Assembly (NCBI GenBank): GCA_030704615.1
Contig: CM060732.1
Coordinates: forward strand, 67,146,001-67,210,000
From: Takakia lepidozioides
Lineage: Eukaryota; Plantae; Bryophyta
Length of the DNA: 64,000 nucleotides
Reading direction: 5' to 3'
The notes under the pieces were generated by a model that worked only from the letters and a program-made list of their open reading frames with translations, did no database searches and was not told the DNA's origin. The position numbers and the translations under genes are program-made. Shown in pieces: positions 1-64,000 of this stretch (position 1 is the stretch's first letter; each line of letters begins with the position of its first letter).

Positions 1-555
1 TATATGGAACTGCTGAGGGAACCTTGGTGCATGTGAGGCCGGCAGCATGTACTAGGGATCCCACAGGCTTATGGGGAGGGCTTAGCTTTGCCGGTATACT
101 TAACAATGATATCAAGGTCTGTACACAATTTCTTCATGAATGCCTAATTTGTCCCGAGTCTAAATCCATGCAAGCTGACGGGTGCCGTTTACATCGCGTT
201 CCTAGGCTCTTCAATGCATCGATACTGAGTTTCGATTTGGATTGACCTCAAAATCTTAATCCAGCTGAGATTGCGTGTTGTACAATTATTTTCTGCCCAC
301 AGCTCTAGGAATAAGGAGTTGGCTAAACTCAGACGGGAGCTAATAACGATGGCTTTGGGTATACTTGCTGCAAGACTTATTTTGTAATGGGCATCGTCAT
401 GCCTAGAGGTTGTCTAACAGAAGCTGGTGTGTGCCTGACATTGTCTTACCTGACCATCTGTGCATCTGTAAGCTCCAATTTTGATTGACCACAACTCCAG
501 CTTTAAAGACTTCCCGAGTTGTACTTGCAGCCTTCTGCCCACAGCACGATATAGG

Positions 556-1372
556 GGGATGGCTCACCTCAGTAGTGGAATCGAGACCACCCTGCGAGAG
601 ATAATCCATACAAGGCAGGACATGGTGAGCAGAGGAAAAATCGATTATGGAAACGACCTACTGGGGCTCATGCTCTCAGAGTTGAGCCCTGCTGAAGCAA
701 GAAGACCAAAGTCCAGTTTGGCATGCAAGCATTGGTCGACAACTGCAGGACGTTCTACTTCGCTGGGCATGAGACCACCGCAACACTGTTGACGTGGACA
801 ATGATGTTGTTGGCAGAACATCAAGAGTGGCAAGAGCGTGCACGTGCTGAAGTGTTGAATGTCTGCCACGATGGGGCTCCTTTGGATGCAACCATGCTCA
901 GCAAGCTGAAAATTGTATGCATCTCCTCTCTCGTTGAACATGTAAGTGTTGAAAAAGAAAAGCGGTATGGCACTGCAGGAGGGATGTTCAACTGGTACCG
1001 GGACTTTTGTGTAAAAGTCTATAATGGGCTGCTGAGTTGCTTGTTTATTTTCGTCTGAAAAGTCGTTTGGGTCTTGCAGGTGGGCATGATACTGAACGAG
1101 ACATTGCGACTATTCCCGCCCCTCTCCTTCACGAGTAGGGAGGCAAAGAAGGACACCAAGCTCGGGGATCTCTTTATACCCAAGGGCGTGTGCTTGACAA
1201 TCCTCGTGCTGCCGCTCCACCGTGACCCTCAAATCTGGGGCGATGATGTCATGGAGTTTAATCCTGAGAGATTTGCAGATGGCATTGCCAAAGCATGCAC
1301 ACACCCTCAAGGATACTTACCTTTCGATCTTTTGGCCCACGAGTTTGTATCGGACAAGCGTTTGCTCTGATG
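556..1372 (+). pseudogene. Cytochrome P450 (CYP72 clan-like), 3' exons, frameshifted
   Basis: Motifs [35 protein letters not shown] and the heme motif [12 protein letters not shown] intron 915-1079. Frame changes near 715 and 1325, and the C-terminus is truncated. Confidence 0.85.
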
Positions 1373-4300
1373 GACTACAGGCATTGCCCAGAAATCCGCA
1401 TTGATGCCCAAACCCATGCATGGCTTACAGCTCATCCTGGAGAAAGTATGAAGCTCTCGACCCTTGACACCATTTCACCAACCCAGGAATGCCGGTCTTG
1501 CACATATTTACCAACCTAAACCAAAAGCTTTCACCAAAACTTTTTTTTGTTTTGTTTTTTCTTGAAGAAAAGTGAAACCGCATAGGCGGCATAGCTTTAT
1601 AAAAGACCCAAGTGGGGTGATTGTACAAATGGGTAAAACTGTCGCCAAGACGAAAAACAAAAGCTCGTAGAGCTAGATATATTGACAGAAAGAAAGAAAT
1701 CAAACTATTCTAGTATCACCTACTGCCTGAAGAAGGTCAGACAACAGGAAAGAGGATGGATCAGAGAATCTGGGACTACATCCTTCTAAAGCTTGCATGT
1801 TTTGTTTTATAGAATGTGATCTACACGCATGAGCCCAACAAAAAATGGGAAACAAGTGGATAGTCTCCTTTCGTGAATAGCGAGATCAATCATCCAAAAT
1901 GACATTACAAACTCATTATGTCACCTTGTCAATTTTCATCCTCTTCCATCCTGCACAGGCCGGCGCCGTTGCAGGTATGATGTATCGGCCTACGACGCCA
2001 CAGGCAACAACACCTTTCCACACCTTCCAATCTGCAAGCCACTGTCCTGACAAACGGTGTTTATGGCGATTTAGCACTGATACCACGAGTTATTTCAAAA
2101 CCAGACAGTCGATCAACCTGATCATGTGCATGCCTCCAACGATACCAACACTTCCAAGCTCCAAAGGACGCAAGGTGCTCATGGGGTTTGTTCCAGACCA
2201 TTGTCAATCTACCAGATGCTATCTGGTCTGTTAGATCCCGATATGCCAATTGATAACCATTCCTATTTAATACATTGTGAACTCATTGATCTTACCATCT
2301 TGTGATATCTATTGACGGTCTCATACAGGAAGCCACAAGACAGAGCTGGAGGGGAGCTGGATAGTCTACCATGTGTAGATTTGATGTAAGAGACATGTAT
2401 ATGTCTATTCATGCGTTTATAAATATGTCTTTTCTTCTGAAGAGATCAGGCTCAGGTTTTGCCTTGAATTAGTTAATTTGGACTCTCGAGTCGTGCTCAA
2501 GGTCAGATCATTCAGTTTGATAGCTAGTGCACTCAAACGATGTTTTAGTCCTCAGTGCATGCCCTATTTTATTATGAGGAGCTCAAGTCTCGTCTATTTG
2601 GTTGTTCTTGAAAAACTTTTTCGCCCTCTCAAGTCTATTCAGGCGAGGGGTTTTCTGGTCAAACTAGAGCTCTGTGTAAGGGACAATTGGAACTAGGACT
2701 CGCAGTTCCTGAGAAACTGATTTTCTTTTTGACACCCAAGTTGCTTTCTGAAGAGTCTCTACATCTTCAAAAGGATTAAGGATTACATAGATGAAGCCAG
2801 GAAGAGTCACATGCTGGAAAGGCAACGACCAAGGGGGGTGGTTCCGCAGCCCAATCTCACACAATATGCTAGGCATGGTGCTGTAGTTGTGTACAACATT
2901 CAAATAAAGAGAGGTATGGCCAAGAAGTGGTGGGAAGCTGCCCAGGGGATGTGCATCCTGAATGTGTGGTGGTTGCAGTGAAAGATGTTGACAACATCGG
3001 TTCTATCATGAGAGATGACTTCATGGAATGCGTTGAAGGTGCTCCTTACACAGATGCCGTCGCCTTGCAGACACAGTCCCCAAAGTTGAACCCATTTCAA
3101 TGGGATCACAAGCAACGCGTTCGCAGTACGTAAGTACCTGTATCGCTACACTGCATCTGCAGAGATACACACTAGTGTATATAACTGCCGTCGTACCGGC
3201 TCTTTCCTTTCTCGCCTTCCTCCTAGTTTTTCTCTGGGTATTGGTTAGTACGAAGCCGATGTGCAGAGAAGCTCAGATCCACACCCACTTATGAATCACA
3301 AGTGACATTGAAACGGCCCACACACTCAATTCAAACTTTTCTTGCAAGGTTTGATCGAGCTTAGAAACGAACAATATATCCACATCTTGATCTGATCTGT
3401 TCTGTAAGACTATAATCTGCCCGCTACTGCTTCGTGCTGGGAAGAAGAATGGCAGTAGAAAATTGAATCCGAGACTAAGAGACACAACGGTACACGGACT
3501 TGCAGGAGAGAAATAGAGGGACAGAGATTTTAAAGAGGTGAATAGTACAGGAATGACAACTGGAAAAGAAAAGGGCGGTAGGGGGCGACAGGAGCGGTGA
3601 CCAGTGAGTAGTAAGCACTCCAAGATGAAGCACTGGAACCCAGTCATTCACTCTCTCCGCAGCTGTGTGTTTGTAAGACCTTCGTTGCTTCCATGGTTTA
3701 TGGACGCCATTATTTGTTGCTTGTTCTCTGCTGAAGTGGTGGACCTCATCGGTTTCTTCCCTATGATGAAGGTGGAAGTTGTTGTGTGATACTGTAGTGT
3801 GAAATCTCATAAAGGGGAGAGTGATACCCATTTGGGATCTGCAGTCTTGTTACTGTTCAAGAGAAAACTGGAGAAGTTGGGCCATGCTTTTCCCCTATTA
3901 ATCCAGGCAAGGGAGAGGTGATCTATGCAGCAGAATACATTCACTTCTATGGAACAGGAATGTAATAGACGATCATCTCCTCTTGTAACACGATCCAAGT
4001 TGAGGGTGAGGGCACTTATACCCAATAGTAAAGAGAATACAACTTGGGTCCAAACTACAAACACAATTTGAAATTACATGTTTAGCCACACAGTTTTTCA
4101 GTTAAAGAAGGCACTCATATCCAAAACTCTTTTGAGATGTTTCCTAAGAACTATGGTGCATTACAAACGAAAAACAGCCAGAGTCAGACAAATGTCCAAT
4201 GCAAAATCAATGTCCTTGTACTGAGACTGGGAAGCCTCCTTGACACAAAAGATAAGATAGCACACGGAAGTGTGCTGTCCACTAAGCCTTGCCCTACTGG

Positions 4301-5251
4301 TTTGCCACCAATCTCTTCATTTTTCTATTCACCTCAGGACATCCATAAATAATTCTGTTCTTTCTTGCAAATGAAGAATGTTGCTAATTTCCAATTTTGA
4401 AGAATTCAATTTTTTCAATGGAAACCCGTGTCTTTGAAGCCTACTTTAGACCTATGCTATCATACAATCGCATTTTGCCTTACAAGGAAAGGCAAAGAAC
4501 TTTGATCTGCACCACAATACGGTTGAAGCGTCAGCTCTCCTTTTTCCTGCTCGCTACCTACGTGGACTCATTCCTTTCTCTGTCCCCTCCTTCATTCCCT
4601 CACAAGAAACTCTGTTTGAGCCACACCTTGGAAGCTTCTAGCCACAGAGATTCCTTCCCACCCTCTTCCACTTCTCCATCCCCATCTCCCTAAAAAGGGG
4701 GTTCACACATACACACACTTGAGTTTGCTTACCCTCTTGCCCACTCTTGAATTCCACCAATCTCTTCAGCCAGAAAATGTTAAACTGATGCACACCTGGC
4801 AGACCCCTTCTGCAAGGGCCTCCTGTATCCAAGGCTTTGCCTGTTGACCAACTTTGTGCAGTCTGACTGCAGCTCAGCATCTGGACAATCATGAACCAGG
4901 AGAATGTCCAGTTAGATGAGCTTTGAAAAAATCTGAGTAAAAAACTAAAATATGTCAGATTAGTATCCGAAAAAGGGCATTTGCGAAGTTCAAATATACA
5001 AATGTCAAACCAGTGGGGCTGGGACATGCACGGATCCACAACTCATCAGTGGAGAATAGAAAGGAAAAAACCATGTTCAGCAACTTGGAGGCATCTTGGC
5101 TACTGCCTCCTGTTAAAAGGGTGGGCTAACTTGCACACCAACTTCCACTACGACCTGGTGAGCTTTTCCTTAAGATCACCAGGATAACCCAAAATAGGGA
5201 ACATCCTGAAACTTTCTTTCGATGATAATGGCGGAGAGGGGAAAACTGACC

Positions 5252-6805
5252 TCATTCTACCTTGACATTCTTCTGGGAGGACTCTTCTGCACCAAGTTCT
5301 TGTGATGAGGCATACTTCTTGATTCGCCATGAAATCAGCAAGCTTGAAAAGATGCCAACCACTGGAAAGATATAAGACAGCACCCCAGATTTGCCCTTGG
5401 TTGGTTCAGCTCCAACTTGCGTCGCAGCACTGGTTAGTGTTCCAATTGAAGTGTTTTGAAGAATCATGGGAATGCCCCCAGCAAGTGTGGGGAGCAGAAA
5501 GTCCTTGAAGAAAGCCACGTCCGTTGCAGCCAGAGCATAGTTTATGACATATGATGGGACTGGGGAAAATCGGGCCAGTAAGACAAACTTCCAGCCATCC
5601 TGAGCTACACCTTTGTTTATCACATTGAAGTACTTATTTTGTTTTACCACATTGCTGGCCCAGGTTGAGCTCCAAAACAACGCCCTGCAAGTCCATCGAC
5701 GGTCACCAAATTGGTTAATGTGAAAGAGATCACTCAATAAAAGGTCAACAGGAAAGCAAAGCCTGAGCAACAAAACAGTGGACTATTGTGAGAGCACGTT
5801 CTCTGACACTAGAATACTCGAGAAGTGTGGTCGGTCAAGAAGTGCATCTCTCTCTTTTAGAGTGACACAGACAATGCAATCACAGTCAATGTCATATGTG
5901 TGTACACAGCCAGAATTTTGTTGACTGTCCAAACGGAAAATGGAGCCGGCACCTGATGGGTGAAATTGCACAATCAACTCCTGGAGGATTCTTTACTGTA
6001 GGAGTGGTCTATTTCTTAGAAGTTCAAAAGAAATCCCAGAAAGTTAACACTCAACACACTGATATCTACAGGCTTAGAATTGCAAGCCAATTACAAACAG
6101 GGTGTCGAATGTTTCAATGTCGAGCCAGACAGGAAGTGGGGCAGTAAAGACCAACTCCCTAGACTGTGCTTGCACAAGCAGGAGGAGGCATACCCGCCCC
6201 TCATTCCTGGACAAACAGTGGGTATGGCAATTCCCCTCATGACAATGCTCACACAGGATATCAATCCTTTCTGAGCCCATCTTGGTGTTGTGACCCACCC
6301 GGATGTTCCACTCAGCCGCCCAAGCTTAGCCCACGCAACAACAATCCGGTAATGGTCTATAAGGAGTGTTGGTGTAAGGCGGAATTGACACTATCCTAGG
6401 ATAACTACTCTCGATTCCCGTACAGCTAACATAACCTAAGAAAATGTGTCTGCAGAAAGGGGGGGGGAGTAGAAGAGAAATCTGTATAACTTACCGGCCA
6501 AGCCAAAATGCAAGCGAGGCTCCCATGACTTTGGCTGAGAACACGCACACAACACCATCAAAAAACCCAAAGAGAAATCCTGCTGCGGCCTCGAAGACAA
6601 TGGCATACGGAAAGCAAAGAGCTATGGCCACCGTGTGCACACCCACGAACACCGGCATAGCCCAGACACCCAATCTTTTGGAAATAATCTGGAACTCGTC
6701 CACCATTGCTTGCCGATCCCCTCCATACAGTTTTGATATTGCCAAGTAAATGAACCCTGTTATTGCCAGTATTCCCAGAAGCCCCAGTCGAGCTGCGCTT
6801 GTCAT
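5252..6805 (-). CDS. SNARE-associated Golgi protein (TVP38/TMEM64, DedA-like family); exons 6805-6495 and 5684-5252
   Basis: Family motifs FEAAAGFLFG...GASLAFWLGR and LLARFSPVPSYVINYAL. Phase-compatible GT (6494) / AG (5685) intron and no disruptions. Confidence 0.9.
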
Positions 6806-9750
6806 TTCTAGGGTTTGAAAACTGCTGCAAGATAGACCTTCGACGTCTCGGTTCCCCAAGTCGTAATTTGGAGAACCTTCCGCTAAACACAAACTCTCGT
6901 CTCAATCGAACTCTGCTACCAATGTCCACATTCGCCTCAATGTGCCTCCAACTCAATCTCTCATCCCGTCTCGATCTAGTTCATTCCGTCTGCATCTTCC
7001 TCTAACTTTCTCTATGAATCGTGATTTTGCCTTGATCCAAATCCACCCCGATCCTCTAACCCTTACCAATCCCTGCTTCTGATTAGTCCAGCTCTGGGTG
7101 CGACATTCGTAAATCTTCGATTGCGATAAGACAAAACAACCGTCTGGAATTCCACCACTCCCAACTTTGCCTGCAACGGCTGATCCAACCCAAATACAGC
7201 CCTATTTACCGAACATCCACAAACAGGTAGCCCAAAAGCACGAAACCAAATAGAATCCCACACAATCCGTCAGATCACCACCACGGATATCCAAAACACA
7301 CAGACTCCCGATTCCAGGACAAATCAATCAACCCAGAAACTAAAAATCGTGAAAGAGAAGCTTTTGCTTTAAAAAAACATCCAGCAGGAAAACGCGTACC
7401 ACCAATATGTCAAATCCTCTCCAACGATCATCAGGCAATGAGATACTTCCTCGATCAATAACTGAAAGAGAAGCTTCTACTCAAAAGCCTTCCAGCCACG
7501 AAAATGCACACGGCCCAACCTGCCAAATCCCTCTACAAAGATCGTCGAACCTCTAAAAGCAACAAACACAGAGATCCCTCGATCTGCACAGAGATGCAGA
7601 TTCTCTTCAAAGGTGAAAAAACAAGTCTTCTTAGGCAAAAATACGAACGCCCGAGTACGTACGTAAGTTACTATTTACCATCGTAGAAAGTCGCTGACAA
7701 GTCGCTAGCTAGCTGACACTGGATCTACTAGTAGATTGAGGAAGAAATAGTGAGGCCAAGCTGTAGTCTTTGTCTGCCACGCACCCGCCATTCTGGTGGG
7801 TGCGGGGCAGGCCAGCCCGGAGGCGAGCTGCCGCCCGACCCACCGAAATGGCAGGCCCATTGTGATTGGCTCTAGACTCTAAACAGAGGCGGATCTGACG
7901 TGTTTCAACGGTCTAGATCGCGTCTGGGGAGGAAGATAAAACAAGCAATGAGGGTGGGACACGTCCGTCATCCTTGACGGCGATCTTACGTCCGTAAAAA
8001 CCTGACCTAATTTTTCCTTTGTAAAAGTGGGCACTTCCCCCCACCCCAGGAAATCTGCCCACGGCCCCGGACAGGTGTCAGACATCTACACATGGATCCG
8101 ACACAAGGTGAAATCCTGGCCCTTGGTATGTGGGACCCTGTCCTCAGGCTCCGCCCACGTGGCAGGTGCCTCAAATCCAGGAATGTCCTGGGCAGGACCT
8201 CACGTCTTATTAATTCAAGGCTTATTTTTCTTCGCTCCTTCATCCGGGAGGCTGTTCATTTCATCCGAATGCTTGTACTTGAAGTGAGGTAATGTAGGAT
8301 GGGCAGCTCTTTCTACCTCCAGACCCCGTACCTTGTTTTTTAACGTCGTGAACTTGTAGGGCGGCCCTTCCACCACCCTTCACCGGCCTACAAAACCAAG
8401 AACCTTCATGGCCCACCCCCCAAAATGGTCCCTTACAATTTCATAAGACCCTACCTGTCTTTATCAGTGTTGAACGGCTAACCACTTGGACCCCGGTCAA
8501 TCGTAGGTTCTGGTTATAAAGAACCAGACCAGGAAACAGAACCGGCCAATAGAGATCAGCGTAGAACCCGCACACACGTGTGAGAATCTGCGACCTACGA
8601 CCATTGGGAATCAATCCTTATCAAGTTATTGCTATTGAGATTTACTGACAAGAGTGCAATAATAGTTACAGTTAACAATAGAGATATGCCTCAATTAGCT
8701 AAAATTAGCTTAAGTTATTAGTGACTCAGTTAGATTACCAGAATAGCAGTTGATATAACTCAAGCTAGCATCCAGTTATCTCAACTATTCATGGAATAGA
8801 CTTTTAGTATATTAAGAATACATATGAAACGGAATGTAAGTTCTATGTAGTTTTAACGAGTTAGACTACACCATCATCATGTTCAACTTAGCTTTGAAAT
8901 AATATGATTTCAAAATCCACGGTGTTGTAGGTTGACTACAAGATTTGAGTTCTACAAAAGTGGATAAACACCAAAGAGTCACATATGATCAAGCATTTTA
9001 TTCCTTCCTTGACAAAGCACCAAACAAAACGTGGTAGTAGACCCATTCGATATTGATTTCCACTAAATACTCTCTCTTACATACTCTAAAACACCTATAT
9101 TACCCTTCATTCCAAGCTTAGAAATCCATGGAAGGTGAAGCACCATTACCTGTGACTGTCCCAAAAACAACCACATCATGAATGTATGTTACTAAGGATA
9201 TGTTATAAGGTGAATAGCAGCCATTCACGCGTGCTATAACTTTCCAACATGCACTCCAAAGTGAGTATAAGTATTTTAGCGCTAGAACAAGTGAGTGCAA
9301 CAATAAAACACCTGGTAAGTTTGAGACAGACTGGGTGTTGCCATCATAGGCATTCGTTTACACACAAGAAAAAATGTAAGAGTTAGGTGAAAGCAAAGTA
9401 TCACTTCATGTTTGAGATACCAAGGGAGACCTATAACTTCCATATAAGACAGGAGCCGCGAGCTGCAATGTTCATTAAAGCTTGGCTATATTTAAACCTT
9501 GACAGCCCAATGGTTGTCAATCCGTTGATGGAGCTTCTTGAGGGAGCGCATGACGAGCCGTTTTGTTCGACAAACCCAATGTCATTCATATTACATAGTT
9601 TATTTAACAGTGTTGCACACGTCACATCTGTCACGTTAGGTCACAAAAGAACGTTTTGTAGCATCTTGGCAGTATTTACTCACGGTATGAGGCCATATTA
9701 TAACTGGAATAGGTATCTTTTGAATGATATATTGTGATGGCTGGGTGCAT

Positions 9751-11428
9751 TTATGAGTTTTGATAGTAATATGGGGGGCCAGGGCTGCCATCGTGGGGTA
9801 GCATATTTTGCATTTGTTTTGTTTTGATCATATCATAGCTAGATTTTTGTAACTGATATTCAATCTGCCCCAATTTTATGATTAGCAGGGGTTGTTTAAT
9901 GATGGCGTAGATTGCTGCAATTGGTATGTAATTGTAAAGCGCTGTGAATTGTATGATCATTAAAAAGGTTGCAATAGTACTTGGTTGTGTATTGTGAATT
10001 CTACATGGATTGCTGAATGTGGTACGTGGTCACAAGTGCATCAATGTTGTGTTTGTATATCTTGGCTGCCAAGTATATAGATATGTGATTGTTTTTGTAG
10101 AATAGAGATATGAGTTGATTGTCGTGGGGGGTTTTATGTGCAGGGTGCAGCATTTAACAACAAGGGTTGTAGCTGTTATGGGTGGGCAAGGTAGGTGTGT
10201 GAGAAAGGGTGTTGTATTAGTTATCCACATAGAGCCGTCTGTGTTGAATGGCTGTTGTAATTGGCAGTGAGGAGTGGGCACGGGCTTATGGTGGCACGAA
10301 GTATCCGGCGTAACCATAAGGGAGGGCAATAGCGTTTTGGGGTCATACTGATGCTGGTATAACAGGAGAAATTGAGTAGAGTTGTTTCATGTTCCAATAG
10401 GGCCGCATAATGACATTCTGTAGAGACAAGTATGTGACGGAAATAGCATTGGTGCAAAGATTTAGGAGTGGTGTGGGCAAATTTTACAGTAAAGCACGAC
10501 AGAAATTGAAATAAAACATATATGCTGTATGAGAGGCAGTATGAGCTGCATAGTCTGGCAACGTTGTTATGCAAAGTGCAATAAGAAGAAAAGCTTCATG
10601 TTTCAGTCATTAACCAGTCTCTTCCATGCAATGTTAGTAGATATGGTTTGGTTCAGGATTTCAACTAGTTGGAAAAACAACATATATACATGGGAGGTAG
10701 CAAAAGCTGCATTTTCTGGTAACTATATTATGCAGAGCACTATGAGAAGAGAACCTTCATGCTTTAGTCATTAAGTTGTATCTCCTTGCCAAGTTAGTAG
10801 GTATCGGCTGCTTCAGGAGTTCAACGATCATATGGTCGACTGATCAGAGCCCTAAGTGGGCATTGTATCAAGCTCAGTAAGTGGCGGAATGTAGTTAAAG
10901 AGAGCCTGAGGCTATGTGTGTGACATCGTGGATGTGGTCGATTCACCCGCTGCAATCTGGAGCCTCGATAAAGTGAAAGCAAGAAGTTTGGACATCATGG
11001 ATTAGTTGAACTGGGTTTGATATGATAACATATTGAGCGCAATTTCACCCGAAATAGTAGCCTTAAGAGTGGTCATGTATATTTTGGTTTGATCCTCAAT
11101 CCCGTGTACCGTGTACTTGTCTGATTGCAGACCTGAAATTAAAGGAATGAGTGCCCTATTGTCTAGGTCCAGCGGGATGCTACCAAGAGGAGTATTGACC
11201 GGTAGATTTAGGGAAGGAAGAAGATGTCTGCCTTGCTTTCCTCTTGAATTTTAAGAGCTCCAGCCTATACTTAGTATGCTTGTCCTCAATACAAGTCAAG
11301 AGATCTTGTTTAAGCTGAGCGAAGGTCGGGGTTGCATGGATCTGAATTGTTTCAACAGTATTTGCAAGTGTTTTGTTGATATCATCGATTTGAAGCCTCT
11401 GCAACGTTTCAAGTGCAATTGCAATCAA
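9751..11428 (-). pseudogene. Degenerate membrane-glycoprotein-like (env-like?) ORF remnant
   Basis: ORFs 10329-10030 and 9960-9751 share a frame separated by one stop: a Cys/Thr-rich segment, then hydrophobic IATFLMIIQFTALYNYIPIAAIYAII. An upstream piece has KRKAR. It lies downstream of a gypsy RNase H fragment on the same strand. Confidence 0.3.
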
Positions 11429-12261
11429 ACCATTGAGATTGCCGATATTGGTGGTCGCATATATTTAAAAATAAAAACAAATAATTTGACCGTCAATATT
11501 GGTAGTCGGAGTAGTTTACAAAAATTTCATTTTGAAGCCACAGTGCCTTTGACAATGCGTGGCGGATGTGGTGTCCATTGTTTTACAATAACTTATATTT
11601 TTTATGATATTTTGGTGAAACCGATGTGATGCGGATCGCGTCGGCTTCCAGACCTGCAAAAATGCAACTGTGTACAATCTGTAGCAAACAAGCCACATCT
11701 TCAGTTCATGAGAATGTATGTAGATATCACCCCCCCCCCTCAACATTTTTTTTAAAAACAAATGCATATGATCAATATAAGCGGTCGCTACATTTTATTT
11801 TATTTATAAATGCATACGACCGTCAAGTCACATCAATGTTTTTATTTTCTTAAATACTTACGACCGCCAATACTGAAATAAATCATGCATCAACATCAAT
11901 ATCAAGAAAGTTATTTATCCATATACTAGTATCATTGATTTTGACTAATTCATGAGCATTTGTTTCTAACATACTCCAAGATTATCATTTTGTTGATGTT
12001 TATTCTTTCGTCAAAGAGAGATATCATACCTAAAATATGACCTTAGTGACAGGATAGCACTCTAAACCAACCTCAACCAGCAGAAAATGAAAGCAAATCC
12101 CATTCAGACATGAGATCAGGTGGAAAAAAAGGAACAGTGGCAAACAAAGCAAGTAAATCGGATCCGTCAGGAGAGGAAGAAGGCAAGGGTGAAGCACTAG
12201 ATGGTAAGCAGTGTGCAAGGTCATCTAAGGTAACATAAGGGGCAGAGGACTTAGTCTCAGT

Positions 12262-12408
12262 GCGTGTGAGAGCATCGGTATTGCTGTTGGCTTTGCCTTT
12301 CTTGTACTCAATGTCGTACTCGAATATTTGAAGAGTAAGTGACCACCGAGCTAAGCGTCCCGAGAGTACTCGTGGGGTTTTGAGAGCCTTCAATGGAAGA
12401 TGATCAGT
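12262..12408 (-). mobile_element. Ty3/gypsy RNase H C-terminal fragment
   Basis: TDHLPL...GRLARWSLTLQIFEYDIEYKKGKANSNTDALTR matches the gypsy RNase H signature TDH...RW...Y..G..N..DALSR. Confidence 0.85.
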
Positions 12409-13026
12409 TTGAAAAAAAAAGGGCAGCCATGGAGATACTGCCAGAAATGAAGTTTGCTCTATGCACTTGAGTCTCAATAGGAGAGATGATCCAAGATTGA
12501 TTAAAAGTGATTAAAAGTGTTACTGTTCTGTTTGTATGCTTTTGCATTAAGATAACATCACTAATGCAGCAACAGTACTAATGCAGCAACAGTACTGTGA
12601 GGTTGAAACTTATATGTGAATTTTTATATTAATGAAATAGTTGATTCATGATTTATGTAAGCATCATGTCAGATCTTATGGTTGTCTTTTTAGACATATT
12701 GGCGGAAGACCACAGTATGTCCTGCAATATTAGTAGAAGTCATAGGATCAAATATTCAGCGCACATGTAGAAAAGAAATGAAGACGATGAAATCATTTTT
12801 TTATTTGTTGTAGAGCCGGTTACTGCTTACCTCCCTCTTGCCATGCTACCAAGCAGTGCATTAATGACAGAGTTGGCAAGGGCCCTTGGCTCATTCAAGT
12901 TAAGTGTACAAGACCTCCGGAAATTTTATGCAGATTGGCGGTGCAAATAAGACATTATAACATCAACGATGATCACCCATATGAAAAACGCCGACAATAA
13001 AAGTGTACGAAATGTTTCCGAGAGAG

Positions 13027-13659
13027 TGTCGCGGACATAGCCCAGAGGAACTTACCAGGAGTAAATACCAGAAGTTACCAAGTTACCATGTTATCCGAAG
13101 GTACCATGACTTACCGTGATTTACCATTATTTACCAAGTTACCGGGAGTTTACCAAAATTACCAAGAGTAACTTGAGAAACTACTCAGGAAGCTTCCTTT
13201 GGAGGAAACTTCTCCATCAAGATACCTCATTTGTTTAATGAAGCTTCTCAATCAATAAACCTTTGTTTAATCTTGGAAACTTCTCCAGCAAGAAACCTCC
13301 ATAGGGGAAGCTTCTTGGAGAAGCTTCTTAGTATCCAGTATATATAGGAGGCGAGACTGGACACTCTTCAGTCTCGCCAACACCAGTTCAAGCTACTCTT
13401 GTTTCCAGTCCCCAGTACTCCAGTCCGGTTCCCAGTACCCTAGCCTAGTTTCCAGTATCTGGTACTCTAGTCCAGTTTCCAGCATTCCAGTATTCAAATC
13501 GTGTTCCAATATCTTGTACCCTTGTTCATTGTTATAAAGATCGTCTTGATTCTTATTTACTCATTGTGCATACGGCCACGCCGACCTTGACTTCTTGCCT
13601 AGTCTTGTACCTCTAGTCTGATCTCTTGTTTGTGTTCAGTCATGTTCTCGTCCTTGACA
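13027..13659 (+). repeat. 5' LTR of chromovirus family
   Basis: TG...CA with TGTC/GACA inverted ends, TATATA at 13339-13346, and homology to 58399-58977. Confidence 0.92.
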
Positions 13660-13661
13660 GT

Positions 13662-13672
13662 TTGGCGAGACT
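13662..13672 (+). promoter_or_regulatory. Self-priming primer-binding site
   Basis: TTGGCGAGACT is the exact reverse complement of AGTCTCGCCAA at 13370-13380, about 30 nt after the start of the LTR TATA box. Confidence 0.8.
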
Positions 13673-14718
13673 CAAATTTGTTCCCTAGTTAGTTGAGATG
13701 GAAGACACATTTGCGGAAATAGTCGCAACATTGTAGAGTCTTTAGCTCCAGATGCAAGAACTTTGTACATCTGCCGCCCAATTGCAAGCTGATCAGTCTC
13801 AAGATCTTGACAACGCTCTCCACATTTACAACAACAAATTTCAGAGTTAAATGAGTCGAACAATGGATCTTCAACCATACGAGTCCCTACTGCAACAGCT
13901 CCTACTGCAACAGCTCCTACTGCAACGGTTCTTCTTCAATAGATTACGAGAGAACCAAAGATCGGCATGCCCGAGAAATTTGATGGGACGATATCAAGAT
14001 TTCGCGGTTTTGTTCAACAAGTACGACTATTCCTACGACTACATCCACAACGCTACCCCGATGAAGGTATTCAAGTGGGATTCGTGGGCACCCTTCTATC
14101 AGGCACTGCACTATCTTGGTTTGCACCGCTATTAGAAAAAAATTCACATTTACTATATAATTTTGAAGCATTCATGTTCAAGTTCACTGCAACGTTTGGA
14201 GATAATGATAGAGAGAGAGTTGCAGAAACAAAGATGCGAAATCTTCGACAATGAGCACGTCCTGCTTCTGTTTATACTGCCAAATTTCGACAACTTACGT
14301 GCGACCTCGACTGGAATGAGAAGAGTCTCATTAGTCAATTTGGACTATAAGATGATGTAAAAGATTTGTTGCTGACAATGTCAAACGTGAGCATACTGAG
14401 TGAATTCATCACCCAAGTCATTACATGCGATAATCGTTTGTTCGAAAGACGTCAAGAGAAGCGATCTGGATGGTCGACGATGCATCATGTCACTGCTACT
14501 ACGACACCAAACACAACGATCCATCAGACATCTAGTAGTAATCCTATGCAGATTGATGTTGTCCGATTCAAACCATTGACGCCACAAGAAAAACAAAGAC
14601 GGCGCTCGAATGGATTATCCCTCTATTGCGGAGAAGATGATCACATAGTATTAAACTGCCCCAACAAGAGAAGATTCAAAGCTCGGGGCACAACTCATGT
14701 GTTCGATACGAGGAGGTC

Positions 14719-14763
14719 GGAAAACGAAGATGTCCAGTCACAGTAGGGACCATGCGGCTGGAC
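14719..14763 (+). promoter_or_regulatory. -1 programmed ribosomal frameshift signal (gag-pol)
   Basis: G_GAA_AAC in the gag frame, 6-nt spacer, then stem GTCCAGTC (14732-14739) / GGCTGGAC (14756-14763). The pol ORF is in the -1 frame with no intervening stop. Confidence 0.7.
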
Positions 14764-15341
14764 ACCACAAATTTCTTACCGAAAAAATGTCGTTTTCTAC
14801 CTCCAGACCCTGCACCTTGCTTCATAGTTCCCGTAAAAATCAGAGTGCAAAATCGAGATATTGCTGTAGAAGCACTTTTGGACTCAGGAGCTTCAGCTTG
14901 TTTTATGGACAAAAACTTTGCGAAGCAACACAATTTAACGCTCGTAAAGAAGAAACTTTCGGTCCCCGCTGAAGTCATCGATGGACGACCGTTAGCATCA
15001 GGAAATGTGGACTATGAAACTCGACCACTTGAAGTGAAGCTTAAAGATCAAGCATCACATATTGTTTTCAATGTCATCCAGTCTTCAACGAATCCTGTGA
15101 TCCTTGGACTTCCCTAGTTCGTACTTCACAATTCCGACATCGACTGGCGATCGCAAAAAATTTCTGCAAGACAAAAATGTAGAAATATCAAAGGTATTCA
15201 ACCCCTATTCCTTGGAGCTAGAGCTTTTATGAGAGCTACTAAAATGGAGGCGACATTTACACTTTATGCGACTCCGATCAAGACCACAATAGACAAATGT
15301 ACTTCAACATTACCCGCTCAATATCAAGATTTCAAAGATGT

Positions 15342-18128
15342 TGTCATGGTTTTAGTCATGGTTAACTAGAATTACCTACTTCTAGTTAACTAGGACATTT
15401 TGGATATTTATATTTGTATTTTGTGTGTTGGGACTTCATTTCGTCTCACATGCCAAGTGAGGTGTCAAACCTCACTTGGGACATGGGGATGGGTTTTCCC
15501 CTTGTGAGTGTTGAGGAGGGTTCATTTTCTTGTAGTTGAGCCTCCATGAGCCTCTCCCATAGCTCTAGGTATTGAGTGGGAGTGTGGTGAGGGCTTTGTA
15601 GGGTGGATTCCTTTAGCAAAGGTGCCCTTGGCTTGACTTAGTTTATGTGATTGGGTGGATTCATGAGTGGAGTGTTTCCCTTGTGTTCACTTTCATTATC
15701 ACTACAAGAAGATCACCTTATGCTTGTGAGTGCGGAGTGTAAGGGTTAGTTTAGCACTTGTGTATTGAAGAGCTTAGGAAGATAGCTCTTGTGTTACAAG
15801 ACATATATTGCAAATGAAAATCTTTGTGGTGTTAGGGCTTTGAGAGATATTGCTTTGCCCTAAGGAGGTGGAGAGCTCAAAGATGGAGCTCTTGTAGATC
15901 ACAAGCCTTTGCAAGGAAAGGTATTTGTGGTGTTACACTAAGGTATTGGGGAACTCAAGAAGGAGCTTGTTTGCCACAAGATTTGCAAGGATTGCAAGAG
16001 GGAAGTCTTGTGTGTGTGGAAGCATGGATTCTAGGGTTTAAGAATCATTTCTATGCATTATGAAGTCAATGGTATGTGCCATGGCTTGAGGAGAGCAACC
16101 AAAGGATTATTAGTGCTCATTTCACTATCAATCTAGGGTTAAGCAAGCTCAATTGTGGATGTTGTGGAAGAGAAGCCAAGGAGCTACATAGGCTTGGGCT
16201 TGAAGACAACAAGGGCAATGCTTGGAGAGCATTAGGAAGCTCAAGAGGTTTGAAGGGAAGCATATGGGTGAAAATTCTATCCATGATGATGTGAAACCAA
16301 GCCTAGAGCATTGAAGAGCTTCGAGCACATGTGGGAGATCATTGGAGGTGGTCTTCATGAAGAAAAAAGATTGTGGCTCAAGGCATGCATAGCAACTTCA
16401 ACCATACATTAGCATGTGACAAGACAAGGAAGGGGAAGGTGAAGCTTATGTATTCATTCCCTTTTGGCTTAAGTTTTGTGGTGGATGGTTGATCAAGCAA
16501 GTGATGCTTATGTGGAGCATGCTTCCCAAGTGTGGCTTCCAATTTCAAGCTTGAGGAGAGCTAGAAGGTAAAGGGAGCAAGTTGATTCCCTTGTGTATGA
16601 GGTGATGCATGTGTGGAGCATGTTTTTGGCTTGAGCTTTGCAATTTCAAGCTTGAGAGGAGTGGCTCTTGAGCTAGCAAGTGAATGGAGCTTGAATGACC
16701 AAGGCTTGAGAGGAGACAAGGCTTGGTGGCTTGCCAAAGGAGGTACAAGCTTGATTTTGAGTTCTAATGAGAAATTAAGCTTGTTGTGTGGCCAATGCAT
16801 TGCTAGTTGAGTTGGAGACAAACTTGAGTAGCTTAAGGTGAAGAAGATCAAGGGAATTTGCCGTGGTACCCCATAGAATTCATGGATGCTTGAGGGGATT
16901 AAGCATAGAGCCCCAAGGAGCACAAACCTTAGCTTGGTAAGGCTAAACCTCAAGGAAATAGAGGGGGAAGTGGCTAAAGCTTAGGGGGAAATGAACTACT
17001 CTATGAGGGGGAAATGACTATTCTTTAGGGGAATACAAGGGGAATACGTATAGGCCCAGTGGAATATTGGGGGAATACTATGATATATTCTTAGGAATAT
17101 TCCTAGGGAACTTTGGGAACCCATTGGGAATGCATTGGGAACGCATTGGGAACATGGTGATATAGGAAGAGTCATTGGAGGACTGTTTGGGGTCCTTGGA
17201 GGACCATTTGGAGGACCATAGGCAGTCCTTGGAGGACTATTTGGAGGACTATTGGGAGTCCTTTGAGGACTGTTTGGGGTCCTTGGAGGACCATTTGGAG
17301 GACCATTGGGAGTCCTTGGAAGACTGTTTGGGGTCCTTGGAGGACCATTTGGAGTTCTTTGGAGGACTATTTGAGGTCATTTGGAGGCCAATATTTGGCG
17401 AGCTTGAGGAGTCGTTGGCGACTTGTGTGAGGGACTATTGGGGTCCTCGAGGGATAAGTTTTGGCAGGCTCTTGGGGCCTTGGTGTACTGTTTTGGAGTC
17501 CCATCGTGCAAGGATTGGGAGCCTTAGTGAGATTGTTTGAGAGACATATTCTTGAGGGCTCCTGGAGAGTTATTTGAGAGACCCTTGAAATATAGTCTTG
17601 TCTATTGTTCAAGCAAGAGAGTGTGGAGATAGGGTAGTGGGATGAGGGCCTACTGGGATTAGGAATTGCTTTAGTCTCTCTTCTTTGTAGTCTTTCACCC
17701 TCTCTGTAGGCCAAAACCTTTCCGTAGGTGGAGGCAAGAGTCAGTCCGGGTTTGGGCTAGGGTGTCATTGCAGGACACTGTGGAGTGTTTTTGGTGTGGG
17801 GGAGTTGTAGTCTTGATTTTCTTGTGTTTGGATCCCCTCCACACCTGCATGTTTGACTGTGCGCCATGTTAGCTTTGTGTGGGCACTTGTTTTCATAGGA
17901 GGTTGGTCCGGATTTGATCACCAGCCAATCCTAGAGTGTGCTGTCGGTGGTGAGGCTGGGGTGATGATCAGTCAGACCATCATTGTTTCTCTTATGGTGA
18001 GGCTGGGTTGATGACCAGCAGACCATATGAGTGCTTGCAGTGGATGCAGGTGCAGGTTTATGTTACGAACCTAGTAGTCTAAGCCATAAGCTGCAACAAG
18101 TTCTCTACCCGGTTACCTTGTGGAAAGG
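15342..18128 (+). mobile_element. Second LTR-retrotransposon family: long LTR plus leader, truncated, nested in the chromovirus pol
   Basis: Begins TGTCATGG directly after the pol codons FKDV. Extensive homology to 58978-61833. Possible LTR end GACA at 17777 (uncertain). Confidence 0.8.
17175..17390 (+). repeat. Tandem GGAGGACCATTT/GGGGTCCTT-type minisatellite inside the LTR
   Basis: Repeated 12-21 bp units that translate as the spurious LEDHLED ORF. Confidence 0.8.
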
Positions 18129-18515
18129 TCGAGGATGATGACCATAATTGGAAAAAAATGGAGTTTGCTTGGTCGAAGAATGTATAGTGTTGTTGTAGGC
18201 AAACTCAGCCAATGACAGAAGGTCCGTCCAATTATCTTGGTGATAATTTATCGTACAGCGAAGATACTACTCCAAAATCTGGTTTACACGTTCGGTTTGA
18301 CCATCAGTCTGTGGATGATTAGCTGTAGAGATGTTGATCTTAGTATCCAATATGTGAAATAATCCCCTCCAGAAATTTGATATGAACTGTGGTCCTCGAT
18401 CAGATACGATGTCCTTCGGGAATCCATGAATGCGATAGATATTATTGAAGAAGAGTCTTGCAGTTTCCTCGCCGGTAACCGTCTTATTACATGGAATGAA
18501 ATGTGTCATCTTCGT
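18129..18515 (-). mobile_element. Chromovirus integrase core fragment (inverted)
   Basis: HGFPKDIVSDRGPQF...HPQTDGQTERVNQILE...AEFAYNN...YGHHPR. Confidence 0.9.
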
Positions 18516-18574
18516 TTACCAGAAAGTAACTGAATTTTTTGTTCCAAGTGCAAGATGTTTGTTTCAGTCCATAC

Positions 18575-19005
18575 AAGCTCTTCTTGAGGAAACATATATT
18601 TTTTCCTCAACTACCTCCGAAATAAACCCTTCTGGCTGTGTCATGTAGATTTCCTCTTCGAGATCTCCATTCAATCTAACGTTGTCTTCACATCAAATTG
18701 GACTATGTCCATGTCAAGAGCTGCAACAATTGCTAAGATCGTTGTGATTGAGTCAATTTCACCACCGGGGCAGTTCTCTTTGTAGTCTAAGCTCTTCTAG
18801 AGGAAACATATATTTTTCCCTCATCTACCTCCGAAATGAGCCCTTCTGGCTATGCCATGTAGATTTCCTCTTCGAGATCTCCATTCAATCTAAACGTTGT
18901 CTTTACATCAAATTGGACTATCTCCATGTCAAGAGGTGCAACAATTGCTAAGATCGTTGTGATTGAGTCAATTTCACCACCGGGGCAAAGTTCTCTTCCT
19001 AGTCT
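18575..19005 (-). repeat. ~214-bp tandem duplication inside copia RT
   Basis: Two near-identical units starting AAGCTCTTCT at 18575 and 18789. Confidence 0.85.
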
Positions 19006-20024
19006 ATCCCTGTTTGTTGAGAATAGCCCTTCGCGACCAGCCGAGCTTTGTGGTGTTTGACAGACCCGTCAGAATTCCTCTTCGTTTTGAAAACCCACTT
19101 ACATTTTATTGTTCTTCTTCCCGGGGGGTAGCTCTTCAAGCACCCAAGTCTTGTTCTTTATGAGGGAATCATATAGTTCCTCATTCATTGCTGTCACCCA
19201 CTCTCGACTCTTCTTTGCTTCATCATAATCTCTCGGTTCATCTGAGTCTGTTTCTGCCACATGCATGCATATGAGTTCTTAGCCCCTAACTCCCACTCTA
19301 CATATCGGCTAGGTGCTTTTCTCACTATTTGTGGACACTAATGAACTGTTTTGGTAATGACTCTTAACTCATTATGAGCATCCATACCACTTGCAGTTGT
19401 ATCGAGTTCTGCAGAAGTGGATCGCGGCTGCATCCTCTCACTCGAGCTTGGTCTCGTCTCGATGACCTCTTGAGTATTAAACAATTTCGCCCTCATTGTT
19501 CTCACTCTCCACATGTAGTTGCACTTCAATTCCCGTGTCAGATTGCTAAGTCTATTGCTTCTCATCTTCTAAGATTTCATGCAACAAGACATCACGGCTG
19601 AAAGTTATCATCATCTTCACAAGATTCCACAAGTGATATCTTTGCTTCTTTCACTATAGCCAACAAGCAAATGCTTCTCGCTTTTCGGCTCCATCTTCTT
19701 GCGAAGTTGCTTTGGAACATGAATAAAAACACTGCATCCAAACACACGCATGTATGAGACTATACACTACAAACAGATCTTGGCTTTAACGTATGTTACA
19801 TTTGCCCAGTCGTAGCATATCTGTCTGCAAAATGCAAGGGGGCAATCCTGGTTGCCAATTGCGGCCACCAAAAGTCGTATATGCCACTTTGTACCTCCGC
19901 CACATCAGGATCTGTGATCAAACACATTTGACAAGATAGGGGAAGATGGTAGATACGAAGTGTGAGCAATTAGCCACCATCTAATTCAAGGATGAGGTAC
20001 AACTGTGGTGAGTTAAGCACGTAC

Positions 20025-20140
20025 TTGATCTCCGTTAGCAAGCTGGCGCCAATATACACGCCCGAAGCCTCCTTCCCCCAGCTTGTTGTCGTAGTTGAAG
20101 TTGTTTGTGGCTGCGTGTAACTCTCTCAATGAAAATATGT
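20025..20140 (-). pseudogene. Captured exon fragment of a receptor-like cytoplasmic kinase
   Basis: [29 protein letters not shown]...NGDQ followed by a GT donor; kinase subdomain I only. Confidence 0.85.
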
Positions 20141-20702
20141 TGTTCCTTTTATTTGTGTACAAAAATTTGAAGCTTGACGCAGTTAATTGTTTATTTGTTG
20201 TGGGAAGAATTTTTAACAATGTTGCTAGGATGGTGAAGACTGGGCTTTTCAATTTGTTGGGATGGTACACGACACTGTAGAAAACCTACCCTTCGCATTT
20301 GTTGAATGCTAGGATGACGTGGCATGGGAATGTATGACTGCACTAGTATTCACAACTACACGTGACGATTGTTGGTTGCCCAATGAATGTCTATGTGGCA
20401 AAGATAAATGGATGAAATAGAATGAGGACGTGACTGCAAATGACGACGTGTCTACATATCATTGCTCGCGTGTTGAAATATTGTGGTGTATTGGATGTAA
20501 GTGCATCTAACGGCTACAAATGATACGACTTCGAGGGTGACGTCGACGTACTGTGATTTATTTTAAATTGTAAGTGGTTTCAACAACTTCACTAGCAACT
20601 ACACATATATTTTAAATTGATGTAATTTAAAAATATATATTAGTAATTAAATAGAATATACAGTCATTTTAACTACTGATTTAATGACTATAAATATATA
20701 TA

Positions 20703-20958
20703 CCATAGCCTCCTATGTGGTCCAGCACTTATTAATTGCAAAAATGAGAAATTGAAATATTTGAAAATTATCAAGCTCAGGTGTTGAAAAAAACAATTTC
20801 ATTGTTTTCACATAAAATGTGCTATAGAAACTGAGTTTTATGAACATACTATGACTTTGTTGAAATTGTGGAAATTAAGTTTGGAAGTGCCGGACCTCAA
20901 TTCTTTCAAAAAAGAATTATTCAGGCTTCACGGTGTCGAATCGCATAGGAGGCTACTG
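20703..20958. mobile_element. Tc1/mariner-like MITE
   Basis: Imperfect ~26-bp TIRs with core TAGCCTCCTATG, flanked by TA; AT-rich interior. Confidence 0.65.
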
Positions 20959-21150
20959 TATATACAAATATATAAAGCTAAAAATACCTTCACATAATAA
21001 CATGGAATATATAATCATTTTATATACAGTTAGGGTGCAAAACGTTCAAAAACTTCAAAAAGTTGGCTCGAATTTAGGGTTGCTAGGTCGCAGAGTGGCT
21101 GGGACTTGTTTTTTTGGGTTTGCGTCTTCTTAGTGCCAAAGCATCATGAT

Positions 21151-21710
21151 AGCAGGCCGTGTTTCAATCTCTACCCGCTCGAAGGAATGTACCGTGGCCG
21201 CTCTCACAGACCTATCCGACATTACCTGACTATAGACACAAATAGCACATACAAGAGTCTTTTTCATAATGTACGATTGAAGAAGATTGTCCATCGTGCA
21301 AATGTGGGTTCTCGGCTCCTGTTAGTACCATGATTTGGTATTCTACCTGATGTTTACAAGGTTCTTGGGAGAGTCAGCTTTGTCTTAGCAGGTCGTGTTT
21401 CAATCTCTGCCCGCTCAGTTGCACCGTGGTGGTTCTCACGGACCAATCCGACATCACCTTACTATGGATACAAGCAGCACACACAAGATGTACGATGTGA
21501 AGAAGTTTGTCCATCCTGCAAATGTGGTCTGTTGGCTCCTGGTAGTACCATGATTTGGTTTTCTTCCTGATGTTTACAAGGTTTTTGGGAGAGTCAGCTT
21601 GGTCTTAGCAGGCCAGGTTACAATCTCTGCCTGCTCAGCTGCACCATGGTGGTTCTCACAGACCAATCCGACAGTACCTGACTACCGTACACAAGCAGCA
21701 CACACAAGAG
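21151..21710. repeat. ~220-235 bp tandem repeat, about 2.5 copies
   Basis: Units starting AGCAGG...CAATCTCT at 21151, 21387 and 21607. Confidence 0.85.
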
Positions 21711-22096
21711 GTTCTTTGGGTTGATGGACGGTCCAATCCTCCATGGGTCATGACACAAGGTCAAGGTCGACAATGTGGTGAGGGCACCTTCTTCTTCAAC
21801 CTCTTTCTACCTGTTTTATCCTCTCATCAGCTCGGCCCTAAGATTCATATTGAATTCTGTAAATTAGCTCGTTTGGTGGTGGTTAGGAGTGACTTTGACA
21901 AGTTACTGACAATGTGGCAGTGGGAAAGTATCCAAAAACAAATCTAACATAGATGAGGAGAAGCTCGTTGGTGGATCTATGGTGGTTTTGGAGTGATTTT
22001 GACGTGTTACTGTAGGTAGGGTTAGGGCGTCATGTCAGCTGCTTCAGCTGCTAGCTGTAGCAAGGCTGAGGATGTATTCACGATTTGTACATAAGC

Positions 22097-22770
22097 ATGG
22101 ATAGCTGAAGGAGTGCAGGGATAGATTGTAGGTCCAGATTCATCCGAGAGGCCCGGATTTCAAGCTCCAGATCGTATGTCTGTCTCTTGCTTAAGTGAAA
22201 GATGAAAGGTCTGGAAGCTGGAAACAGGTGCACACTCACATTATCCAAAGTTGATTCACGCCAAATGTTTTTCTACTCAACACCCTTGTCAACATGTATG
22301 TTAAGTGTGTGGAGCATCATGGATGCTCACCAAGTTTTCCACAGAGTGCCTCAACGATCTTTGATCACGTGGAATATAATGTTGGCAGGATTTACCAAGG
22401 ATGGGTGTGGTACGAATGCTTTGGAGACCTATGAGCAACTGCTGCGCGAAGGGTGAAGCCCAACCACATCACGTTTGTTTGTGTTTGCAATGTGTGTGCA
22501 AGGCTGGGAGCTCTAGAAAAGGGGAAAGAGGTCCATGGTGACATCGTCAAAGCTGGATTTGTACCAGATGTCATTCTGAACCCTGCCCCGGTGGACATGT
22601 ATGCCAAATGTGGGTGCATTGAGGATGCCAAGGGAGTGTTCAACACTATGGCTCAATGAGATGTGGTGTCGGAAGCTCAACCACATCATGTTTGTGTGCG
22701 TTTGTAGTGCGTGTGCAAGCCTGACAGCCCTAGAAAACACATGCAGGTCATCCATGATGTCCTCCCCCAT
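22097..22770 (+). pseudogene. PLS-class PPR gene fragment
   Basis: TWNIMLAGF, KPNHITFVCV, GKEVHG, MYAKCGCIEDAKGVF, with stops and frameshifts. Confidence 0.85.
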
Positions 22771-22942
22771 GTCTCACAGACTGGAAACAAGTTCAGGGAA
22801 GTTTTCTGCCTAACTTCATTTTCATCAGACAATTTCATGGCAGCAGACATGGCTTTGGCCACTACAGCCTCTAAGTTAGATTTATCCAGCAGACTTGCGG
22901 ATCCAGATTCAGATCCTTGAGAATTTTTGGGCATCCATGCAG

Positions 22943-24666
22943 GGGTTCAGCTACAGGGTCATTGGTGGCGTATGCACTCTCGATCATTGGCATTGACCCT
23001 GTCAAGCATGGTCTCTATTATCCTCTCCCAAGTGCATGTTTGTGAACCTTGATTGATGACAGCTCATATAGCCTCTACTTGCTATATTTACTACTCAACA
23101 AGGTTTTCATATGTGTAATGCTGAAGCAATAACTGAACCTGGACACGGACGCCAAGTCCAGGAGCTGTGAGACACAAGCTAAACTTGTTGCTGACATGGG
23201 GGTTGGGCATGCAGGGCTCCTATTTGAATGGTTTTTGAATGAGGAACGGCAGTCGTTGCCTGATATTGACACTGACTTTTGTCTTGAGCAGTGTGACAAG
23301 GTGGGTACAATGCCACAGAACTCTGCAAGCCCCAATACACCTGCATGTACGTGGGAAGTACCGTTAGGAGGGAAGACGGTTGACAGCTGGAGGGGAACAG
23401 GATGGCGCAACAAAGTGAATGAATTGTGCTGACAGAAACAGAGGCTGTTACAAGATGTAATTAAAGGAACTTTATGCCTTGGATTTTCTCCCGTAAAATG
23501 AACTAAAGCTGACGAGGGATGCCACAAGTGATTGCATATGTTACCAACAAATATGGAGAGGACCAGGTAGCACAAATCGCAACATTGACACGATTGACAT
23601 CAAAAGCTGTATTGAAAGATGTGGGGTGTATGCTGGGGAAGCCCGTGAATGTGCTGAGTTGATCGAGCTGGTCAAGAACTGTGTTTGATGTTTGGTTTCT
23701 CTAATTTAATGGTTTGGAGGTCCAATTTCACTTTATCTCCTTTTGGCATGTTTCACCTTACTTGAGGCCTTGGTTAAATTGATCTTGTGTCAGTTTATTG
23801 TGCTTCACCTGCTTTTATATGATTTCACCCGGGGATAAAATATATAGATGGATGGTAACAGGTGCCAAGTATTTGTGGGAAGACTATGAAGTTGGCAAAC
23901 ATGATAATAGGCAACTCTCCCTCCAAGAAGTTTGTCAAGCGCTATCATGAGAACTTGGAGGTTCATCCCTAATTGATTTCATGTTATCTTTGCTTAGCAG
24001 GTGGAACACAGTGATTTCCTCATCTTTTTCCTTGTGATCTGATTCTCATTCTGGGTAGGGTTTTAACCTTCGACATAAGTAAACATACAGTTTTTCTGTG
24101 TTCTGATTCCAGCTTCGGCTCGTTGAAATGTGAGCCAATACAGGATTGTCAATCTGTATGTCTCCCCTCATGAATACAAGCTATATAGCTATATCGACAT
24201 TATCCAAGGTCTCTTGGGAAGGTCTTGATGCTGACTCAAATCTATACTGATGGGGCAGGTGAAGGCGTGGGTAGACATGGCCATGGCATTGGAGGACACT
24301 CATAAGAGCTTTGGTGTGCATCCAACAGGCGTGGTCATTGCTCCTGCATCCTTCCCTCTGGCTAAGGTCATTCTCCCCAGGATTATTGACCCCGATTATT
24401 GACCCATGCAGGTAGTTCCCTTACGGCATGCCCTTGGTGAGAAGGGCATGGTGGTCACCGAGTACACAATGGATGGAGTTGAGGCCCTGGGTTTGCTGAA
24501 GATGGACGTGTTGGGTCTGAAGAATCTCACTTTGATAGCACTTGTTTACAAGCAGCTGGTGCATGATAACTATGGCTTAGAGCTGGTGCCATTGGAGAAG
24601 CTACCCACTAACAATATCAAAACGTTTGAGCTTCTTGCAGGTGGTCAACTTGACGGTATATTCCAG
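22943..24666 (+). pseudogene. dnaE: Intron-containing fragment of a bacterial-type DNA polymerase III alpha subunit; exons 22943-23010, 23215-23300, 23528-23670, 23862-23960, 24259-24366, 24412-24666
   Basis: [74 protein letters not shown] and GIFQ occur in DnaE order. Introns are GT-AG except one mutated acceptor (AA at 23526-23527). One frameshift near 23645. Confidence 0.9.
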
Positions 24667-25109
24667 GTTTGGTTTGCTTCTCTCTTCTGACTAGACAAAC
24701 ATATTGCAAGGTGCAGCAGAATAGAACTTGCATCAGAGTGGGAAGTTTCAAGAGGCTAACAAATGTTGACCACCTCGGAATAGAAGCCTTCTATACTCAT
24801 ACCTTGTCTCCTTTTGAACACGACCATGAACCCTTTCTGAACAAAAGGCTGGGGAGCTCTTCTATTCAGGCTATCCAGCTGAAACTCAACTGCTAAAAAA
24901 CTACATTGCTTGAGGCTGGACAAACTTCCTTACAAAAACGTGTTAAAGTCTCCTTTCACTGGACCCTAACGCCGGGTGGTGGTCTACCACTTCCACTGGA
25001 CGACATATACGCTGAAGTATAATAAGAACTTGACCACACAGTCTTATAACTCAAGAGTACAGATATGCAATTGCTTGCCTTGTAACATGGTCTGTAGAAC
25101 TCTACAAAT

Positions 25110-25775
25110 CTCACCAGCTTGTCATGTGTGTAAAGAGGTGCATGGTTGCATCACCAAAGCTGGAATTGTACCAGATGTGATTCTGAACAATACCCTCCTG
25201 GGCATGGATAGCTGAAGGTGCAAGGATAGAGAGTGGGTGCAGATTCATCCAAGAGGGCCGGATTTCAAGCTCCAGATTACCTATGATTCCCTGTGGAAGG
25301 ATAGCTACAAGAAACCTGCATAGGTAGATGGTCAACTGGAAGCCGCAGCAGCAGCGGCACAATTGATAAAATCAGGCACTGCTAATGAAGGCACCTACTT
25401 CAACACATGAGACCCTGTTTTTCCCTCTTATCAGAATCAGCCCTAAATTTCTATGATGAATTCTGCAAGTTAGCTGGTTGAATGAATGTAGTTTGGAGTG
25501 ACTTTGACATAATACTGCCAATGTGACAACATGAAAGTATCCAAAAACAGGTAACAGAGATGAGGACAAGGTGTGGAATGAATACTTTTTTGACCCCAGT
25601 CAATGGTGGGACAACCGAGGCAAAAAGGTGTATGCTTGTCAATTACCATTTGTCATTATGAACACTGCCCTGGTGGAAATGTATGCCAAATGTGGGTGCA
25701 TCGAGGATGCAATGTGAGTGTTCAACACTATGGCTGAATGAGATGTCGTGTCATGGAGTGCAATGCTTGCAGCCA
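25110..25775 (+). pseudogene. Further PPR gene fragments
   Basis: KEVHGCITKAGIVPDVILNNTL and NTALVEMYAKCGCIEDA...DVVSWSAML. 25207-25285 resembles 22100-22180 and 25458-25570 resembles 21852-21962. Confidence 0.75.
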
Positions 25776-28700
25776 CCGCGCTACCTGTCAACACTTGACA
25801 ACTCCCAAACCTCTAGTACTTGACTGCTAGAATGGGGTAAGGGTTCCCTACCTGCAATTTTCCATTTTGCACATATCCAGTTTGTGTAATGGTGCTTCGA
25901 CATATTCTTAGCGATGTTAGTTTGTTTCACATATGTCAATATTGTTATTGCTATTATATTACCTGAAAGCTTGCTCAAGTATCTTCTGCCGTTTTCGGGC
26001 TGAATGGCAGTTGAAGGTAGGTGAACAAGTCCGGCCAAGCCAGTGTATGCATCTTCTGCTCAGGCATTTTGGTGTTTTCGTGTGCTTTCAATGTTGCTTT
26101 CATGTTTCAATGCTGCTAGAGTCAGGCCCATGACTACGGTCATGTACACGACTATCTCCCATCCACATAGCTTACGCCACGTGCCACTTTCACCCCTCGT
26201 GTTTGTCCATATTCATGCCAGGTGCAGTATCCAGAGTGCGCCATGGAAGTCATATGTTCCAGTCATAATGATCACCCCCCATCCTGCACAATTGACTCCA
26301 TGTGTGGACCTGGGAGTAAATGTCCGAAGTCATATATGCCAGTCACGAAAGACCCCCCTGCTCCATATTGTCATGTCCTATATTCTCCACGTGTAGTCAT
26401 ACATGCCAATCTTGGAAGACTCCCTCTCCTCACCCTGTCGTGCCACGTGTTGTTCTCGATATTTTCCATGTGTTGTCCTGGGGTTAATCTGCGGAAGTCG
26501 TATATGCCAGTCGTGAAGACCTCGTCGCCTTCCATTTGACGTGACACGTGGCATATCCCTTCCGTTCCATGTGAAGCTGACATGGATTCGTAGTCATTTA
26601 CTACGGTCTTATCAATGGCTATGATTAGGCATCCCCGTTGCCACGTCAACAGTGAGCAGATACAACTCTATGGTGCTTACGACTCATTTGTCACAACTGA
26701 CTGGGTTTATCTGACTGGGCAGTCATGCAGTCATAAAAGGCTGATACGACTTGAAAATAACATACATAAAAACCGGGATCTGTTGTAGTGATAGGCTTCT
26801 TTCCATACCAAGCCTCATAAGGTGTTTTCCATTCAAGGGTCCTCGTTGCTGCTCTATTGAGAACATGCTCCTGCTGTGCCTGTAGATTCTGCCCATAATT
26901 CGATTGGAAGATTTTGTGAGTGCAGCATGCTACGTGCACTCTCGATGATTGTTCGATTATCTCATTCTGCCACGCCCATTTTGTTCTGACCTGTGTAGGG
27001 GGGCCGTGGTCTCATGCACAACTCCCTTCTCTTCAAGATATCTGCAAAAATCTTTACTCATATATTCTCCACCCCTGTTAGTTCCAATCTCATTCAACAC
27101 TTGGGCTTCAAGCTTCTTGAAACAACTGAATACAAACATGAAATAGCTGTGATCGTCTTTGAATAGAACGTAGTATCGTGCACCTCCGATCGAGTCTGAA
27201 CTCATTGGCCCGCACACGTCTGAGTGAAAAAATTCACCGGGGGCTTCAACCATCTTTTTTTCAACTGTGCTATTGACATGCAATCTATGTTGCTTACCAT
27301 AGGGACACCCTTCATAGAAGAAATTGGCGTTCCCATCATCCCGAAGAGACAGTCCTTCCACCATCCGGGTCTTACACATTTTCTTGATAGCTGCAACATC
27401 CAGGTGGCAGCCGAGACGGTTATGCCATAGTTGAAGATCACCTCTTGTCATCGCCGACTCTAAACTGAGTTGTCTCGACTTTTCGGAAACCTCCACGTTT
27501 CCGCTGTTGCTCGCAATGTTTGCTTGTGTCGTAGGTTCGATCACCTCAACCAAGAGTTGGTACAATTTGTCATTTCGAACTCCTTGCATGACAATTTCTC
27601 TTTCCTTGTTAAGCATTCGACAACTCCCACTGCTGTAGACAGTGTCGATGCCTTTGTCTGCAGCTTGCCCAATGGAGAACAGATTCTCTCGTAATTGGGG
27701 ATGTGAAGAACTCGCTTGAGTGTTCCTTGGACTGTCATTCCTTCCACTTGGCTTTGATTTCTCCCACTCCAGCTACCCAGAGCTTGGTATCATCTGCAAT
27801 ATGGACGGGCCACTTCTTGTGAGAAATAGACTCAAAGTTTTTGAACCAAAAAGGTGGACGCGTTGCCGAAGCAAGCGTTACAACTTATGGTGTCACTTGA
27901 CCCAGAAGGGCTACTGCCTTCCGGTAGGAAGGTGGGCCAGTTTTTTAACCATTCTCTACGATCGGTCATGTGCTCTGTCGCTCCTCCATCAGCGTACTGG
28001 ATGTCTCAACCCGTGCAACTGTTAGAATTAGCTGCAAATGCAATGCTCACAGTTTCAGAAGGATCTGCTTGACTACTTGAGACACGTTTCTCTTCATCTC
28101 TCTTCTTGTCTTTGTGCTCTCTGGCCCAATGACCCTTCCCTTTACAGTAGGCACACTTGGTTGGCATGGTAGGCATAGTAGGCACACCTACACTTGTGGC
28201 TGTCAGTTGCAAATGCAACGCTCCCAATGGTCTCAGAGGCATTTGCCTGGCTAGTTGAGACACCTCTAGAGCTCTTCATCTCTCGTCTCCTCTCTACACT
28301 CTCGGACCCAATGACCCTTCTTTTTACAGCAGGCACACTTGTCCTTTTCTTGAGTTCTTTGATGCGCTTTGAATTACACAACTCCTTGTTGTCTTCTGGA
28401 CCTTTCTGTTTCCCCTTTCTTCCCTGGAGACAAAGGTTGGCTTGCCTTTTCTTTCTTGGGAGAAGAATGCTTAGTCTTCATGAGCATCATAATTTTCTAG
28501 CTTGTTTTGAGTATTCTTTCAAGAGTCTCGCTGTGAGTGTTTCTATCGTTTGCTTCTCGGTTGGGACATTATCCCTGAGATAATGTGGCGATAGTCCTTA
28601 GGCAGATTGCAAATCTTGGTGACCTCTGCTGATTGAGTTGTGGGTTCACCAAGGTCATTAAGTTGCCGGGCCAATGCTTCCACTTTACTAATGTGACTTG

Positions 28701-29154
28701 CAATGTCATCTTTTTGCTGCATCTTGTACTCAAAGAAACATCTGTTGAAGTATGTGCTTCTTCTCTAATGCGCTTTGTTCATGGATAGTTGTCAACCTAG
28801 ACCACATCTCATGAGCAGTTCTGCAATTGATGAGAATCTGCAGGTGCTTCTCATCTATTGCCGCACTTATGAACAACTTTGCACAATTGCTTGTGCTATC
28901 CCAATTTTTCTCTTTGCCTTCTGCTACTGACATCTCTCGAGTTCTACTTCCATCTATCACACTCATGAGTTCCTTGGCCTCGAACAACATTTGCATCTGC
29001 AATTTACAGAGTTGAAAGTTGGATCCATGAAACCTTGCTATGTGCGCTACATCTTTCAAATCTCCTCTCATTGTGACTCCTTTGTTCCTTGCTAGTGTAG
29101 ATTCTTTCAGCAGAAAAAAACCAGCCCTAGTGGTAAAGTTAGATCAAATGTTGT

Positions 29155-29166
29155 GGGCCCATAACC
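29155..29166 (-). promoter_or_regulatory. Copia PBS of the half-tRNA(iMet) type
   Basis: GGTTATGGGCCC directly after the LTR-terminal CA, lacking the TGG start of CCA-end primers. Confidence 0.8.
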
Positions 29167-29465
29167 TGCTGAAAATAAACGCACAACATTCTAGCATCTA
29201 AATAACTACAAAGAGACGAGCTAGCTATAGGCTATGAGAGAACTACGATCTAAGAATTACAAGGAAAAGCAAGCTACTAAGATGCACACTTGACAGTGCT
29301 GCCAACTACATATTCTACGCTAACAGAATGCAGATCGAGTTCTGCTGTCCCAGTGCCGAGCTGAGTGGAATCTTGCCAAGAAAACGCCACGTACGGGTGA
29401 GCACTCCATGAAGGACCTGAAACCCTAATTAGTTATTTCTGTTGTGAGATGAATCATGAATAACA
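29167..29465 (-). repeat. Copia 5' LTR
   Basis: TGTTA...AGCA on the minus strand; homologous to 56180-56580. Confidence 0.9.
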
Positions 29466-30585
29466 CAAATTACATTCAGTTGCCAGCTTTTTCTTGGGGA
29501 AGGGGAGACTCCTGGGAAAAAGAAGAGGATGCTTGCGACCCGTGTGTTTCGAGAACAGGCCTGCAATGGACGAGTATATAGATTGTGGGCAGCAAAACGC
29601 ATCAACCCAAACCCAGAAATGCTGTGGACTCTGGTTTTGGGAGCTCCAAGTCCAACTGAAAAACAGGTACAATTTTCCACCAGATGTACCTCCTCGCCCA
29701 GTTTCGGGGTTATAGACTCTTTTCGACTGACTTTGATCCACGTCATTGACCCGGCCATAGTTTAATAACATCGTAGTTCACTCATTTGAGTTAAGGAAGT
29801 GCATTTATAAGTACGAGCTCATGATGGCGCCTTGAAAGTGTGTGGTGTCACGTGTGTTGCAGGCCAGATTGGCCGCTTGCTAACTCACTGCAGGAAGGCT
29901 GCACCAGTCGAAGTAACTTCGTTACTTCCAGTGTGTTGCCCGGGGCCCACGGCTAGAGGCAAACAGAATTCAGTTGCGATCAAGGCTGTAAAAGTGATCA
30001 GAGAGCACATGATGATCCCACAATCGTCATACTGTTACTGTACCTATCCGTATAATACAGAAACCGGAGAAGAACAAACTTGCAAGAAAGAAAAATTTAG
30101 GAAAAAAGCCCAATAGGCAGAAAACGAAAGGGCACTTTCAAGAGATGAACTAAAATCGCGTGAAAAGAAAATATGAACACACTCATCTTTTACCCACCAT
30201 AGAGTTGAAGCTGAACAGGAGTTTCCTAAGTAAGAGGACTTTTAGTACACATAATTTCAGCCTAAATACCAACTGAGTTATGGCCATACCAAAGAAGCCA
30301 ACAGCAGCTCTGAACAAAACAAGAAAATAGAACCTGGACAGCAGCTCCCATCGTGTGATGCAACCATTCCTCAGGTAAGGTGTCCGTCAGCCCCTTCATT
30401 AACATGCAAAGTACAATCTTGTGATAACTGAGGATGAGGTTCAGAGGATATCTATAAGAATCTTTTACATTAGCAAGCATCTTATAGACGTCTATAAGCA
30501 TCTTGCTTTGTGCCTTTGTAGCAACAGAGCAAACCCCGTGTCGGTTTATGTTGGGGTGAACATAGAAATAGTGGGCAGCAAGAGA

Positions 30586-32178
30586 TCACTGGATTGCCAG
30601 ATAGTCGCTCTCGTTTTTTGGCAGATAAGAAATCTCCTCATTTGAATTGCAATTTGATTGGATTGGCAGTGTTGTGCTTGCAGATGAGTACACCCGGGCC
30701 ACTGCATTCTTCGCCTGTTTCTCCCAATTGGTGCACAATGTGATAATAAGAAGGATAACAGCCTGGGTTGCAATGCCACCCATCATTCCCATCCACAGTC
30801 CCTTGGAATTGAAGTGGAAGACAAAGGCCAGTGTAATAGCGCTTGGCAATCCCACGATGTAATAGGCTGCAAGGTTTGCAAATGCTCCAAAAGCTTGCCA
30901 GCCACATCCCCTAGCCACACCTGAAAGAACAGATTGCAGAGCATCCATGCCTGTAACTGCTGCCAACAAGGGCACACAATGCGACACATAGTTGATCACC
31001 TCAGCTTCGTTTGTGAAAGCCAAACCAATCACATTGCGCAATGACAACAGCAAGACTCCCATCGACAAACCGACCATCAGGGCCATTATGATCCCCACTG
31101 TGACAGCAGATTTGGCATGTCGTGGGTGGCCAGCTCCAAGCTCATTGGACACCCGAGTGCTAACCCCTGCACTGAGGCCTAATGGAATCATGTATGCGAC
31201 CGATAGGCTTGTCAAACAGATGGAGAGAGTGGATGTTTCCAACTGAGGGTTCGGCATCAACCCTGAGAGAAGCACCAGCATTTCAAATGACCAGTATTCC
31301 AAGCATATCATGACTGCAGAGGGGATGGCCAGCTTGAAGAAAGCCCCAAGGTCATTAAATGCCTCCATTGAGAAAGATGTCCAAGTCTTTTTACAGTTGG
31401 GTGAGAATTTCACATATGCAACCAGCAGCAACACATACAACCAATTCGAAAGGCCACTGGCAATGGCTGCTCCACGAAATCCCACCCCCAACTTGAAGAT
31501 CAGCAGCCAACAGAGGGGGATATGAAGGGCCAATGTGGCCATCGACATCAAGGTCATGGGCAACACTACACTCTGTGTTTGCAAGAACCTCACCAAGGGA
31601 TGAAAGGAGGCAATTGCAAACAACGATGGCAACAGCCACCGGGCATACACCCCTGCCATATCTGCAATCTCAGGGTCCTGCCAAAGAGCCTTAAGAACAT
31701 AACCCATGTTGTACCATAGAATGGCAACAGGTATGGTTGTGATGTATGTGACCAACAAAGCTCGTTGGAGAAATATACCAAGCATGCGGTATTGCTTGGC
31801 CCCATATGCCTGCCCGCACAATGTTTCCAGTGCGGAGCTCATTCCTAGTAGAATGGATGAGCCTGTGACAGATGCAAAGGAGGTGGCTATTGAGGAGCTG
31901 GCAAGTTCAAGCTCACCCAAGTGCCCCACAAACATACTTGACACAACAAACAATGAACCTTGAAGCAAACTTACAAAGATCATTGGCCCAGCCACCCTTA
32001 GCTGCTTCTTAATTTCCCCCGATAGCCAATCCACTGTCCATAAGTGCACCCCTGTCTCGTCTGAGTGCCCATTACTAAATGGAAGCTGCACAATTGAATC
32101 TGTCTTAGCTGTTGGAATGGAGAGGTCAACTGCCTCCTGGCCTACCAAGGGCTCCCTCAAAGACTCCTGGTCAGCCAT
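30586..32178 (-). CDS. MATE/DETOXIFICATION-family efflux transporter, intronless, 530 aa
   Basis: Uninterrupted ORF with FVGHLGELEL, ALETLCGQAYGA, LEYWSFE, STRVSNELGAG and LSGVARGCGWQ. Confidence 0.95.
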   Translation of the reverse strand: MADQESLREPLVGQEAVDLSIPTAKTDSIVQLPFSNGHSDETGVHLWTVDWLSGEIKKQLRVAGPMIFVSLLQGSLFVVSSMFVGHLGELELASSSIATSFASVTGSSILLGMSSALETLCGQAYGAKQYRMLGIFLQRALLVTYITTIPVAILWYNMGYVLKALWQDPEIADMAGVYARWLLPSLFAIASFHPLVRFLQTQSVVLPMTLMSMATLALHIPLCWLLIFKLGVGFRGAAIASGLSNWLYVLLLVAYVKFSPNCKKTWTSFSMEAFNDLGAFFKLAIPSAVMICLEYWSFEMLVLLSGLMPNPQLETSTLSICLTSLSVAYMIPLGLSAGVSTRVSNELGAGHPRHAKSAVTVGIIMALMVGLSMGVLLLSLRNVIGLAFTNEAEVINYVSHCVPLLAAVTGMDALQSVLSGVARGCGWQAFGAFANLAAYYIVGLPSAITLAFVFHFNSKGLWMGMMGGIATQAVILLIITLCTNWEKQAKNAVARVYSSASTTLPIQSNCNSNEEISYLPKNESDYLAIQ

Positions 32179-32769
32179 CCCTATCACTATGTTCCAACGA
32201 GAGCCAACAAAGGGCTCTGTGAATCTTCAGTGTTGTGTCAGATCTACTTGAGAGTTGTTGTAGTACTGAAGCTGCCTGGCAATTGATGGCTGGATGACCC
32301 ACTTCAGTTCAAATACCCCCAGCAAATGACCATAGCGGACTGCAGGCTGATCGATATGGAGGCCAGACTGAGTGGAGGGATGGTGGCTTAGGTCATGACC
32401 CGACGTCAAACAATTTTGTTGCTCGTATCCACTGTACTGTACTATGCAGTCGGAAAATCTGGGTAAACCTTACCACATCTGAACTTCGCTCTGGTTCCCT
32501 ATGGCTTCCCCAAGATGACACAATGAATTCCTCCTTCTTTCTTCTCTCTCCCCCTCTGTCTCAACTGTCCCCTGCACCTGAGGACCTTGCACCCCTCTCG
32601 CAGCGACATCTCGAATTAGCAAGAAGGATATTCCACCAGGAAGTGAAATTTGAAGACAGCCAGTATTTAACAACTCCGACAATGATCGCAGCAAGCCCCC
32701 TGCCGCATCATGCAGAACCACTTCTAGAGCAATCAAGGAGCACAAATCACCGGGGAGAATGAAGCTACC

Positions 32770-33360
32770 AGAAGCACCGCAATCACAGTGCCCACCATGG
32801 ATTCCGTACACCCAAAAACAATACCATATCCAGGACTTATTCCATTCCCAGGTACAATTTGTGGCATCATTCTGGCTCTCTCCGATTGTCTGCCACCGAA
32901 TGTGCGCAGTGCTAGGGAATGGGCCCTACCAAATTGTAAAGATGATGACCAGAAGCATAGCAATCAACCCACCACGAATTGCTAAATATCCAGGGCCTCT
33001 TCCCAGAACACTGTGACATAATTCTGGCTCTCTCCGATTGTCTGCCACCCAATGTAGGAATGGGCCCTACCAACTATGACCAGAAGCATAGCAAGGATTC
33101 CCCAAAATCCATCAACAATATCATGTCCAGGACTTCCTCCCAGTCAAATTCTGTGACATCATTCTGGTTCTCTCCGATTGTCTGCCACCCAACGTGCGCA
33201 GTGCTCGGGAATGGGCCCTACCAACTTGTACAGACGATGACCAGAAGCATAGCAATCCACCCACCATGGATTCCTCAAAATCCATCAACAATGTCCAGGA
33301 CTTCTTCCCATGCACAATCTGTCACATAACTCTGGCTCTCTCCTCATCCCAACGTGCGCA
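32770..33360. repeat. ~140-165 bp imperfect tandem repeat upstream of the MATE gene
   Basis: TCTGGCTCTCTCCGATTGTCTGCCACC...GACCAGAAGCATAGCAA recurs 3-4 times. Confidence 0.8.
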
Positions 33361-33779
33361 GGGCCTGACAGTTTCACTGAGTATGGGTTCTGCTGATGGG
33401 GAAAAGTAGAGCGAACCAAACTGTACAGAGTCCACTAGAATGGAAAAAGTCCTCGGGACATTCCATGGGACATTCCATGAGAGAAAGGGCCTCTAATAAC
33501 ATACAAAAGAAAAATCAGCATCCGCCTTATATCCAAGTATCTACAGAGAACAATTCTCAGGCAGTTTTCTTTGGGTTCTGTTTATACGATCTCAAGTATA
33601 ACTAGTTCCGTAGCAAAATATCATGGCCGCGCAAGATCAATACCCCAAAAATTTCAGAAGGACTTTACACGAGGGGAAAGAATCGATGTACCGTTTCTTC
33701 AATCCTATACAATTTCAGTAATACTTTCAAATGCCACCTATATACGAACCCAAAGACTAATACGAAATTTTTAACTGAT

Positions 33780-36700
33780 TCAAGAATCTTGAAGAAGCTC
33801 TTGAGAACTACAAGTCAGGGTTTTCTTGATCGATCTCACCATTCCTTCACGTACCCAAGCCCTATTTGCGCTGAGACCCGCAGTTCGGAGATATGAGAGG
33901 ACAACTTGTTTCACGGTTCTGGCACTCCTCTCGATGATATGGATCTCTTCTTCAATCTTCCGAAAGCTCTTATCCAGTGTGGCGACAAGAGGGGATCGAC
34001 CCAGTCTCACCGCGTTGATGTAATTGGTAAGACTGTGTGCTGCGACCCCAGGAAGGCACAGACCTATTGTTCGAACCATGGTGCAGATATTGGATTCTCT
34101 GTAAAGTGCGCCATGGGTATAGCTAATCAACAAGCTCTGAAGCAGCTCCCAGACAGCGTGCCAATGCATAATGAGGAGATCTGTCATCACAAAGTAGTTC
34201 CTGTTGGGCGCTTCAGACAAGGTCTGCAAGTAAACACATCGTTCAACACCACGCAATTCGTCAGAGTAAAACATCAAACTTATCTCTTCCTCTTTGCTGA
34301 ACAGTATGTCCATTTTGCAGTTCACTTTCTCCTGACTGGGTTGTATCTAAGTAAGTCTCCCTATATTTCTGGTCAAAAACTGGGAAGAGAGAAAGAGGCA
34401 GGCCTAGGCAATATTTAGAGCTCTACAAACAGATATGTCAATCGGATTTTCAACAGCTCAGGGTTTCCTGTAAATCCCAAATATAACGGCACAGCAATTT
34501 GAAAACTTTGGGTCAAAACAACTTAGTTATGAATCAAGATCAGGCTAGGAAATACTTTCGGTTGAATGTGAGAATTGACCTGTCCATCATAGGCACAGTT
34601 GTAGTAGAAACAGTAACCGAAATGCTTGAACTGGAAGAGACTATTATCGAAAGGAACCCGAGGCACAATGTCGTGACTGTACACGATTCTAAAGTAGCGA
34701 GACACAGAAAGCGTTCTGTGCATGTAGTTGGCAAAAGTCTCATCCCCCACTCGGGGCTGCCCAAATGTATACACAGCCGCCAGTTTGTCTGTAATCTCTC
34801 GTTCTCCGTTGTAATACAACATGGCAGTGTAGAGTGTCGAGAGTGCGCCCCCAAGACTGTGCCCAGTTAAATATAACTTGGCCTCTGCATTGTCAACCAG
34901 AAGATCTCTGACCATCTTGGTTATGGCATCGTAGGCCAGAATTTTGTCAGAAGCATTTATTACGTGTTCAGGTAGTCCCGATGTAGAACCCACCTGCAGG
35001 CCCACCATGGCAACACTCGAGCAGTCAGAAATTAGGCAGCTCTAGAGAGAAACATGGAGAAACATGTTCTTCTGGGATTTATCATGAGCTCCTTGAACTT
35101 CAAGCCTCTACAGAATGAAAAAATATATCTCCAGACAGAAAATGCGGGGACTGTCTCACCTCCCGATTATTCGTATTCTTAGACGCATTCTCTTGCATGT
35201 TTGTGAAGGTGTTCATTTGATTCCGGTCTCCAAGGCCCAAGGCCTCCAGAAATCCAACATGAACTTTGCCCATTCTCTCCAGGTGGAACCATGAGAAATC
35301 AACGTCTGAGCTCCAGTCGTAGGCATCGAATACCTCTGTACCTCGCCAAGCAACTACCACTGCCTTGGCATCAGGCGGCGGCTTGTCTGTGAATATGAAC
35401 ACCTGAGTAGACTCTTTCTTTAGAAACTCTGCACAATCAAATATTCAGTTTCAGCTTTGAGCACTTCATAGGAACCTTTAACCATCATCCGATAATATGG
35501 AGTCGAATCCCAAGCAAAGCAAACTAAAGGTTCCGAGAATAATGCTTTAAAGAACGCCAGCATAGGTCTACCGAAACTAAAGAATTTCCAAACTCACCAT
35601 TCCAGCACTCATAGAAGCCGACAAAATTCATCTGCATCCGCCACCCATCAATTTAAGATCTTGTCATATGTGTCACCCAAGGATCGTATAGAAAAATTGC
35701 ATCCGAATATGCGCCAAATCAGTGCTTTGCAAATCTTCAAGATTGTAATTTAAAGCAAGGTAGTCGTATTACCTTCCATCTGTCATTCACAACCTTTTTT
35801 ATGACTGCTCCATTCTCGTACACCAACTTGGAGGCCATGACACAAACATCTGCTGTAGCTCTTGACCCAGGATCTGGACCAGGGAATGGGATTGCATTTG
35901 CAGTACTGCTATTGCCAGCCCCCGACTCAGGAATGTCCTGATACAGATCCACTCTGGGATCGAGCTGAAAATTAAGGCTAAAGTAGTTTTCTGAGCCTTG
36001 CACAGGTACCACTAAATCACCTGATGAATGCAATATCAGTTATAACATACAGTGATCAGTGTACAGTCCCAACATTCTATACATTGACCTAAGCTCAGCT
36101 GATTGTAAGTTCAGAAATACTACGTGTATGGTGACCCAATAGTGATAACTTCAATCTTGAAGATTCGTCAGTTCATGTAACATAACATCTCCATATTAAC
36201 AGACGATTATACTTTACTTGAGTTAACCTTCAGGATCACTTTCTAGGCCTAAATGCCACTACCCTCTGGACAGGCACGTTGAATCCTATTTGTTAAGTTC
36301 TCACAACCCAGATCGTGACTGTCGGCAAAGAAGTTGCTTGAAAAAGGCTTGATCTGCTTTCGAGATTATTCTCGTAGGAATCTTAATGTTCGTGATAATC
36401 ATATATAATGTAGCAGATGTCGGGTGTGATAATCAACCGTTTTAGACCTGCTTGATCGGACCGTGTGGTGATAGATGCACGCACAGAGAATAGGGAGGTT
36501 TGGAGTTGCACAAGCTTACATTTTGCAAAGAAATACCGGCACAGAGTCTTCCTGAAACCTCCATTGGCGGAGAGGACGTTGAGAAGAAGCTCAAATGCAC
36601 GCCCCGTCGCAGCCATTGGGCCAGCAAGTTTCCATAGTGTCTTGATGATGAACATCGAAAATTGTCGTTGCCAAATACTAGTATCGACATTAGACGCTTT

Positions 36701-36877
36701 TCTGAGATTTTCGTCCGAAGCAGTCACACTCGTCGTACCACCATTCTGCACGGGTCCCTCGCTACATTGCACGGCATCTCCGCGTTTCTGAGCGACTAAG
36801 TACTTGGGATCACTTGGATCTGTGTCGACAGAAGCAGTCCTGGATTGTCCCCTATCTCGCTCCGTGGATCTCTTCAT
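33780..36877 (-). CDS. Class-3 lipase (OBL1-like); exons 36877-36520, 36020-35773, 35631-35598, 35428-35160, 34993-34580, 34223-33780 (588 aa)
   Basis: VVAWRGTE, VHVGF, TGHSLGGAL, YTFGQPRVG, DIVPRVP and AAHS..NY. All introns are GT-AG and phase-compatible; total 1767 nt. Confidence 0.92.
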
Positions 36878-38867
36878 CTTGATGGGAAGTTCTTCTGCTA
36901 ATGAAGTTCCTTAGAAGATAACCAGTAGATGAATCCGAGAGGTGACTTTGGAGAGATTGATTCAACATGCAGCGCGTTATGTGCCTCTTGAATCAATCGT
37001 TTGCTGGGTGTAGTTTTCAGCTAGCTCGCCCGGGTGATGCTGCAATCTTGAGGTAACCTACCCCTTGAGCAAGAGTATATCACGTCTTCAAGATTAAACT
37101 CTGTATAATGAGTGCTCGAGTCGGTCTCTGTCGAAGAGTTCGATTGTCCAAGGAAGTCGTGAATTGCACACAAGCCCCCACACACCCTATCTCTGCTCTC
37201 TTTCTCCGTGTTCTAGGGGAAGTCATTTGAGATAAGAGAAATGGAACCTTATACAGTACTGTTATATGACCACTCGTAATCTACATTGTCAGGTTACTTG
37301 GTATACAAGTCTGATTTCAGCTTTCTTATATGAAAGAAAGAAAAACAGAAAGAAACCTCGAGACTTGGTGTTCAAGTTTGAATCTTTTGTGGAGGGATAG
37401 TGCAGGACAGCTGCAATGCTTGCTTGTGAGCTGCAGTCTTAAAAAGAAGGTGCTGTGCAGCTGTTGCTTGCAAGACTTTGGAATGAAGACAGAGATGATC
37501 AGCACGGTATCTCTTGACTCGTGAGCTTCACACCATCTACTTATATTGTATGTATAACTTAGCCGTGAGGGAGACCGTGAGCCTACTCTTGCACGTGCGA
37601 ATATGCTCTGTGGATGAGACTAGACCTCGAGTCTCGTTGATCCATATTCAGTTCATCCATACTAATGGCTCATCTTCCGCTCTCTTCTTCAACATTGTGA
37701 GCATGCTTGGGAGGCCTGGCTGCCCATCCTAGACTTAAGCTTAGAATAAGGGACTCAAGCGACATATAAGAAGATATTGTATGTCAGCTCTGCACCATTG
37801 GATACATGATAGAGAGAAAAAAGGGTGTAATTAAGAACCCACTTCACCTTGCGGTTGTCCTTTGTTGGCTCTCTTGTAGAGAGAGACTTTACAACACACT
37901 GAGTCATGCCCCTCACTCTTACCTTTTTGTTATGTTTTGCCAAAGCAAGAGAGCCCATGGGCTTCTTAGGCTTCTCGAAGATGAGCTCTAAATATGGTAC
38001 ATAGTAACTCTAGGCTATTGTAGGAATGGGCCGCAAAGATATCAATGTTGCAATAGATCATAGAGGGTGATATTCAAGTGTGCTGACGATGGTTTGGAGA
38101 GATCAGGTGGTGGCCGGAAGGTTGAAACACTTAGAAAGATGCTTTTGGGATAGCTTGAGATACGAGGGAAATGAGTCGAGGCTACCTTTGTGGATCCCAC
38201 CCAAGAAACTTCCTGATGATGTTGCCGAGAAATGGGCCAATGTGCACTCTATTTATCGTTGTTTAAGAGCCTGAATAAGCAAAGCATATTTTTCCCTTTT
38301 AGCTAAAAGAGCCTTGGGTTGGGTAGCTTGGGTAGCAATCACGGTAGTGGCCTTGGGACAAGCAGAATATTCGGGTATAACCACGCTGGACATAAGCATG
38401 GTTGGGATTTACATAGGCAAGAGGACTAGTAGACAATGTGGGACTCTCTAATTAGGTGATTGACCTTTGTAGTCGTTTGCATCAATGAGTATGAACCATC
38501 AAGTTTTTGGGGGTGTTGTGATAGTAGTTTGTATATGTGGAAAACCAAGTTGTAGCCGAGTGGTAATGGGCACATACCACCTTGGAAGTGGTTGTGGGTT
38601 CAATCCACACTAGGTGTCACAAAGGTGTCCATCTTTCTAGCAAAGGCAGTAACCCTTCGGGTTGAAGAGACACCATAATTTACGCTTCCTTCGGGAGGCG
38701 TCAAATATTAAATTTCCGTGTATGTGCTAGGCGGTATGATGTTGCATGGTGGGTGATGTGTACAAGTCTGTGTTTGGTAGGGTGGGTGCATTCATTGAGT
38801 AGATGTGGCTAGGTATCTCATGTCGGGGGGTTTGTTGCACATAAATTTCCTAAAAGTCCGCATTTTA

Positions 38868-39592
38868 GGGTAGATGCAGGCTAAGGTGGATCAAAAACTG
38901 CGTTACCGGCAAATTTTCAATGACTGTCTTGCATGATATCATGAATTGCTTTGAATAGAGTCAATAATGTTGAGAAATTTTTTCCATGTTGGATTCCTAA
39001 CTTCAATATATACCTATATCAAGTGTCCAATTGTCGATCCAATAAAATGTCAAAGAGCTATGGACTTTTGAACACGACAACTGTGGACTGTTACCGCTGC
39101 AACATGGACTCAAAATAAGCCATTGTGCCTTTGGTGTATTGCTTTGAACTTTTGAGGGAAGGTGGTCAATTTAGAGAACACTCTATATTCCAATTTAAAA
39201 TGACAATATCGACTGTCATCTATTACATATGGACTAATATGAGTGAAATATATAGGTGGATTTGTTCTAGTTCAGTACATCTTGTGTTTTGGGCTTTTGA
39301 TGTTTCATAATTTATTAAAAAAGATACAAAAATATAATCTACAATGGCTTGGTATATGGACAAATCGATGTAAATTATAATTTTTGATAAATCAAATCTT
39401 ATTCAAATTAAAGACTAAAATTTATAGTAAAAATTATCTTTGATATTAAGGGTAACCCTTTACTAAAAATGTTAAATATACCATTGTTTATCATCAGTTA
39501 AAAGGGGAAATATTGTCAATTTTAAATTTGGTCGTGGACTTCCGTGGAAGTAGCATCTGCCGTTTTTGGTCCACCTTAGCCTGCAACTGCCC
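38868..39592. mobile_element. Non-autonomous TIR element (MITE, superfamily uncertain)
   Basis: ~34-bp TIRs GGG(T/C)AG(A/T)TGCAGGCTAAGGTGGA(T/C)CAAAAAC, with TTTA on both flanks. Confidence 0.8.
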
Positions 39593-42500
39593 TTTAGGCA
39601 ATGAGGTTGGAGACAAATTTGTGGAGAGAGACTCATCATTCACGACCTCTTCTCATGCGTGTGATGATTTGCTATAGAGTTGTAAGTTGTAATATATTAG
39701 CGCAGTCTACTCAATGATATTATGTAATAAAAATGATCATTTCACATAAGTGTATATTAAGTTCGGTTTGTCTTTTCCAGACTATATCACATCTTCTATA
39801 CCACACAAGATTATATCACATCTTCTTAAATTTTGTATAATCATGTGCCTTTTCCACGAACTGTACATGAAAGACAGGTAATTTCACTTCTTTTTTGAAG
39901 TTATGTGAATTTTGGACTTCAAGCTTTTATACAATGTTATCAAAGTATATATTTTTTCTTTATGTCTTTTCGTGAACGTTGACATTAGCATCCAAGTTCT
40001 TCCAACATGTGAATGTTTCTCTGGACAATAATACCAATAATATACGATAATAATATATTATTTATTCTCTTAAATGATTCTAGACTCATCTCAAGTTCAA
40101 AAGTAGTTAAAATCGACTTCGATGCTCTAATTTCATCAATTATATTATCATCACTCTTGAATATTGTCAGCTGAATCAATGCACTATAAGAAAAACGGGG
40201 TTTTCCCACTAGCATATTTGATCCCTTAGTTTTTTAACTACTTTGTAAAGTACCAGAGTCATTCACGTGGTTAATTCAATTGAGGTATCACGGTCGCATC
40301 AGTGGAAATAAACACAAGTATTTTAATCAGTTTGTGTTCCACGTGGAATACTAAGATATATTTACGAGTTTCAAAATTATGACATGGATTGAAACAAGTG
40401 TAGTGATAAAGTGTAAGTTATTAACTCCTAAAGGACGACGTGGCCTGAATCGGGTCGGGTCGTCCTTTTGCATTCAATGTAGATTCGTTGGATGTGTTCG
40501 GATGAAAATCATCCTTGAATGAAAAGTGTGCGCCTTGAAGAGACGCACACGTTCGGATTTAGAGCGTCGAAAACGGGGAAGAACCCAGCATGCTAGGATT
40601 TTTTGAGTGGACACATTTCCTAGTTTTGGTTAGAGGCCTGCCAAGTTCGCTTTGACCTACCCACGTGGCATTGGTGGCATTTGGCGGCGAGGTTTGCTGG
40701 CGGGTCCGCCCGTGCGGATAGCCCAGCCACCCGCCACAAAGCAGCACAGGGCTCATGTTTCTAGTCCATGGAGCGGTGGCCCGTAACAAGCCTGCCGGCA
40801 GTGGTACTATTTCCGGCAACAGAATGCCTCACCTACAATGTGACTCAAAAATGTTGTTTCCAAAAGCAGGACCTACTACATTGTGGAATGATTTGAAATT
40901 TTGCAGGTCAGTGAGGAATCCGACATGGCACTGAATAATTCCAGTTTTGATGCAAATTTCAGCCCCCATGGCCTGTTTTCTAATCCAGTGTACTTGGATG
41001 TCATTTTTATCCACCCAATTTCACATACAAAGGAGCCCCTCATAAATTTCGAATTTGCTTCTGAAATTTGGTAACGAGGTCACCTAGGTGACAAGGGTGC
41101 TGACTGTGATGAGCATTCACAGCAAAAAATAATCTAGAAGGTAGATTCAAAGCTTGGTCAAACCATTTTTTATAACCGAATTTTGGGTGGACCTGCAAGA
41201 TGAGAGCCAGCTCACAAATAACCTCTTTCATTTATGCGCCATGGAGGCGAATGAGGGACGCCGCCCAGAAACCATATACCACCCGTCAGTAGCAAGATTT
41301 GACCCCAGAATCATTTGGTGGCACTCAGTGAACTTAACCATCTAAGCTACTGACTGTTGGTACATAATGGTACAGTAGATAGAGCAAGTTCATGCAGGGA
41401 GTCACCGCATCTTAAAATCTCATCGTGGCAGTGCCGTAAAATCTAGAAATTTCCTTAAGTTGTGCCAGAGTGTTTTGTTGTAAAGAAAATAAATATTGGG
41501 CACTTCAGTGCCGGACCACTTGTGATCAAAGCACCTTTTAAAGATGGCATATGGTTAGTGTTATGTATTTTTCTAGGGGTCCGTTTTGGGTACCGCTCCA
41601 TTTTAGGTGTTTCTACTTTAATGTAAGAACTTAATGGACGCATGTGATCTGACGGTACTTTCGCCCGGCAGCCTAGGCTCCTCGGGCGGGGCGCCTGTCA
41701 AATCCTTCCCAACCCCCTCTTACCTCGGTTTCACTATTAAATACTTAAGAATCCGAGTGTGTTGCAAGCTGTGGTGGGTAGCGTGATAGCATTGAACGTG
41801 GTGAGATTCAGCATTCGATTCTTGATGGGAGGCTCATGTAGTGTAACCCCGGTCGATGTAACCCTCCATTGGTGTAACCCTCTGTAACCCCGGTTTCTCG
41901 TGTAACTCTGGTTAGTCCATTTTATACTTAGCCAAATTTAAATTTCGAGACCAAGTGTGAGTTACACCGAGTGGAGTTCCACTCCATTCTGTGTAACCCC
42001 GAGTGGAGTTACACACTTGGTCGTATGACCCCAACTGGAGTTGACACTCTTTCAGTTCCATGTCACTCTCAAGAGAGGGTGGGGAAGATTTGACATGCCG
42101 AAAACCGGTGTACCATCCTGTCAGAGGTTGCACATGCGCATTAAGTTCTTACATTATTCCTATTATCTTCAGGACAGTGGCCCTGATTTTAATCTTATTA
42201 AGGTTATTGAAGGGAAAAAAATAAAACCCGTTTTTTAAAAAGCTGGGGAGGGGAATAGATTAAAGGGTGGAAAAGATAACCACCAAGAGGCCGTGGAAGC
42301 TTGGTACAGTGGGGAAACACCCCCAGACCACTAGAAAATTATATTCTGAAAATTTACTAACCCCACTATGTAGTAGCACTAAGCACATAATTAACACCAA
42401 CTTATTATAGAAATTTGTGCTTAACCCTTATCCCCCCAAGTACAAATTGAAATCACACACTTGACGTTTCACAATCCCTCCTCAATAATCTGGCCCATGA

Positions 42501-43652
42501 CTTATCTTGGAGAAGTTCCATTCACTTGTAGTGGGAGCACCTGCAAAATACTTAGCTGAAAGCAGAATCACCCATGCCTTTCTTCCCTCAGTCATCAGGT
42601 CTGCATGAATACTGAAAATTAGGAGCTTGATGCTGGGGTAGTCCCCAAGAAAACAAATCTGCATCTACCTTTCCATATATATATGCCACAAGGAAAGAGA
42701 CCTAAGGCAGGCCCAAATTTGAAATTTAGACCATGTGCCCACAATTTCGAGAATTTTTATAGAATGCATTGTCGATTTTAAATTTTCTTAATTGAAGGAT
42801 TTGCAAGATCTCGGAATATTCCATGATATGAAGGCAGATATGTATAGAGAGCAGCACACTTATCCTCTTTTTCTTTTCAACTATCCTCAATCCAGTCTGG
42901 AACGGCAGGCCTGTTGATTTTTTTTTCCTATATGTTTGAGGGAGAAATCGTCACACAACTGTCAGCATGTGCTTAGCTTTTCCACTCCCCTGCCCACCTT
43001 CTCTCTCTCTCTCCCCCCTCAAAATAATCTGGTCTGGCAAAGAGAGATCTTGTCATGTCATGGAAATACAAGCCTTATCTCTTTCTCTCTCTCTTTCGAT
43101 GATGATTGCCCTTATTGGAACAAAAAAACAACACAAACACGGCTGCTAACTTTCACATTAAATTCCATTACATTGCATTCATACCGGCTAACAATCAGCT
43201 TAGCTGGTGCCGATTTGTGCAGCAATAGCTTTTTTCTTGTTCAATAAAAAGGAGCTAGTAATAGAACTAGTAATGACAGTCCCATTCTAAAAAATCTCAG
43301 TGGAAAGTACAAATTGTGTCACCCCACTTGTTAACTCTTGTACCTTGTTCTGTGTGATATGCTTAAGTGGCCAGTCTGGCTGGGTATGTGTATCCATGGC
43401 TTACAGTGTCCCACTCCTCTCTACTAAAAGGACTCCCTAAATTGTGAGCTGTTGATCCCAGGTTTCCCTCCAAAGAAAGATTCCCAGGGAAGTTTTTATT
43501 TGGCATGAGACTGGCAAAATAGCAGAATTTCGCATGGGCCCAACTGCCCGATGGAATCGTTGTCTGTAATTTTGTTCATCCCATGTTCATGGGCTTGCAA
43601 GTGCAAGTTGTGGCAGACCACAAGGGATCAGGGTACCTAGAAATGCTGCATA

Positions 43653-44349
43653 CAGTCTACCCTGGATAAATGTTAACAGTCGAACATTTAAACAAGGTTA
43701 ACACATTAACATTTATAGAAGGTAACATTTAACAAATATAAGATTTGTGAAATTAACACTTATAAAACAATGTGTAATTATGTGGAGTCATTCAGTTATA
43801 GGTAGGACATGAATCGATTGTGGTCTGATGAGTATCTCTAATATGCATATCATCGAGTTCTTTCTCTAGTCGTTTCATGGCTAGAATAGTTTTCATAACA
43901 AGATATCAGACTAGAGGTACAAGACCAGACAAGAAGTCAAGGTCGGCGTGGTCGAATGCATGATGGCTTTGTTCCGAATATTGAGAGATTGTAGCTATAG
44001 CCATTTTGGCATCCTTGCATGCGCACACTCCTTGGATTAATGTATTCACTTCTGATCTGATCGCTTTAGTATTACTTCTTGCTTACTTTCCAGTCTCCCG
44101 ATTGCTTATGATCTAGGATATAATCTTATCTTAATCTAATCCAGTGGGAACTTATAATTATGGAGCATATCTCGTGTTAGGTGAAGCCTTTACAATGCAC
44201 TTAACATTTATTGAGGGAAAATTAACAAAGAGGGGAGTAAACAATTGTTAACAAATAACACATAACAGTTGCTAGTGTGCACAAGTAGGGGAGTAGAATT
44301 TTCTTAGTATTTATAGTAGTTAGATGTAACATTTATCCAGGGCAGACTG
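43653..44349. mobile_element. Tc1/mariner/pogo-like MITE
   Basis: 23-bp TIRs CAGTCT(A/G)CCCTGGATAAATGTTA with one mismatch and TA TSD. Contains a ~70-bp chromovirus-LTR-like fragment near 43895-43965. Confidence 0.88.
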
Positions 44350-44351
44350 TA

Positions 44352-44353
<2 letters not shown>

Positions 44354-44383
<30 letters not shown>
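44354..44383. repeat. (CT)n microsatellite
   Basis: Perfect TC run. Confidence 0.95.
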
Positions 44384-44387
<4 letters not shown>

Positions 44388-45504
44388 GGGACCCACCTCC
44401 CAAAAAGGGCTCCTAGCTACTGCTGAAAGAATGGCAAAGGAATCGGAGTACATAGTCAGCTGTAGTGAGGTCATGTAAGCAAACCTTGAGACAAGTTTTC
44501 TGCTGTGTCCTGGGACGGGCAAGGCACTGGACTGATCTGGAGGTGCTGCTGCTGCCAGTGAAGTATGTGGGCAGGGATGCCTCGGCGTGAGCCTGGTCGC
44601 GTGAGCGCGTGAGCGCAACTGCGCTCACGCCACGTCACCTTGCGCCAATGCCACATCCCGGGGCTCACTCCACGTCATCACACTTGAAGACCGCGTCACC
44701 ACGCGCCCAGAAAGAAGTGGAGTGTATTCCCGCGGATTGGCACCCTTTACCGCGGAAACAAGCTGGACGACATAATAAAAGACATTGAATAAAGGATGGA
44801 TGAATGTACAGTTGGATAATAAACAGATGGATGAGTGTGAAAAATGAATGTAGATGGATGAATGAGGGATGGATAAGAGTCAAATGGATGAATGTATAAT
44901 GGATGGGATTCAAGAGTACAGAGGATGAATGCACAATGGATGTTGAACAAAGGAAAACATTCATGAATGGAGCACGCATGAATACACTGTAGATGAAAGC
45001 ACAATGGATATGACAAGAGTGAGGGAGGTTTGTGAGATGGATTCATACATATTGCAATTTAAATGGTAGTTGATTCTTTGATTATTTTTCTTTCCAAAGG
45101 AACAACTACGGTGGAGAAAGGGGATTCAACGTTTTCCAAAGAGGATGAAACAGAATAGTAAAAAAACATAGTTCAGTCTGACTCAGAGTCAGTACAATGT
45201 ATCCCCACTTCCTCTACATCTAAGTCTAAGTATTTAAGAACTCCGGATCTACGCTGGCTACACCTACGGCCGGGCAGTAAAAATTCAGGGGATAGGGACT
45301 CGGCCGCGTGAAGTGCCATTGCTTCGGCATAACCAGGAAGCAGAAAATTGGAAAGGGGGTTGTCGAAAACAGACTCGCCACAAATGACTGTATGTCCTGA
45401 AGATCCACCACTGTTTTTCCTGAAAGATAGCCTGAAAAAGTTATTACTGTAACTTTCATGTTATTGAGAAATTGAGTATGACTCCCAAAGTGGGTTTAGC
45501 ACTT

Positions 45505-48500
45505 ACTCACATGAAAAGTCGTTTTCGACCCGCTTATCTTCGGGATCGTCATCATTTCAAATTTGAATCCGATCAGTCTGTGTGCCTGAAGTGGAGCCAG
45601 ACAAAAGGGGGAGGAGCACTGTGTTGTAGAGGTCAGAATCACCCTCCATGCCAAAAAGGCTTCTTCCGCCTGCCTTGCATGCATGGTAAGTTGCTCCTGC
45701 ACCGACAGGAGGACATGAACAGTTTGGTAGGGGGGAATTTAAGCAAATGGAACTGGTGAAAGATAATCAATTCGGAAGGGAGAGAACGAACCTGTGGACA
45801 CAGAAAGATCGACCACCCGTGCAAAGTGGTGGCTGCATGACTCCAACAGTATTTGCATGAACGCTGGGGATTTTTCCTTTGCACCTCTCCAGGGAGTGTC
45901 ATCTGGTCTCTTCAGGGTCTGACTGGACTGCATGAAGTTGTACAAAATGTCATCGACATGCGGCACATAGGGGGGGTTGACAAAACAACCCTGGTCAGAA
46001 ATCTCAAAGCTGCGGATGGAGGATGGTGTCTTGGAGGTGCGAATCCTCCGCAGGCAGATCGCCTCGAACATCCTCGTCTGCCAAAGATAGCAAGTTAGTG
46101 TGGTAAACACAATCTATAGTGGAAGTGTGTACATAGGCTATTCACAACTCAGGCACAAAACAATCATTTTTATCACGAATCGGTGATGATAGGTGTCGAT
46201 CATGACAGATTCTACTAGAGTGGAGCTGCAGAGAACATTGAAACTCATCATGAAAGCACAAGCAGAAGGGAGACGGCATACCAGCTGACCAGCGAAACCC
46301 CCTTTCACAAGGTAGAGGCTGTTTACACAATTCCATGTGCGCAAAACTTCAAACCCTGAAGACTTGAGGTATGATGCCAATGCCCGACGACTATCATTGT
46401 CACATGACTGAAAAAGCAGAAGTGTCCCTGCATCAGAGAGGAAATTATTACAGAACCCGAACACCCAACTCCAGTAGTTGTCCTCGAATTTGTTCCAGCC
46501 TGGCGTCTTGCCCTTTGGAAGAACTTCTGGCACAGCCTGGCCATCCGGGATGTCGAGAATGACAATGTCAGCCGCATATGTTTTCTGCACACCGCACACG
46601 AATGTGGGACCTGTGCTCACCTGCAACAGACATGTTTTTTATAAGAAGGATGGCAAGAATGTTTTCAAAGAACCAGACTGAAATACTGCCAATGAAACTT
46701 TCAGAGAAAAAGAAAAGAAACTGGAATTCTCACCAGATTGAGGAATGAGATTATGTTGTCCCAGGTAGGCGAAGGCACCCCAGTGTATCCTCTCTTTCGA
46801 CTCTGCATCATCGCCAGCCAACCCTCATTGACAATTTTAATCTCTCCTGCCGAATCAAAACGGGAAGGGTGTGGCTTGGCATCGAACACGCACTGAACTG
46901 TGTGGGTATATCTTCCAGCAGTGAAGTCCTGCCCACTCTCTATCTCCTTTTCTTTCTCCTTCCCCTTGTCCTTTTCCTTCTCTTTGGACTTGTCTTTGTC
47001 ATTTGGCTTTGCTGGTGAGATGGCTATGACATCAAGAGCCTTGTCTTTTGGTTTGCGGCCCGCCTTCTTTCCCTTCTGCGGCGTTCCCTGAGCATCAGGC
47101 TCCTTGGCAGCCAATGTTGCTATGTTTCTTTGGTACTCTTCGTCAGTCAGAGGCGCCAGCATCTCAGCATTATTGTTCAAATATTTCATATGATGTTCTT
47201 GAAAGGTCGTGTGCTCCGGTGGGCAGTCAAGGTACCAGCCACAGTCTCTGAAGTGAGAAGGACTCCAGTCCTTCAATATCCCTGCAGTATACATGGTTGG
47301 ATCGTTTGCAGGGTCCGACCACATGTCAAGATAGTCTGGAATACCGCTCAGGTGATTTCCTTCCATAAGCACATATTTCGTGTACCTGTTAAACAGAAGA
47401 TAAATCCCAACCTACCAAAGCGCGAAGTGAGTAAGACACAAGTAACACAGAATGAAAAAAAACATAGAATGAAATGGCTCTGAGAACTGCTCCAAGGACC
47501 TTTCAGGACCACACGACTGCTCCGGATGTGAATGTCGTCAACGCCATTCAAAACATTCCATTCAATGATACTGTAAAAACACCCTAATCCACGTGAATGC
47601 AAACTCTTGCTTTGGATTGACACAGACATAGAAGTGAATGTCGTCAACGACATTCACTTTGGATTTGTGAATACACTGCTAATCAAGCCTAATGATTTCT
47701 CAAAAAAGGCAAAATCATTTGATGGAAAACAGAAAGTCGACTAAGGAACCCTCCCCAAAAACTGGTTTCCAATTGACATTCATAACGAACATAACACTGA
47801 GGACCTCATAATAACACTGGATGTGAATGGCGTCAACACCATTCACAAAATTACCAACAAGGAACCATTTAATTAGCTCCCAATCCATATAAATTCAAAT
47901 TGTCGCTGGTGAATGACACAGACATAGAAGTGAATGTCGTCAACGACATTCACTCCGGATCTCTGATAACACAGCTAATCAAGCCTCAAGATTTCTCACA
48001 AGAGGCAAAAGCAATGCAGAACAACTGATTGTCTGCATTGACATTCAGCAAACTGAAGTGAGGAACCCTCACTGTAAAATCTATGGACATTACAAAAACT
48101 TACATAACTCTAAGGACAACTCAACAACTTTGGATGTGAATGTCGTCAACGCCATTCAGGGACATTATCAATTCTAATCAGGGACACTATAATTACCCCC
48201 TAAGCTCCTAATCCAGGTGAATTCAAATTCTCGCTTAAGAATGACTCAGACAAATAAGTGAATGTCGTCAACGACATTCAATTTGGATCTATGATTACAA
48301 TCCTTATGAAGCCAAATTATTTCCCAAAAAATGCAGTAGAGTTTCCAGTATGATATTGCACCTGTACACAACTCGCATCATGGCCCACTCTCCTCCAACC
48401 TGACTGTCAAAGTCGTTGGACCGTAAAATGTTACCATCTTTGGAGAACTCCGGAAAAAACAGTATCTCCAGGTGAGACCTCTCCACTTCCTTATGTATGC

Positions 48501-51081
48501 CTCCAAGACATTTGGGGAGGGGAAACAATCAAAATGTTCAAGTCCTTCAAAGTCTGTTCCAGCACAATGACGGCGCGCTTTTCGAGCTGCAAATTGTATA
48601 TTTGTCAGTATTGCAAATAAGGTACTCATCACATAATTGAAGAAAAGAAAACGGCTTATTTGAATACACACCTGACTCCAAAATGTAGCCTTGTGGAGCC
48701 AGTTATCAAACACCAAATCACTGATTCCTTCCACCTTTGTGCCAGGCTGTATGGTGCTCTTTGGGAACTGATTCAAGTCCTTTACTGTCTGATCTGAGTT
48801 CCATATCTCCAGCCACCTTATTTTTGTTTGTGGGTCGACCATGGATATGGCCAACCGGTGCAATTTCTCCTGCTGCATCTCCGGATGCACATGCTTGTCA
48901 TAGTGAGATTTGATCTGCTGAAGGAACTCAGAACCAAGTCCAGGATCTACTATTCTAAGCTGCTTTCCGAAGGCGGACATCAATTTGGTTCTTCGCATTT
49001 CAAACTCCTTCTTTATTGCTGCTTCCACACCCTTTGATGTCCTTAGTTCTTCTGGTGTAGTGCGGTAATATTCGGATTTTCCCTTCTCAGCTGCCTCTGC
49101 CAGTTCTTGCTGCATTGATTCAGATAGTGATTAGCACCGAAGGGACTACAAACATGTATTCGAAAAGTAAAATGAGTATAGACTCGGGCTTACCGCATAC
49201 ATGTACTCCAGAAACGCCTCTCGAGTCAAAGAATACCAAGTGCCTGCAGCTCTTCCTGTTTCGCACTTCTTGATTATATTGGGTGGGAGTACTGTCCGAA
49301 AATCATCCAGCTTCATCAGACCAATCCTCTGAATTCGAAATAGTGTGTGGACCAAGCTTGTTGTCACATGCGATTTCTCTGTCGATCTGCAAAAACATTG
49401 CAAACATTGCACTCCTTAACTCTGTTTTTTGGGGATTAACAAGACACTACAGAGGGAATGAAATCTCTAGGATGACTTACTTGTTCACGTCGTGCATAGC
49501 TGTAAGAAGCCTAGCGATGTCGTTTCCAGGATCCAAAACCATTGCCTCCACAGCAACATGCTTGTCTTTGTCTTTCGCATGGTGTTTCTGGATGTATCCC
49601 ATCCATGCCAGCAATCGGTGGTTGTCATCCCAGACGTAGAACATGTGGTTGCAGAATTGCTGGGTGTTCTTTCCCATCATGAGGCCCAGCTCGAACTCCT
49701 CATTGGCATCTTTCTAGCACTCATCCCAGTTATCACTGATCTCTGGAGACACTAATGTGCTTTTCCCATTTATATCCGTTAGTGACACATAAAAAACTTG
49801 AGCACAAGTCTGTATCCATGCACAAAATCACTCTCCAATTTTGTTATGTCATGGGAAAGAGGTGGACGCACAACATGCATAGATATCATCCGGCACAGAG
49901 GGATGTCCAGACGCCCTCCAGATACGAGCATGTCCCTTATAACCTCCTGGGAGTTTACCTTCTGGAATGACATGAGTTCTTTCACCTTGTCAAGGTAGTG
50001 CACTTCAGATTCATCTGCTTCATCTGTATTCTCTGAGCTTTTTCCAGACTCCTCCCCATCTCCAGATCCTTTCCCCTCTGATCCTGTAGACTTCGACCTC
50101 ACAGTTTTCTGCACGATGCCATTCAAATCTGACTGAGTAATTTGCAAATAGTGAACGGCGGTAACGACCATCACTCTGTCTCGAAGAAACTCACAAGGAA
50201 TGGTGTGAAACAAATTCAGAACCATCTACACAAGCAAAGCTGATCCTGCTGAATTCAAAATAAAAGCGAGAGCGATAGTGAACGGCGTTAACGACAATCA
50301 CAAAAGATAAGGACCTGCCGGATCGGTGTTGTGTAATGACATATATGTGTAACTGATTGGCGGCAATGACATTCAGTATAGTTTAGGGCGGACAGTAAGT
50401 GCAGATTATTCAGATTGACTCCATTGTGATTACCGTTGCAAGCATTCACAGTTTCTTGTCTATGTCGAGAGTACTTTCCAATCCATACTCTACCTGAATC
50501 GAATGGCGTTAACGACGCTCGCAATTCAGCAGACTTCAATCACATGTTCCTACTTAAGAAGGGAAGAGGAAGGACTGTTTGAAAGGCAATCAGACAGACT
50601 GTTTGATCTGAACAACGGTGATTGACGGTACCGTCAGTCACCCACTCATTGTAAGGTAAACCCTTAACAGAGGAGTAGAAAGCAAATCACCATTGTTTTG
50701 TGATGATGGTCGGTAGCAACAATCACTTTCTGGGACATTGAACTCAATCTCTACGCAGATCTTCAACAATGAAATGTAAGTTACAGAAAACTTACTGGCG
50801 CCTTCCCCTTCTGCAGCTTTCCTCTTCCCTCTCACATCTGCTGGAATTTCTGTCTGCTCTAGGGTTTCTGGACCTTCTCCCGATTCAGCGTTCCTCGTGC
50901 TTCCACCTCCTTCAGTTTCCCTGCGAGACATCTTTGCATCCACAGGCTGGTTTCCAACGCGCACTGTTATCGCCAACTGTGTCACAGCCGCTGCCTCAGT
51001 CTCGGTCTGCTCTTGTGAATCAGTCTCCGCGTTCACCTGCTGCCTTGGCCCTGTGTTCTCCAACAAACGACGCCTCGTCAT
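45505..51081 (-). pseudogene. Multi-exon ParB/Srx-like domain + beta-class N6A/N4C DNA methyltransferase-like fusion gene (mildly degraded)
   Basis: Exons about 51081-50796, 50108-49481, 49386-49194, 49109-48672, 48586-48362, 47385-46734, 46620-46282, 46077-45792 and 45696-45505. FYVWDDNHRLLAW resembles ParB box II. ADIVILDIPDG resembles motif IV, followed by LSDAGTLLLF. EKSPAFMQILLESCS...VVDLSVSTG|ATYHACKAGGRSLFGMEGD resembles motifs X-I-II. Frameshifts near 49808 and 48520 plus internal stops. The exon 1-2 junction is unresolved. Confidence 0.75.
47529..48280. repeat. Intronic array of six 22-bp palindromes TGAATGTCGT-CA-ACG(A/C)CATTCA in three ~300-bp units
   Basis: Copies start at 47529, 47635, 47824, 47931, 48137 and 48259. 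Confidence 0.9.
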
Positions 51082-51934
51082 TTGCTCTCTTGCTCTGCGT
51101 CTCTCTCTAAGGGAAGTAAAATAAAGAGACTTTCTTGTCTTTCGTATAGTAGAAGGAACCCTCTCCAGCTTGACTACCACTCTCCCTCTAAGCGCGAAAA
51201 GTTGAAAAACGAAGTGACTCCCGATTTCTTGCGGGATTGCGTTCGTTGTTCCTTTCCTCTAGAAGCATCAGATTCCCTCTCGCGTGACTGTTACACATAG
51301 TCGTTCCCTTATTAGTGCACATGCCAGCAATTACAGCTGTTCGAATTCAGCTATCGATGTCTGGCGTGTGTCGCCCAAAATAAACGGCGTGTTCTTTATT
51401 AGAATGGTTTCAATATTTAAAAATAACAGCGAATCCCAGAAATCTTGGCACACAATCTTAGACATATATATATATAAATGAACGAGAGTTTGATGACAAA
51501 TTTTGGGATATCATACACGGTCATCCTTGTTAGCCAACCCCACGTTTGTTTCACATTTTGAACTTTCCAGGTGCGCATGATCATTGGTAGTAGTATAAAG
51601 ATACATTTACTTAATCTGCAATCCCACCCTCAGAGCCTGTGGCATGCTTCCAGGAAGTCGGCTTGTTATTGTGTTTGTTAATGAGGTTCTGATTAACGGT
51701 TTAACAGCTGTCGACATTGCTCCTAGGGATACTCTGACCACTGGGCCCACAAAAAAAGTAATTAAAATGGACGGCTGCATATCTGGAAAGAATAACAGAA
51801 TATGCACAGTCGTCGTCTGAGCTTCCTCCGCCATATTCTCTTCTCATTCTTCAACTGTGTTCTGGAGACATCAGTAAACCGATTTACACTGAAGGTCTGC
51901 GATAGCAAGGTATCAACGTACGCGAGGAAGGAAG

Positions 51935-54900
51935 ATGGCTTCCTCTGAAGCGGAGTTCTTCTCTGACGACAAACCAGTGCCGTTCTCCCAGGAAGTCCTT
52001 GACAATGGATTTGCAATTGTTCTGGAACATGTCTTGGCTACCCGTTTTCAGCTTCAGAATGGCTCCATCTTTTTGGAGAAAGAGGTGTACGATTTGAAAG
52101 GGAAGTTGTTGAAATACTCTTTCCAAAACCGTGATGAGACGGCTCATATCAGCCAGTGGAGAGTGCGCCCTGGTCGATACAGAGTACTTGGAGAGCCTCG
52201 GCGAAAGTCCCTTGGGTCATATGTGACGCCCGGGACTGCTGCTTCGGTCGTTGAAGACAAGAGGGAGGTGGTGGTGAAAAAAGAACAGACGTCCTCCACT
52301 CCAATCGTTGAGCTTTCGGACGTCCTATGATGACATAAGTGAAATTCCAAATCCAGTCCTTCCTACTGTGGTTGGAGAAGCTGATGAAGAAGAGATTTGT
52401 AGTGTCATTCCAAAATTACGGGCGATGGGAGGAATGGCTGGGTTCAAAAGTGAGTTGCAAGGAATTGATTGGGAATCTTTGAAGCAGGTGCCTGTGAAGT
52501 TCTTGCCAGAGACTTTTGATGGCGATATCCTATTCGAGCTATCTCCTCCTCCGCGAGTTGGAGGTGTAACAATCATGATGCATGGAATGGACAAGAAACA
52601 CGACGGGCACCCGTGGTGCAGAACAAAAACATCCAATATTCAGAATGATGACAAACTTGTTTTCAGGAGAACAGTTTGCAATGGACACCTTAGGTGTGAT
52701 AATTTGAATTGCAGACACTTTCTTCAGTCTGGGGTTCATAATCAAAGCGAATGGGAGGGTCTGGCGGAAAATCCATTTCAGCCTAGGACTGCCCCTCCAC
52801 CGGCAAACACTTTCGTCTGCAAATTCTGCAAACTTGTGCCATCCTGCTTGGCACTCTGCGGAGCAAGAATGTACTATGTTGTCCACCGTTTGAAAACAAT
52901 GACAAGAGCTTGTGTGCATTTCGGATTCCATAACCATCCTGTCTCGAAGGGGGATTACAGGGAGAGTGTTGAGACAATATCGAGGTTGATTAAACAGGAG
53001 TTTGGGAGAAACCCATCCGCAACAACATCTGCAATTGCTCTTGGCGCAAGCAAGTCCTTCTTGGAAAGCCATATTTTGAGTGGAGGGGATTCTTTGGGGA
53101 CTAAACTTGACGGTGCAGCATTGGACCTGGTTATGGATCATTTCTCCACTTTGAGTTCACCTAACATTCGGCATCAGATCAATGCATTAAGAATGGGCTC
53201 TGGTATCAGAGGCTACATAGACAACATTTTGGAGTTGAAACGAGTGAGCAAGTACGATTACATCCAGGACAATGTATTCCCAGGTCAATGTGCCATCAAA
53301 AATTTTCTTTTCAAAATGTCGACTGTTGGGGAGGGCAGTGGGGTTAGCCTCGTGAAGCGGATGCAGAAGACTGGGGACTTGCAGAACTGTTTTCTTATGT
53401 TTGATCATGTGAAACAAGTGAAGGATTGGACGACAATGGCTTGTCATGTCTACGATCCAATGTACCAACGAGTTATGACAATTGCAGTTTGTGACATGCA
53501 ATCCGAGGATACGGAATCCCAGAAGCTCATGTGGAATTCCCTGATACGTGTCATGGGCTGCCATCTCCAAATTTCGCAGGTTTCATGGCGGATAGTGCTC
53601 AAGCAAATTTCAATGTTGTTCGTATTGTCTTCGGATCGGGCGACCCAAAAGTGCCAATGCGAGGAAGAGAGCGTACATGTCTATTCCATTGGATACAATC
53701 TCTGGAAAAACATACAAAGTCGGACATCAAACCAGAGATGCAGACTCAGCACCGTAAATTGTGCAAATAGTACAAAGATGCTAGAACAATGAAGGAGGCG
53801 GACACTTTGTTCCAGACAATTCGTGCTTGGTGGTTCTCTTCTGGAGCTGCATCACTTGAGAGTATGAGAGCATTGGAAGATTGGCTGGCGTTTTGGCACT
53901 TCTGGTATAGACAGTGGGAAGCAGCCATGGTAGTGGTACGAGGCTTATATTTCTTGTTTTATTCATACATTTACTTTCCATTTTATTGTGTCCTCGCTTT
54001 CTTTATGTTGTTTTCTGTTCACTGTTTTGAAGTGTGGTTCTGCACTTTGCAGAACATGTCCATTGAGGAAATGGCGGACATGTCATCTTGCAATTTGGCA
54101 AAAATTGTGCACAACGCATGGTTGCAGCAGTCTGGGAAACGAGGTCGGGATTTGTATGTGGCAGCAACAGATGATTTGATACGTGTCTTGCAACAACAAA
54201 CCCGATACCGTGATTTCTTACGAGGTGGGGTTGGTGGTAAGGGTTCGGACAAATGGGAGTTGATGTTGCGTGCTGCAAACAGATCTGGGAATCCAATGAA
54301 GATAGCACGGGCAGTGAGCATGTATGCCTAGGGAACGCCACTTGTTTCTAGAGTTCCACATCTTGAAGGGGAGGAGAGATTCGGCTCCTGTAAGAGGAAA
54401 TTGAACACTCCACCTGGTTCGGATTCCGATTCCCACAGGGCAGACCGTGATAACTTCTCGAAGCCTCGTGTTCCCCTACATGACAGCTCCATGTCCGGAA
54501 CCTCCATTGTGGAGGAACCTCCAACACGACGGCAAGCTCCAGCATCAAACAGTGCCACTGAAATGGTGCAAGAGAGAAACAACCCCCTTGATGTGCTTGA
54601 GTCCGCATGCCCCGACCACGTTTGGCACATAGAACGCACAAGTGTAGGGTCTCGTGTGAAATGTACAGCGATCAGGGCAACTAATTTCGAGAAGTGCACT
54701 TCATCTATATCCAGAGGTGGTGCCCGAACTCCTGCTCCAACTTTCACGGGTTTGATGCGTCCATACGGTCAACCAGAAGCCAAGAACCACAAGTTTTGGT
54801 TCTGCGCAGATGATTGTGTCAGATGTGTGCATGGAACTATGCGTCCTTCCGTAGTGATGAAGCCATCTCCTCCAACCGTTTGGCCCGTGAAGGTGGGAAC

Positions 54901-55438
54901 ACATCTCAGCTTTCAGGAGATTGAAATGCTGGAGGAGGCAGGTTTTTCCGTTGCGAGACAACCCCAACTCCATACATGTGTTACTACTTCTGCATCCTCC
55001 CGGGTCCCCCCGGCAAATCGTGACTTGTGGCCAACCAAACGAGATGGAAAGCTCGTTCGGCGTTTCCCTCCAACCGCTGAACACTTTGGCAAAGTGGAGT
55101 CCGCAAGAATGCTCCAAGCTCGTGTTGGAAGCACCACGGAAGTACCCCATCCAGGATATGGTCGGGTATTCACAATCATCACTTCCACATCTACTGTTCA
55201 TGACAGGACCTACGACATCACGGTTTCCAATTTCCCCAATTGCACATGTCCTGATTTTGTGAATATGCTATCAACCAGTTTGGGCAAGAGAGGTAAATTC
55301 ATACCCTGCAAACATTTGTATTTCATATTTTTGAAGAGGATGGTTTGCGATCCCAAACGTGACAACTTCATTCACCAGGCCACTATGAGTTTCAATGAGG
55401 TCGATACTCTATTGCAGCGGGATACAACACATGGGTAG
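51935..55438 (+). pseudogene. MULE-type transposase with N-terminal Cys/His (GCM/WRKY-like) region and C-terminal SWIM finger; disrupted
   Basis: C...C...HNHP, FDHVK, FMADSAQANF...CLFH, CNLAK(E)IVH and CTCPDF...CKHL. Frameshifts near 52325 and 53560, stops at 53768 and 54329, intron 53936-54052. Confidence 0.85.
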
Positions 55439-56179
55439 CATCAATTATGCAATGTGGTATGTGGACGACCATGATTTGAAATGTGTAATTCACATCAATT
55501 CGTCGGCGGTGCAATGATATGGCCTCCAACTATACGGAGTGAGCTCTGAGTGACAACTTTTAAAAGCACATTTGTCATTGCACCGTTCGAAGTCTACATG
55601 TCTTGCTGTCGCTATGCACTACAATCATCTTTTGAAGATGATCCTAACTCTCATTGTTATTTGAGGAGGGAGGAAGGTCTTCCCGTGGCAGCCTTTATGG
55701 CGCACACTTTGTGAGGATATTTTCTCGTCCTCGTAATTGTAAAAGTGAAACAAGCATTTGTAATTGCACAATGTTGGAAGCTACAATTGTAGGCCTCATG
55801 GTAGTCTTGATTCTATTTAGGCAAGATTCCCTGCATTAATTCCACGGTCATAGGACCATCCTCGGTTATAGGCGGCGCATGTTAATGCTGACGTGGCAGA
55901 TGACGGACAGTGCCACGTCATCATTTGCTGCCACATCAGCATGCTGACATGACGCTCACGCCACGTCAGCGTGGGTGCAGGCTCACGCCACGTCAGCTGG
56001 CATGAGCGTACGCTCACGCCACGTCACTCCTGCGTGAGCATACGCTCGCGCGCTCACGCACAACGCTCACGCCATTGCGTCGTTGGTATGTGGGGCTCTG
56101 CAGCCTCTTATTCGTTGCAGACCGTAACGGACGCCATGGAACGATTATATTTTGCCCCTAAAATTCTTCACTGTCAGAT

Positions 56180-57212
56180 TATTGAAAATAAACGCACAAC
56201 CCTCTAGCATCTAAACACTCATAAGCATCTGAAACAAAGGAAAGCAAATACACAAAAATGGGCTGCTGAAGAAGTTTTACATAATTGCACAACTATGCAG
56301 AGCTTTCTGACAGATCTTAACTACAAAGAGACGAGCTAGCTACAGTCTATGGAGAATTAAGATCTAAGAATTGCAGGGAAAAGCAAGCTACTAAGATGCA
56401 CACTTGACAGTGCTGCCAACTACATATTCTACGCTAACAGAATGCAGATCGAGTTCTGCTATCCCAGTGTCGAGCTGAGTCGAATCTTGCCAATGAAACG
56501 CTATGTACCGGCTGAGCACTCCAAGAAGGACCTGAAACCCTAATTAGTTATTTATGTTGTGAGATGAATCATGAATTACAACACTCCCACTCATTGAAAC
56601 AATAGATTAGGTTGAAGGTAGAAGAATGACTCCCATCAAGCTTTTAAAGCGCTGAAATTTTTCTACCGGAAGTGTCTTTATGAAGATGTCAGCAAGCTGA
56701 TTGTTTGTTCCATTCCCACAAACTTGATGTCAATCTCTCTCTCCTCCTGCTTCTCGCGGATGAAATGAAACTGAACATCGATATGCTTAGTCTGCTTGTG
56801 GAACTCCAGATTATGTACAAGCCTTATGCAGCTCTGATTGTCGCTGAAAAGCGCTATAGCGAGCTGTCCAAAGCCTATACTCTTGAGTAACCGCCGCAAC
56901 CAACCTGCCTCCTTAGTTGCAACATACCTTGCTTGGCTGATGTAGGTAGTGCGCACAGATCTATCTATGGTGATCTGCAACCCTACATAGCAGCCCACTG
57001 GCCTTGCCTTCACCTCGAACTCCCTGTGTGGGCCCTGCCTTCACCTCAAACTCCCTATTCAGGTAGTCAATCATCTGATCCAGAGCTGACTGCTTGGTGC
57101 TGTAAGCTATTCTGTCGTCCACAAAGATTGCTAACAGCGTCATGAGTCCCTCTTTGTTGTAGTAGACACATGGATCTGCCACGCTGGGCTTCAGTCACCC
57201 TTTCTACAGGAA
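56180..57212 (-). mobile_element. Ty1/copia 3' fragment: RT/RNase H remnants, PPT and 3' LTR (56580-56180)
   Basis: ADPCVY..AIFVDD, SDNQS, TKHIDVQFHFIRE, PPT GAGTGGGAG, and an LTR homologous to 29167-29465. Confidence 0.88.
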
Positions 57213-58977
57213 GACTGTTGGAAGCCCTGCTGCAGAAAATCTTGCTACTCATCTAGCTACGATTCACAAGGAGCTTACATCCCACCTTGCAGAAGCTCAA
57301 AAACAATACAAGGAGTATGCAGATCAACGTCGCCAACTCCAACCCCAGTTCAAGGTCGGAGATCGTGTGTGGCTTCTTCGACGAGACATACAAACCTCGT
57401 GACCATCAAGGAAGTTGGATTATCAATGCCTGAGACCATTCAAAATTATTCGACAAATAAATCCGGTCAGTTTTCGGCTTGAACTCCCACGAAGTATGCG
57501 CATCCATCTAGTCTTTCATGTTTCATTATTGGAGTTGTATCATCCATCGAATATTCCAGGGAGAGTCTCCGTACCACCTCCACCAGTCGAAGTTAATTAA
57601 GAACTTGAGTATGAAGTCGACGAAGTCCTAGACTCTCGCATCAAGTATAAACGTCTTAAGTATTTCGTACATAGGAAAGACTACTACATCAGCGAACGAA
57701 CGTGGGAACCTTCATCCAACCTCGCCAATGCATCTGACAAAGTCCAAGAGTTTCATCAACGATATCCAGCTAAGCCCCGAGCTACACGTCAATAAGACGT
57801 CACAACGATGATGTCAGTCAAGTTAGCTTCAAGGTGAAGACTCCACATTCAATGTACCTGATACACGCTAAGGAGGGAGGAGCACCACACATCAGTATAT
57901 ATAGCTACACTTCCAGCATTCTTGCATCTTGTATTGGCAGTATGGAGTCACATGAACCAGATACATTGGAGTTGTCGCTTACCCAGCTACCAGATCAGCC
58001 ATTCCGACTCTCACGACCTTCAACATCATGCCGACGCTTTCGAGACGATGGGCCACCAATGCGACGCGTACTTCCTCGTCTGAACCCCGTACGACGGCAA
58101 GTGGAGCCTACTCGAAGTCTGATAATTCTGTTGGAGGTTGAGGCTTCGGACCCAGAAGGCAACGAAATCATGTTTGAAGGCAGATTCGAAAATCAGAATG
58201 CTCAAATCACTGCGTGGTCTTAAGTTCAAGGTGTTGGACACTATCGATGGTTGCAGGGACCTATAAATCATTTGAGTCAAGAACGAAGAGCCGAATACTT
58301 GGCAAATACCATTCGCCGGATTTTGGATTTTCTCCAACTCTAAGCAAGTCCAAGATTTTACTGCTCCTCGAGGAACTCGGCACTAGAGGAGGGGGTGATG
58401 TCACGGACATAGCCCAGAAGAACTTATCAGGAGTAAATACCAGAAGTTATCAAGTTACCATGATTTATCGTAATTTATCATTATCTATCATGATTTACCA
58501 TTACTTACCAAGTTATCGGGAGTTTATCAAATTACCAAGAGTAACTTGGGAAACTACTCAGGAAACTTCCTTTGGAGGAAACTTCTCCATCAAGATACCT
58601 TTGTTTAATCTTGGAAACTTCTCCAGCAAGAAACCTCCATAGCGGAAGTTTCTTGGGGAAGCTTCTTAATAGCCAGTATATATAGGAGGCGAGACTGGAC
58701 ACTCTTCAGTCTTGCCAACACCAGTTCAAGCTACTCTTGTTTCCAGTTCCCAGTACCCTAGCCCAGTTTCCAGTATTTGGTACTCCAGTCCAGTTTCCAG
58801 CATTCTAGTATTCAAGTCGTGTTCCAATATCTTGTACTCTTGATCATTGTTATAAAGATCGTCTTGATTCCTATTTACTCATCGTGCATTCGGCCATGCC
58901 GACCTTGACTTCTTGTCTAGCCTTGTATCTCTAGTCTCATCTCTTGTTTGTGTTCAGTCATGTTCTCGTCCTTGACA
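57213..58977 (+). mobile_element. Chromovirus 3' part: integrase C-terminus, chromodomain, PPT and 3' LTR (58399-58977)
   Basis: FKVGDRVWL, RPFKI, FHVSLL, EYEVDEVLDSR...TWEP..NL, and PPT AGAGGAGGGGG before TGTCACGG. Confidence 0.92.
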
Positions 58978-61900
58978 ATGGGGATAGGTTTTCCCCTTGT
59001 GAGGATGGAGGAGGCTCATCTTCTTGTAGTTGAGCCTCCATGAGCCTCTCCCACCTCCATAGCTCTAGGTATTGAGAGGGAGTGTGGTGAGGGCTTTGTA
59101 GGGTGGATTCCTTTAGCAAAGGTGCCCTTGGCTTGACTTAGTTTATGTGATTGAGTGGATTCATGAGTGGAGTGTTTCCATTGTGTGTTCACTTCCATTA
59201 TCACTACAAGAAGATCATCTTATGCTTGTGAGTGCGGAGTGTAAGGATTAGTTTTAGCACTTGTGTTGGTGTACACCAAGGAGTGAGAGAGCTAGAAAAG
59301 CTCAAGTATCTCACAAGGCTTGCAATGTGTTGCAAGGAGGAGTGTTTTTGCATTGCATCAAAGAGGTGGAGAGCTCAAGGAGAGAGCTCTTGAGTTACAA
59401 GACTTTGCAGAGGTGGAGAGCTTAAGGAGAGAGCTCTCGTATCACAAAGCTTGCATGGTTTTGCAAGGTAAGTGCTTGTATGTGCACTAAGGGTTTGAGA
59501 GCTTGGAAAAGTGCTCTTACATCATAAGAGAAGTGTCTTGTGTGTGGAGAAGATAGACACTAGGGTTTCAAGAGCAAGCTCTAGTTGTTCATGGTGTGAA
59601 AGAGAAGCCAAAGAGCGGCACATACTTGGGTTGGAAACACCATAGAAGGAGTACAACAAAGGTAGCTTGAAGAGCATTGAGTAGCTCAAGAGAAGCTAAG
59701 AAGTGGTTGTTCTGTCCATAGTGAAAGAAGCCAAGTGGGGTTTCATTTGGTTGACAAACAAGCAAGCTAAGGCGGCGCTAGAAGGTAGTGCTTTTGCTAG
59801 TTCTATGAGTTCTTGGATTGCTCTTGGTGAAGCAAGTGATTGACCAAGCAAGTGGCGCATGTGTGGAGCATGCTTTCCAAGTGTGGCTTCCAATTCAAGC
59901 TTGAGGAGAGCTAGAAGGTGAAGTGAGCAAGTTCATTCCTTGTGTATGAGGTGGTGCATGTTGTGGAAGAAAAGCCAAGGAGCTACATAGGCTAGGGCTT
60001 GAAGACAACAAAAGCAACCACTTGGAGAGCATCAAGAAGCTCAAGATGACTCCAAAGTGAAGCATATGGGTGAGAATTCTATCCATGATGATGTGAAACC
60101 AAGCCTAGAGTATTGAAGAACTTGGAGCACGTGTGGGAGATCATTGGAGGTGGTCTTTATGAAGAAAGGAAATTGTGGCTCATGGCATGCATAGCAACTT
60201 CAACCATACATTAGCATGTGACAAGACAAGGAAGGGGAAGGTGAAGCTCATGTATTCATTCATTTTTTGCTTAAGTTTTGTGGTGGATAGTTGATCAAGC
60301 AAGTGATGCTTATGTGGAGCATGCTCTTTAGGGCTTGTGACTTCAAGTTTGAGAAGATGAGCTCTTGAATAGAGGTGTGGATACACATTATGATGAATGA
60401 AGACAACACCTAGGTCAAGAGGTGGAAGTATGTGTGATTAGCCCATGCAAGGGAAAGCACATGGAAGATGGCATACAAAATTCAAATTCAAGCAAGGCTT
60501 GGCGCTTGTCATTGGGCACATTACCTTGCTATGAGTTCCAAGGGGATCAAGAGGAACTTGTCAATTTGGGATGAATGCATTGCAAAGTAAGATAATGCAA
60601 TCTTGCATGCATGTTAGGGGGGAAGATACCATGAAGAAGGTGTTTCTTACTATACTTTACAAACCCTAGTCTCCATACTCTTCAAGAAACTAAGTATGGG
60701 CTCCCTCTGCCCCACCATACACTTTTGTGAACAGTGTATGGAACCCCTCTGCCCACATACTCTTTTGTGAACAGTGTATGGGCCCCCTCTGCCCATCATA
60801 CGTTGTTTTGAACAGTGTATGGGCTCCCTCTGCCCCCACCATACACTTTTTTGAACATTGTATGGATACAAGTGGAGAGACTTTGCCTGCCATACGTTTT
60901 CATTAAAAGTGTATGATATCTAGGGTGTATCTAGAGGAGTATTGCCTTTGGAGGATCTTTGGGGGGTCCTTTGAGGAGCTTTTGTAAGACACTTGAAGAG
61001 CTCTTGAAGGGGTGTTTGAAGGATTGTTTGGAGGACTATTGGGGGTCCTTGAAGACCAATATTTGGCAAACATTTGGAGCCTTTGGAGGGTTATTTAGAG
61101 GACTATTTTGGGGTCCTTAGAGGCTAATATTTGGCGGGCTTAAGGAGTCTTTGGCAACTTGTCTAAAGGACTTTTTGGGTCCTTGAGGGCCAAGAATTGG
61201 CAGGCTTTGGGGGCCTTAGTGAGATTGTTTGAGAGACATCTTGAGGGCCCTTGGAGAGTTATTTGAGAGATCCTGGAAGGTAGTTATGTCTGTTGGTCAT
61301 GAGCAAGAGCGTTTAGAGATAGGGGGAGACTAGTGGGATGAGAGCATTATGGGATTAGGAATTGCCTTAGTCTCTCTTCCTCGTAGTCTTCCACCCTCTA
61401 TGTAGGCCAAAACCTTTCCGTAGGTGGAGGCAAGAGTCAGTCCGGGTTTGGGCTGGGGTGTCCTTGCAGAAGCGACACTGTGGAGTGTTTTTTTTTTTTT
61501 GTGGGGGAGTTACTGTCTTGATTTTCTTGTGTTTGGATCCCCCCCACACCTGCATGCTTGACTGTGCGCCATGTCAGTTTTGTGTGGGCGTTTGTTTTCA
61601 TAGGAGGTTGGTCCGGATTTGATCACCGGCCAATCCTAGAGCATGCTGTCGGTGGTGAGGCTGGGGTGATGACCAGTCAGACCATCATTGTTTTTCTTAT
61701 GGTGAGGTTGGGTTGATGACCAGCAAACCATATGAATGCTTGTGGTGGATGCAGGTGCACGTTTATGTTACGAACCTAGTAGTCTAAGCCATAAGCTGCA
61801 ACAGGTTCTCTACCCGGTTACCTTGTGGAAAGGGGGATTAGAGACAGGTTTACAACAGGTGTGGTTGTGAGTTTTCATCACGGAGGTGCCACCAATTGCT

Positions 61901-64000
61901 GAGGAGAGTGCCGGTACAAGCACCAGCAATACTAGTGGGTATACAAGACGAGGTGTGCGGTTTAGGCTACCTTCACCTTCAGTGTCTTCTGAGGAAGGTT
62001 CAAACTCAGAGTTAGGAGGATTCTCGCTGAGGGTGCAAACCATTTTCGTGCCATTGTTGTGAGATACGATGGAGGAAATGTATGGAGCTACCAAGGGGCC
62101 ACGTCGGTACTCTAGAGCTGTGGGCACCATCGAGTTTGATGATTTCATACAAAAGTCTGATAGTTGGTGTGATTTGCAGCAGATGCGCAATCCACAACTG
62201 TTTACGCCTTTTATGGCATGGAAGGGGTTGTTTCAGCACCTTGAGGGGCCGCCCATGGATGACTACCATGAGTTTAGGCGGGGACACGAGGTGGAGATTG
62301 GGGATTGGTGGGTGTATTGGTCACCTGACTATGTCTCCATCACTAGAGGTACAAGGGCAGTGGTGACACCGGTAGCTACACCGGCAGCTTCTGTAAGCGG
62401 CAGTTTAGGACGTCAAGTGGAACAGGAGCTAGAAGTCCACCCAAGCTCTTGCTATAGTACCAACACCCGTGCCTGCCTTTAACCCAGTTGTGGAGTTCTT
62501 CGAGGAGTTAAGGAGAAACTACCAGGGGATAAGGACGGAGAAATTGCGGAGTTTGTAAGAGTTCCAACGAAAGCCTGCCGAGAGTTTGAGGGAGGCTTAT
62601 ACTCGCATGAGGCACTTGATAAACATAACCCAAGGGGTTACAGAAGCTCAGGCAGTCCAGTTCTGGTATGGGATCCTGGACAAGGAGCTGAGAAGAAGGG
62701 TGCCGGATGCAACTCTCCTACAAGTGGACCAACCCACCTTAGCAAATGTATTTTTGCTGGTAGAGCGGATAAAACTCAATATGGTGGAGGAGCAAGTGGT
62801 CATGGTGGGGTTTGGTAAGGAGACACAACGAAGTGGGGCTCCTGGCCAACAACAACCACTACCCCAACGTGCTCAAGGCAACAAGGGGGCTCAGGCGAAG
62901 CCCAGGGAAGGGCCGAGAGGATCTCAATTGCAGAGGTCACTTCCTTCATTCTCAGGCCAACAACAGTCGGGTGTGACATGTTGGGATTGTGGAGGACCCT
63001 AACGGCCATGGCAGCAAGACGTTGCTCTAGCTGGGCAAGTCTATCCACCATGCCTTGGTCATGACCTTGACCTTGACCCTGTGCTCCTTGGTTTTGGTTA
63101 CGTCTTCCACCCCGACCTCTGCCTCATCTACCTCTCTGGACTACATTGCCTCGTCCTCGGCCACCATTGTTCCCTTGGAACTGGCCTAGCCGTAGCTCAG
63201 GATGCAAGTCATAACAATGGCCCTCTTCATGCCCATACTTGCCACAATGCCCACATTGTAGTTGTGTAGGCTCTGCTTGTGCCGGCCCTTTGCCTCTTTC
63301 CGGGCAATCTCTCTTAACATGTGGGCTTCATGTGTGGAGCCGCATTTTGCAGGACCATTGCATGTGGACTCTGCAGCTGTTGTCACTCGAGCAGCAACGC
63401 GTGCTCCTGAGCCAAGAGGAGCGGATGTGGATTTTGATCCACAAAGAGGGGAAGCAAGTCGGCAGACAAGGCTTCCACAGTCTTTCACATTGGGCTGAGA
63501 CAGTGCCAACTATGCCATCGATGGCACTCGCTCGCCCAAGTGTGTCAGAAGTAGAGCCATAAGTGTCACTGGGGAGAGTTGGTATGATTCGAGAAATGCT
63601 AGTGGGTGGTACTGCAAAGCAAGGTGCATCCAGTACATTGTTGGGGGCGGCTACGGAAATTTGCCAAGCTCCATTGTTTTCTGCCACGACAATTGCAATG
63701 CCGGGGATGCGGTCAACTGCGGTGTTTAGACTGGCAGCTACACTCTGTGAGAGTGGTGATGCATCGGCACTATCTACGGGGATAGCGGATCAGGTGCAGT
63801 GCATGGATTCCTTGGATTCAAGGGTGAAAACAGCCACAGCTGCGCCATGGCAAGCGGCAGCTGCAAGGTTGCAAGAGTTGCCAGCTAGACCAGCCATTGA
63901 GCGTAGTATGGTGACTCCTGGGGTAGTCCTGGTGGACAATAAGGATGGTGTGTTTCAGTTGGGTGGCCCAACCGGGAGGAGGTATAGGCCACTGCGGGTC
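58978..64000 (+). mobile_element. Second LTR-retrotransposon family: 5'-truncated LTR, leader and degenerate gag, running off the window
   Basis: Homologous to 15482-18128. Gag-like ORFs 62069-63000 ending TCWDCGGP, and a second knuckle CGHCGKYGHEEGHC in an inverted segment. Confidence 0.8.
60694..60865. repeat. ~40-bp tandem repeat AACAGTGTATGGGC.CCCTCTGCCC in the LTR
   Basis: About four imperfect copies. Confidence 0.8.

Follow-up and report, generated by a model that had tools for sequence, protein, structure and literature searches.

The stretch of Takakia lepidozioides DNA analysed here (64 kb, hereafter the window) contains, on the plus strand at positions 22943-24666, six exon-like pieces with five short introns between them, and together the pieces resemble the alpha subunit of bacterial DNA polymerase III (DnaE). 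How does the gene of a bacterial replicase come to lie, divided by introns, in the nuclear genome of a land plant? A sequence-only reading of the locus had proposed that the host has or had a nuclear, intron-rich dnaE gene of endosymbiotic or horizontal origin and that these exons are a captured partial copy of it.

The explanation that we favor, and with considerable confidence, is that the fragment has no function and arose when part of a nuclear dnaE of cyanobacterial (plastid-ancestor) origin was duplicated at the DNA level. The cyanobacterium that gave rise to plastids would have contributed a family-C Pol III alpha gene, which was relocated to the nucleus. A block reaching from the interior of one intron to the interior of another, and bringing six exons with it, would then have been copied into a decayed PPR pseudogene, and decay after copying would have introduced a frameshift, the loss of a splice acceptor and CpG-type Arg-to-Cys/Trp changes. 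We infer the limits and the age of the block, as well as the existence of a live parent, from the observations described below.

Exon structure and DnaE identity

The refined exons sum to 771 nt, or approximately 257 codons, and the introns between them are 45-298 nt long. The outer bounds given in the sequence-only reading, 22943 and 24666, proved to be exact exon edges. All exon edges conform to AG|...|GT with the sole exception of the exon 3 acceptor (AA).

Exon 1 (22943-23010, +) encodes 22 residues flanked by (R) and (G); it is entered in phase 2 after cag| and left in phase 1 before gt. Intron 1 (23011-23214, +; 204 nt, GT-AG) separates it from exon 2 (23215-23300, +; GLLFEWFLNEERQSLPDIDTDFCLEQCDK), which holds two of the catalytic aspartates and ends in the donor AAG|gtgggt. 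Intron 2 (23301-23527, +; 227 nt) begins with GT, and its acceptor dinucleotide at 23526-23527 is AA instead of AG. Read directly from the sequence, an alternative in-frame pairing is available for this intron, with donor GTACAA at 23305 and acceptor aag| at 23528. Exon 3 (23528-23682, +) is 155 nt long and carries a frameshift between 23641 and 23653 and an in-frame TGA at 23660-23662. It is followed by intron 3 (23683-23861, +; 179 nt, GT-AG) and exon 4 (23862-23960, +; VPSICGKTMKLANMIIGNSPSKKFVKRYHENLE), and then by intron 4 (23961-24258, +; 298 nt, GT-AG) and exon 5 (24259-24366, +; VKAWVDMAMALEDTHKSFGVHPTGVVIAPASFPLAK), the donor of which is AAG|gtcatt. Intron 5 (24367-24411, +) includes a 13-nt stretch that is duplicated in tandem (GATTATTGACCC x2), and it presents a TGA on read-through; at 45 nt it would be below the normal size of a plant intron. 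Exon 6 (24412-24666, +; 85 codons) comprises the end of the palm, with the KMDVLGL motif and the third catalytic Asp, and the first ~47 positions of the finger domain, and it ends in CAG|gtttgg.

To establish the identity of these pieces we made the searches exon by exon and entered the exons as separate rows in local alignments. In the per-exon Pfam scan, the palm profile PF07733 (DNA_pol3_alpha) was matched by exon 1 at profile positions 62-90 (32.6 bits), by exon 2 at 86-116 (32.9 bits), by exon 3 at 115-157 (38.3 bits), by exon 5 at 192-223 (21.7 bits) and by exon 6 at 226-260 (23.8 bits), the last of these together with positions 1-47 of the finger profile PF17657. The gathering cut-off of PF07733 is 23.9 bits, and exons 1, 2 and 3 each pass it alone. 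The matches of the five exons are collinear over positions 62-260 of the profile and continue into the start of the finger. Exon 4, which represents a variable stretch of DnaE, had no Pfam match in the same scan; it matched a custom DnaE profile (E 5e-4) and, by tblastn, the DnaE proteins of Chara and Mesostigma. The palm profile match places the fragment in family C, and both the match to DNA_pol3_alpha and the DnaE order of the exons, on which the sequence-only reading depended, were borne out.

The two catalytic motifs singled out in that reading, PDIDTDF and KMDVLGL, are also present, and both can be aligned to solved structures. Exon 2 aligns with residues 386-414 of the E. coli enzyme (2HNH), where PDIDTDF corresponds to PDFDVDF at residues 400-406, and exon 6 aligns with residues 595-669 of the Thermus aquaticus enzyme (Taq, 2HPI), where KMDVLGL corresponds to LKMDFLGL. 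The palm motifs and catalytic aspartates align residue for residue with both of these Pol III alpha proteins. Three catalytic Asp are therefore present, and we take them to be the counterparts of E. coli D401, D403 and D555 (numbering partly from the 2HNH alignment).

An extra upstream exon at 22848-22934, suggested by one tblastn HSP with Chara, was rejected, since the DnaE profile gave its peptide no score at all. When bacterial and archaeal genomes and metagenomes were scanned for patterns from exon 6, distant bacterial DnaEs alone were recovered (31-58% identity), mostly by way of KMDVLGLK, and a short-protein search with the same exon returned just two metagenomic fragments (43-46%). Two proteins, P0011 and P0012, seemed to start at an exon edge; they come from bacterial dnaE genes on metagenome contigs, in which frameshifts of the assembly have probably divided the gene into neighbouring ORFs.

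Genomic context and decay of the copy

The fragment interrupts a decayed PPR pseudogene. On its left, the interval 22202-22737 (+) consists of decayed pieces of a PLS-type PPR pseudogene, with weak Pfam PPR matches (E 1.8e-5 and 5.5e-5) and an internal repeat (22455-22520 / 22672-22737). PPR similarity ends at 22737 (...ALEN) and picks up at 25132 (KEVHG...), where a PPR motif resumes (25132-25209, +; KEVHGCITKAGIVPDVILN) that is 81% identical to 22525-22602. The dnaE block is thus no longer than 2.39 kb (22738-25131). Its 5' remnant (22738-22942, +) is probably intron sequence of the parent: it has no recognisable coding homology and no Pfam match on either strand, and the translation of 22848-22940 had no DnaE profile score at maximum sensitivity. 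The 3' remnant (24667-25131, +), which matched neither the DnaE profile nor Pfam, is probably intron sequence as well.

One possibility for the arrival of the block is that a gene-capturing transposon of the Pack-MULE, Helitron or CACTA type took up the fragment, which would leave its ancestry unchanged. The window is rich in transposons, with MULE and copia ORFs, and the block breaks the PPR repeat cleanly, as an insertion of this kind might. However, we found no inverted repeats, LTRs or long direct repeats around the block other than those derived from the PPR sequence, and direct reading of the junctions (ctagaaaa|cacatg ... tgtgtgt|aaagagg) revealed neither a target-site duplication nor Helitron TC...CTRR ends. 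The locus thus shows none of the terminal repeats, diagnostic ends or target-site duplications that characterize Pack-MULEs and Helitrons. Nor is there a second copy of the dnaE block within the 64 kb. Given these results the block may have been copied by segmental insertion, as repair filler or through transposon capture; we regard capture as unlikely, though not negligible. The proposal of a "captured partial copy" is therefore sustained as regards a partial copy of a nuclear dnaE and is not sustained as regards capture by a transposon.

The GC content of the fragment is that of its surroundings. The best named relatives of a MATE gene located 6 kb from the fragment are proteins of mosses and lycophytes, with 60-68% identity; no exact sequence record was found for the MATE protein of the window.

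The dnaE fragment is truncated. We searched the whole 64-kb window by tblastn with six full-length DnaEs and, in six frames, with a profile HMM of 29 DnaEs. DnaE similarity is confined to 22911-24669, corresponding to positions 359-618 of the ~1180 in the profile, and neither method detected a PHP domain upstream or the remaining fingers, HhH and OB downstream anywhere in the 64 kb. Because the introns measure merely 45-298 nt, the absent exons should have been within reach. The fragment accordingly falls short of the complete PHP/palm/thumb/fingers/HhH/OB architecture.

What is left of the gene is also damaged. Three-frame reading of exon 3 located the break in the frame between GK codons (23636-23641) and AELIELVKN (23653-23679). 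In Closterium the introns on either side of the counterpart exon are both in phase 0, which requires an exon length divisible by 3; with 155 nt, exon 3 is shifted in frame, and the original frame reaches the TGA at 23660-23662. Owing to this lesion and to the AA acceptor of intron 2, no uninterrupted frame remains after splicing. A GTGAAT donor at 23645 could bypass the frameshifted part of exon 3, and cryptic in-frame splice routes can be drawn at both lesions, so that an in-frame product spliced from the six exons is improbable but not impossible, and the frameshift and the acceptor loss are strong but not absolute evidence of decay. The truncation, in contrast, is absolute.

Substitutions point in the same direction. 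At columns that are invariant in 29 DnaEs (7 streptophyte-algal and 22 cyanobacterial) the fragment has changed at 10 of 75, and at columns conserved at 90% or more it has changed at 14 of ~117. Four of six conserved arginines are now encoded by TGG or TGT, which are the C-to-T products of CGN codons. In exon 2, the Arg of FERFL has become Trp (TGG) and the Arg of RDK has become Cys (TGT), and in exon 4 the Arg of VRGK has become Cys (TGT). In the 2HNH alignment the fragment has W at the position of E. coli R390 and C at that of R411; R390 presumably helps to bind the phosphates of the incoming nucleotide. The terminal branch of the fragment in the exon 6 tree is 1.21 changes per column, as compared to 0.02-0.5 for most algal rows. 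The observed/expected ratio of CpG did not discriminate, being 0.35 in the fragment and 0.53 in the window, yet 0.28 in the intact-looking MATE ORF. As a rough estimate that hinges on the neutral rate, the change at ~13% of invariant columns would put the making of the copy some tens of millions of years ago.

It could be speculated that the six exons are nevertheless part of a live gene that encodes a truncated DnaE-derived protein or a PPR chimera. The catalytic Asp motifs are intact, the splice sites are mostly canonical and the cryptic routes skirt both lesions. This is most improbable for a fragment that lacks a start as well as the PHP, remaining finger, HhH and OB regions, that has both a frameshift and a stop in exon 3 and that is altered at 13% of invariant columns, including the Arg aligned to E. 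coli R390; furthermore, the flanking PPR pieces are themselves broken ORFs. Judging from its sequence, the fragment is without polymerase function, consistent with its being a decayed duplicate.

Relationship to streptophyte-algal and cyanobacterial DnaE

The sequence-only reading had likened the fragment to cyanobacterial DnaE. The family likeness was confirmed, but the nearest relatives turned out to be algal nuclear DnaEs, with cyanobacteria in second place. When 1.84 billion representative proteins were searched exhaustively by HMMER, the best matches of exon 6 were a protein of Spirogloea muscicola (63%), two Closterium proteins and one of Mesostigma viride. Homologues from Chara braunii and Mesotaenium endlicherianum were added by a word-indexed search that started from the Spirogloea protein and placed the algal proteins ahead of hundreds of cyanobacterial DnaEs (60-63%). 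The 120 best relatives in that search included no full-length land-plant DnaE. The nuclear DnaEs of streptophyte algae, namely SM000033S12379 (Spirogloea muscicola), CBR_g30249 (Chara braunii), CAI7739894 (Closterium sp. NIES-54), ME000225S03422 (Mesotaenium) and Mv08307 (Mesostigma), are thus the nearest relatives of the fragment and belong to the same gene lineage.

For each of the six exons, identity to the algal majority sequence exceeds that to the cyanobacterial majority: 91% versus 78% for exon 1, 86% versus 72% for exon 2, 71% versus 66% for exon 3, 45% versus 30% for exon 4, 65% versus 51% for exon 5 and 64% versus 46% for exon 6. Identity to Spirogloea is 63% in exon 6 and 83-87% in exons 1-2 (83% in exon 1). 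Over exons 5-6, a tblastn HSP showed 54% identity with both Spirogloea and Chara, whereas the alignment of this region to the cyanobacterial protein P0167 spans extra columns and reaches 38%.

We also built a maximum-likelihood tree of exon 6 that included cyanobacterial and other DnaEs (82 columns; inner order unresolved). The fragment fell within a streptophyte-alga clade (100/98) made up of the fragment and six algal sequences, and the sister of this clade was a mainly cyanobacterial group.

The fragment differs from its algal relatives chiefly in what it has lost. The five algal DnaEs that we scanned are 1008-2529 aa long and three of them are clearly complete (1493-1917 aa), as compared to the ~257 frameshifted codons of the fragment. 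The complete algal proteins carry PHP, palm, finger and HhH domains, and OB was detected in four of the five scanned. They also have N-terminal extensions, such that the catalytic core starts 120-180 residues later than in bacterial proteins; the fragment is without the N-terminal part of the gene, where the algal proteins carry this extension. The DnaEs of cyanobacteria (e.g., Chroococcidiopsis sp. CCMEE 29, P0167), on the other hand, have the family and its motifs in common with the fragment but lack spliceosomal introns. The site at which the cyanobacterial split intein divides DnaE-N from DnaE-C is downstream of the region preserved in the fragment.

Introns provide a second line of comparison. 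We obtained the genomic loci of Chara and Closterium sp. NIES-54 and mapped their exons. The GT-AG introns of the Closterium gene in this region lie at GPG|phase 2|RGSAAG, IEH|1|G, RDK|0|I, TKL|0|VP, DAM|0|LL and LSQ|0|VVP. Six exon edges of the fragment coincide with Closterium intron positions, five of them also in phase; the sixth is the exon 3 donor, which the frameshift prevents from being phased. Both edges of exon 1 equal those of the Closterium exon GPG|2|RGSAAG...IEH|1|G in position and phase, the donor of exon 2 is identical to that of Closterium in its hexamer (gtgggt) and its phase, the edges of exon 4 match TKL|0|VP and DAM|0|LL, and the donor of exon 5 has the place and phase of LSQ|0|VVP. 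Closterium has no intron at the 3' edge of the fragment, after GIFQ (CAG|gtttgg). This edge probably marks a lineage-specific intron of the parent, and the break point of the copy would lie inside that intron. The Chara gene has two introns, none of them in this region, and intron sharing is thus known from one algal genus.

The shared intron positions and the placement in the clade together argue for vertical descent from a nuclear gene. On these sequence comparisons, the ancestor that Zygnematophyceae share with land plants already had a nuclear dnaE. The suggestion of a nuclear, intron-rich dnaE of endosymbiotic, that is cyanobacterial, origin thereby gained the support of intact algal nuclear homologues, of the grouping with them and of the introns held in common with Closterium.

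Another possibility is that a bacterial dnaE was acquired recently by horizontal transfer, for example from a cyanobacterial symbiont, and subsequently gained introns. DnaE is a bacterial family and the cyanobacterial proteins are the next-nearest group. Nevertheless, this is highly unlikely, as the fragment is nested among the nuclear DnaEs of streptophyte algae, five of its six exons are 64-91% identical to the algal majority and 46-78% to the cyanobacterial majority, the exon 5-6 region shows the same preference and the introns lie at the positions known from Closterium. Nothing but the bacterial family name speaks for contamination by bacteria or for misassembly, and both can be dismissed, since five GT-AG-type introns split the coding sequence, the plant PPR pseudogene runs gap-free on both sides and GC content equals that of the surroundings; the sequence-only reading had excluded contamination by the introns, and they do so together with the plant flanks.

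Traces of a nuclear dnaE in the land-plant lineage

According to the textbook view, plastids gave up the bacterial Pol III replicase at an early stage of their evolution and family-A POP enzymes took its place; in plants, POP is the replicase generally accepted for both plastids and mitochondria. The product of the parent gene would have had a job similar to that of POP, although the two are unrelated in fold and family, and nothing POP-like is found at the locus.

A recent preprint has overturned the early-loss view for some algae. Antoine, Burki, Archibald, Pelletier and Delmont (2026; bioRxiv 10.64898/2026.05.23.727376) describe a nuclear, plastid-targeted DNApol-III alpha in Archaeplastida, where it occurs in red algae and among the streptophyte green algae, for which Closterium and Chara are cited, and not in Chlorophyta. 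The archaeplastid sequences form a clade beside Cyanobacteria, and by the authors' account the alpha subunit was previously undocumented in eukaryotes with the exception of Paulinella; they also report that in green algae alpha occurs together with dnaX (tau/gamma). Land plants go unmentioned in that study. The fragment has two features of this archaeplastid type, in that it groups with streptophyte sequences beside Cyanobacteria (over 82 columns) and has introns in common with Closterium. For Chara, Takakia, hornworts, lycophytes and ferns, our literature searches gave no paper on Pol III alpha. Since the preprint already covers the algal class and does not mention land plants, the class is known while the embryophyte trace of dnaE appears to be new; the gene class is less novel than the sequence-only reading had assumed.

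The state of preservation of the fragment bears on the history of its parent. Identities of 64-91% to the algal majority (45% in exon 4) would be impossible if the sequence had been neutral for the more than 500 million years that separate it from Zygnematophyceae, which argues that the parent was under selection until the copy was made. From the sequence comparison, the parent was probably under purifying selection in the land-plant lineage until long after the split from the algae. Neutral sequence could not have stayed so similar to that of algae, and at least one embryophyte lineage thus seems to have received dnaE while the gene was still under selection, which shifts its loss to within land plants. 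The value of the relic is that of a fossil of dnaE in a seed-free land plant.

By analogy with the algal proteins, the product of the parent was presumably a plastid-targeted catalytic subunit of a bacterial-type replicase. Whether the host still retains an intact, expressed and plastid-targeted dnaE alongside POP, as the first such embryophyte, is a question on which we lean slightly toward the negative. If such a parent is real, no embryophyte before this one would have been shown to retain the cyanobacterial replicase's catalytic subunit together with POP.

Repeats flanking the dnaE block

Two segments with no PPR sequence recur on the opposite side of the dnaE block (22738-25131 of the window): segment A (21810-21963) returns as A' (25414-25570), and segment B (22095-22172) returns as B' (25202-25277). 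The members of each pair are 77-88% identical and lie in the same orientation, while their order is swapped across the block, with A then B on one side and B' then A' on the other. Judged from this arrangement of the sequence, the surroundings of the dnaE block are a rearranged mosaic.

A tandem repeat consisting of three copies of a 220-236-bp unit (copies 78-88% identical) occupies positions 21150-21717, just upstream of the pieces of the decayed PPR pseudogene.

Neighboring transposon and MATE ORFs

A copia-type integrase-like ORF lies on the minus strand 2 kb downstream of the dnaE block (26957-27616), and beyond it is a large MULE-type transposase region on the plus strand (52308-55438). 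The minus strand also carries a MATE/DETOXIFICATION ORF of 530 aa, apparently without introns (30586-32187). Its best named relatives, at 60-68% identity, come from the mosses Physcomitrium and Ceratodon and the lycophyte Diphasiastrum. The ORF serves here only as a pointer to the host, which is probably a seed-free land plant.

Intron load of algal dnaE genes

The dnaE genes of Chara braunii (BFEA01000333.1) and Closterium sp. NIES-54 (CASDOD010013735.1) are orthologous and differ sharply in intron number. The former has 2 introns, with a single exon spanning residues 24-1496, whereas the latter has approximately 26. Several junctions in the Closterium gene model are non-GT-AG, and these may be annotation artefacts.

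Look-alikes in the match lists

Sixteen separate stretches of a cluster of giant proteins (5262-5979 aa) from the sponge Ephydatia muelleri matched exon 6 of the window fragment, the best over query residues 16-38 (E 3.8e-14). By sequence, these matches look like a repeated short motif that is similar to the LGLLKMD region but probably has no relation to polymerases.

Two ENA metagenome contigs (L063 and L064) carry bacterial dnaE genes broken into several neighboring ORFs, probably as a result of assembly frameshifts. We rejected these split ORFs as exon-like fragments: they are bacterial dnaE in adjacent ORFs, and mimic such fragments in the match lists at the protein level.
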